A stretch of 64,000 nt of DNA from Eledone cirrhosa (Eukaryota). The DNA lies in contig OZ024743.1 in assembly GCA_964016885.1 (NCBI GenBank), forward strand, positions 240,002,001 through 240,066,000. The letters run 5' to 3'. The notes below the pieces were generated by a model. That model was not told the DNA's origin and did no database searches. It worked only from the letters and a program-made list of their open reading frames with translations. A program made the translations under genes and the position numbers. Numbering within the stretch: position 1 is the stretch's first letter; each line of letters opens with the position of its first letter. Shown piece by piece: positions 1 through 64,000 of the stretch.

Positions 1-221
1 AGTGGGTGAGAGGTGGGGGTGGCTGAAATTGCCTGTAGAACAATGAGGGAGTGGGTGGAGCAGATTAAAAATTCTAATTTAGTCCAGGAATAGCCGTCGA
101 AACGGCTTGAGCTCTGCCGTCGGGGTCATACTTTTTCTTATTACCCACTCTACTACCCTAAGTATTGAGTATTCTGGTGCGTTATGGTCCATCTGGTTCC
201 TTACCACAACTCCTTCGTTAT
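1..221 (+). mobile_element. Short non-coding PLE-type unit (family A), ends in (TA)n
   Basis: Same sequence (gtccag..agccgtcgaaacggcttgagctc..gccgtcgggg..ggttccttaccac) recurs at 12061-12178, 19608-19937 and 36401-36903, always next to (TA)n. Confidence 0.65.
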
Positions 222-712
222 ATATATTTATATATATATATATATACGTATTAAAGGTTTATTAGTCTCTAATTTTAAAACATCTCAATGAAAGAAATCG
301 CTCAGAAAAGCAATAATATATATTTAAATTAAATGAGAAAAAACTCTAAGTCTGCGACTATAAACAATATAGTCAAAAAATATCCTATCTAACTTCACTT
401 ATATATAGATCTCACTACCATAGTTTTGTGTCTGGAAGAATTGTTATTGGAAACACCAATAATTGAAGAATCCGCCACACTCTTGAGGGGAGTATGATTC
501 TTCAAAGAGAAATGGAACAAAATATAAAACATAGTGTTTCCTTAGCCGAGACGGTATGGTGAAATAAAAAAAAAACACGTGTAGTGTTACGTTCTCAAAT
601 TTCCTAGGGTATTAAAACTACCATTGTAGGGAGATCTATATATAAACAATATTTGATAGAATATTTTTTTCATCGACAGTTTTATTCTCATTTAATTTTA
701 AAAAGATAATGT

Positions 713-773
<61 letters not shown>
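713..773. repeat. (GT)n microsatellite
   Basis: Directly visible. Confidence 0.95.
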
Positions 774-775
<2 letters not shown>

Positions 776-879
776 AGTTCATGGGTTTGGGCAATTAACG
801 GTCTTATTTACATACAGTTGAGTCCGATGACAAGGTGGATGGTAGAAGGACAATCAAAATTATATAAGTACAATTGATC

Positions 880-1035
880 CCGCAGGCTGTTAGAACGTCG
901 GATAGAATTATTTACACTATTTGTCCTGGCTCTCTGTGGTCTCAGAGTTAAAGTCCTCCAGGGGTCAACTATGCATTTCATTATCATATCGAAGTTGAGA
1001 TAGAAGTAACTGTTCAGTACTGGCGTCGATTCTTT
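880..1035 (+). mobile_element. Decayed tRNA-derived SINE (Meta-type)
   Basis: gagttaaagtcctccaggggtcaactatgcatttcat resembles the better copy at 28150-28340; another decayed copy at about 1580-1740. Confidence 0.5.
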
Positions 1036-2409
1036 TCTCTCTCCTCGCCTGGAAGAACTTCGCAGTGTTCAGGCCTACAGAGGTATGGGCTTTGTCAGGC
1101 TTAAAATGTCAAAGTCATTGTATGTCACTGTGGAACCCCGATGATACTACCAGGAGTTACGTATTCACATACCAGATGCCTTCTCGGTGTCGCTGATGAA
1201 CGGCGTTGAATTAACGTTTAACGATTGTATATTTAATATATGTGTCACCTTAAATTAATTTCCTAGCCCAATTAGAGTGACAATATGTGACAAAGCTACA
1301 ATCTATACAAAGGGTTTCGACAGTTTCCGTCTTATCAGTTTCAGTCATAGACTTAGACAGACCAAATGCTTTAATAAAAGACACCTACCCAAGACAACAT
1401 ACAGTGGAATTGAACCCGAGACCTCATGTTTGCTAGCCAAACATCTTAAGTACCCAACCATAGCTACATCCTAGATATCAAGTAAATAAATGAAGAAATC
1501 AGAATAATTATCAAAAGGATATCTACACATGTAATAATATACAGCAAATCAACAAAACAACGAGTAAAATAATTAATGCTATCAGTTTACGTCCCTTTAC
1601 ATTCTGAATTTAAATTATGTTCAATTTTGTTTCATCCTGACAGGGCCGGCTAGTAAATTTAGAGCTAGTCAAGTACTGGGATCAATCTAAACAGCTGTTC
1701 CTTTTCTCCAAACGGGGAGCCTTGTTCATAACTTTAGTTTTACAACCGTGAACACCGTAAGGATGTATGCATGTGTACGTCTATGCAATGGCTAATGGTA
1801 AGAGCAGGAACCAGCCAAGGTAAGTTGACACATTTCTATGTTCCTTCGTTCTGCCTATCTGATGAGCAGAACCTCAGCTAGATTTTTCTCCTGAGGGCCC
1901 AAAACGAACAGAATTGAAAAGACGTCAACCCGGGGGATAGCAAGGAGCATATGCTGAAAGAGTAATTCTAAATGGTGCAGATCATTCTTGTGGTTGGCCA
2001 AGGTTCTGTGGTCAAAGTAGGCTGATCACTTGTCATCAGTAGAATAAGAAAAATACTGGCGACAGAAGACATCTATGGATCATTGATGAAGAGTCAGCAA
2101 ATACAGTAGCCAAAGTACACATCCAGCTTCATACCCAATATCATTTGTGCGGCAAGATATGTACCAGTCCGGCTGGAGCATAGTATGGTTAAGAAATTGT
2201 TCTTGCAGGAAAAAGCAACTTTATTATTTATGCACTATAGATTTTCATGATATATGAAGCCATAAAAATCTGCAAGATTTCTTAAAATTTAAAAGTGGCC
2301 GGCTGCACGAAGGAGGCCGGGAAGACAACTATTTTCTTTACAACTGTACCACCGAGCAGGTGGCCAGTAAACGTAAATCTAAACACTCAAACCATAAAGC
2401 GAAGCACAC

Positions 2410-2576
2410 AGTTACACACATACACAGGTACACATATACACAGGTATATATATATATATATATATATACATACGAACACATACACATATACACACGTACA
2501 CACATACACAGGCACACGTATTCACAGGTATATATATACACACGAACACATATACACACGTACACACATATACAGG

Positions 2577-2641
<65 letters not shown>

Positions 2642-2870
2642 CTACATACACACATACGTACATACACACAATCGTACATACATTTGTGATTGTTTTGGTA
2701 TAGGGCTAATTAATATTGGATTGCTTTGTGTCATGACCTGGTGGGTTAATGCGGTGGGTCTTTCCTTCCAATGAACATTCGATACCAAAACTGCCATCAG
2801 TGAAGCCGATATGTCGTAAAAATGTTTTGAATAAATAATACGCCCTCAAGATCTTAAAGAATGAAGTGTC

Positions 2871-2931
<61 letters not shown>

Positions 2932-3040
2932 TATATATACACACATATATATATATATACATATTTATATACATATATATAAATGTGTGTATATATATGT
3001 GTGTGTCTGTGTATTTGTATATATATTTGTGTGTGTGCAC
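2410..3040. repeat. Compound (TA)n/(CA)n microsatellite region
   Basis: Directly visible; explains the YI/HT ORFs. Confidence 0.9.
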
Positions 3041-3214
3041 TCGTTTTTATTTTATGTGCTTCTGCTCTGACATCCCAGACCCTCCTTGAGCAATGTTCTG
3101 ACTCAAATCAAATAATATAATATATTTCCGCCATCATATATATGTTCAAAAATACCTATTTGAATAAAAGAAACGGCTGAAATGAGGCAACATGATGTGA
3201 AACTAATCAAATGT

Positions 3215-4480
3215 TATTGTGGGATATATTGATGTTCATCCGTTTTCCAATGGCATTATAAAAGTGAAATGAAATAGCTTCAACTGGAAATCGAAACGAG
3301 CAGCTCACGCTAGCAAACACTAAATGAGTCCCCAGTCGTTTTGGTTTGTGATTGTCTTTTGAATTGTTTGTTTCAGATCATTTTTTCTGAACCCATGGAT
3401 ATTTAAAAAATTCCTGTTGTTTTTGAATGAGTTTCGTCGTGGAACCAATGCATCACAGATAGCTCAAAACATCAAGGAGGTGCTTGGCGAAGATGCGGCT
3501 GATGAATGCAGTGCAGTCGATGGTTTGAGAAGTTCCGTTCTGGCGACTTTATTCTTGAAAATAAGCCACGTGGAAGACCCGTGACCAAGGTGGATAATGA
3601 TAAGCTGAAAACTGTAGTGGAAGCAGATGCATCTCAAACTAGATCTGAATTAGCGACAAGGTTTTGACAATATTATACCATTTGGCAATATAATTCCATT
3701 TGAAACAAATCGGCAAGATAAAGAAGCTGGACCAATGGGATACACATGAATTGAACGAGCGCCAGAAGAGAACTCGTCTCGAAGCATACTGTTTTTTGCT
3801 GTCACGATATAAAGGTGAAACATTTTTGCATCATATTGTTAAATCTGACGAAAAATGGATTCTTTTCAACAATCGCAAGCGTTCAGCATGATGGTTGGAT
3901 AAGGATGAAGTTCCAAAAACACAGTCCAAAACAGAATATTCTCCAACAAAACTAACGTTATTTGTTTGGTGGTCCAGCGCTGGTACCATTCACTACAGCT
4001 TTGTGAAACCAGGTGGATGAATACTGCAACGAATTGGACGAAATGACGAGGGTGCTTGCGATTAAACAACCGAAATTGGTCAATAGCGACAGACTAATCC
4101 TCTTGCATGACTTCACTCGACCACATGTAGCACAAACAAAGCTGCACAAGTTACCGGAGATTGATTTAGAAAGTGTCTCTCACCCACCATATTCACCAGA
4201 CCCTGCACCAATTGACTAGCACGTGTTCCAGGCATTGGACCACATCTTGCAAGGAAAAACATTCAATTCTCAAGAAGCTGTGAAACAGCCTTTCACGATT
4301 TCATTGCCCTTCGCCCTCCAGGCTTCTTTGCTGCCGGCACAAACAAGTTACCGTTAAAATGACAGACGCATGTTGATAGTTTAGTCGCATACTTTGATTA
4401 ATTGCACTGCTTATTTCTTTGTAGATAAAATAAACTAAACTCTCAAATTCGAAATGGGATACTTCTTATTCTTAAACAAT
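3215..4480 (+). mobile_element. Decayed mariner DNA transposon
   Basis: Frameshifted transposase motifs: WDTHEL (WVPHEL), DEKWI, HDFTRPH (HDNARPH), HPPYSPDPAPID; loosely matching termini tattgt.../...acaata. Confidence 0.9.
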
Positions 4481-4539
4481 AGCACAGAATAGAGAAATGA
4501 GGTGATTAAAGCGGTGTATGTGTGTTACTATCATTGATG

Positions 4540-4945
4540 GTACTCATGTGTATTGGTGGTGTTGGTGTCGCTGATGATGATAATGATGGTGACAGTTGCG
4601 TGCAGTTCATGATGGTAGTGTTGGAGATGGTTGTAATATCGATGATAGTGGTAGTATCATTAGTGGTTGCAGTCAAGGTGATGGTGGTGTTGGTAGTTGT
4701 AGTGGAGGTGATGGTAGTGTTGGTGGTTGTAGTGGAGGTGATGGTAGTATTTGTGTTTGCAGTGAAGGTGATGGTAGTAATGATGGTGGTATTAGTAGTA
4801 GTGGTAGTAGTAGTGGTGATTGTAGTAGGGGTAACGTTAGTATTGATGGTTGTAGTAGAGGTGATGGTTTGGGTAGGGTTTTAGTAGTATTGGTGGTTGT
4901 AGTGGCGGTGGTTGTAGCAGGGGTGATGTTAGTGGTAATATCCAC
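4540..4945. repeat. Degenerate (GTG/GTA/ATG)n trinucleotide low-complexity tract
   Basis: Directly visible; explains the Val-, Gly/Ser- and Pro-rich ORFs. Confidence 0.85.
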
Positions 4946-5029
4946 GGTAATTCTGCGTAGTTTTGAAGAACATAAATGCAATAAATTACTTTTAAGCCTG
5001 GTGGAGCCCAACCCTCTCCAAGTCTGAAC

Positions 5030-5160
5030 AGCCGAATTTTTCTATAGAGGAAGAATCGACCACAGTACTGGACTATTACTTTTTTTTATCAACCTCGAAA
5101 GGATGAAAGGCAAAGTTGACCACAGCGGGATTTGAACATTCTATCCGACGATAAGAGAAA
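5030..5160 (-). mobile_element. Meta-type SINE fragment
   Basis: ggatgaaaggcaaagttgaccacagcgggatttgaac is the reverse complement of a B-box plus core seen in other copies. Confidence 0.65.
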
Positions 5161-5479
5161 GCAGCCAGTTAACATAACTAGGCGCTTGAATGATCGTAAA
5201 ATTATACGATCCTGTTATGAGGAAGAATTTTTTAAATTTATACAGCATGGGCGATATGATAACTTGGGGATACTTTCAAGATCAGGTTTTCTAATGCACT
5301 GTTGAAGATCTGGGATATGCTACAGCCAGCCATGAAGCTGGTTTGATGAGAATTATAGCGAGATTTAGGGACACTTTTCTTCAAAATCTGATACACACTA
5401 AGCAGCATAACTTAGCGTTCATTCATTACAGAAATATTCAGTGACCAATGAAGCAGTGAAAAAGGACACTCAGTTTTGA

Positions 5480-6150
5480 AGGTATTTCTTTTGACATTCT
5501 TATTAGTGTAGTCTGGAGAGACGGTGCTGTTCCCAAAGATTGAAAAGATGTGATTATGCTTCCAATTTATAAATGAAAGCGAATTTGAATAAAATGTGAC
5601 AACCAAACGGGTACAAATTTATTGTCAACTTTTGGCAGGTTTCTGGCAAGTATTTTCATCCTGCTTGATATTTCCTATGTAGTTTATGTCCTTCCTGAAT
5701 TTCAGTGGGGTTTCCATTCAGATAGAGAAACAGTGGATAAGTTTTTCACAGAAACATAAATGATACGATTAAAACATGGATCTTGTCAAGATTTCCATTA
5801 ATCCAACAAAAATCACGATATGCAAGCAAATAGTAGAAAACACTTTGAAAACAGTTGTTTAGATCACTTTGTATCGATAATTAAATCATTTCACAGTGGA
5901 TGCAATGTCAGTGCGAGCATGGCGAGACCTACTTATGTGGAGAATTGTGTCAAACAGAATGGCATCCTTGGCTTAATTTACTTTTCCTTGTATTTTGTTG
6001 TTAGTCTTGTCCATACTTTTATCGTCATTTTTCTACTGTCTTATATGTAGGTAACTGATCTTCCTGACGTATCATCAATTTGCAGCATTTTAGTGCCAAT
6101 TATGAAGTATTTTAATATTTTCTTCGTTGTGTTCTCTATGCAGATCATTT
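5480..6150 (+). pseudogene. Highly decayed LINE (RTE-like) RT fragment
   Basis: tggagagacggtgctgttcccaaagattga...ccaatttataaa reads as a W..G.VP.DW...PIYK motif with stops. Confidence 0.4.
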
Positions 6151-6732
6151 CGACTTAGTTACACATAATGTTGAAAATATGCGAAATCTAATGAACATAT
6201 TGCTGCTTCATTTAAGAAATTAGAACTCAGCATTAGTTTGAAATAGACCATTTTAATGTTCCAATTAGAAGAATCACATACGTGAACCAATTTTAGTTGA
6301 CGGATCAGAGCAGAATATAGCAGATACTTTTGTCTACATAGACAGCATACAAAGTTGCTCTTGCTTCGTAGATTAAGAAATATGGCTAAGGCTTAAGAAA
6401 GTAGTTGACTCTTTGAAAGTCTTTGAATTTCTTTCCTGGTCCCTACAAGGGGTGGCAAATTGAACTATTAAAGGATGAATACGAGCTGAAAGAATGCACA
6501 CCAAGCGTGGCTGATCATTTCCATTCTGTTCTCCATAGGCTTAACACAATTACATGTATGAGTCGGCCAAAGAGGTATCGTTATTTATCTTCTAATGAAG
6601 AGACAATGAAAATAGCAACACCTAATTACGATCACTTAGTTTTTTTTTGTACGAAGCGAGAGTGTAATACAAGATATGACTGGACTTCATTCATTTCATC
6701 CGGAGGCATTCAACTGACCATTGTAGTTATAT

Positions 6733-7440
6733 ATTCGAGGGGAAGAAAACATTTATCCGAGTTCTTGTTTTTTCAATTTATTTACACAAACGCAGGGGTT
6801 AAACAAGTACGTAATTTTTCTACATAGTCTCCTTCCTTTTCGATTCACTTGGTCCAGCGGTCCTGAAGCTTATGTATTCCCTCCAGAAAGCGGTTTTCGG
6901 TTGGTCACGCAACCATTTATGCACCGATTCCTGTACTTCTTTATCTGTGGGAAATCGACGACTTCGTAAAGTATCTTTGAGCGATCCAAAGAGATGATGG
7001 CACACCTCAACACATTTGCCCTTGTGCTCTGCGGTACGCTCTCTTGGCACCCATCTCGCACAAACTTTATGGAAGCCGAGCTCGTCGTGGATGATTTGAT
7101 AGGCAGAACCATGACTAATCTGTAGAGAACATGCTACATCATCCATGATACCTCGCCGGTTCGCCATTACCATATCCAAGCTGATTGAATCTTCCTGTCA
7201 GTGGTAGAGGTTCGCGGCGTCTTGCTCCTACTTCCTGTGATACGCTTGACCAGCCACTTTTAAAATTCTCGATCCACTCATACCCACTTCTCAGCGGTAG
7301 TGCACTGTCGCCGTATCGTATTAAAAGCCTCCGAAGAATTTCAGCCCCTGAAACACCTTCCGACCAGCGAAATCGGATTGCTGTTCTCTGTACCACCCAT
7401 GTGCACACTGCTAGCTGGGAGGCCAAGTTTGCTCTGTAAC
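6733..7440 (-). mobile_element. Internally deleted mariner transposon
   Basis: N-terminal HTH (AIRFRWSEG...YEWIENFKSG), then CARWVPRE joined almost directly to the C-terminal HLFGSLKDTLRSRRF; most of the catalytic domain is missing. Confidence 0.85.
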
Positions 7441-7499
7441 AAAAGCAAGAAAACAGGCGTGATCAAGAACAAACTTCGATCACGTAACCACAACTGAAC

Positions 7500-9045
7500 C
7501 GGCTGTATATATTGGTCAAACGAATCAACAACAAATTGAACAACAGCAACAGCAACCACCAAAATTGTCATCATCAGCATCATCATCTACTGCTGCTATT
7601 ATTAACCTTTCTAACACCTCAACTAATGATAAACCACTGCTTTCTTTCCCTACATCGCCACTTCCATCCTACAGTACTACGAAACATATATCAAAATCTA
7701 TATGTCAAAATCAAGCGTGCTATGAAGCAGCAAACACGAAACCCCAAAATACGTCATTAATCACTACATCAGAAGCTCTACGCACGCAGTGATTGCATCT
7801 TCACGCATCTACTTGGGACTAGACGCACAATTCATATGATCACTACTAGCCAAAGTCAAAGCACACATCCCACAATAACAACAACACCACTAAATACTAA
7901 ATCAAATGCTAAAACACGCGTAACCTGGAATCCTAAAATGTGCTGGTATGCCCCAACGCGTGAGATTATGCAGCCTGACTGCCCCTTCACTCATCTTCCA
8001 GAGACCCGAAGCACAAACAGAACAAATGGTGCTCCAAGCCAACCTCTGATCCACAGTAAAATCACCCCTGCTGTAGTAATGCTGGTCCAAACTTTTCACG
8101 AAGGTACAAAAACACTACCAAAAGTGGAAACTATAATCTTATCCAACAGTGCAACCACACCTCCAGTCAGCAACAGCTCCCTAAACAAGACAACACAGTT
8201 TTAGTCATAATGAACCTGGCTAAAGAGATACAAAAAAAATCTAGCTATCACACAACACCAACCTCTGCTATTACCCCAGCATACCAACTTCCCCATTGCT
8301 GTCACTAACAAGCAAACAGAAAATAAGCCACCTGAAACAGTGAAAACCAACCACTACTCTAGACTCAACTCGATATACAAGGTGTCAACCCTTCCAACAA
8401 TACACAAAAATAGAAGGTCCAATTCATTGAGGATTTCTTCATCCTAACTGAGCCCCATCTCGACAAATTCGATTCAGAATTTTACAACCATTCGTGTGGA
8501 TTGTGTCGGCAGAGGGAAGGATGGAAGGAACTACCATTTTATTGCATGATTCCTTTACGACAGATGGAAATATCATATTCTAAACTGGCTACTGTGAATG
8601 AGTCACCATGCACAACAAAGCCAATGATTTGATAGTAGTTGAGTTCTATAGGCCACCCCAAACACCCATATAGTACTTCAAAAAATGTCTCAACAGCATT
8701 AAGTGTGTTATACAACAGTGCCATTTTGGTTACAACAGTTTGAAACCAGGTATTTCCACCTCAACCGCTGACAAAGCAGCAGTAGAGTCAGTGCTCGACT
8801 TCATGGATGAGTTTCCTTTTGTCCCAACTTTTCCAAGATATCAGAAAAACATATTAGACCTACTTAAAACATAATCCAGCATTGAAAGTTACTGCAATGG
8901 ATCGAGTGTTTCCTGACTAACAGAGCCTAACATTTTGTAGTCGGAGTACAACCAAGCCCAACCGAATTCAGTAGTGGTACCCCACAAGACACTGTGGTGC
9001 ACCCATTTCTCTTCATTATTTATTTCAATGAACTGAGCTCTAACA
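7500..9045 (+). pseudogene. Decayed CR1/L2-like LINE (Thr/Ser-rich ORF1-like part, EN and RT remnants)
   Basis: 8971-9036 reads SSGTPQDTVVHPFLFIIYFNEL, matching the SGVPQG..LGP.LF.IYINDL RT motif; upstream assignment is weaker. Confidence 0.45.
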
Positions 9046-9647
9046 GCTCGTATGCAATTAGAGCAGAGTGACGTTCTGAACGACTGTTGTCGGTTGTATT
9101 TAGATTGGTTCTAGTGTTCCTGCGTGTGATTTTCAGTCCTTTTCAACCCTTACGATTCAAGGTATATGTTTTATTCCTTGGTGTTTTTCGACCACATGCC
9201 AAGATGTCCGTTGACCGACTGTGGGTGTAGGACAACTTTTCTAGGCCCCTCTTCATGTGGAGCAAGCAATGCTGTTTCTAGAAAAGGTGTGCCGAACTAT
9301 GTTGTCATCCCCAGGTCAATACCAGATGACCATAATTCTGAACCACCTCCATACTGCATTGGGATTGTAGCTTCTAGTGTCATCTTACACCTGGTGTTTT
9401 CCCCCTTCTCCGTTGCTACAGGGTTTCGATTGGTTGGTGGTAGCGAACATGTCCTTCGAGCTGAGCAGTGGAACTTTTAGGTGACCCTCGCCAAGTATGC
9501 CAATATATATATACCGAGTTTATATTCATAGAAATCTGGGACTTGTCTCTTTCTTCTCACTTTCTGTTGCTTAAACCATTTTGTTTGTTCACCCTAGCGT
9601 CCCCTTTATTTACGTGTCCCAACGACTTTTTTTAGCCGTTGTTCGCA

Positions 9648-9717
9648 CCAACCTGAGGTATATGGCCTTTAAAGCGATGAAATGCTTAGGACGGTTGGAA
9701 GGCCACTGATGAAGGAC
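9648..9717 (+). ncRNA. Permuted/pseudoknotted hammerhead-like ribozyme with kink-turn (copy 1)
   Basis: CCAACC-tga-GGTAT-A-TGGCCT-ttaaagcgat-GAA-ATGCT-tag-ga-c-GGTTGG-a-AGGCCA-CTGATGA-aggac. Confidence 0.7.
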
Positions 9718-10280
9718 TTACTTTTTCATATGTAACCCATTTGCAACGCCGCAGCTCCATTATTATCATATTTACATATATTTTTTCCTCTGCTGCCACC
9801 CGTCTGTTTCGTTCTTTGTATCTTTACCCTTTCTAGCAGTCTCTCTCTCTCTGTTAGCCTCTTCCTCAACTTTCACTCACTCATTCTCTGTCACTACCTC
9901 TCCTCCTCCTCCTCCTCTTTCTTCCCGTTTGACCTGTCCGAATTCTTTTCTCGCGCGTTCTTGGCCAAGCCGGTATGAATTTTTTCTCTCTCTCTCTCTC
10001 TCGTCTGCGACTTCACAGAACTTATGTTTACCGAATTCGCAGACCAGACTCCTTCTTCTACCCCCCGTTAGACCTGTGCGAAATTCCTTCCTTGCTCACA
10101 TTTCAACCAGGTTTGATGGTCTTTATTCTTTTCGTTCACGATTTCACCGAGTTTATATTCATAGAAATCTGGGACTTGTCTCTTTCTTCTCACTTTCTGT
10201 TGCTTAAACCTTTTTGTTTGTTCACCCTAGCGTCCCCTTTATTTACGTGTCCCAACGACTTTTTTTAGCCGTTGTTCGCA

Positions 10281-10350
10281 CCAACCTGAGGTATATGGCC
10301 TTTAAAGCGATGAAATGCCTAGGACGGTTGGAAGGCCACTGATGAAGGAC
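10281..10350 (+). ncRNA. Permuted/pseudoknotted hammerhead-like ribozyme (copy 2)
   Basis: As copy 1, with stem III GGTAT/ATGCC. Confidence 0.7.
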
Positions 10351-10516
10351 TTACTTTTTCATATATATATATATATACGATATTTCTGAACAATGTCCCT
10401 CTACCAAATTCGAACCATATGTGTTCATCTATCAGAGGATATATTAAAGATACTTGCCAAAGGTGCCGTGCAATGAGATCGAATGTGGAACCCCGTGGAT
10501 TTGAATCAAATTTGTT

Positions 10517-10600
<84 letters not shown>

Positions 10601-11433
10601 ACACATATATATATATATATATATGTCATATGATCATCGCAAACACAGATTTATGTTTACCGTACGTTTTCAAGATAAGGTTCATTGCCGGCTGCAAGAA
10701 AGGAAACAAGATTTAACGTAGCTGGTGACCGTGACGCGAGGTGTTCGAATGGTTGCATGAATTAATGATTCGAGCTGGATGTCAACAATAGCAAAGACAA
10801 CCACAACAATGAAACTGGCAACAGTGAGTACAACAACAATGATAAACACTAGTCCCTCTACTGCGATTGTTGATAATAATGATAATAATAATAATACTGT
10901 AATGGAGACAGTGGTGATTAAGATTATGATGTTGAAAGGGATGATGGTACGTAAGACAGTGATGTGTTTTGAGACAGGTGATAATATTTTAAAGAATTAA
11001 TGAACTTTACACCTTTTTTCTTATTTATTATTCCATTGGAAATCAACTAACACAAAATGTAGGCAAATTTCATGAAGGACAACGAAACATGGGACACAGT
11101 TTCGAATCTCCTTCAAGCCAATATAAGTCTTTCGTTAAGTTGTTTCTAATGAAATACACTGCATTTCAATTAATGAAGAATGTGTTAGTAATTTCATAAA
11201 ACACTTAATTATTTAATTTATAAGTTAATAACATAACGTGTTTGTTTTTATTCGTTTCCTCCTCTTTTTACTTTCGTCTAGAAATCTATTTTTAATTTTA
11301 TCTCTCTATCTTCTGAGGAAGAACAAACGTCTGAATCCCCTTCCTATTATATATACCGCTAAACTTCTATATATCTTTATTCTACTGTACCATTTGAAAT
11401 TGTTTATACATTGACTTTTCTCACACACACACA

Positions 11434-12060
<627 letters not shown>

Positions 12061-12183
12061 TAACGGAGGAGTTGTGGTAAGGAACCAGATGGGCCATGAG
12101 GGACCAGATGGACCAGACGAGTCCAGAAATAGCCGTCGAAACGGCTTGAGTTCTGCCGTCGGGGTCACACTTTCTCCTATATA

Positions 12184-12226
<43 letters not shown>

Positions 12227-12228
<2 letters not shown>

Positions 12229-14602
12229 TGTCAGAGTCTTCATCATACTGTACAGCTGAAACGCGATTTTGCAACTCGAGTTTAAATCGGCTTGCTGTTT
12301 CGTTACATGAGAGCTTGTCTAAGTTAACTTTCGATGTTATTTTAGTGATGCGAAATCTCACGCGCACTATACAATGGTCAAATAATAGATAATAGGGGGT
12401 GTTAAGAGCAGTGCTGTCTAATATGCTTATTCTTGCTGAATATTTTCTTGCTATTATAAAGTCTATTTTATTCTTAGTTATACTGTCTGGTGATACCCAA
12501 GTGAACAGGTTTTTCTTTCGAAATATTGTGTTTGTGATCTGCATATTGTTCCTGGTACAAAATTCGGCTAGAAGCTCGCCTCTTGAGTTAAATGTACTAG
12601 TGTTATATTTCCCAATACTTGATGGGAATGATTCGTTCAGTTGCCAATTTTGCAGTTAAAATCAGAAAGAGGTGATCTCTCTTCGGTGTCTTATCTATAA
12701 TGGCTTTGCAATCTGATGAAGATTCTGACAAGATTTATGATACTATCTGCAGAGGCATAAAAGAGGTATCTGAAGAGATTTTACCTAAGGAAAGCCTTTC
12801 CATCCCACAATGGATGCCACAACAAACAAACAAAAAAAGAAGCAATATCTAAGAAACATAGAATCAGAAGAGAATATAGCCACACATCAGCCCAATATAG
12901 AATAGCAAAGGCTGAATAAAAAAAACTCGTTATATCAGACCAGCTTAAGCAAATGTACAATAACTTTGAAAAGCTGTATAACCTATCACCCAACAGGTTA
13001 CATCATGCTGTTCTGAAGAAACTAAAGACTAAACCAAGAAACCTTTGCTGGGGTATTAAGATTAAAACGATACTATCCTTACATCCAAAGATGATATCCT
13101 TGAACGCTGGGCTAAATTCTATGAAGAACTCAGAACAAATAACCATTCATGATTCGACATCAGATGCGATCTTAGCTAGCAAGATATCTCATGCCATCAA
13201 AAATTTGAAGAGAGGAAAAAGCCCTGAACTGGACAACATATACTCAGAATTCATCAAAGCTGCAGGTGAACCAATTATCAAAGCACTTCAACATCTCTTT
13301 AACTATATTATCACTACAGGAAAAAGCCCAGACATGTTCAAGAAAGCATTGATAGTTGTACTCTACAAAAAAGGTAACAGACTTGATTGTGGGAACTATC
13401 GTCCTATCAGCCTATTGAGTCACGTTTACAAGCTTTTCATGAGTATCATTGCAGCACGAGTGAAGTCAGACCTTTAGGCCTCAAGCTGCGTATCAACCTG
13501 GAAGAGACACCATTGAGCAGATCCCAGCTATTGAACAAATCATTGAGAAATGAATAGAATTCAACAGCCCTGTGCACATCACCTTCATTGACTTCACAAA
13601 TGCTTTTGACATCGTGAAACTACCTAGCCTGTGGCAACTCTTAAACATGACTTCAATTAACAAAAATAGATCAACCTACTGAAAGAAAATTACACCAACT
13701 CATCAGCATATATCAAAACAGATTGGGAAGTACACGCTGTATGGTTATAGCTGCACTTATCTACCAAACTGAAGAAGAATGCTCCTCTGGCTATCAAATA
13801 GGAGGTACAATCGTATCAAATCTTAGCTATGAAGACGATCTGGCCATCATGAGTTACTCTAGAACTGATCTGCAAGACTTTCTGAATGTACTGGCCAAAC
13901 ATTCGCTGGAGGCTGGCTTACACATCAACATCTCCAAAACAAAGAGTATGACAACTGATAAAAACAATGCCAATCTCCAACTCACAATCTACAACCAGAA
14001 AATTACTGAAGTTACGGAGTTTGTATATCTCGGTCACAAACTATCATCAAACAACAACGGAATGGTGCTACGCAGTATCGCTCTAGGATGGGCAGCTTTC
14101 AACAAGAACAAGGAAGTACTAACATCAAAACGAGTTTCCTATCATTTGAGAGCTAAGATCTTTGATACATACACCCTACCAGTTGTTTTATATGGTCTTG
14201 ACTGTGTTAATTGGACGACAAGGTTACTTCAGAAGCTCTCTACATTCCAGAACCACACCATGAGACTTATGACTGACAAGCAGCTCAGTGACTGTATGTG
14301 CATCACTGAGCTGCTCAACATTACCAAACTTAGACAAATTACATCAACTGTCAAGTCAAAAATACTCAAACTATACGTTCATATAAAAAGATCAACTCTT
14401 GGTGTGAGTAGGTTATGCCTGGAAGGAAGGTTGGCTGGTAAGAGAAGCAGAGGCCAGCAGCCAAAACGATGGCTTGATAATGTCAACCTATGGACTGGAT
14501 TTGATCATTGCTCTTTAAACTCTGCTGCTGGTGATCGAACTTTGTGGAGAAGAATATCTCATGTTGATGAGCAGTCTGCAACTGGCAGAGTTTAGTGTCA
14601 CA
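12227..14602 (+). mobile_element. RTE-like non-LTR retrotransposon, 5'-inverted and decayed, inside (TA)n
   Basis: + strand RT motifs (GKSPELDNI, YKKGNRLDCGNYRPISLLS, LSYEDDL, FVYLG, GKRSRGQQPKRWLD); - strand 12227-12660 APE C-terminus (FTWVSPD..KNKIDFI, DH). Confidence 0.9.
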
Positions 14603-14980
<378 letters not shown>

Positions 14981-15086
14981 TTAAAATAACAGATAATACA
15001 TATTTGCTCTACGGTTCTTATATATTTGATATATATTTATCCTTATCGAGCTCTCTTTGGATTTTAGTCTTCAAATTTATTATTAT

Positions 15087-15135
<49 letters not shown>

Positions 15136-15140
<5 letters not shown>

Positions 15141-15318
15141 GTGATTACACAACAGTTAGTTCACCATACCGAGAACAATTGTTTCACCTTAGCGCATCCT
15201 CAGCTCGTAAACAATTGTTCTCGGTATGGTGAACTAACTGTTGTGTAACCACTTCTATCTAACTCGTCCCATGGACTGAGTCCTCTACCACTACGGATAT
15301 TACCTTCCAGTGTTCTAC

Positions 15319-15323
<5 letters not shown>
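15136..15323. mobile_element. Fold-back solo pseudo-LTR of the 49-51 kb PLE family, with type I HHR on - strand (15170-15207)
   Basis: Arms 15138-15183 and 15209-15255 are inverted; - strand CGAG-CTGAGGA-tgcgctaaggt-GAAA-CAATTG-TT-CTCG. Confidence 0.75.
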
Positions 15324-15380
<57 letters not shown>

Positions 15381-15382
<2 letters not shown>

Positions 15383-15515
15383 TAGACCACCCGTGACCCG
15401 TTGGGTCACGTTCACTTCCAAATAATTTTTAAATAATTAAAATATACACAGACATGTATATAATTTGAAATGAAACTGGAAGTCCCATATATATGTGTGT
15501 GTATGTATATATATA

Positions 15516-15546
<31 letters not shown>

Positions 15547-15614
15547 GTGGGTGCCTGTGATTTATATACACTGGTCATAGACATGCACTCACACATATAT
15601 ATACACACACACAC

Positions 15615-15645
<31 letters not shown>

Positions 15646-15744
15646 ACAACACCACCAGCTCTCTCTCTTCCATTCTCCTTCTCTGTCGCCTCTCCCTCTT
15701 TCTATGTCTCTCTTTCAATCTACTCTCTCACAGCCACTATCTCT

Positions 15745-15791
<47 letters not shown>

Positions 15792-15965
15792 ATGAAGGTA
15801 CGCCGATTTACTCGAAACTTGTTTTATTCCATTTGTATTCCCATTTCAAGGTCAACTTCCTTTCAAACTATTTTCCCATTATGTTCCCTTTTGGATGTAT
15901 TACATTACAGACAAACAAGCAAGGAAACAAGCAATCACAGTGTTTTAGTAGTATATAGCTAGACA
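15381..15965 (-). mobile_element. Non-autonomous Helitron-like element
   Basis: actag plus hairpin cgtgacccgttgggtcacg is the reverse complement of a 3' hairpin-CTAG end; other end resembles the Helitron-N termini at 27.0 and 55.3 kb. Confidence 0.5.
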
Positions 15966-16399
15966 TATCCTTTTATTTTACAGTCGAGTTTATATATGAC
16001 GGTTGTCTGTAAAATAGAAAGCTTGACTACTTCAATGTACATGGAGTTCAGTTCTGCCCTGAGAACATATGTGGCTTTTTAAACCAGACATACTTTTAAA
16101 ATGTCCGCATAAATAGTTTCGGTGTAGTTTCAACAGCCTGAGTTGTCTGATCTTGATGAACCTTGACATTTCTCTTTAAACCTCCTTTAGATTTGCATAT
16201 TTTGTGGCATATGTGGCATTGATTAATGTGAACTGGTTGGTATATTTAAGTCAGTAGGAAGTATCCTATTGTGTGCTCTCGTGTGAGATTGAAGTCCTGC
16301 CTCTCACAGATAGATTTTGCCACAAACTCTAAAAAAGAAAAAACTTCATTAATTTCGCATTGGCTTACTGGTTGTTTTTTCCTTATTTTCCACTTAATA

Positions 16400-16705
16400 T
16401 TTACTTGCATTAATCTATTTTTCTCAAATCTTTTCACACCGTACAATATTTTTGAGCGTCAGGTACAGCGATCCTTTGCAAGTCTTTCCAGGGTTTTTTT
16501 TTATTTGATTCCTACATTCTTCAAGTTCTCCCTCAATGCATCCTTGAATTTTTTCTTTGGGTTGCTCAGTTTCCTTTTTTTCCTGTGTATGTTCTCCATA
16601 AAAGAGTTGCTTTGGGATACGTTGGTCAGACATGCAGACAATATGTCCAGACCACTGCAGTTGGTGTTTCAGAATTATTGCCTGTATGGAGCCAAATGCG
16701 GGTAA
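16400..16705 (-). pseudogene. RTE-like LINE 3' fragment
   Basis: MSDQRIPKQLFYGE motif preceded by a WSGHI-like segment. Confidence 0.7.
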
Positions 16706-16768
16706 AACATCAGAATCAGGAGTGAATGAATTCTATTTTACTTTCAGATTAAGACGAATTTATATATG

Positions 16769-16819
<51 letters not shown>

Positions 16820-16835
16820 TAAAATAACAGATTAA

Positions 16836-16886
16836 AGTTTAAGCAAAGAATCGCTGCTTTCACCCTTAACGGGATCTTCTGAAACT
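16836..16886 (-). ncRNA. Type I HHR variant with CAGAAGA core (family B)
   Basis: AGTTT-CAGAAGA-tCCCgttaaGGGt-GAAA-GCA..TGC-TT-AAACT; copies at 18039, 31501/31551, 54048, 55449. Confidence 0.6.
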
Positions 16887-17701
16887 AACAAAGCAGCGTC
16901 TTTACATGCATACCCATTCTTTTCGTTACCCTCTAAGAAGGAATATGACGTCACTTTCAGCTTATATCTGGAGTCTAAAAGACAACCACACCCAATATAA
17001 GTTACACTGGGAGATCCTAGCTAGGGCTAGATCGTATAACGGAAATAAAAGACCATGTGACCTCTGCGCCGCTGAGGCCCTGGAAATACTCTACGCCACA
17101 GACCACATCTTAAACAAAAAATCTGAGGCAATTTCGGCTTGTAAACATAAATTGCACAAAACTTTCCTGTATTACAGCCCCACGTTATACCCTAACGGAT
17201 AGCACGATCTATACGTGGATATTTTACGTCTTGATGTGGGAGCTAAGTATATGTTTTGTTTATTCCTTTACTTATTTGCATAGGTAAGTATAGATTACCC
17301 GTATGTTTTGTGAAGGTATCTATACCTTCTCGTACGTATATTTGACTGTTATGGCGTATATTTTTTTACATATTCTGGTATTTAGGGTTTGGTTATGTGT
17401 ATATGGGAGTTTTGCGTCTGCGTGAGTATGCAGGTTCGTACGTATGGTGGGTGTGTGTATATGTGTACTTCTTGTTTTAGTTGACTTACGTCTCCGAACC
17501 TTCGTGTATTTATTTGTAGGTATGTGTGTGCGCTTGTTATATACGTATTTATTTACTTATATACGTTTATATAATTATTTATTTATTTGTACACAAGCAT
17601 ACACACATACACATATTTATATGTGCGTGGTTATGTATTGTATTTATTTACTTTGTTCTTAACTCTGTAGCGGAGATTCATTCGGTCTCCTAGTTAGAAT
17701 T

Positions 17702-17970
17702 TTAGTCTACAACTTCTGCTATACCATTTACGTGGTTTTGTCTTTGCGCGCTATTGTTCTCCGCGCTCCACATATGACTTATTATCTTCGTTTTTTCGTT
17801 CATTGCCATAGAACGTCTCTATGCACCACTTAGAGAACATTAGTCTACGACCTCTTTTATACCATAAACGTGGTTCTGTCTTTGCGCGTAATTGTTTTTC
17901 ACCGCTCCTATTAATGACGTATTATTCGTTTTTTCCCGTTCTTTGCCAGCGAACGTCACCATGAACCAAA
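17702..17970 (+). repeat. Two diverged ~139-bp tandem repeats in the PLE 3' UTR
   Basis: tagtctac..ataccat..acgtggtt.tgtctttgcgcg occurs at 17702 and 17841. Confidence 0.8.
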
Positions 17971-18199
17971 GTATCGTCTTCCTCCGGTTGCTACGTTTTT
18001 TGAAATATCCAGTTCTGCGTTTACAGATTGACTTTGTTAGTTTCAGAAGGTCCCGTTAAGGGTGAAAGCAGCGATTCTTTGCTTAAACTTTAATCTGTTA
18101 TTTTAATAAATATTTGCTCTTCGGTTCTTATATATTGGATATATATTTTCCTTATCGAGCCCTCTTTGGATTTAGTCTTCAAATTTATTATTATTACTA

Positions 18200-18385
18200 T
18201 ATATATATATATATATATATAGATAGATATATAGATAGATATATTAGATAGATAGATATATTAGATAGATAGATATATTAGATAGATAGATATATTAGAT
18301 AGATAGATAGATATATTAGATAGATATATTATATAGATAGGTAGATATATTATATAGATATATATATTATATATATATATAGAAA

Positions 18386-18419
<34 letters not shown>

Positions 18420-18630
18420 TAATATATATTAATATATATCTATATTCGTATATATGTAGATAATATATATATATATATTAATATATATTAATATATATCT
18501 ATATTCGTATATATGTCGATAATATATATATATTAATATATATTAATATATATCTATATTCGTATATATGTAGATAATATATATATATATTAATATATAT
18601 TAATATATATCTATATTCGTATATATGTAG

Positions 18631-18694
<64 letters not shown>

Positions 18695-18773
18695 TAATAT
18701 ATATATATATTAATATATATATATATATATATTAATATATATATATATATATATATATTAATATATATATAAT

Positions 18774-18854
<81 letters not shown>

Positions 18855-18856
18855 TA

Positions 18857-18888
<32 letters not shown>

Positions 18889-18995
18889 TAATATATATAT
18901 ATATATTAATATATATATTAATATATATATATAATATATATATATATATTAATATATATATATATATATATATATATTAATATAATATAATATAT

Positions 18996-19059
<64 letters not shown>

Positions 19060-19097
19060 TATATATAATATATATATATATATATTAATATATATAT

Positions 19098-19139
<42 letters not shown>

Positions 19140-19215
19140 TATATATATATATATATTATATATATTAATATATATATATATATATATATATTAATATATA
19201 TATATATATATATTA

Positions 19216-19249
<34 letters not shown>

Positions 19250-19281
19250 TATATATATTAATATATATATATATATATATA

Positions 19282-19327
<46 letters not shown>

Positions 19328-19343
19328 TATATATATATATATA

Positions 19344-19387
<44 letters not shown>

Positions 19388-19461
19388 TATATATATATAT
19401 ATATATATATTAATATATATATATATATATATATTAATATATATATATATATATATATATA

Positions 19462-19495
<34 letters not shown>

Positions 19496-19607
19496 TATAT
19501 ATATATATAATATATTATATATATATATATTAATATATATATATATATATATATATATTAATATATATATATTAATATATATCTATACTCGTATATATAT
19601 ATATATA
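18200..19607. repeat. 1.4-kb (TA)n-derived tract with (TAGA)n and a ~55-bp higher-order unit at 18420-18640
   Basis: Directly visible. Confidence 0.95.
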
Positions 19608-20209
19608 GGAACAAATAGGACCCCGACGGCTGAGCTCAAGCCGTTTCGACGGCTAATTCTGGACTAAATGAACATTTTTATCCTGGTAAATGTGTAGCCG
19701 AACTTCTCAGGGGGTAATTCCATATATGGTAAAAGTGATTGTCACAAGGATTGGTCAAAAGTGTTTTGTTGAGACACATTATTCTATCATGGCATTTTGT
19801 GGAAGGTAGGGGTAGCTGAACTTGCCAGTGGAAGAAAGAGGGAGAGGGAGTGGAGGAAACCCAGTCGAGCGTTGAAAGTGACAACTACAGCAGATTCTAA
19901 GGATAGAAGGTCGAAAAAAGTATACTAGAGAAGGGGATATATATATATATATGTATGTATATATGTAATGGCTGCAACTGGATTTCGAGTAATGCTATCG
20001 CTTCATGTGCTTTTTAGTCCTGCTAGTTACTTGCCAACAGCCAGTCATGCCATTCAACGCAAAAGATATCACATACCAAGTGATGCCAGTACGTAAAGCT
20101 TTTTTAAGTGAGGAAAGACTTTGCACAGATCTTATCCCACTCTCTGAACAGAGGAATGTCTTAATGAAGACTAGAGGTCACACAATCCACTCCCCACTAA
20201 AGAAATAAT

Positions 20210-20370
20210 TTATTAGATGGCCGTTGACTCTCCTCAGTTCCTCTACCCTTTGACAGGTTTTGTTTTTTAGTCCTGCAGGGTTTCACCCTCCTCACCAAAC
20301 AAGCCTGGTGGGGTATACCCAACCATGCACAGGCTGTACTTTCGCGATACTTGTAGCATGTGACCCAATA
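20210..20370 (-). mobile_element. Repeat resembling an RTE 5' UTR
   Basis: Homologous to 58105-58260 (tttgacaggttttgtttttagtcc.gcagg..caccctcctcaccaa); family assignment from memory of RTE UTRs. Confidence 0.4.
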
Positions 20371-20391
20371 TATATATATATATATATATAT

Positions 20392-20727
20392 ATTATTAGA
20401 AATGTAAGCTATCGCCGTATTTTGACTAAAGAAATTAAAGAAATTATTTAGCCTGACAGTGGGCTTAAGAACCCTCGGAGAAATGGAAAAAGATGAGTAT
20501 TGACGTACATGGGAGTCGAACCCACATCTTTGGTTATCCGGACCACTGTGCTACCATTTACACCAACACATCACCCGTCTTTTCCCATTCAAATTAGAAG
20601 CTATAAACTTAGCGACTGTAATGTCAAGTAAGAATATTTTCGAAACAGCGAGTTGATTTGAAATTATTAGAAATGTAAGCTATCACCATATTTTGACTAA
20701 AGAAATTAAAGAAATTATTTAGCCTGA
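20392..20727. mobile_element. Short unit with 65-bp direct repeats (period 271) enclosing a tRNA-like sequence
   Basis: 20392-20456 is repeated at 20663-20727; begins at (TA)n and abuts a family B fragment. Confidence 0.7.
20501..20572 (-). tRNA. tRNA-like cloverleaf (probable pseudo-tRNA / Pol III promoter); aberrant anticodon loop CCGGATA
   Basis: Acceptor GATGTGT/GTACGTC, D arm GTGT-AAATGGTA-GCAC, TGGT/ACCA, T arm GTGGG-TTCGACT-CCCAT. Confidence 0.65.
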
Positions 20728-20859
20728 TAGATCCCGTTAAGGGTGAAAGCAGCGATTCTTTTCTTAAACTTTAATATGATATTTTAATATATATATATAT
20801 ATTCGTGTACAGATATTTTTGCATGCACAAAAACAAAAACCTACTTATTTCACGAAAGC

Positions 20860-21788
20860 ACAGACGGCTTATCGTCATTGTTGCTGTACGAGGCTAGAGG
20901 ACCACAGATTTCCAAGATCTGAGAACCATCAATGGCCATCAATGTTCCACTTACCGTTTGGCTTGCCAGATGCGTGGTATGTTACACGATGACAGCCATT
21001 GGCACCTCACCCTGCAAGAAGCACCAACTGCTAAAGTCCCTTCTCAGCTTCGAAAACCTTTTGCTATTATGCTGCACAACTGCGATCTCGCCGACCCTCT
21101 CGCACTGTGGAACAATCACCGCAAAAGTCTAGCTGAGGACATCCTCCACCGCCCACGCAGACACAATCCAAACGTATCATACGATGTCGTTTTCAATGAG
21201 GCGCTCATTTGTCTTGAAACCAGTGTGCTCGAGATTGGTGGTAGGCCTCTAAGTCACTACAGCTTACCTGCCAGGAGGCAGGAGTGTCCAGAAGTCAACA
21301 TCTACAGAGCTTCTCCGCGAGACGAGCTACGAAATTAGTGATTCTCCCATGGTCAATTGTATGTAGGATGCTCTAGGGTGAGCTCGCCAAACAATCTCTT
21401 CATCTTTGCTCCGGAGGGCCGAACAAAAAATATTGTATACTCTGAGGCTCTAACAATATAATTTAAATATTTTCTGTTACTTGGAATTTCCATTATGGTT
21501 GTACAAATTATTGTTTGTTAAAAAAATTGTTCTCTGTTCAGCCTTTATTGTTGTAACTCTGTTCAGCCTTTATTGTTGTAACTATCAATTTTCTTTAACG
21601 TACTGGCTGCTGAACTGGGGAATCCTAGAAAGTATTCAAACCCAACATCAGAGCACGTTAACCCCCCACCCCTCCTGCTGACTTGAGAGGGCGTGCGGTA
21701 TCTTGTACTGGAGTGTAGGGGGGGGGGGGTCTGAAAAGATAAAATGCCGCTATACCTAGCCGGCAGCCTGCCGGACAGGTCAATTAGT
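20860..21788 (+). mobile_element. Internally deleted Helitron (RepHel remnants and 3' hairpin)
   Basis: ACQMRGMLHDDSHW..QLRKPFAIML..PLALW..LAEDI; 21342-21452 FSHGQLYVGCSRV..TKNIVYSEAL (Pif1-type C-terminus); hairpin ccggcagcctgccgg near 21760. Confidence 0.88.
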
Positions 21789-22035
21789 ATTATATAAATA
21801 AAACAGTTCTAATCTTGTAGATATATTTCCTACAGGAAACCTATTTGTACTCTTTCTGTATTGAGTGCCTTAATTAACATTGGTCATTTTCCGTTTCCCT
21901 TCGAAAGACCATTTGTAGTTATATATAAACCATGATAATACGCCTCGAGCGTTTTTATATTTTTATATATCTCCGTCCGCAGCTCTTTAAAATTTACCTA
22001 TATTAACATATGCATCCAATTCTTAAGTAATTATT

Positions 22036-22200
22036 TTGCAGCCTGTGGCGTTCGAGACGTTTGGTGGAGTTAAACCGCTGACAGCGAAGTTCTTGTCATC
22101 GCTGGCGGCTCGCCTTACTGCGGTGTCAGATGATACTTATGAGGTTGCCGTGGCAATGCTGCGAGTGTATTGGCTTGCCTCAAAGTGTTTAGTTAACCCT
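22036..22200 (+). pseudogene. C-terminal fragment of an RLE-type (CRE-like) non-LTR element
   Basis: PVAFETFGG...FLSSLAARL motif. Confidence 0.5.
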
Positions 22201-22700
22201 TATGATGTGATGTGCGACCGATTGTCGCAACTGGTGGGGAATCCCCCACCCACCACCACCATTTTCTTTTTTAAATGTTTTTATTATCTGTATTTTATGC
22301 GATTATAAACGACATTATATTTTTAATGTTTTTCTGAACGAACTGCGAGCAATTTATAATATTATTTATGTTGTTTATATTTAAAACATATTTGTAATGT
22401 TATACATTTTTTGCTATTGTAATATAAAATAGATAAATAAATAAAAATAAAAATTCATGTTGGTACAATTAGTTCGCTTTCCAATGACAGGTACCTGACT
22501 TCTAATCTTACATTTGTCTCTGTAAATATAAAACCCAATACACCGCAGGTTTATTAACACGCAAATTTCTTTGAATGTATGAAACTTTATATATCAATTA
22601 ATCCTGGTATATATAGCATAACAATTCACTCCAAAAACTGAATATATTCAACACAATATTTTATTAATAACGGCATTGATTCTATAAATATATATATATA

Positions 22701-22780
<80 letters not shown>

Positions 22781-22925
22781 CTAGCAAAAGTACCCAGCGT
22801 TTTCCGGGTCACATCACATTCACCTCTGCAATACCCCATCGTCATCCAAAACCTGAGGGCTGATTTTCTTTTTATGAGAGGGGAAGGAGAGGAAAGAATA
22901 TTGTTATCAGTGTATATATATATAC

Positions 22926-25900
22926 TAGCAGAAGAACCCGGCATTGCCCGGGTGTAAGTCGACCTTTGCTCTGTTGTTAAAATGTGTGAAAGTTACTTCC
23001 CGCGCATCACAGGTGCAAAAACCTTCGAACCTCAAGGAAAAAAACAGAGGTTAGTAGACGCAGGTGTGTAATTGAGCATAAATAATGGATCAATTGTAGG
23101 TTCACAGTGTATCGTTGAAATTGTTCTTTGCACGACTGACGGAAGTCAAATTCACTTGAAATTGAATTTTCAGTTGATTTTTAAAGCAGGGTGAAAAAGT
23201 CGATTTTTTTCACAGCTTTTTTTTTTTTTACAATTTTCGCGCTCACATGTGCAGAAGAAGAAATAAAAGGGACTTTATCTGAACCGCGGCATAATGAGGA
23301 GTCTTTTGTGACAGTTTTGAAGAAAATCGGACGTTCCTGTAAAAAGTTTTCCCATGTGCAACTTTGCCTTGTTTTTTGCGCAAAGTCGAACCCCCGCTTC
23401 AGTTTTATTGATTTTTTACATGAATGCGTGACCTCTGAAGTAGATTTGAGTAGCTAAAAACCTGTCCCGGTAAATTTGCTATAGGTGAAAAAAAGTTGAT
23501 CAAAATTGTGTCTAGGGTTATTGCCCTTTGCAACAGCCTCAACGTGTCTTCAAGTATGGTTTGTTAAATTGTTGTGGAACTAAATCGACTTTCGTCAAAT
23601 CGGACCAAGGAAACAATGTTTCCATTTGTCTTTCTAGCTGGTGTACCCGGGTACACTCGGCGTTATAAGGCGCTGGATTTAAACGGGTCTGCGCTAAATT
23701 CCAGCAGGATGCTTTAACCAAAATAAATGAAGAACAAACGTTTCATTTTGTGCTCCAATCTGTGATATTGGTATTTTGAAAAAATGGTCCACAAACATCC
23801 ATGGAGCAAGTGTAACGCATGTATCAGGTTATGAGAAAAAGGGTTTTCCATTCTCCATCCATAAGATACCAAAAAATTACACGCAAATAAACCGGGATTT
23901 TAAGGCACTGCCCAATTCATAGCTGAAAGGTAAGAATCAAGTGGAATAATGTTTTGCGACATTGTCAAATATACAACCGTACAAAAGCAAAGGATATAGC
24001 GATTGAAATCTAGGTAGACCAAAGAATTTGGTGGGGTTGTATATCAGAAGATTGTTTTCCTTGTGATTCGCGTCTAGCCTACAAAGTGAAGTTAGATGAT
24101 TGTAGTCGGTGTTGTATCAATAAAACATAAAAGCATACAGAAGACTGAACACTTACGAATTAAGTGAAAATCACGTTGATATTCCTATCGGAGCAACATG
24201 TACCGAAAAACCTGACGGACTGTTGTGTCAATATTGAAATCGTATAAATTGCGAATCCCGACCTCTAAGATGTAATGGATAGGCCTTGGAGGTGAAGAGG
24301 AAGAATTGGTACAATTGTTTTGCTGAACATTAATCTAAATAGACTTACGCAGCATCATCGTACGGTTTTGTTGTTTATGACCTAGAATGAGGGCTGGTTA
24401 AACGCGGCAGAAAAATAAGCCATGCTGATGATGTTTAGGGGCGTCGCAGGGAATAGATGCGGTGTTGTCAGTCCATTGTGAGGACAGTGAAAGGCACACT
24501 GATCGCTTGAGAAGACGCGATGCTACACAGGATGCTTCTCGGCCATAATTGACAGAAAGGAATGTCAGGAGAAATGAAAGTGTTGCTATTCTTCCTTTGC
24601 TTAGCATGATGAACATGTAATTAAAAGGATTTACCATGGACTATCGTGTACGTTGGTATTGTTTTTAGCCTGCGAAAATCGGTGGTCAAATGGGACAACA
24701 ATAAGCCATGCTGATTGCAAGGAATTGATGCGGCATAGATAGCCATGGGAGTCTTGAAGGAGCACGGCGGTCAGGAAAAAGAAAGAGCCGAGGAGGTGAT
24801 GGTGGCTGACAGTGCATGGATGCGGCATCCTGAGGCATGACGATGCAGTGGGAAGACGGCCAGCAGGCAAGGAAGAGGGCAGGGGTGAACGGTGGCAAGG
24901 ATGCCGCATGGTGAGCCATGGCAGCCTTGAAAGAGCACTGCGGGCAGGCAAAAGAAAGGGCCGAGTAGGGGATGGCGGCTGACAGAGCATTGATGTGGCA
25001 TGGCGATGCATGGCGATGCAGTAGGACGACGGCGTGCAGGGAACGGAGAGGGCAGGGGTTGACGGTGGCAGGGATGCGACTTGGTCCCTCAAGACTGCCA
25101 TGCCTGGCAGTGGAAAGGGTCGGGGAGTGGAAGGCGGCTGACAGGGCAGGGATGCAACATGATGAGGCATGACGAAAGGGCAGGGTGCATGGCGGCTGAC
25201 AGGGCATGGATGCGGCATGCCAATTGAGTTGCACCTCGGAAATGTAGAGAGCACCGGGAGGCACGATGATTGTTTGAGAAAATCGGGTGCATGACAGGAT
25301 GTTTATCGGCCATACATGATCGGTAGGCTTTGGAGGAGAAAGGGATGAATTTTTGTTTAATTTTGTTAAATATGGTCAACATGAATGTAAAAAGACTTAC
25401 ACAGGATCGTCTTCATGTTCGGTGTTGACTTTGGTCTGAGATAATGGGCGGTTATGTGCGGCGCAGGAATAAACTATGCTGATGACATTTGAGAAAGTTG
25501 CTGACAGGGCAGGAATGCGCATGGGGAGCCATGGCAGTCGTGGGGGACCAAGGCGTGCGAGCAAGGGAGAGGGCAGGGGTGCGAGCAGGGATGCGGCTTG
25601 GTTAGGCACGGCAGTCTTGAAGGAGCACGGCGGGCAGGCAAAATAAAACGCTGAGGAGGGGATAGCGGCTGACAGATCATGGATGCGGCATGGTGAGGCA
25701 TAACAATGCAGTGGGTCGACGGCATGCAGGGAAGGGAGATCGCCGGGATTGACGGTTGCAGGGATTCCGCATTGTGAGCCATGGCACTCGTGAAGAACCG
25801 AGGCGTGCGGGTAAGGGAGAGGGCAGAGGAGGGCATGACGGCTGACAGAGCCTGGATGCGGCATGATGAGGCATGACGATCAGTGGGACGACGGAGTGCA

Positions 25901-27050
25901 GGGAAGGAAGAGGGCAGAGGAGGGCATGACGGCTGACAGAGCCTGGATGCGGCATGGTGAGGCATGACGATCAGTGGGACGACGGCGTGCAGGGAAGGGA
26001 GAGGGCAGGACTTGATGGTGTCAGGGATGTAGCTTGGTTAGGCATGGCAGTCTTGAAGGAGCACGGCGGGCAGACAAAAGAAAGGGCTGAGGAGGGAATG
26101 GTGGCCGACAGGGCAGTAATGCGGCATGGTGAGGCATGACGATGCAGTGGGACGACAGCGTGCAGGGAAGGGAGAGGCAGGGGTTGACGGTGGCAGGGAT
26201 GCGGCTTGGTCAGGCATGGAAGTCTTGAGCTCTCCCGGAGTGTAGGCAATGAAAATGGGCAGGGGTGGACGGTGGCAGGGATTCGGCATATTGAGCCGTG
26301 GCAGTCCTTAGGGACCACGGAGGGCAGGCAATGGAAAGGGCCGGGGAATGAATTGCGACTGACAAGGTGATGCACAACGATGCAGTGGGTCGACGGCGTG
26401 CAGGGAAGTGAGAGGGCAGAGGTTGACGGATGCCTCATTATGCTACGGTAGTGGGACCACGGGAATGAAAAGAGCGCATGTAGGCTCGATGATCGCTTGA
26501 GAAGACTGGGCGTAATACACGATGATAGTCCTTATATAAGAAATGGAAGAATCGGCATAAAAGGTTTGCTGAATATGGTGAGCGTTAATTTAAAGAGACT
26601 TACGGTGGATAATCCTGATAGATTGAACGTTTTTTGCATGGCGGGAGTCGCGACAAATGGAAGCAATAAGAATGGCATTTTTCGGTTGCCGGATTTTTGC
26701 CTCAGGGGGTTCGATTGATCCCCGCATCAAAATACATACCTACGTCAAATTTCATTGGAATCGGACAAATTTCGTAAATATCGATTTTTCGAACATTTAA
26801 CGTTCATCCCCGGATCAAAGTACACACTTGCATCGAGTTTCATCGAAATCGGACGATTTTTGAAAATATCGATATTTGGCTTCTGGGGATCCGATTATCG
26901 ATTTTTCGAAAATTTCAAGTCGCCTATTCCAATCTACGGGTCGAGTTTTATATATGTGTCAAGTTTCATGAAAATCGGATTAACGGTGTAGCCTGCAAGT
27001 TCGGGACACCAAACAAACAAACAAGGCCCAACTTCACTTTATATATAAGA
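22926..27050 (-). mobile_element. 4.1-kb non-autonomous Helitron with GC-rich internal repeats
   Basis: - strand starts A|TCTTATATATA and ends with hairpin cccgggcaatgccggg followed by CTAG|T, i.e. canonical Helitron termini. Confidence 0.78.
24690..26435. repeat. GC-rich nested tandem repeats
   Basis: Recurrent ggctgacag.gcatggatgcggcat..tgaggcatgacgatgcagtggg..gacggcgtgcagggaagggagagggcag units. Confidence 0.9.
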
Positions 27051-27458
27051 TATGTATATATAATATATATATATATTATATATGTATAAATGAAAGAAGA
27101 AATTATTGTGAGCGTGAAGCCAACAGTATTTCATAATATATATAAGTGACTATAACGTCAAAATGGAAAAATAGTTAACGTAAGATGTGGGAAAATAATT
27201 CAAACTCAATTAAAAAAAAATCAAGACATTGACTTATCCACAGAATTTTGTGAAATCCAGGGAAAAATCAATAGAGCCTTAATTCAGAATAAAATAAAGT
27301 CTAAATACTCATCCTACAATTTGGAAAAACTACAAATGCTCTGTATAGTCATAAAAAGACTATTTCACAAAACTTTCAGAGGGGATGGTCACGGTTGGAA
27401 TCGATCGTCAGCAGAGCTCAAAATATGGCAACATGACCCTCCGAAAGTATAACAATAT

Positions 27459-27491
<33 letters not shown>

Positions 27492-27949
27492 TTGTATGTA
27501 TGTATGTGTATATATATATAAATGTATGTATACAGAGAGAGAGAAGGAGCAAGAGGAAGAGAAAGAGAGAGGGGGGAAGAGATATGTATGTGTGTGCGTA
27601 TGAGTGTATGTATGTGTGTTCGTGCGCGAGCTTTTGTATCAGAAACAGGTCGATGAGTGAGAAAGGGAAAAAAATAAACGAAGAAAATCAAAAAAGACAT
27701 GTAGATATTGAATACACAGCTCAGTACATCACTCTGCGGCATCATTGATACTCTTATAATGACATCAGTCATACTTATGTTACAAGCCGTCGGGAGTCAA
27801 CGATTTGTTTGACTGTTGGGTTTTTCGGCAAATTGACCTTAATTGAAATGACCGCTCACGTGTGAGAATAAATGTCACTGAAAACACACTTCGCACTTAC
27901 TGCACTAAGTATGTATACATAAGATTGCTCACGTGCTTACATACATAGA

Positions 27950-28462
27950 CAGTGTACCCCCGGCATTCGCGCTCCCGATATTCTCGGAATTTTATTCGCT
28001 GAATTTTGCTTAGAACCTGCGGATTTGTAAATATCTCCCGCGACTTTTTATGGCTTTTTTCATGGCGAAATATATATATAAATATATTTAACACTAAATC
28101 CTTAATAACAATATACAGTATTTACCGGCATATTCAACTCCCATTGGCAAGGCCGTGGATTGGCAGTATCGGTAGAGGGTTAGACACCATGCTTTGCAGC
28201 AGAGAGTTATGGCCCTTTATGGTCTGAGTTAAAATCCCGCCGAGGTTAACTTTGCCTTTCATCCTTACGAGGTCGATAAAAGAAAGCACCAGTAATACAC
28301 TGGGATAATTTCTGGGCTTGTGCCAAAAGTAGAAACAATTATATTTTACGTTATATTTTGAGGTTTATAGGGATTTCTATGGACGACGTCCGATATTCAC
28401 GATTTTTCACTCTTCGTGGGCATTGTAGGAACGTAACACCCGCGAATAACGGGGGATAATAG
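27950..28462. mobile_element. Possible pogo/Tigger-like MITE interrupted by a SINE
   Basis: cagtgtacccccggcattcgcg and cgcgaataacggggg form imperfect inverted ends. Confidence 0.45.
28150..28342 (+). mobile_element. tRNA-derived Meta-type SINE
   Basis: A/B-box-like head (gagttaaaatcccgcc), core gttaactttgcctttcatccttacgaggtcgataaa, tail cttgtgccaaaagtagaaacaatta; - strand copies at 45517-45705, 56205-56610, 60438-60490. Confidence 0.8.
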
Positions 28463-28586
28463 AATGCAAATCTAAATGCTATTTAAGGCACAATCCAGTG
28501 CCCCTGCCCTGCATTTTAGAGTATTTATATATATGTGTGTGTGGGTGTGTGTGTGCGCACGTATGTACATATATATATATATATAT

Positions 28587-29055
28587 AAAATGAAGAATTA
28601 GAAATAGAAGTTAGGACTATCCATCATCAGTTGTCTACTAGGCATCATAGGTATTTCTTCGCATTACAGACAATATACCTCGCCCTAGGGCGATACAATA
28701 ACTAAAATAAGTTATTGGTATAAAAAGAGTTGGGTGGAGAAAGAGAGAGACACGAATGGTGAGGGAGGCAACGTAAAGAGAGGAACATATGAAAAAATCA
28801 AGTCAATAATTCATTTCGAACATAAGAACAGGCGAATATTGACGAGGAGAACAAAGACACATCTTAACCGCACGGGTGTGAGTGAGAAGAAAGATCGCGT
28901 ATGGTGTGGGTCGATGTAGGAAGTGAGAGAGAGGGTGAGTAGCAGAGAGTAAGTGAGTGAAAGTGCGAGGAAGAGGCTAACCGAGAGAGGGTGACTAGCA
29001 GAGGGGATACGTATACAGAGAGAGAGAGAGACAGAGAGGGAGAGGGAGAGAGGGA

Positions 29056-29090
<35 letters not shown>
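28587..29090 (-). mobile_element. Diverged member of the retrozyme-like family
   Basis: Same layout as 29539-30336 (CT-rich body, ataactt..tttagttatt hairpin, then ribozyme motif). Confidence 0.7.
28619..28688 (-). ncRNA. Permuted/pseudoknotted hammerhead-like ribozyme (most diverged copy)
   Basis: CTAGG-gcga-GGTAT-A-TTGTCT-gtaatgcgaa-GAA-ATACC-tat-ga-tg-CCTAG-t-AGACAA-CTGATGA-tggat. Confidence 0.7.
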
Positions 29091-29094
<4 letters not shown>

Positions 29095-29494
29095 AAATAT
29101 AAATATATACACACACATTCATATTCATGTATACATGCAGACATAAATAGCCGCCGTCGGAGTAATGTTACTCGGTAGAGTGCGTAGCTGGTAGATTAGA
29201 GAGTCGCTCCAGGTGGAACCGCTACTTCTCCGATATTATGGATATGTTGTTAGAATATCTCATGAAAAAGAAAAAACGCTGGACAGATTTTACGGGTAAA
29301 ACCAACCAGTAGGAGATCCAGGGGTAGACCCCGAGCAACAGGATTGGCAACTTCTTTTTCCGTCTTTTAAGGGTCTTTAACCTATTTAATAAGGTATCTT
29401 TATAGCATTTCTGCCCTTGAGCACTTTCTTTATACTTACATATATATATATTCTCAGCGCTTCAATAGCCGAAAACTCGGCTTCGTACAATGTT

Positions 29495-29541
<47 letters not shown>

Positions 29542-29693
29542 AAGCGCTCATATATTCACCTAGCTTATGCTAACAGAATAACTATGAAGCTTGTTCCCTT
29601 CCTTCTACGGTTAGCTCTCCTCTTTGTTGTTATCTTGTCTCACTCGCTTTACGCGTTTTAATTGTCCTAATAACTTAATTTAGTTATTATGCA

Positions 29694-29763
29694 CCGACGT
29701 GAGGTATATGATTTTTAATGCAATGAAATATCTATGATCGTCGGCAAATCACTGATGAGGGAC
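29694..29763 (+). ncRNA. Permuted/pseudoknotted hammerhead-like ribozyme
   Basis: CCGACG-tga-GGTAT-A-TGATTT-ttaatgcaat-GAA-ATATC-tat-ga-t-CGTCGG-c-AAATCA-CTGATGA-gggac. Confidence 0.7.
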
Positions 29764-30207
29764 TTATTTTATTACATGTTATCCATGTGCAACCTGCAGT
29801 ATTCTTCTCCCCATTTTTTCACATATATTTACCTAAACTGCGATTCTGTTTTTTTCTCTCTCTCTCTCTTACTGCTCCCTCGTTCTCTCTGTTTCTCCTA
29901 CTTTCTTTCGCCCCCTCTGTCATGTCAGTTAACTCTTCCTCACACTTCCACTCACTCACTCACTGTTTCTCCTCTTCTCACTTCACCCCGTTCGCGACGA
30001 AAACATTTTCTCTCTTTCTCACATTTGAATTCGTTCCCGAAAGGTCTTTTTTCTAAGCGCTCATATATTCACCTAGCTTATGCTAACAGAATAACTATGA
30101 AGCTTGTTCCCTTCCTTCTACGGTTAGCTCTCCTCTTTGTTGTTATCTTGTCTCACTCGCTTTACGCGTTTTAATTGTCCTAATAACTTAATTTAGTTAT
30201 TATTGCA

Positions 30208-30277
30208 CCGAGGTGAGGTATATGATTTTTAATGCAATGAAATATCTATGATCGTCGGCAAATCACTGATGAGGGAC
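30208..30277 (+). ncRNA. Permuted/pseudoknotted hammerhead-like ribozyme (second repeat)
   Basis: Same as 29694 with one mismatch in the extra helix (CCGAGG). Confidence 0.65.
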
Positions 30278-30352
30278 TTATTTTATTACATGTTATCCAT
30301 GTGCAACCTGCAGTATTCTTCTCCCCATTTTTTCATATATATATATATATAT

Positions 30353-31150
30353 ATATTGTTATACTTTGGGTGGGTCATGTTGCCAAAAACCCACTGTACT
30401 AATAGGACATGTATTATATGTAAAGTAAACTCCCGGATAAACTGTAAAACTAGAAACGTAGTCTATAGCATAAGATGTACAGAGGGTACTTGCAGAAACA
30501 TAACAACAACATACATAGGCCAGACAGCTCGTAGCATAGGTGAAAGGAAAGACCAACACTGGGGCGAATAAAGGACGAAAAAACGGTTCAGTACTATACG
30601 AACATGCCAGACAACAACATAACGGTAACATAGATAACATAGAAATTAAAATAATATCTAAACATAGAAATGACCCAGCAGATATGCAAATCAGAGAGGT
30701 AAGTGAAATAGAACTTAGAAGGCCAAAGCTAAACAGAAAAAATTAATGGAATAACGACACCCAAACAAACGATACTGACTTAAGAGAAATATAAATAAAT
30801 AAATAAAGAAAGAAAGAAATAAACAGATTAAATAAAGCTGGCGTAAAAATACTATACAACAGGAGGAACATAATAACTGACGATGTTGCAGATGTGCAAC
30901 GAAAGAACTTTGTTAGACTATATATATGTGTTTATATCTATATTATATCTGTATTTTTGACCGTTGGTCAGTCAATGGTAAACATTGAGGACCGAATAAA
31001 TTAACTGTTATAAAAGATACAGAAGCGAAAACCAACCAAACAGTGAGTGTGTTCTGTTATTAATTCTGGCAATATTATTACAACAATATGACCCTTCCCA
31101 AGTATAACAATATTTGTTTGGACACACGATTTCATATCAAAAACCTCGCA
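30353..31150 (+). mobile_element. 5'-truncated PLE (GIY-YIG and 3' UTR), sister of the 37-38.8 kb copy
   Basis: C..RTCIIC..NVVYSIRC..YIGQTARSIGER; 30353-30382 is an inverted copy of 31084-31113. Confidence 0.88.
30871..30915 (+). ncRNA. Type I HHR in PLE 3' region
   Basis: CTGACGA-t-GTTGCA gatg TGCAAC-GAAA-gaac-TT-tgtta; mutated homologue at 38557-38603. Confidence 0.65.
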
Positions 31151-31167
31151 AAATAAATTAATCGCCG

Positions 31168-31283
<116 letters not shown>

Positions 31284-31446
31284 ATATGAGAATGTTACCG
31301 TTCTCTCTACCTAAACACCGCCACTATCTGCTATTAACTAAATGTATGCAATCTGAACGGCTGATTGCAACTACATTACTGCAATTTAGCAGATTCATTG
31401 GGATGCTGGTCGGGGTCCGTGGAATCAATACCAGCGATCTTTGTTA

Positions 31447-31481
<35 letters not shown>

Positions 31482-31483
<2 letters not shown>

Positions 31484-31712
31484 TTAAAATAACAGATTAA
31501 AGTTTAAGCAAATAATCGCTGCTTTCACCCTTAACGGGATCTTCTGAAACGTTTCAGAAGATCCCGTTAAGGGCGAAAGTAGCGATTCTTTGCTTAAACT
31601 TTAATCTGTTATTTTAATAAATATTTGCTCTACGGTTCTTATATATTTGATATATATTTATCCTTATCGAGCCCTCTTTGGATTTTAGTCTTCAAATTTA
31701 TTATTATTACTA
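31482..31712. mobile_element. Family B pLTR palindrome (head-to-head)
   Basis: Fold-back centred on ctgaaac|gtttcag (31550/31551). Confidence 0.8.
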
Positions 31713-31745
31713 TATTGCAGTTGCAATATATATATATATATATAT

Positions 31746-33030
31746 TGCAACTGCCCCACCGAGATAATTTCTGAATATTTAGACACCATCCTCGCCCCGT
31801 TCGTCGGCAATCTCCCCTCCCACATCCACGATACAAATCATGCCCTTAGATTTTTCAACTCTTTCTCCTTCCCTCCTGGTCCCTCCCGCCTTCTCTTTAC
31901 CTTGGACATCACTTCTCTCTATACCGTGATCCCTCATGATGACGGCCTCCGCGCACTCCACCATTTTTTAGATTTACGCCCTACCCCTTACCCCAGCACT
32001 ACCACTCTTCTCCGTCTGGCTAAGCTTGTTCTCCCCCTTAATGGATTTTCTTTTTCGGGTAAATTTTACCAGCAGGTCTCTGGGGTAGCGATGGGAACCA
32101 GAATGGGTCCAAACTATACCAACTTGTTTGTTGGCTACGTCGAAGCCCAAATCTTCTCCCAGTACGCTGGACCGACTCCTGAGCTATACGGTCGTTATAT
32201 CGACGACTGTATCGGCACCACCTCTCTATCACGAGAACAGCTCGACTGTTTTCTTTCTTTTGTCCAATCTTTCCAACCTGCTCTCAATTTCACCGCCTCC
32301 GTCTCCGATTCTTCTGTCGCTTTTCTAGATATCTCTCTATCTATTAATCACTCTCACCACACCCTCTCTACTTCCATCTACATTAAACCAACAGACTCCC
32401 AATCTTATCTCGACTTCACCTCCTCCCATCCAACCCACACCAAACACTCCATAGCCTATTCCCAATTCCTTCGTCTTCGTCGACTCTGTAGCCAGGACGA
32501 CGATTTTGAAACCCATTCCCTTCGCATGGCTTCCTGCTTCATCCAGCGTGGATATCCCCCCACCTTGTTCCAAGCTGCTCTCACCCGCGCCCGTGAAACA
32601 GACTGCACCACAGCCCTCTCACATCAGCCCGCCCTCCCAACACCCGTGTTCCTTTCCCTCTCACCTACCACCCCATTACCCTACCCCTCCCTGCGACAAA
32701 TCCTCCGTTCCTTCCGTATCCTCTCTTCTGACCCGTCACTTCTCGCTTTTTTCCAAACCCACCCATTACTGCTTTTAAGCGCGCCCGCAACCTCCGCGAC
32801 ATCCTGGTTCGCAGTTCTTTTTCGTCCTCTCCCATGACTCCCTCCGGCTCTCATCCTTGTTCCCGTTACCGCTGCAACACTTGCCTCTTTATTTCCACCC
32901 TCACCACTCTTACAGGCCCTAATGGGTCTTTCCGTATCCGCCATTCCTTCACCTGCACATCCACCCACGTTGTCTATGCCCTCCGGTGTTCCCTTTGCGG
33001 GTCTTTATATATCGGACAAATCGCTTTCTC
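31746..33030 (+). mobile_element. PLE RT plus start of GIY-YIG, frameshifted
   Basis: DITSLYT, YQQVSGVAMGTRMGP, RYIDD, FLD, SIAYSQFLRLRRLCS; CSRYRCNTC..FTCTSTHVVYALRC..LYIGQ. Confidence 0.93.
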
Positions 33031-33190
33031 TTGATCCTTAGCAACTTCTCTTACTACTAATACATGCCGATACACACCCTTATATTAACATACTTTTGCT
33101 CATAGCTTCGTACTTACATGCACACACACTCTTTTACTCACATATACACACACATACATTTCTTCTTAGCTTCGTACGGACCTATAATAA

Positions 33191-33242
<52 letters not shown>

Positions 33243-33358
33243 CACATGCTAACACATGCTAACACATGCTAACACATGCTAAACGCACGTGCTCAAGTAT
33301 AGCTCTTTTTACAACAAGTTTTTTTTTTCCTTTTCAGGTAGACGCACGCCATCATCCA

Positions 33359-33545
33359 AGACTAAAATCCAAAGAGGGCTCGATAAGGATAAATATATAT
33401 CAAATATATAAGAACCGTAGAGCAAATATTTATTAAAATAACAGATTAAAGTTTAAGCAAAGAATCGCTGCTTTCACCCTTAACGGGATCTCGTTAAGGG
33501 TGAAAGCAGCGATTCTTTGCTTAAACTTTAATCCGTTATTTAAAT
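33359..33545 (-). mobile_element. Family B pLTR with short fold-back
   Basis: Reverse complement of 31561-31690; inverted at about 33490. Confidence 0.75.
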
Positions 33546-33568
33546 TAGTATATATATTTGTATATATT

Positions 33569-34722
<1,154 letters not shown>

Positions 34723-34733
34723 CACACATATAC

Positions 34734-34839
<106 letters not shown>

Positions 34840-35764
34840 GGAATTTTACATCGTCATCAACATTAGTCGATACATCTGGAATGGTGTGAGGAACACGAAC
34901 ATAAGCGGGAAAAAATGGTTTTCTCAGAGTGGCTATTTTTAAATTCGATTTTAAAAATCTTTATAGTGAATTCATTGACAATGCGCAAAAATCGGACAGA
35001 GACGAACGAGAACAAATATCCGAAGATGGCGCCCACACACATTATTAGCTATTTGAAAAGATGATGGATTTCGCAACTGACTGCACCAGGGTTCCTGTTC
35101 CTCAGGGAACCGCACTATATGGGGGACAGGGAGTTCTGGGGCATGAGAGTGAGATCCATCATCTCGACAGTAGTCGAAGAATGATGATGATGATGATATA
35201 TATATATATCTGAAGCGTCCAAACTGACACTCTTCCGCTCAGAAAATAAAGTTTTCACTCTAGCTACAAGTATCGAGTGCTTATTCAGTATAATGTTTGA
35301 ATGTCTTAAGTACTATGATAGTTTAAATAACCATTGTAATTATATATGTACATAGACATACACACACATTATGAGAGAGAAAGATAGGAAGAGAGTAAGA
35401 AAGAGATATGGCTGTGTTTTGTGACACACCGGCCCTCATATCCGACAATGTCATTAAAGTCGATAAGCCCGATCCGACATTCAGTTTATCTCTCTATTAG
35501 AATTATAAAGAGCCGACACGTGGACTGCCACGGTCTACTGTTACTTTGCTTCCCTTCCTCCCACACACACACACAGCCTCACGTCGCCTTCGTCCCTTAT
35601 CTACACTGGCTATACATTCAGGCACGTGCTTCTACAATATCACTCGTTGAAATATGCATATGGTGGCAATAGCATTTCTATACAAAAGTTTACTCGGCAT
35701 ACAAAATCTCAAACTACTCACCACTCCGCCTTCATCTATCTCTGTTTTCCCTTACCTCCATTGC

Positions 35765-36306
35765 CTTGTCTCGCTCTTTCCTTCCCTTACCCACATCTCT
35801 CTCTCTCTCTCTCTCCCTCTCTCTCTCTCTCTCACACACACTGGAGCGAATACACACATATAAATGCAATATCACATACAAATATTCTTTTATTTCCATT
35901 TGTTTCAGTTATTAGTCTACGATCATACTGGGGCACCAACTTGATTAATTCGATCGTATTAGCACCAATACATATTGTTATCGATATTTTTGAGGGACAT
36001 AAACAGACATAAACAGACAGACACACGCACCCACATAGGACGGGCTTCTACAATTCCCCTCTCTCAAGTCATTGATCATAATATATATATATATTATAGA
36101 AGCCCGTCCTATGTGGGTGCGTGTGTCTGTCTGTTTATGTCTGTTTATGTCCCTCAAAAATATCGATAAAATATGTATTGGTGTTAATACGATCGAATTA
36201 ATCAAGTTGGTGCCCCAGTATGATCGTAGACTAATAACTGAAACAAATGGAAATAAAAGAATATATGTATGTGATATTGCATTTATATATGTGTGTATTC
36301 GCTCCA

Positions 36307-36337
<31 letters not shown>

Positions 36338-36378
36338 GGGTGTGGGTAAGGGAAGGAAAGAGCGAGACAGAGCAATGG
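35765..36378. repeat. Long inverted repeat (arms ~285 bp, spacer ~45 bp)
   Basis: 35765-36051 versus 36097-36378. Confidence 0.9.
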
Positions 36379-36400
36379 ATATATATATATATATATATAT

Positions 36401-36631
36401 AGGAACCAGTAAGACCCCGACGGCTGAGCTCAAGCCGTTTCGACGGCTAATTCTGGACTCAATATATATGGTGTTTTTATAAATGATATATATATAGTCC
36501 AGAATTAGCCGTCGAAACGGCTTGAGCTCAGCCGTCGGGTCTTACTGGTTCCTATTACCCACTCTACTACCCTAAGTATTGAGTACTTTGGTGCGTTATG
36601 GTCCACCTGGTTCCTTACCACATTTCCTTCG

Positions 36632-36703
<72 letters not shown>

Positions 36704-36900
36704 ATATATATAACGAAGGAAGAGTGGTAAGGAACCAGATGGACCATAACGCACCAGAGTACTCAATACCTAGGTTAGTAGAGTGGGTAATAGGAGATAG
36801 TGTTTAACCCCGACGGCAGAGGTCAAGCAGTTTCGACAGCTATTTCTGGACATAGGCGTCGAAACGGCTTGAGCTCTGCCGTTGGGGTTAAACACGTTCT

Positions 36901-36903
<3 letters not shown>
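36401..36903. mobile_element. Cluster of family A fragments in alternating orientation
   Basis: 36401-36459 (-), 36495-36635 (+), 36710-36851 (-), 36855-36903 (+). Confidence 0.75.
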
Positions 36904-36939
<36 letters not shown>

Positions 36940-37004
36940 TGTTTTTATAAATGATATATATATAGTATGTATATATATATATATATACATATCGGTGTCG
37001 GTCC

Positions 37005-38791
37005 CTAAAGGGCCACATATTCAAATTCAACGAGAAGATCTACACCCAAATTGAGAGACCAGCTATTGGCGTCAACATAGCTGGTGACGTTGCCAACCTT
37101 TTCATGGTATGGTGGGAAAGGAGACTCAAAGATCTCCTTGATGAGAGTTCCATAGACCTCATCATGTACTCTCGTTATGTAGACGACATTAATATAGTAA
37201 TAAGGACATCCCCACAAGAGAGTATTAACAAGTATGATTTAGAATGTAGCACAATGGAAAGCATCCAGCAGATAGCCAATTCCATACACCAGAGTATGAC
37301 TGTAACTATCGACTACCCTTCCAAACACCCTAACAATGGACTACCTGTATTAGACACGGAACTCTGGATTAACACCATAGACGAGAGAGCCCAAATTCTC
37401 CACTCACACTACGCTAAACCCATGGCCTTCAAATATCTGTTACTCAAAAACTCAGCAATGTCCAGTAGTGATAAGTTTAATATTCTGATCGCAGACTTGG
37501 TACGAGTGGTGAGGAACGTGTCCCACATGTGCGACCCAACAGAAATGGAAAGACACATCCAACACTTCATCAACTGCATGCAGTTCTCTGGCTACAACCA
37601 AAGAGACAGAATCAGAGTATACGAAGGAGCCACGGAGAAGTATAAGACCCTCATAGAACTGGACATGAAAGGAATTTGCCCATTATACAGGAGCAACTCT
37701 TGGAATAGCTTAGATAGGACTAAACATAAGATAGGGAAAGCCACCTCATGGTACTGCAACCAGAGATACCAGAGTGTTATATTCGTGGACGCTACCCCTG
37801 GAGGGAAATTAGCTAACCAGTGTAGAAAGGCCCTGAGAAAGACCCACCTAAAGATTAAGGTGATAGAAAAGCCAGGAAGCACCATCAAATCCCTGATCAG
37901 TAAAACATACCGTTTTAAGAAAACCTACTGTACTAATAGGAAATGTATTATATGTAAAGTAAACCCCCGGATAAACTATAAAACTAGAAACGTAGTCTAT
38001 ATTATAAGATGTACAGAGGGTACTTGCAGAAACATAACAACAACATACATAGGCGAGACAGCTCGCATCATAGGTGTAAAGATAGACCAACACTGGGGGG
38101 GAACTAAAAGGACGAATAAACGGTTCAGTACTATACGAACATGCCAGACAACAACACGACGGTAGCATAGACAACATAGAAATTAGAATAATATCTAAAC
38201 ATAGAAATGACCCAGCAGATATGCAAATCAGAGAGGCCAGTGAAATAGAACTTAGAAGGCCAAAGCTAAACAGAAAAAATTAATGGAATAACAACAACAC
38301 CCAAACAAACAATACTGACCTAAGAGAAATATAAATAAATAAATAAATATATACACAAGCACAATAACAACAAACACATATAAACACACACTAGTAAACT
38401 AAAATAGAATACAATAACCAAAACACAGTCACCCAAACGCGAACACACATCAAACACTATACGCAAACGCATGCGCAGAGAAGAAGACAAAAATAAATAA
38501 ATAAACAGATTAAATAAAGATGGCGTAGATATACAATACAACAGGAGGAAACATAATAGCACCACTGACGTTGTTGCAGATGTTCAACGAAAGAACTTTG
38601 TTAGACTATATATATGTGTTTGTGTCTATATTATATCTGTATTTTTGACCGTTGGTCAGTCAATGGTAAACATTGAGGACCGAATAAATTAACTGATATA
38701 AAGATACAGAAGCGAAAACCAACCAAACAGTGAGTGTGTTCTGCTATTAATTCTGGCAATATTATTACAACAATATGACCCTCCCCAAGTA

Positions 38792-38796
<5 letters not shown>
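37005..38796 (+). mobile_element. 5'-truncated PLE (RT, GIY-YIG, 3' UTR)
   Basis: IYTQ..AIGVNIAGDVANLFM, YSRYVDDI, LPVLD, MQFSGY, NVVYIIRC, YIGETAR. Confidence 0.92.
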
Positions 38797-38837
<41 letters not shown>

Positions 38838-39279
38838 TAAAAAGGAAAGGAAAATGCTGACAGATTTTTTCCAGTGAAAAATAGTTTAATTAGGAATAAA
38901 TATAAATTAGTAATAAGTAATGGTTAGTATTCAGTGTTAATTTTAACTTTTTTACCGGTTGCGCATTTCAAATGCTTTTCAAAAATAATTTTGAGATAGA
39001 GCGTTCGTGATTTTGCTGGTTGTTGAATGTCACGTGAATAAGCACTATAATTTTGATTGGTCGGTAGAAGTCACGTGAATGTTCAATAATAAAAGAGGTG
39101 AAATGACGTATAGTATTGTCATAACACCAAGGTGTGTGTGAGTGTGTCCAGATTGTACGTACTGCAAGGGAATCCATTAGGCCCTGCCGTATGGGATACT
39201 TGTAGATAGAAATATATGTAGGATGTATGTTGATATAGGTATGTATGTGGACGTGTGTATGTTGTGGGTTCGTCTTAGG

Positions 39280-39937
39280 GAGAAGTGTTTAGACGGGGTT
39301 CGTATTTGTTAATAAAGTGAGATTCCTTGCTGATGCGCTGGGTGTGGGTGGCATTATTTTTAAATTTGTGAGGGGAAAGATTCTAAAGTTGGGATGATTT
39401 TGGGCGGTACAGGTATCAATGTGTTCACTCAGCGGTATTTTTCTGTATTCCCGTATTTTGATTTTGGGATCTATGGACAGTCATGCGTTGGTGGATGCTT
39501 TTCTTAGTCTGGCCTATGTATTGTTTTCGACAACCTGAGCAAGTTAATACATATATTAGGTTTTCTGATGCGCATGTGAAATTGTGCTTTACTATAAAAC
39601 GTTGTCCCTGTTTGAAATAGAATTCCGAACCCTCTATTAGGTTGATGCATATGCCACAGTTGGGTCTATCGCATTTTTTTACTGTGGGTTTCGTTGTTGT
39701 CGTTGGTAGTACCCTGGCATTTTTCATTGACTTAGATTGTCTTTTGCTCTTTATGATATCGTGTGTTCGAAGGATTTGGTTCATTCTATGGTACTTCTGT
39801 AACTCAGAGATGTTCTGGAGGATGGTGTCAAATTGCCTCATTGTAGAGGGGGTTGTGTGTGGAGATGTATGGAAGAGCTTTTAGTGTCGGTTGATTTGCT
39901 TTTGGGTGTCTAAGTTCCTGGGTACTGAGTTTCCTCA
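39280..39937 (-). mobile_element. PLE GIY-YIG fragment
   Basis: KCDRPNCGIC..FTCASENLIYVLTCSGCRKQYIGQT..RMTVH. Confidence 0.9.
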
Positions 39938-40393
39938 TATATATATATATATATTTCCCTTATCGAGCCCCACGTGGGTTTTTGATAACGGTCAGTCCTT
40001 GGCTTTGCACAGAACTAAATGCCTGTTGAAAAAGTGACTTCCTTGTTCGATCATCATACCAAAAGCTTAGCTTTATTTCCTTAAGCAGACAGTACTTGAT
40101 TTAGGAGTTGCAGAAACCCCTTACTGGATATTACCAACATTTCCGAGGGTCGGGTATAATTTGTAATCATATTTTATTATTATTATTATTATTATGTGTT
40201 TGGCCCGAAATGACATGATCGTTTCTATGGCTGTGTGGATAATGGTTTAACCATCGTCTCAGTGTGTTTGGCCTCTTAACTTACGTTGTTGCTCTAGAAC
40301 ACCAGCTTCTATGGAGCGCTTGCCTTACTCCTCGGAAAGTGTCTTTCGCTGATTTCCAATAGCCGAAATACGATCCTCGCTAATTTATATTTG

Positions 40394-40446
<53 letters not shown>

Positions 40447-40520
40447 GGAACAGAACTCTAGTGAGTGAACATCGTTAGTTCCCCCCCCCTCATATCAAAG
40501 ATTTGAAGGCAATTCATTAT

Positions 40521-40594
40521 TCACCTGATGAGATCAGTGATAATCGATCATGACCACACGATCGGTCTATCTCTTATAGAAACATGTGTCGCGA
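40521..40594 (+). ncRNA. Degenerate type I HHR with long stem II in a (TA)n-flanked unit (40445-40785)
   Basis: tcac-CTGATGA-gat...GAAA-CATGTG-TC-gcga; related motif at 45101-45172 (TTGATGA-gat...atc-GAAA-TATGTA-TA-gtg). Confidence 0.45.
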
Positions 40595-40783
40595 TTAAAA
40601 TGATTGGGAATTTATACCATGCCTTCGGATCTTTATTTTGATACAAATACTCCGTTTTACATCATCTAGCTGTTCCCATAAATGGAACTGGAGATATACA
40701 AAAGCGTGGAGAACTTAATATTGCTAACAAAAGTTTATTGGACCGTATGACACAACCAATAATACACCTTACTATATAACAAC

Positions 40784-40826
<43 letters not shown>

Positions 40827-41051
40827 TTTTTTTACAAATAGTATAATAGGTGGTGCTATTAAGCTAGGCATTGCCTGGGTCAGTACTGGCCGAAACCAAT
40901 TAAAATTACCAAAGTTATATATGTATATATATACAATGATATATTACTCCAGTTAACTGTTGAGTGCTCTAAATCAGTTATACACATTTATATTTGTCGG
41001 ACTTCCAACAAATTAAATACCCTTTAACTTATGTATATATATATATATATA

Positions 41052-41394
41052 TATATATAAAGAATTAATATCTAGTAACATATATATACATACAGATGCA
41101 TATCAATGCTAGCAAATATATAGGTTTTGTCTTAGTAACTTTGTGGTTCAATGCATGGGGTTGCAGAACCATAATATGAGAGACGTAAAATAAGAAAATT
41201 ATAAAATTAACTTACTTACTAAAATTTTAGTAAGTAAGTTAATTTTATAATTTTCTTATTTTACGTCTCTCATATTATCGTTCTGCAACCCCATGCATTG
41301 AACCACAAAGTTACTAAGACAAAACCTATATATTTGCTAGCATTGATATGCATCTGTATGTATATATATGTTACTAGATATTAATTCTTTATAA
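41052..41394. repeat. Near-perfect ~340-bp palindrome with no spacer
   Basis: Centre ...actaaaa|ttttagt... at 41224/41225; the right arm start is repeated again at 41748-41796. Confidence 0.92.
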
Positions 41395-41818
41395 TTATCT
41401 CCAAATTATTTGTCGAGCAATATTGGCCAAGACTGCTGCTATGGTAGCAGGCAGGCCGCTGTCTTATTAACAAACCACTTTCCACTGATTGACCTCGATG
41501 TCACGTGATTGATTCTTTTTGAATTTGCCACCGACGCAGAGGCAGTGATTTTCTCAATGGCTAGGAATTCAGTCCACGCTTTGCTATTTTCTATCCACTG
41601 AATTATTTTTTAATAAGTTTCCAGAGTCCACGCTTTGCCTGGATACTTAGCTGAGAATAGTCTTCCCTGACGACGAAATGATTCTCTATATTTTCTTCGG
41701 AAAGTATATTTATTCCATTTCAGAAACTAATTAGTTGGAAGTGAAATGTTAGTAAGTAAGTTAATTTTATAATTTACTTATTTTACGTCTCTCATATATA
41801 TATATATATATATATGTG

Positions 41819-41942
<124 letters not shown>

Positions 41943-42417
41943 TGTGGGGGGTGTTGTTGTAAATAGCATGTGTGTGTGTGTATCATTAAACCAGTGTTAA
42001 GCTAGTCAGATTATTATTCAACAGAGTACTCGATACTTGGGAAGTAGAGTGTGACTATATTATATTAGAATGACACAGAAAGGTCTGGAATTAGGGGACG
42101 AAACGACAAGAGCCTAACCGTTGGGACCCTACTATTTCTAATATACAAATATATATATATACTTAGATACACACACGCACACACGATATATATATATATA
42201 TATATTATTTCTGAAGACGGCGTATATATGAGTTAGGTATGTATATTTAATCTTGATAATTTGTATAATTTTGTATAATTTTGTACATAGATCTGTTAAA
42301 TATGCATACCAATTATAACACATGTATGCCCTAGAAACGATCGTTAAATAGTGAACTTTTTTTTTTTTTTTTTTTTTTTTGTTTAATATAAGGAATTGTT
42401 TGTTCATTATTTGTTTA

Positions 42418-42812
<395 letters not shown>

Positions 42813-43467
42813 GTGTATATAATCATATACTGAGATACAAACATATATATTTGTGAGGGGTGTATTGATATATATCAATAGAAATACATACATATAGATA
42901 TACACACATAGATACATATTCTACATAATTAATATAAGAAAATTCAATAGCCAGGACATCTCACAATGGAACAAACGTATACGAACATTGCGTACATGCG
43001 TAGAATTAGGAAACGACCCACACATATACAACCATACGTACCTGCATATATAAATATAGATAAATAAATATTCTTTTAAAGTGTGTATATATAATTTTGG
43101 CAGACGACACATTTCCCACAATGCTCAGCGGTTAGTAACGTGTGGCTTTCAATATCCGATCAAGGAAACGGATCATGTGCCAATCTAGAAAAATACACAC
43201 ACGCGCAAACACACACACAACCACACACACCCACCCACACACCCGTAGAACAGCTACACAGGCGCGTGTAAACACACACATGCGCAACAGCTACACGCAA
43301 GCAGGTACACTAACATACACAAAATATATATTATACGGCAGAGAAATTTTTATAAAATGGGTTGGGGAATCAAACAAAATGAGGGGAAAATATGTTGAAT
43401 AGGTGCTTTGGTCACGTGACATTTTCATATTGTGTGAAGCATTTGTTGATCCTTATTGTTAGCATTA

Positions 43468-43522
<55 letters not shown>

Positions 43523-44180
43523 TAGAATGCATTGAATGGATATAAGGGAAAGGAAAATTCATAGTCTTTAATGCTGGTTTTCGATGGTCAATCGTGGTGT
43601 AATTTGAAGATGCAGACTTTGAGCCAACGTTCTTTTGTTCAATGATATAATAAACAACCTTAAGCTAGGTACACTATAGGTTGTTATTTTTTATAAACTT
43701 CTAATGTATTTTTCTCCCTTCTATTACAAATATGGGGGTACATTTAAAAGGTGTATTGTTGTTCTATATGATGTGTCACTTGGTAACAATGACTTTTATA
43801 AACACATCACTTCTATATTTATGTAATATCGGTCCTGGTCAATAAATTTTGAATAATGAAAGGTTAATTAAAAAAAACTGGAAGCTTCTACATAGTCACT
43901 TGACCTTCTAGAAAGAGTAGCCAAATTCCCTTCAATCACCTACCAATCTTTTAGTGGGTAAGAACACATGAACATAATATATCTGAATATATGTATATAT
44001 ATGTCTATATATCTTAAGTATTTCCATAGAAAATGTAAAGGATAGAAGAGTGCTCTATGTATAGTACAGAGCCATTTAATTATATCATAAACAACATATT
44101 ATAATCGTCTAGTTTCTTGAAATCATTGGTAATGGAATAATTGTACAGAGTTGTTTATTATGTAATTAAATAAGTAAATT

Positions 44181-44261
<81 letters not shown>

Positions 44262-44268
<7 letters not shown>

Positions 44269-44502
44269 GTTTGTATTTGTAAAGAGCCAAAACAATGCAG
44301 GTATGGACATAGAATAAAAATGCAAATGCAAAATATATTGTTGACAATTAGTCTTTTACCTTAAATTTATTTAAATAAGTTTAATGCTGGTTTAAATAAA
44401 TTTAAGGTAAAAGACTAATTGTCAACAATATCTTTTGCATTTGCATTTTTATTCTATGTCCATACCTGCATTGTTTTGGCTTTACAAATACAAACGTTTA
44501 TA
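44262..44502. repeat. Fold-back inverted repeat (arms ~112 bp)
   Basis: 44262-44376 versus 44391-44502. Confidence 0.9.
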
Positions 44503-44562
44503 CCTCATTACACAATGCTTCAAGTGAACTATAACTTCCTCCATATATATATATATATATAT

Positions 44563-44912
44563 ATATAGTGAAATAAGATAACAAGGACGATTGGTTACTC
44601 CTTCATTACGTTTGGTTGGTGACGCGCGTTTCACTGATCAGCTCAAGGTTCGAACTGTATCGATCTGACCCGACTCTGTAATCTGTAGCTCGTCAGACCC
44701 CTAGTAATGTTAATAAGATCGAACCTTGAGCTGATCAGTGACGAAACGCGCGTCACCAAACAAAAAAAAAAGCAATGAAGGAGAACCAATCGTCCTTGTT
44801 ATCTTATTTCACTATAATACACTCTTTCTAGCTCTACACCTCGACACTGAAGTGAACCTAAACATCGAGTGCTCACCAGGGTGAACCTACAGAAACTCTA
44901 AGTTACACTCCC

Positions 44913-44915
<3 letters not shown>
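44563..44915 (+). mobile_element. PLE-type unit with inverted pLTR and HHR-like GAAACGCGCGTC
   Basis: 44563-44653 versus 44719-44815; CTGATCA-gtgac-GAAA-CGCGCG-TC. Confidence 0.6.
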
Positions 44916-44961
<46 letters not shown>

Positions 44962-45382
44962 TGCATACATTGCTATCGATATAACAACGTATTTGCAGGC
45001 TGTCCTTGAATCGAATTTTCTATTTTCTATTTTTCCCTATATCCTATCTTCCATTATATGCTTGGGTTTAACGTAATCCTGTTACATAATTCTGTAGATG
45101 ACAATTGATGAGATCACCTTATCTTACATCATAATCGGATGATGGAGCTCGCCCATCGAAATATGTATAGTGATTTCGCGGAATTAAAATTCTAAAGTAT
45201 ATTTTCCAGTCTGGCCTTCTGTTATTGTTTCCATGAACACTTTACTCTGTTCCTGCTCAAAACACTGGATACCACATCTGCGATGGAGGACATGCATAAT
45301 GTTGAGTGCTTTAATTAATTTGTTGCATCATCGTTTACCAATCTGAACCACCAGTTCTACCCATTGGTAAAGAAGTTAACAG

Positions 45383-45439
<57 letters not shown>

Positions 45440-45895
45440 CATTATGTATAAACAATTTGGGTAGTTTTTGAAACTCTTAGAAATTCTAGTAACACCAAAC
45501 GCAGAGAATTACTAATAATTGTTTCTACTTTAGGCACAAGGCCAGCAATTACCCAGTGCATTACTGGTACTTTATTTTATCGACTCCGTAAGGATGAAAG
45601 ACAAAGTCAACCTCGACGGGATTTGAACTCAGATCGTAAAGAGACGTAACTATGATGGAAAGCATGGCGTCCGACCCTCTACTGATACTGCCAATCCACC
45701 GCAGAGAATTGCTAATAATAGTCAAATACTACATTTTTCCGTGTATTTTATCGGATTATCTAAGGTATTACCAATCGACTGTGGTTACAATTATTATATG
45801 CGTTTGGGATGCCTAAAATTTCTAACGATCTCAATACACACACTCATATATATATACATATATATATATACAGAAAAAATATATATACTCATACT

Positions 45896-45982
<87 letters not shown>

Positions 45983-45996
45983 GTATATATATATAT

Positions 45997-48330
45997 GGAC
46001 CAGAACCAACCGTCCTGATAACTTCGATGTCACGATGGGGTCCAGTGACTCAGCGCAAGCAACTGACCTGATCGGGATATACCTCCTACATAAGCTTAGG
46101 GAAGAAATACCGGCCCTACAAGGAGGTGTATATAGGGACGACGCCCTGTTTACCGTTAGGAACCATAGCCCCCGTAGGATAGAGAACCTTAACAAACATA
46201 TACACAGGTTCTTTAAGTCATACGGCCTATCCGTAACTATGGACCTCAACCACAGGGTTGTCAACTTCCTGGACGTGACCCTGGAGTTGAGTACGGGCTT
46301 ATACAAGCCATACCATAAGCCTGGAGAGTGCCTCTCTTATATTAATTATGCCTCCAACCAGCCTAAGCAGACTCTCAACTCCATAGTCTATAGTATCTCA
46401 CATAGAATCTCGAGGCTATCCGCCAATGAGGATATCTTCAACCAAGCGGCTGATTACTACAATAGGGCCCTGATAAGCGCCGGCTTTAACCGAGGAATTT
46501 CCTACATCCCTAACGCTAGCTCTAGAAACCACCCCCCTCATAAAACTAACGTTATAGTAAGCCATACATATAACCGATCACGCGGCGACCTCGTTGAAGT
46601 CGGATATAATAGAATAGATAACCGCACCAAAGATCACGTCCCCGGCGACGGTGAACACTGTAGATTACTCAAACTATTCCCCTATTACAAAAGGCGACGG
46701 CCTACTACCAACGCCTTACAACCAACATCTTCGTGTACATAAACATGGAAGAGGTAGAAAGAGTCCACCCGAACATAAAGTGAAAGGGGCACCGAACGGG
46801 CGACTGCGCATTAACACACATAAGAGCGGTCACTTAGATGGAACCACCCGTAGCAAAAGTACAAGGACACGTAATCGCCACCGTAACGTCCTATGGAGTA
46901 TGGCCTCCAACATACCCCGGATGTTCTTCGAAGCCTTAGAGAAGAACTTCCCGCCCAACTATAGGTATAGAAAAATTCTTAATAGGAACAATATAAAAAA
47001 TAGCCTTCTCTACTACTCCTAACCTAGCAGACATCATAGGAACAACGAACCACAGTAAGATCACCAAGACACAGCACCTCGACACAGACGCACTTACACC
47101 TGACAATAATTATATCGGCCTTAACAACTCCCTGGCAGCATCCAATAGTGTTGGCAACGGCATCCGCAGACGCAACCAGAATGACCGCGAAGTGACTGGG
47201 GAACATGCAGGACATGACGTGCGGAATAACAATCGCACCATCCCGCGTGCTGTGGGTTGTAATTGTGCTAACGACAGCTGCGGTAGCGTAGGTAACAACG
47301 TAGGCAGCAACAATGAGAGCCTTACCGTGGGAAATAGACGGAACCGCGACAGAAATTGCAACTGCCGCGACAGAGGACGCTGTACCCTTAGAGGATACTG
47401 CTTGACTGATAGGGTTATATATAGATGCACTATTACTAGCCACAATAGCGTTAAACATTATATAGGGGCCACCTCCGGCCCGTTCAAAATTAGGTTTCGA
47501 ACACATCTCCACTCTTTCACAAATAGAAAACTAAGGCACTCCACTTCGCTCGCAGACTACATCACATCACTAAAGGACTTAAACATCAGCTTCTCCACGC
47601 ACTGGGAGATTGTCGGCAGGGCTGCACCGTACAACTTCAAGAGGAAATGCGATCTTTGCCTCATAGAGCTCTACCACATCATAACTGCACCCCACGAGCT
47701 CATCAACAGCAGAGCTGAAACAGCGATAAGTTGTACACATCGCTTAAAAATATCCTTCTTCAGATGGGTTAAGGATGAAGAGTGAAATAGTACACTGGAT
47801 CTCCCTGCAACAAGTCTTAACACCCCGGCGGGCATGCGCTGCAAAATAACACCCAGAAAACAATCCTTGCATACCAGACCCAACCTCAGACAAACGGATG
47901 CGGCAAAAAAAAGAAGAAAAAAAATTTGCCCGGGAAAGACTGCCCTAACACCGGACAGAGTTACCTCCCTTGACCTGCTGCAAAATCAAAACAAGATATT
48001 TTTGCGAGCAATGAACCTTGATGTAGATTTAACCCCCAAAACGCTTTCCGAGCAATATAAGGAACACTTGTGATTATTTATGCCCTTGAGAAGTCCAACT
48101 GGGCGAAACGAACGTAGGTGATATTATAAATAAACATGTTTTAACGGTCTATTCTCCGATTTTTTACTTTCCCACGTGCTTACGCTCTGCTAACTCTCTA
48201 GCCCACTAAATATTAACACTCGAATATTTAATACTGCCGGCACTAGTATCGAGCACCTTTGGCATACGCTACTTGGCAAATAACTATATGTATCACCTAT
48301 CCCCCCTTTTTTTCTCTTTCTCGATACGTA
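45997..48330 (+). mobile_element. 5'-truncated PLE (RT, long linker, GIY-YIG, 3' UTR), frameshifted
   Basis: [35 protein letters not shown]; CNCRDRGRCTLRGYCL..VIYRC..HYIGAT..CDLC. Confidence 0.93.
48081..48120 (+). ncRNA. Type I HHR with U3:A8 core variant
   Basis: tgccc-TTGAGAA-GTCC aact GGGC-GAAA-CGAACG-TA-ggtg. Confidence 0.65.
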
Positions 48331-48332
48331 AA

Positions 48333-48406
<74 letters not shown>

Positions 48407-48613
48407 ATACATACATATATATATATATATATATACATAAAAAAATGTATACATATATATATATACATACATATATATACACATACATATGTACACATAC
48501 ATATATATATACATATATACACACATACATATGTACATATATATATACATACATATATACATATATATATACATACATATATACATATATATATACATAC
48601 ATATATACATATA

Positions 48614-49214
48614 TATGAAAACTATGGGGAGAAGAATACTGCATGGTTGCACATGGATTACATGTTATAAAATGAGTCCCTCATCAGTGATTTGCCAACG
48701 ACCATTGGTATTTCATCGCATTAAAAATCATATACCTCACGTTGGAGCGATAATAACTAAAATAAGTTATTAGGACAATTGAAACGCGTAAAGCGAATGA
48801 GACAAGTAAACAACACAGGGAAAAGCTAACCGAAGATAGAAAGAAACACAAGCAACATGGTTATTCTGTCAGTATAAGCTGGGTGAATACATGTGCGAGT
48901 AAGACACAGACCTTCCGCTAGTGAATCCGATGTAAGAAAGAAGGAAAATCGTTTTCGTAGCGAACGGGAGGAAGTAAGAAGGGGAGAAACAGAGAGTGAG
49001 TGAGTGGAAGGGCGAGGAAGAGGTCAATAGAAAGTGTTAACTGACATGACAGAGGGGACGAAAGAAAGTAAGAGAAACAGAGAGAACGAGGGAGCAGTAA
49101 GAGAGAAAGAGAGAAACACAGAATCGCAGTTTAGGTAAATATATGTGAAAAATATGGGGAGAAGAATACTGCATGGTTGCACATGGATTACATGTTATAA
49201 AATGAGTCCCTCAT
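48614..49214 (-). mobile_element. Retrozyme-like unit (period 530), partial terminal repeat
   Basis: Homologous to 29539-30336; 48614-48684 is repeated at 49143-49214. Confidence 0.85.
48676..48745 (-). ncRNA. Permuted/pseudoknotted hammerhead-like ribozyme
   Basis: CCAACG-tga-GGTAT-A-TGATTT-ttaatgcgat-GAA-ATACC-aat-gg-t-CGTTGG-c-AAATCA-CTGATGA-gggac. Confidence 0.7.
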
Positions 49215-49255
49215 ATATACATATATATACATACAATATATATACATATATATAT

Positions 49256-51566
<2,311 letters not shown>

Positions 51567-51707
51567 GCACAAATACATGTTTATATATGTATATATTTCG
51601 CCCAAATGAGAACAAGGGATTCAATTAGCTCAAGTCAAAAGCAAAAAAAAAATTTTTTTTTAGTATGTTTTTTTTCTTTCTCTGTTTCTTACTAACTATT
51701 ATACAGT

Positions 51708-51767
51708 TACATCTCTGATGATATCCTCGGGTTCATACGTAACCTGGCCACTGAAATGTGCATAGTA
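51708..51767 (+). ncRNA. Possible type I HHR
   Basis: CTGATGA...GAAA-TGTGCA-TA; stems I and II pair poorly. Confidence 0.4.
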
Positions 51768-52422
51768 TTTTCAGTAATAAAATCTAATGGAATACAACCT
51801 GTCCCACATCCTGTCATTTTACCCTACAATATATATATATATTAATTTTTTGCATTCGTTTATTTTTAAGTTTAACACTCGTTAAATTAGATACTTTAAA
51901 TTTTAAATGTCATCCACGGCAAGTGGTCAGATATCTTCTTATCCTTAGCAGATTGACTGTTGTCTAGTTGTCTAGACTCCTAACATTTAACTCTTAACGT
52001 CTGAAATTTGAAAATTCTTTTCGGGTTGTGAAATTTTAAATATTTTCTATGATAAGTTATGTTAACCATAGCAGAAGGGAACTTTCTCGCTTCGGGGTGT
52101 TTATCCCGTCATATACGGATGGCGGGTTCAAATGCACCGAAATCCTACTGGTTGCCAAAGCTAGCAGTAAATTTTGGCTGGCTTGAACTCCATATCGAGT
52201 TGCCGGTCGAGGAGGTGGGAGATTGGCGGATAGAGAGAACATAGAAGGTTGGTAGTATTCTGGGTGTAGGTGAAGGGGTCAGCCACCCACACACCCCTGC
52301 GACATGCGCAGAGATGTCTGGATACGAGAAGAGGACGGACACCCAAAGCAAAAACACACTTTTTTAGTCCGCTCCCTTCCAAATAAAATTGCCTCAGAAA
52401 TGTTACCTCTTAATCAATTTTT

Positions 52423-52472
52423 GCTGTCTGAAGAGATCACGATGTTATCGTCATTGAAATATATATAACGGC
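52423..52472 (+). ncRNA. Canonical type I hammerhead ribozyme
   Basis: GCTGT-CTGAAGA-GAT c ACGAT gtt ATCGT c ATT-GAA-ATATATAT-A-ACGGC. Confidence 0.82.
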
Positions 52473-52519
52473 TCAACTAATAAAGGACTCTAACACCTTC
52501 AACTTCACATTTTCATCTT

Positions 52520-52598
<79 letters not shown>

Positions 52599-52795
52599 TT
52601 ATGAGTGTATAACTCTACATTTTATTTGAATTTCGACTTCTAGATGTGCTAACAAGTTGGGTGAATTTAGGCTATTATTTCTAGCCGTTTTACAATCCAC
52701 CCACACCACTTGAAACGTCGAACACACGAGGTAATTCATTACCTCGTGTTTATTTAGTTTACCTACTCTCATAGATGTTTGTTGCTTATGATCTC

Positions 52796-52884
52796 ATCTC
52801 CCGCTGAGGACGGCCGTCGGATTATCTGTTACAAACACAACTTTTCAGGGCGAAACAGATCAATCTTTAATATGTCCGGGAGAT
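52796..52884 (+). ncRNA. Type I hammerhead ribozyme with 8-bp stem I
   Basis: ATCTCCCG-CTGAGGA-..gcc...ggc-GAAACA...TGTC-CGGGAGAT. Confidence 0.78.
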
Positions 52885-53649
52885 AATAGTTATTGAAACG
52901 GTCAGTACATTTTGATTTATCTTGTATTTTCCATTTGATTCAGAGTTTATATTCGTCAAACCAACGTGGTCTTACTACCCTTGTAATTGACAATAAGGCT
53001 AAGACAGCGTTAAGCATAAAGGGGTGTATATTGAAGCATCTACTATATATTTATATGAAATAAACATAGGAGAGGCGTTCTTAAAGAAAACGCTTTATTT
53101 CACGTTGCTCCAGTCCACTCAGCAAACAGGAATTGTACCTATAATTCAAGAGATCAGCCACATCCTACACAGTATCGCAATGAATTTCCTTCAGAAATAC
53201 ATTAATGTTGCATGAATTCGCGGAATGCTCAGCAACATACACGTTAATTTTAGTAGTGGCAGTTCCTTTGGTTGTAAGAATCCGAAGCACTGGTTGCCTG
53301 AAACGACGGTAATCGAATAACACATATATATACAGATATAAAGTGCGTCTGTGTGTATGTACGTGCTGGTGTTTGTGTGCATGATTGTATCTATAGAAGA
53401 AACACAAAGGAAAAGATCGTCAGATCAGACGAAGCAAATATTGTTTCTGTTTCTGTTTCCATAGCTTATTCTATCTGCTAGTGACAACTACTGTTAGAAG
53501 GATCCGCATGAATTACATATCTTGCTCACGACCTTATAATTGTTAATCTAAAACCTTAACCACAAAGTTAGGTGTGATAAACTAGATGTATCTATAGAAT
53601 ATATATCTAAAAAAGTCTAAAGTCTGTCTTAAGCCAGAAAGCTCATTTG

Positions 53650-53815
53650 GCCGGTGCTTATCCCGGTTTCATGCCGTGTAGCGACTGAGGGTATGACTCC
53701 CCACCTGAACAGGAGGCCAGTTGATCGCAAGGTTAAACATTTTCAGCTGAGCATACTGGAAATGAAGTGTTTTGCTCAAGAACACAACACGCAACCCAGG
53801 AATCGAACCCATGAC
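53650..53815 (-). mobile_element. CORE/V-type SINE fragment
   Basis: aagtgttttgctcaagaacacaac..ggaatcgaaccc (B-box on - strand); similar remnants at 1370-1450 and 10430-10500. Confidence 0.5.
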
Positions 53816-53821
53816 ATTATG

Positions 53822-53860
<39 letters not shown>

Positions 53861-54148
53861 ATAACTAGCAGAATGGCCCGGTGTTGCTCAGGATTTGCTC
53901 TAGGGTTCTTAAATATTTGATATATATTTATCCTTATCGAGCCTCGTGAAATAAATACGTTTGTTTATAGTTTGTTATTGTATATGCAAAAATATCTGTA
54001 CACGAATATATAATTATATATATATATGTATAAAAATAACAGATTAAAGTTTAAGCAGAGAATTGCTGCTTTCACCCCTAACGGGATCTTCTGAAACTAA
54101 AATAATCAATCTGTGAACGCAGAATTAAATATTTCGACAAATGTTACA

Positions 54149-54239
<91 letters not shown>

Positions 54240-54530
54240 GCGTCATAATGTCGTAGTGCAGAGAGCTAGACATACAGACAGATATTTTAAGGGCGTAAAG
54301 TTATATCTATGTATCTATCTAAAAAGAAAGACTAAGAGAGAGATCGAGAGATCGCTTTTTCGCCTAATGCGGTCCCTAGGGCATTGAAAATTTGAAATTC
54401 TTTTGCTCAAAACACCCACAGGACCATAAGTATTACATGTGTAAAGTTTGAAAACAATCCGTTCGGTGGTTCTCGAGTTTTAGGGAGTCAGACAGAGAAA
54501 CAGACATTCTCTGTTTTAGATATATAGATA

Positions 54531-55338
54531 ACTAGCAGCAATACCCAGCGTTGCCTGAGTAGGTAAAATAATATCTGCTTTGATGAAAAGGTGTTGATCT
54601 TAGCGACTGCTTCTCGATGACTCATCTATGGCCACACACAGGCCATGCGGGGGAGGGTCGTGATGACCTCAATCACTGAGAAACGCGGGTGACTGACGAA
54701 GGGGCATGCTGGGGGAGGGGGCTAATGACCACTAACACTAAGCCAAATTTCCTCACGCTACTTGATTGGAAACCGATGAATTCTCAAATACACAACTAAA
54801 AGCTCAGATGACGTTAGTAGCCATCGTTTTGCCTTTGACCATCTATAAGATTTGCAATGATAGGTTCTATCGTAGTATAAAAGTTGAACCAAATAAATTG
54901 ATTTATGTGTGGGGTGGAGCCGAAGTTTCGAATTTGAACGAAATCGGTTGAAATATGCCGGAGCTAGAGCCGAAAAAGTGGAAATTTGAGTCTAAAAGTG
55001 GTATTTTTGAATATTTAAGCGGCTGCCACGCCGTCCCTGAACAACAAATACAAAATATAAAGCCATTACAGGATGTGCAATGATAAATTCTATTTTGCTT
55101 TAAAATTTGAACGAAATCGGTGGCAAAATGTGCGATCTAGAGCCAAAAATCTCATTTTTATCTGAAGAATGATCCCAGAATAAAAAAAAAACAAACACTG
55201 ATATATAGAAAACACTACTCGATGACTAATCTATGGGCCTGTAAAGTTTCATGAAAATCGGTCGCAAGATGTAGGCCCCTATAGGTAATACACAGACACA
55301 CACACACACACATACTTAATTTTATATATATACAGATA
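54531..55338 (-). mobile_element. Non-autonomous Helitron-like element (partial neighbour at 54250-54529)
   Basis: actagcagcaatacccagcgttgcctgagt end and aagtttcatgaaaatcgg..(CA)n..ttttatatatatacagat end, as in the 22.9-27 kb element. Confidence 0.7.
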
Positions 55339-55339
55339 A

Positions 55340-55635
55340 ATGTGAAGACTAAAATCCGAAGAGGGCTCAATAAGGATAATATATATATAAAATATATCAA
55401 AAAATATATAAAACCGTAGAACAAATATTTATTAAAATAACAGATTAAAGTTTAAGCAAAGAATCGGTGCTTTAACCCTTAACGGGATCTTCTGAAACTA
55501 AAAAAAAAATGAATCTGTGGACGCAGAAGGAAATATTTCGAAAAACGTTGCAACAGAAAGAAAACAGGAAGACGATACTTAATTTTAAATACGTCTTCCT
55601 GCTAGGTACGGGTATGTTCTTTGCAGAAATAGTTA
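55340..55635 (-). mobile_element. Family B pLTR
   Basis: Reverse complement of 17965-18180. Confidence 0.8.
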
Positions 55636-55654
55636 GGTGTTGTTTCTGCATGTT

Positions 55655-55710
<56 letters not shown>

Positions 55711-55789
55711 AAAAATGGAACGGGAACAAAACAGAGAGGCAGTACGAACAAAGGTTTATTAGTTTCACGCTCTTGAGAGTTGGGGGGGG

Positions 55790-55825
55790 GGGGGCATTTC
55801 GGGCATAAGCCCTTCTTCAGGCGAA
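55790..55825 (-). ncRNA. Partial HHR in a purine-rich non-coding unit (55705-56165)
   Basis: CTGAAGA-a-GGGC ttat GCCC-GAAA; stem III is disrupted by a C run. Confidence 0.45.
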
Positions 55826-56055
55826 AAGTGGGTGGGAAGACAGTTCCGAGGGTGTGTAGGGGAGGAGTGGAGGAGAGACATTTAGAAAAAAGGGGGGAGA
55901 GGAAAGGGAGTAAAAACGGTGGAAAGGGTACAAATAAAAATTGAAAAAATAAAAATAAAAATAAACATGAAGATAAACAAGTGGTGGAAGGGTATGGGGC
56001 GTGTAGGGGGGAGGGAGGCTGGGTGTCCGAGCGGGGAGGGCTGAAGGTGGTGTAC

Positions 56056-56086
<31 letters not shown>

Positions 56087-56930
56087 AGAGTTGGGGGAAG
56101 AACGAGGTTCCATGTTCAGGAAAAGGTGTGGGCAGGTGGGGTGTAGGTCGGTGTGTGTGTGCGCGTGATATATATATATAAGCGTGTGTGTGATAATGGT
56201 TTCCAATTAGAACAAAACCCGTAATTTGAGGGAAGGGAAAAAGGATTATATCGACCACGGAAGTATGAAAAAGGGTGTTGTCCTGAGCGTAATTTGAATT
56301 CAGAACGTCAAGAGCTGGAACAAATACCTGAAAACATTTTCCCCAAAGCTCTTACAATTCCGCTAATTCACTGCCCTATGTAGTCATAATTGTTTCTACT
56401 TTAGGCACAAGGCCAGAAATGTGAAGGGGAGGGGAAAGTCGATTAAATCGACAACAGTGCTTACTGGTACTTTATTTTCTCAACCCCGTAATCACGTAAC
56501 GCAATGCTAATCTCGGTGGGATTTGAACTCAGAACGCAAAGGGCCGTAACTCTATGCTACGAGGCATGGTATACGACGCTCTACCGATACTGCCAATCCA
56601 CCGCCCTCTTACATGTAGTCATAATAAAAGAGATGGGGGGAGGTTATGAAGGCCTTAAAGGATAAAAGAATAAAGGCAAGGATGTTTATTGCTGTTGTTG
56701 CTTGTACATGATGTCACTGCTAGTTGTCTTTCTTAAAAGTAAGAGGCGCCTGGACGCTTCATTTAATTAGTTCTCTGTCTTAAGTGTGTCGCTTCAAAGA
56801 TGATAGATTCACAGTGGGAGAGGACAGGCGGTGTACCATCCATCGATACATTCATACATACAATGGACACATACACTGACATATGTGTATATACATATAT
56901 ATATGTGTGTGTGTGAGTGTGTTTGTGTGT

Positions 56931-56970
<40 letters not shown>

Positions 56971-57070
56971 TAAATCCTCCTGCTGTGACTTTTAACCTTC
57001 CGAAATTACATGCGTTTATATATATAACTATATATGTACTGTCCCCTACTGTTTATATAAATACAAAGGG

Positions 57071-57192
<122 letters not shown>

Positions 57193-57555
57193 ACAGAGAG
57201 GCAGAGACAGTCAGAGAGACGGAGACAAGAATTCGTTTTCTCATACTGGCAACTATTATCCTGTACAAATGTATTTGTACAGGATACATAAACAACAAGC
57301 AGTAATCTGAGAGAGAATACTAACAACAAATATCTTGAGAATAATCATATATGTGTAGGATATATATATATAACATAAAATGATGACAAGAAATAAAGTG
57401 AACCTACTAAGCAGTAGAAAATCATACCTGAATGTACAGGTAAATCAGCTGCTGCTCTTCATCCAAAGAACTTTCCAACTCGCTGACGTTTCGATTGACT
57501 CTTTTGGCGGTAATTTATTGCTATGGTAGAATGACAGCTGACACAGCTGCAGATA

Positions 57556-57619
<64 letters not shown>

Positions 57620-58268
57620 TGTGGTTACCTCCGATTCAACCCGGAATAACTTATATATATACATATATATATATATAGATATATATGGTGGCTGCCAACT
57701 CGTTTTCGAGTACGGCCACTACTTTATATCCATGTAGGAGAACCCCTACCGATGCGCTGAACGAGTGTGACTTTTTAGTCCAGCCAGCGACTTGAAAACT
57801 CTGGTACAAACACTACACTTGTGACAATTATTGACACATAGTGCTGGGCCCATGGAACCATGTGACCACAAGTGCAGAGAGATCTCCAGTTATAAAGCAA
57901 TGCCTGTGCCGCGAAGCTTTTATAGTGAGCAAAGGCACTGCACAAAGCCAGTCCCACTCTTTTAACCAAGATGATATTTACCAAAAAGAAGAACAAGTCA
58001 ACATCATTGGATACCATCAGAGTTGCAGGTGTTATATCAGAGTTTTCCTTCTCCTAGAATTCTGCCTTGACAAAGGCTAAGGGGTCATCTCTCTCGGTGA
58101 TTTTGGATGGCCATTGACTCTAAGAGCTCCTTTGCCCTTTGACAGGTTTTGTTTTTAGTCCCGCAGGATGTCCAAAGTCACCCTCCTCACCAAGAAACCT
58201 TGGTGGGGTTGCCAGTTTAGTCGCCAACGACCCGACCATGAGACAGGTTGTACTGGGATATAGATATA

Positions 58269-58299
<31 letters not shown>

Positions 58300-58305
58300 A
58301 TATAT

Positions 58306-58336
<31 letters not shown>

Positions 58337-58353
58337 GGGGAGAGAGGGAGAGA

Positions 58354-58444
58354 GAATAAGAAAAAGCGAAGTAGTTTCAGATGTTAAAGTCCTTTATCAT
58401 TAAAGGACTTTAACATCTGAAAACTACTTCGCTTTTTCTTATTC
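58354..58444. repeat. ~90-bp palindrome
   Basis: gaataagaaaaagcgaagtagtttcagatgttaaagtccttta / reverse complement. Confidence 0.9.
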
Positions 58445-59199
58445 GATATATACTCCGTCACTCGTATGTGGAAAAAGTACGTTAAGTGCTTGAATTGAAT
58501 TGCATCAATATTTACCTTAAGTATATATATATATATATGTGTGTGTATGTATGTATGTATGTATGTGATTGTGTGTGTGTGTGTGTAATATATATCGTAG
58601 GAGGGGGGTGTTCGGGTAGAGAGAATACCTTGTTTTCCGGCAACAGTATCATTATGGATGGATGAGTACATTGATTTTCACCTAACTCTCACTATTGGCA
58701 CCAACATCTTTTTCAGTCAACATCGAAACTGCAACTGCTGGCAGGCTAAACATAGTGAGCGACTTGATGCTTGGAGAAGCGATGGGCACCGCTAAGGGCC
58801 TTGTTTCAGGGGGGGGGGGCAGGGGAAACTTTTACCTTGTGAAACTTTTACAATGGGAAACTTTTACCTCGTTTCATGGGGGGGGGGGGGGGGGGCATGG
58901 GAAAATTTTACTCGTGTGATAGGGTTCGAGAAAGGCACCATAAGCAATACTAACATGTTACTTTAAGAATCAACAAATGTTGGTTTGTTCCCCTCACATT
59001 TTTAAGGCAGACGAGGGACCTGGGCACCGCCAAGCATTTTAAGGCCCACTGAAATGCGATGATAGACAAACAGTAAATAACATGCCGAATCGATCGAAGC
59101 CCGGAAACCAACAACTGCGCTCACCACTGCTATTTACCAAAGGAGAGGTGATCAATATGCAACTGGGATGACAACACCAATGGCAATGACACTCACATC

Positions 59200-60125
59200 G
59201 AGAACCATTAATTTTTCTAAAGAATATGCTGTCTTTGGGACATGGAACGTCCGCACTCCATATGCTTGTGGAAGGACGAAAGAATTTACACATGAACTTG
59301 CCTGAGATATCTTGGGTCTGACTGAAATCAGAAAGACTGGATTTGGTGAGACAGCTACAGACGAAGGCCACAATTCGTGGTACAGTGTGGATGACACTAA
59401 GCACAAACGTGGAGTGGATTTCATCCTTAACAAAACTAGAATGAGATCAGACATCAGCTGTACACCAGTATCTAGCAGACCCATCACCATGCGTGTGACT
59501 GCAAGATCACAAAACATTACCATCATATAAGTCTATGCACCAAAACATCATCAGGACAGCTCCCAGAAAAGAGATCCGCATCTACGTGGGAGACTGGAAT
59601 GCCAAAGTAGGCCCAATAGGCTGGGACTCAGCTTTCTAGAATTTGCTAACATCCACAAACTGACACTAGCCAACACACTGTTCCCACACAAGTTCTCACG
59701 CAGACCAATATGGCATGAACCCAATGGTAGGACTCACCACCAAATTGAACTCAAAAGTTTGTGTCCAGTATCAATAAGGTCAACACTAGTACCTTCCAAG
59801 CCTGGTGCAGATGCCAACAGTGATTATGATTTGGATCTGAAGACACTAAAGCTTAAATGGAAAAGGCAGTCACACGTATCAGGTTTGATGAAGACAAACT
59901 AAGATATCCTAGGTTTGCAGCAATGTTTGAGGCATACGTAGGTGGCAAGTTTGCATCCCTCAACCGTCTAGAAGAGGATCGTAGCCCTTAATCGACATGG
60001 AGGAAAAACTTCCTGAAACACCTTTACTAGTCCTAGGGAAAAAGAGAAGGAAAAATAAACAATGCTCACTGACATCTTGGACCTATGTCAGTTAAGACAT
60101 GACTTGAAAATCAAGCTCACAGATC
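59200..60125 (+). pseudogene. Decayed RTE-like LINE, APE endonuclease region
   Basis: GTWNVRT, LGLTEIR, GVDFIL, SSRPITMR, VYAP, GDWNAKVG, LTLANT motifs with stops. Confidence 0.85.
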
Positions 60126-60345
60126 AGGAGGCAAGAGAATAGAAGAATAATGGTTTGAATATTTCTAGACCAGAATGTTCTAAGAATCCAGCGAAACATC
60201 TTTTTATGCGGGTACTCCATCTTAAGTTGTTATCGACAGTTACTCCAAAGTTTCTGGTGGTGTTTGGTGCCACGAGGGTTTTGCACGAGAGAAAAGAATA
60301 AGGTGAATTAAGTGGATCTTCTTTTCCAAAATGGATTAACTCATC
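60124..60345 (-). pseudogene. CR1/L2-like RT fragment
   Basis: TRNFGVTVDNNLRWSTRI resembles the KDLGV..D..L.W..HI motif. Confidence 0.55.
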
Positions 60346-60627
60346 TGTCTCCTCGTTTAGGAGCAAGCCTATAGTTGTCACCCATTGGATAGCAACAAAC
60401 AGGCAAAGCTAAGCTCTACAGGTTACAAACGTTATAATAATTGTTTCTACTTTTGGCACAAGGCCAGCAATTACCCAGTGCATTACTGGTGAGAGTGTGT
60501 GTGTTCTCATGCGTACAGATGGTCTTTCTTCCGTTATGGGGACTTATATGTCCTGTCATTAGAATATTTTGTGTAGTCAAAATACGGCGAAAGCTTCTAA
60601 CTCAATTTTAAACACACGCACGCACGC

Positions 60628-60758
<131 letters not shown>

Positions 60759-60939
60759 TAGATTACCGAGTTGCGTCGAGGGGTAACCACATTTGAAATA
60801 GGTACTCAATACATAAATGCAGATTATTCCATTGTTAAGATAAGACACGAGAATTAAAAAAAAAACACTCAAAATACAGAAAATAATCAAAAACAGAAGA
60901 CAACCTTATAAGTTACTCAACAATGCCAAGTTACCCACC

Positions 60940-61355
60940 ACAAGCCTAATACCAACAGTTGTAAAGTCACCGTAATCGAAGGACTTGTATCAACTATATT
61001 GAAGTCAAGTTGTATATATTTAAATGAGGATAAATTTTTATCGGAAATAAATAATTTCACTTGTTCGTCAAAAAGTATAATATATGCTATTAAAATGTAA
61101 AAAGAAGTATGGAAGACTACATAGCACAAACAAATCTTACCCCTAGAAACAGAATGGCTACTCATCGTCAACAAATACGAGACCCCAGTACTAGTCAAAT
61201 CCAAGTGAGTGGGCATCTAGAATTACGTACGACAACTAGGTGCTCCAAGCTTCAAGTTTCTCCACTTTACTTTTTTCAGATAATACCACTGGTCAAACAC
61301 GAATAAATAGAGAAAAATATTTATACAAAGATACAAACCACAACTGAAAGTTAAG
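60940..61355 (+). pseudogene. Decayed PLE GIY-YIG fragment
   Basis: NFTCSSKSIIYAI..YIAQT..RNRMATHRQQI; similar to 39425-39841. Confidence 0.75.
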
Positions 61356-61663
61356 GAAGTACATTCAATAACAACTATTACTACTCATACACAAACACAC
61401 ATTCACATTAACATCATAAAAGGAAAACACAGAGAAGAATTACGCAAAATATATGTTTAAGAAAGTCTCAACGTACCGGACTTACGAACATTATATCAGC
61501 ATACATCACACACACACACACACGCACATACATAGTTAATAAATGACACAAACAATACACAAGAGGCAATTTTTACAGTTATATTAGGTTCACGGCATCC
61601 ATTCATTCATACATCCATCCAATGCATATAAACATACATACATGCATACATACATACATACAT

Positions 61664-62586
61664 AAATCTCTCACCCAGAGAAATCGGAAGATCCTATTCA
61701 ATGTTCAAACAAGATAAAAAAATTGACCAAGTTACAGAAAAAGTTGTGCATGGATACTTGAGGCGTAAAACACAGACCATAGAGGGGATAAACCACTCAA
61801 AAAGCCTGGCATGGAGTTCCGACAAGTTTATGACATCACACCTTGAGGGATATCTCTATGCAATACAGGAACAAGAACTCCCTACCAAATATCTGCTGCA
61901 CAAAAGAGGAGGGCCAGCAGCTGACAATAAATGTAGGCTATGTAAAACAAAGATCGAGGATGTAAGCTACATTGTTGCCAGCTGCGAAAGAATGTCATCT
62001 CGCTACTACCTCCCCACGAGACACGATGGGATAGCTAGAACCATCTGGAACGCACTTCGGAAAACAAAATTAACAACAAATGAGGAAGAATATATTGAGA
62101 CAGATGGCACTAAGGAATACTGGTGGAACCTGAAAATAAAAACTGCCACCAAATTAAAGCACAACCGGCCCGATATTGTAGTTTGGGACCACACATTGAA
62201 AACGTGTTCTGTTGTGGAGATCAGCTGCCCACTTGATGTAAACGTTGTCAGAAAAATACAGGAGAAGGAGGACATCTACGGACCATTGATGAGGAGTTTA
62301 CAAATCCAGTATCCAAGATACACCTTTAGCTTCATACCCATCATTATTGGAGCTATGGGTTATATACCAACCCGCTTGGACCAAAGTATGACTGAACTTG
62401 GATTTGCGGACAAAAAGCGCAGCTCCCTAATTCATAGTCTACAAATGGCTGCGATAGCTGGCACCTTCAAAATTTGCAAAACATTCTTGCGATTCAAGGG
62501 ATGACAATTTATTTTCTTTTACAACCTTGCCACCAGGAAGGTGGCCGGTCAAAAAAATATACTCGAAATTAAGAGAAAGAGAAAAC
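61664..62586 (+). mobile_element. 5'-truncated R4/Dong-like non-LTR element (Zn knuckle and restriction-like endonuclease)
   Basis: AIQEQ, CRLC..E...IVASC, RHD, RPDIVVWD, VEISCP, PIIIGAMG; (CATA)n on both sides. Confidence 0.88.
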
Positions 62587-63238
62587 ATACATATACATAC
62601 ATAAAATGGCGACCGTTGTGGTCAGTGTCCGATAATCGGACGTGTGTAATTACGGCTTACATGAAGGCAACATACCATATATTGGAAAAAGTTGAGCTAC
62701 ATTACGCGGTAAGATTACATACAATAATTCTACATAAGTGTTTGAACTGTAAGTGTGTTGTAAAACACCTATTTATATGAACGATACATACACTTATGAT
62801 ATATGAACGATACATATACTTTAACATATAAATGCAACGTTGTTATATTACATTTATAAAGAAATATACAAGTAACGTTTTCGATTCAGAAACAAAAATA
62901 TAAGTGTTTGAACTGTGAATATGTTGTAAATAGGTTGTAGAACACCTATTTATATGAATGATACATAAACTTTAACATATAAATACAGCGTTGTTATATT
63001 ATATTACATGCATAAAGGAATATACTAAGTAACGGTTCTTTTTGTTCTCGATTCAAACGATTCAAGAACAACGTTTAAAACACAGTTGTAGAATTAAAAA
63101 CTAACTGAAAAGAAATATTACCCAAGCTGTGAATAACTTTAAATTTGATTCTGACAGAACTTTGTCGTAACTTTTAAAGAAGATCATCGACTATTTTGAA
63201 AAATAAATACGAAATATTAGTGAATAGACGAACTCATC

Positions 63239-64000
63239 ATGGCAAAAAGTACAAGTCTCCTTCGACCAAATCGCAATTACAACCGTAGTACACAGTGGAG
63301 CTACGAGCTTAAAAAAGTATTATATGAAGCATACAAACAATCTGAACCCCAAAAGTTCGGTTTTATGCAAAGGCTAAAAACTTTATGGAACTCCAAACAC
63401 CCAGAATTAGACTTTTCTCCAAAGCATTTAAATGAACAGGCAAAACGTATCATTAGATGTAAATTGATACATCTAACGGAATTGAGTGATACTACAAATA
63501 CAGCCCTTGTAGACAACCACCCCACCTCCACTGACAGACAGAGAGAATGGCCAGCTAAATCTAACAGTGAACAGCTCACCAACAATTTTGCTGAAATCCA
63601 TCCCACTTCCACTGAAGAACAGCGAGAAAGGTCAGCTGACTCTAGTAGTAATTGTCACCACATCAACAACGAGGCTGAAATTCATGACTCTACTGAACAA
63701 ACAGAGCACCAAAAACTTGTGGGCTCCCTACAAGTGATATGGAACGATATGTTTCAAGAGATACACAGCCTTAATGTGAGTGACAGACCATACAACACTA
63801 GAGTCAGTAAAGAACCCACTAAATTGGAATTGGAAGCGGTGAACGAAATAGCTGGCAGTTATCTGAAGGCTATACGATCTAAAGGTGTAGAAACGACATT
63901 TGAAACGCTTAATGTTTTGTTATATGTTTCAGCTGTCACATTGCTATCATATAACACACATCTAAAACCACGCAATCAAGATACAAGCAGAAAGCCTGAA
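63239..64000 (+). CDS. N-terminal 254 codons of an R4/Dong-like retrotransposon ORF, open to the window end (absent from the ORF track)
   Basis: Manual translation without stops: MAKSTSLL..QWSYELKKVLYEAYKQSEPQKFGFMQRLKTLWNSKHP..HLNEQAKRI..TLNVLLYVSAVT; resembles the R4-clade N-terminus; lies downstream of an RLE element. Confidence 0.75.
   Translation, partial: MAKSTSLLRPNRNYNRSTQWSYELKKVLYEAYKQSEPQKFGFMQRLKTLWNSKHPELDFSPKHLNEQAKRIIRCKLIHLTELSDTTNTALVDNHPTSTDRQREWPAKSNSEQLTNNFAEIHPTSTEEQRERSADSSSNCHHINNEAEIHDSTEQTEHQKLVGSLQVIWNDMFQEIHSLNVSDRPYNTRVSKEPTKLELEAVNEIAGSYLKAIRSKGVETTFETLNVLLYVSAVTLLSYNTHLKPRNQDTSRKPE

Follow-up and report, generated by a model that had tools for sequence, protein, structure and literature searches.

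Six copies of a predicted hammerhead ribozyme with the block order cleavage site, GAAA, CUGANGA lie in the window, the whole 64-kb stretch of Eledone cirrhosa DNA analysed here, and many Naiad Penelope-like elements have at their 3' end, judging by sequence and predicted pairing, the same family of folds. The reading we prefer, with a probability of about 0.7, is that the motif is an SGC/CSG-order hammerhead of the kind borne at Naiad ends, sitting in non-autonomous, retrozyme-like repeats that it would cut and that would be mobilised in trans. The earlier note on this DNA had suggested that the topology might be unpublished; the block order is in fact already known as type SGC, described by Eckert et al. 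(2023, PMC10085705). What seems new, in the literature searched, is the split CUGAUGA block, the supply of stem II by a 5' strand and the genomic setting.

The six-copy feature is real, and every copy lies where the earlier note had placed it. An order-specific descriptor, demanding first a cleavage block, then a GAAA block and last a CUGANGA block, with at least 5 bp in stem I and at least 4 bp in stem III, matched exactly six times in the window and never in 100 dinucleotide shuffles. The CUGAUGA blocks start at 9706+, 10339+, 29752+, 30266+, 48687- and 28630-, and N17 falls at 9662, 10295, 29708, 30222, 48731 and 28674, respectively. The hammerhead core that the note had claimed (CUGANGA, GAAA, the A15.1-U16.1 pair and an NUH triplet) is complete in all six, and its description also holds for stem I, Px and stem III, for the linker of 10 nt, for the AUA triplet and for the tandem G.A pairs with their 3-nt bulge. 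A looser, order-free descriptor gave nine window matches: the six copies, a type I motif at 27411- and two others, at 13013+ and 52428+, that are probably due to chance. Standard descriptors had been expected to miss the motif, and they do: its order is SGC and not the nested circular order of classical types I to III; the comparison with Rfam that the note had proposed gave no hammerhead model at gathering score in the window and none at E<=10 in 9400-10500.

The complete fold is best described on copy A1, a split-block type-SGC hammerhead covering 9616..9717 on the forward strand, as delimited by alignment, covariation and RNAalifold. The 5' strand of helix Pa (9616..9619) pairs with 9714-9717 and closes a four-way junction; 95% of its cells are paired, RNAalifold recovers it, and its outer pair has changed on both sides in 8 of the 27 aligned copies. 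There follow the Pb hairpin (9620..9641; compensatory change at four of seven pairs, likewise recovered by RNAalifold) and P0 (9643..9646), the 5' strand of distal stem II, which pairs with 9674-9677 (97% paired, two of four pairs compensatory). The 5' strand of Px (9648..9653) pairs with 9693-9698, with compensatory change at five of six pairs, and leads into the non-bulged strand of a kink-turn (9654..9656; positions 3n, G2n and A1n), where GA occurs in 26 of 27 copies, a count partly demanded by the search patterns. The 5' strand of stem III (9657..9662) runs to U16.1 at 9661 and A17 at 9662, and the predicted cut lies 3' of 9662; in the 27 subfamily copies the base at N17 is either A (18 copies) or C (9 copies). 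Stem I begins at once (9663..9668, pairing with 9700-9705; five of six pairs compensatory). The segment 9669..9678 comprises, on alignment and covariation, the linker (9669-9673), the 11-strand of stem II (9674-9677) and N11.1 (9678), and 9679..9686, placed by descriptor and covariation, holds G12, A13 and A14 and then the 3' strand of stem III from A15.1 (9682). The bulged strand of the kink-turn, recognised by its conservation, occupies 9687..9692 (a 3-nt bulge, G1b, A2b and 3b). Covariation defines 9693..9705 as the 3' strand of Px (9693-9698), a spacer and the 3' strand of stem I (9700-9705), and pattern match and covariation define 9706..9717 as CUGAUGA (9706-9712), N10.1 (9713) and the 3' strand of Pa (9714-9717). 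P0 crosses the nested helices, as does stem I, and Px connects the strand that follows 10.x with the one preceding 2.x.

This model alters the earlier picture of stem II, which had been read as a single pair: positions 9674-9677 of the linker pair with the 5' strand 9643-9646. The conserved GGAC after CUGAUGA, then assigned to stem II, is indeed present at 9714-9717 but pairs with 9616-9619 as Pa, with the hairpin 9620-9641 between, so that the motif extends over 9616-9717. P0, Pa, Pb and the 10.1-11.1 pair form a four-way junction at A9, which thereby splits the CUGAUGA block from stem II. A 10.1-11.1 pair had been claimed for all copies; some pair is formed in 21 of the 27 E. cirrhosa subfamily copies (G-C in one), and six have none. 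The kink-turn consensus claimed at the joint of Px and stem III holds: a 3-nt bulge is followed by G1b.A1n and A2b.G2n between two helices. In the bulged strand, the G is conserved in 96% and the A in 98% of 156 copies, neither being demanded by the pattern, and at the third base of the bulge 23 of the 27 subfamily copies have U. The commonest form resembles boxes C and D.

The evidence for pairing comes from an alignment of 27 hand-picked copies, representing 24 of the 39 clusters formed from 156 copies plus three others. The 15 clusters excluded were defective singletons, near-duplicates or members of an older family without Pb, and the set therefore leans towards pairing. Within it 95.4% of cells pair, both sides change at 20 of 34 pairs, and compensatory changes occur in every helix, including stem I and Px, for which covariation had been claimed, and stem III (two of five pairs). 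None of 500 shuffles reached these values, and slid partners give 27-47%. RNAalifold, given no input structure, recovered 21 pairs, 11 of them compensatory, which make up Pa, Pb, Px and stem III. In single-sequence folding the model did not stand out (z = -0.37 to -1.74); for copy A1 a different hairpin was preferred, and a subfamily C copy on the minus strand, L037:1527-1636, folds better. Because the copies were hand-picked, are related and were gathered by patterns that require the core, the invariance of the core is circular and the pairing overstated.

The window is a local hot spot in a genome rich in such copies. The genome-wide collection proposed in the earlier note yielded, across the 3.0 Gb of E. 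cirrhosa, 11,160 matches to a tight pattern (control 0) and 14,382 to a looser one (control 10). Elsewhere the tight pattern matched once in viral contigs and five times in prokaryote genomes, and none of these six matches has the stems. A pattern for the C11.1 form gave 34 matches against 40 in controls, some of the former belonging to an older family of this ribozyme. Its members (L155, L163, L165-L168) share Px and the kink-turn and have C11.1, a longer gap before Pa and apparently no Pb hairpin.

In the window every copy sits within a non-coding unit flanked by (TA)n, the unit measuring 633 bp in subfamily A and 514 bp in subfamily B. The subfamily A element (9513..10367, +) consists of 1.35 tandem units flanked by (TA)n and carries two ribozymes, A1 and A2 (10249..10350, +; predicted cut 3' of 10295). 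The subfamily B element (29539..30335, +), about 1.55 units between (TA)n, carries copy B1 (29664..29763, +; the copy at 29694, predicted cut 3' of 29708), in which the 5' stem II strand is shortened, and copy B2 (30177..30277, +; the copy at 30208, predicted cut 3' of 30222), with a single G.G mismatch inside Px. A subfamily B' element of about 1.14 units, 84-85% identical to B, lies at 48616..49214 (-) and contains copy B3 (48676..48776, -; N17 at 48731), whose kink-turn has GG in place of G1b A2b, as the earlier note had remarked of one copy. The subfamily C element (28587..29077, -; 5' end approximate) contains copy C (28619..28721, -; N17 at 28674), with one Pa pair broken. A repeat finder run on the window gave output dominated by microsatellites.

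Copies throughout the genome lie in similar non-coding units of 500-700 bp inserted into (TA)n. The 30 best-scoring loci of subfamily A have a 3' end fixed at either of two AU-rich sites and a variable 5' end, and inverted 5'-truncated partners and tandem units are present. Tandem spacing is 445-706 bp in 23 of the 24 pairs closer than 1 kb, and the TA run begins 10-85 nt beyond the core in most copies. A spacing of 2.9 kb, considered as an autonomous element, proved to be a nested insertion and was rejected. By these sequence signs the insertion pattern is of the Penelope type, given by Craig et al. (2021, PMC8557442) as (TA)n targets, 5' truncation and inverted and tandem copies; the (TA)n target, 5' truncation and inverted copies are also common to Penelope-like clades other than Naiads. 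No Naiad-type ORF (N-terminal GIY-YIG, CxC, DKA and reverse transcriptase) was found in the units or upstream in the copies examined, nor in the 5-6 kb fetched upstream of 11 older copies, nor within 5-6 kb upstream of the older C11.1 family.

The positions at which copies begin hint that the motif may be cut. We counted 5' ends joined to a TA run on the reverse strand, each locus once, using four different patterns. Upstream of the predicted cut there are 47 such ends over 9 positions (about 5 per position), and at the cut 96 over about 5 positions (about 19 per position); the density is about 35 per position at +2 to +16, with 674 ends altogether from -14 to +16, and 223 ends over +22 to +42 amount to about 11 per position. 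Among the 19 distinct loci listed for -14 to +16, 17 begin at +4 to +16 and the other two at the cut, with no start upstream. A peak just 3' of the predicted cut fits templates that start there and would be an indirect sign of cleavage, although part of it could come from TA microhomology or from stalling of the enzyme at the fold. We think it very likely that the motif works like a hammerhead.

Naiads carry related folds. Craig et al. (2021, PMC8557442) report Naiads as without canonical hammerheads and suggest the absence of a ribozyme as a possible aid to their spread; they also note HHR_core on nine Naiad consensi and HHR_half_core on eight, the half-cores fitting no descriptor. These notes mark places of the fold described here. 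Our reading of the consensi by eye, which covered three core spellings within text lines (CUGAAGA falls outside them), gave nine places with split SGC, one partial and six with clean CSG, or about 15 of 54 consensi. Split SGC together with the kink-turn occurs there in Naiad_Ovul and, going by file order, in Naiad_Obim, Pa and Pb being out of view in three of the nine places; judged by eye, the octopus consensi have at their end the same fold of Pa, Pb, P0, Px and kink-turn, and the loop of Pb is similar.

Loci selected on the Naiad protein only point the same way. An open stretch of an E. cirrhosa Naiad remnant was used as query and found 148 relatives, of which 16 long ones with the Naiad signature were aligned; 80 metagenome loci were fetched, 65 of them distinct. 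The order-free descriptor matched 11 of the 80 (eight SGC, three CSG, none classical), always on the sense strand and outside the ORF match, whereas 50 shuffles gave a mean of 1.3 matches and at most 3 in any order. Loci carrying the fold encode the Naiad ORF with GIY-YIG, CxC, DKA and reverse transcriptase. In all eight clear SGC motifs a 6-bp stem II is formed with a 5' strand and starts with G10.1-C11.1 (1-7% in shuffles), and in seven of the eight a strict Pa directly follows A9; the descriptor had demanded neither P0 nor Pa, and the motif sequences all differ from each other. One match, in L243 at 2142, is doubtful, having U at 11.1 and a shuffle fraction of 0.04. Two loci, L210 and L214, have CSG order, and in them Pa and Pb are closed hairpins placed after A9 and before G10.1, a form that is, from its sequence, the E. 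cirrhosa form circularly permuted, that is, opened elsewhere; a relaxed SGC reading with a CUGAUAA core was dropped for these two, as CSG fits better. L201, L217 and L218 are clean CSG, as are six of the consensi published by Craig et al. Of the Naiad-like loci with at least 500 nt of 3' sequence, 9 of 39 match and 30 have no strict match; relaxed rules applied to 21 strict-negative loci gave two full motifs and one truncated. Rfam returned no hammerhead at E<=1 in the 11 matching loci. L243 also has a GC-rich split-SGC motif, with a Pa of 9-10 bp, at 2160-2290 and 3035-3165, repeated at 876 bp downstream of its Naiad ORF, and this is possibly another retrozyme.

We conclude from these comparisons of sequence that the same family of folds stands at the 3' end of many Naiads. 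The Naiads of E. cirrhosa itself are old and broken (53 matches among 88 candidates, mostly with stops), and a Naiad peptide pattern gave three matches against three in controls, all three being Naiad remnants. No intact motif was found in 23 remnant loci (best E 0.93), and the units have no other sequence in common with these remnants, so that descent from a Naiad end, and thereby the tie of the ribozyme-bearing repeat to Naiad elements, is one that we infer from the fold. The 3' untranslated ends of remnants L129 (4300-5030), L132, L137, L139, L143 and L146 are G-/T-rich and diverge strongly from copy to copy.

We propose that the nested helices would fold first, Pa closing a multiloop that contains the Pb hairpin and a rod made of Px, the kink-turn and stem III. 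In its apical loop this rod would display the cleavage site, the 5' strand of stem I, the 11-strand of stem II and GAA, and the multiloop would display the 5' strand of stem II and the 3' strand of stem I with CUGAUGA. Where loop meets multiloop, stems I and II would form and a normal core would presumably cut 3' of N17. Cutting would release unit-length RNAs, and a Penelope-like reverse transcriptase acting in trans may prime at the AU-rich sites 10-85 nt past the core and insert the copies into (TA)n. Linear cut RNAs would give short copies stopping just 3' of the cut, and uncut or circular RNAs long and tandem copies.

Do loop and multiloop belong to the same molecule? Stems I and II both link the apical loop to the multiloop at the opposite end of the Px-stem III rod, and in a crude geometric estimate 36 Å are needed, while 29 Å would be reached at the kink-turn angle and 38 Å at full reversal. 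Docking of one copy's loop on another's multiloop removes the strain, and the geometry suggests that the meeting most likely occurs between two copies, for example neighbours in a tandem transcript. For the kink-turn form we lean slightly towards such a two-copy assembly; for straight-rod forms it seems likelier, since in L185 and L182 the joints are near-symmetric and the rods near-straight, and L178 has a 5-nt bulge, joints that are unable to turn back. Dimer action has a precedent in Penelope hammerheads, as Cervera and De la Pena (2014, PMC4209133) describe them. The other arrangement, quite possible but less favoured, is that of the earlier note: each copy would fold and cut alone, with the kink-turn, probably bound by 15.5K/Snu13, bringing Px back along stem III. 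The box C/D-type consensus is conserved exactly where fold-back is needed, full reversal would just reach, and SGC/CSG RNAs with very short linkers at the stem III joint cut during transcription according to Eckert et al. (2023, PMC10085705), who raise the same puzzle of reach for a single-strand link. The shortfall at the kink-turn angle and the joints of L185, L182 and L178 speak against it, and the fold-back of one molecule is doubtful. A further reading, which we hold to be less likely than not, is that Naiads, a dominant clade among invertebrate retrotransposons, carry an overlooked family of non-circular hammerheads, in whose split form a four-way junction detaches the catalytic CUGAUGA block from stem II and the core arises only between two copies. 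The RNA would then sense tandem transcripts, and in the E. cirrhosa lineage the box C/D-type kink-turn would place cutting under host protein control.

The remaining alternatives concern the motif's function and origin. It is unlikely that the ribozyme is real but was gained independently of Naiads, or from viroid-like RNAs bearing SGC hammerheads, although no Naiad ORF lies upstream of any copy examined, the 11 older copies with 5-6 kb included, the 23 Naiad remnant loci lack an intact motif, and SGC is common in circular RNAs according to Eckert et al. (PMC10085705). Against such an origin, the octopus Naiad consensi end in the same fold, the published SGC RNAs have an intact CUGAUGA block, and three other Penelope-like families of E. 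cirrhosa carry classical minimal type I motifs. There is also a small chance that the motif no longer cuts in E. cirrhosa and is kept as a structured 3' signal that a Penelope-like reverse transcriptase recognises, or else as a platform to which protein binds. The 3'-most motif is kept intact with a 10-85 nt tail, which implies that many templates are uncut; G10.1-C11.1 is mostly lost and stem II has only 4+1 bp; and minimal Penelope hammerheads cut poorly in vitro, according to PMC4209133. But in all 27 copies N17 has remained A or C, stems I and II covary though they make sense only as a core, and the peak of 5' ends falls immediately 3' of where the cut is predicted. That chance pairing has been read into a young repeat, finally, is very improbable: the single-sequence scores are weak and the copies related, but every helix shows compensatory changes and unrelated sequences in protein-selected loci have the same fold.

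Other hammerheads and repeats occur nearby. A search for a partner of the repeats, covering 15 loci each of the window's families 50193- and 36966+ plus a Poseidon-like copy, showed that these three E. cirrhosa Penelope-like families carry classical minimal type I motifs and not SGC, and they were rejected as bearers of the same ribozyme. By their motifs, families 50193- and 36966+ would be Nematis-like and Neptune-like, respectively, the latter being the family of the ORF at 36966-38165+. Its ends bear type I hammerheads in the window at 30877+ and 27411-, it has many long open frames in the genome, and it is a candidate mobiliser of the repeats in trans. Minimal type I cores of two further Penelope-like families lie at 51448+, 15203-, 34597+ and 55820-. 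A TA-inserted, near-palindromic repeat found at several loci (L093, ~690-760; L144, ~270-420) has CUGAUGA and GAAA inverted, and a repeat with CUGACGA at 41540-41760 and in L144 lacks clear hammerhead partner blocks. The window further contains a tRNA-like sequence at 20501-20572 (-; Rfam, 42 bits), which may be a SINE head, nested GC-rich tandem repeats with periods of 82-263 bp at 24727-26346, and, at 11711-14595, LINE-like frames for endonuclease and reverse transcriptase that are broken and point in opposite directions. A pistol-like fold was dropped, as the hammerhead core is complete.

SGC/CSG hammerheads had been known (PMC10085705) from environmental RNA and two soil-DNA sequences, with no named organism; non-circular hammerheads now appear in animal genomes, in very large numbers and with a biological setting. 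The findings answer a point left open by Craig et al. (PMC8557442), namely the Naiad half-cores that fit no descriptor. The assumption that CUGANGA and stem II are inseparable is broken, which widens the search space for ribozymes. Two questions become testable: whether assembly from two copies resolves the puzzle that Eckert et al. saw in the short joint at stem III, and whether a natural ribozyme can be switched by a kink-turn protein. In the literature searched, mostly non-subscription, we found nothing placing SGC/CSG hammerheads in Naiads or animal genomes, and no hammerhead with such a four-way junction and kink-turn.

How does the motif compare with known systems? In Eckert et al. (2023, PMC10085705), type SGC denotes the block order cleavage, GAAA, CUGANGA and cleaves in vitro; SGC comes from metatranscriptomes only, CSG includes two soil-DNA sequences, and no such permutation is reported from a genome of a known organism except for one GCS candidate. 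The three blocks are assumed there to be uninterruptible, and the SGC descriptor consists of CGAAA, CUGAUGAG, a stem II of 2-6 bp and a linker of at most 8 nt. It would miss the E. cirrhosa copies, since it demands G10.1-C11.1, a stem II adjoining CUGAUGA and that linker length. The E. cirrhosa motif shares with HRIMA-1 and its variants the S, G, C block order, a short link from stem I to stem II and a helix joining the far ends of these stems, to which Px is equivalent. Their CUGAUGA-stem II block is intact and has G10.1-C11.1, whereas here block C is interrupted, a 5' strand supplies stem II, A9 is the place where Pa and Pb are inserted, and the kink-turn connects both strands of Px with stem III; theirs are from metatranscriptomes only, and ours from an animal genome with over 11,000 copies. 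CSG has the same circular block order opened at another point, and L210 and L214 form a bridge from it to the E. cirrhosa form; the CSG hammerheads of Eckert et al. have no four-way junction or kink-turn, and no link to retroelements is reported for them.

The host elements resemble Naiads (Craig et al. 2021, PMC8557442) in their (TA)n target, 5' truncation and inverted and tandem copies; Naiads carry the Naiad ORF, and the window elements do not. With the animal non-LTR retrozymes (Cervera and de la Pena 2020, PMC7229834; Li et al. 2026, 10.64898/2026.07.22.740005), thought to ride on Penelope-like elements, they share non-coding tandem units with a hammerhead in each. The retrozyme hammerheads are classical type I, the units measure about 170-400 nt and circular RNA has been demonstrated, whereas the present units have SGC and are described from sequence; Li et al. 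used only type I descriptors. The minimal Penelope hammerheads of Cervera and De la Pena (2014, PMC4209133), described there as acting as dimers, are like the proposed assembly in placing two copies in each active core; their dimer supplies stem III, while here it is stems I and II that would be shared.
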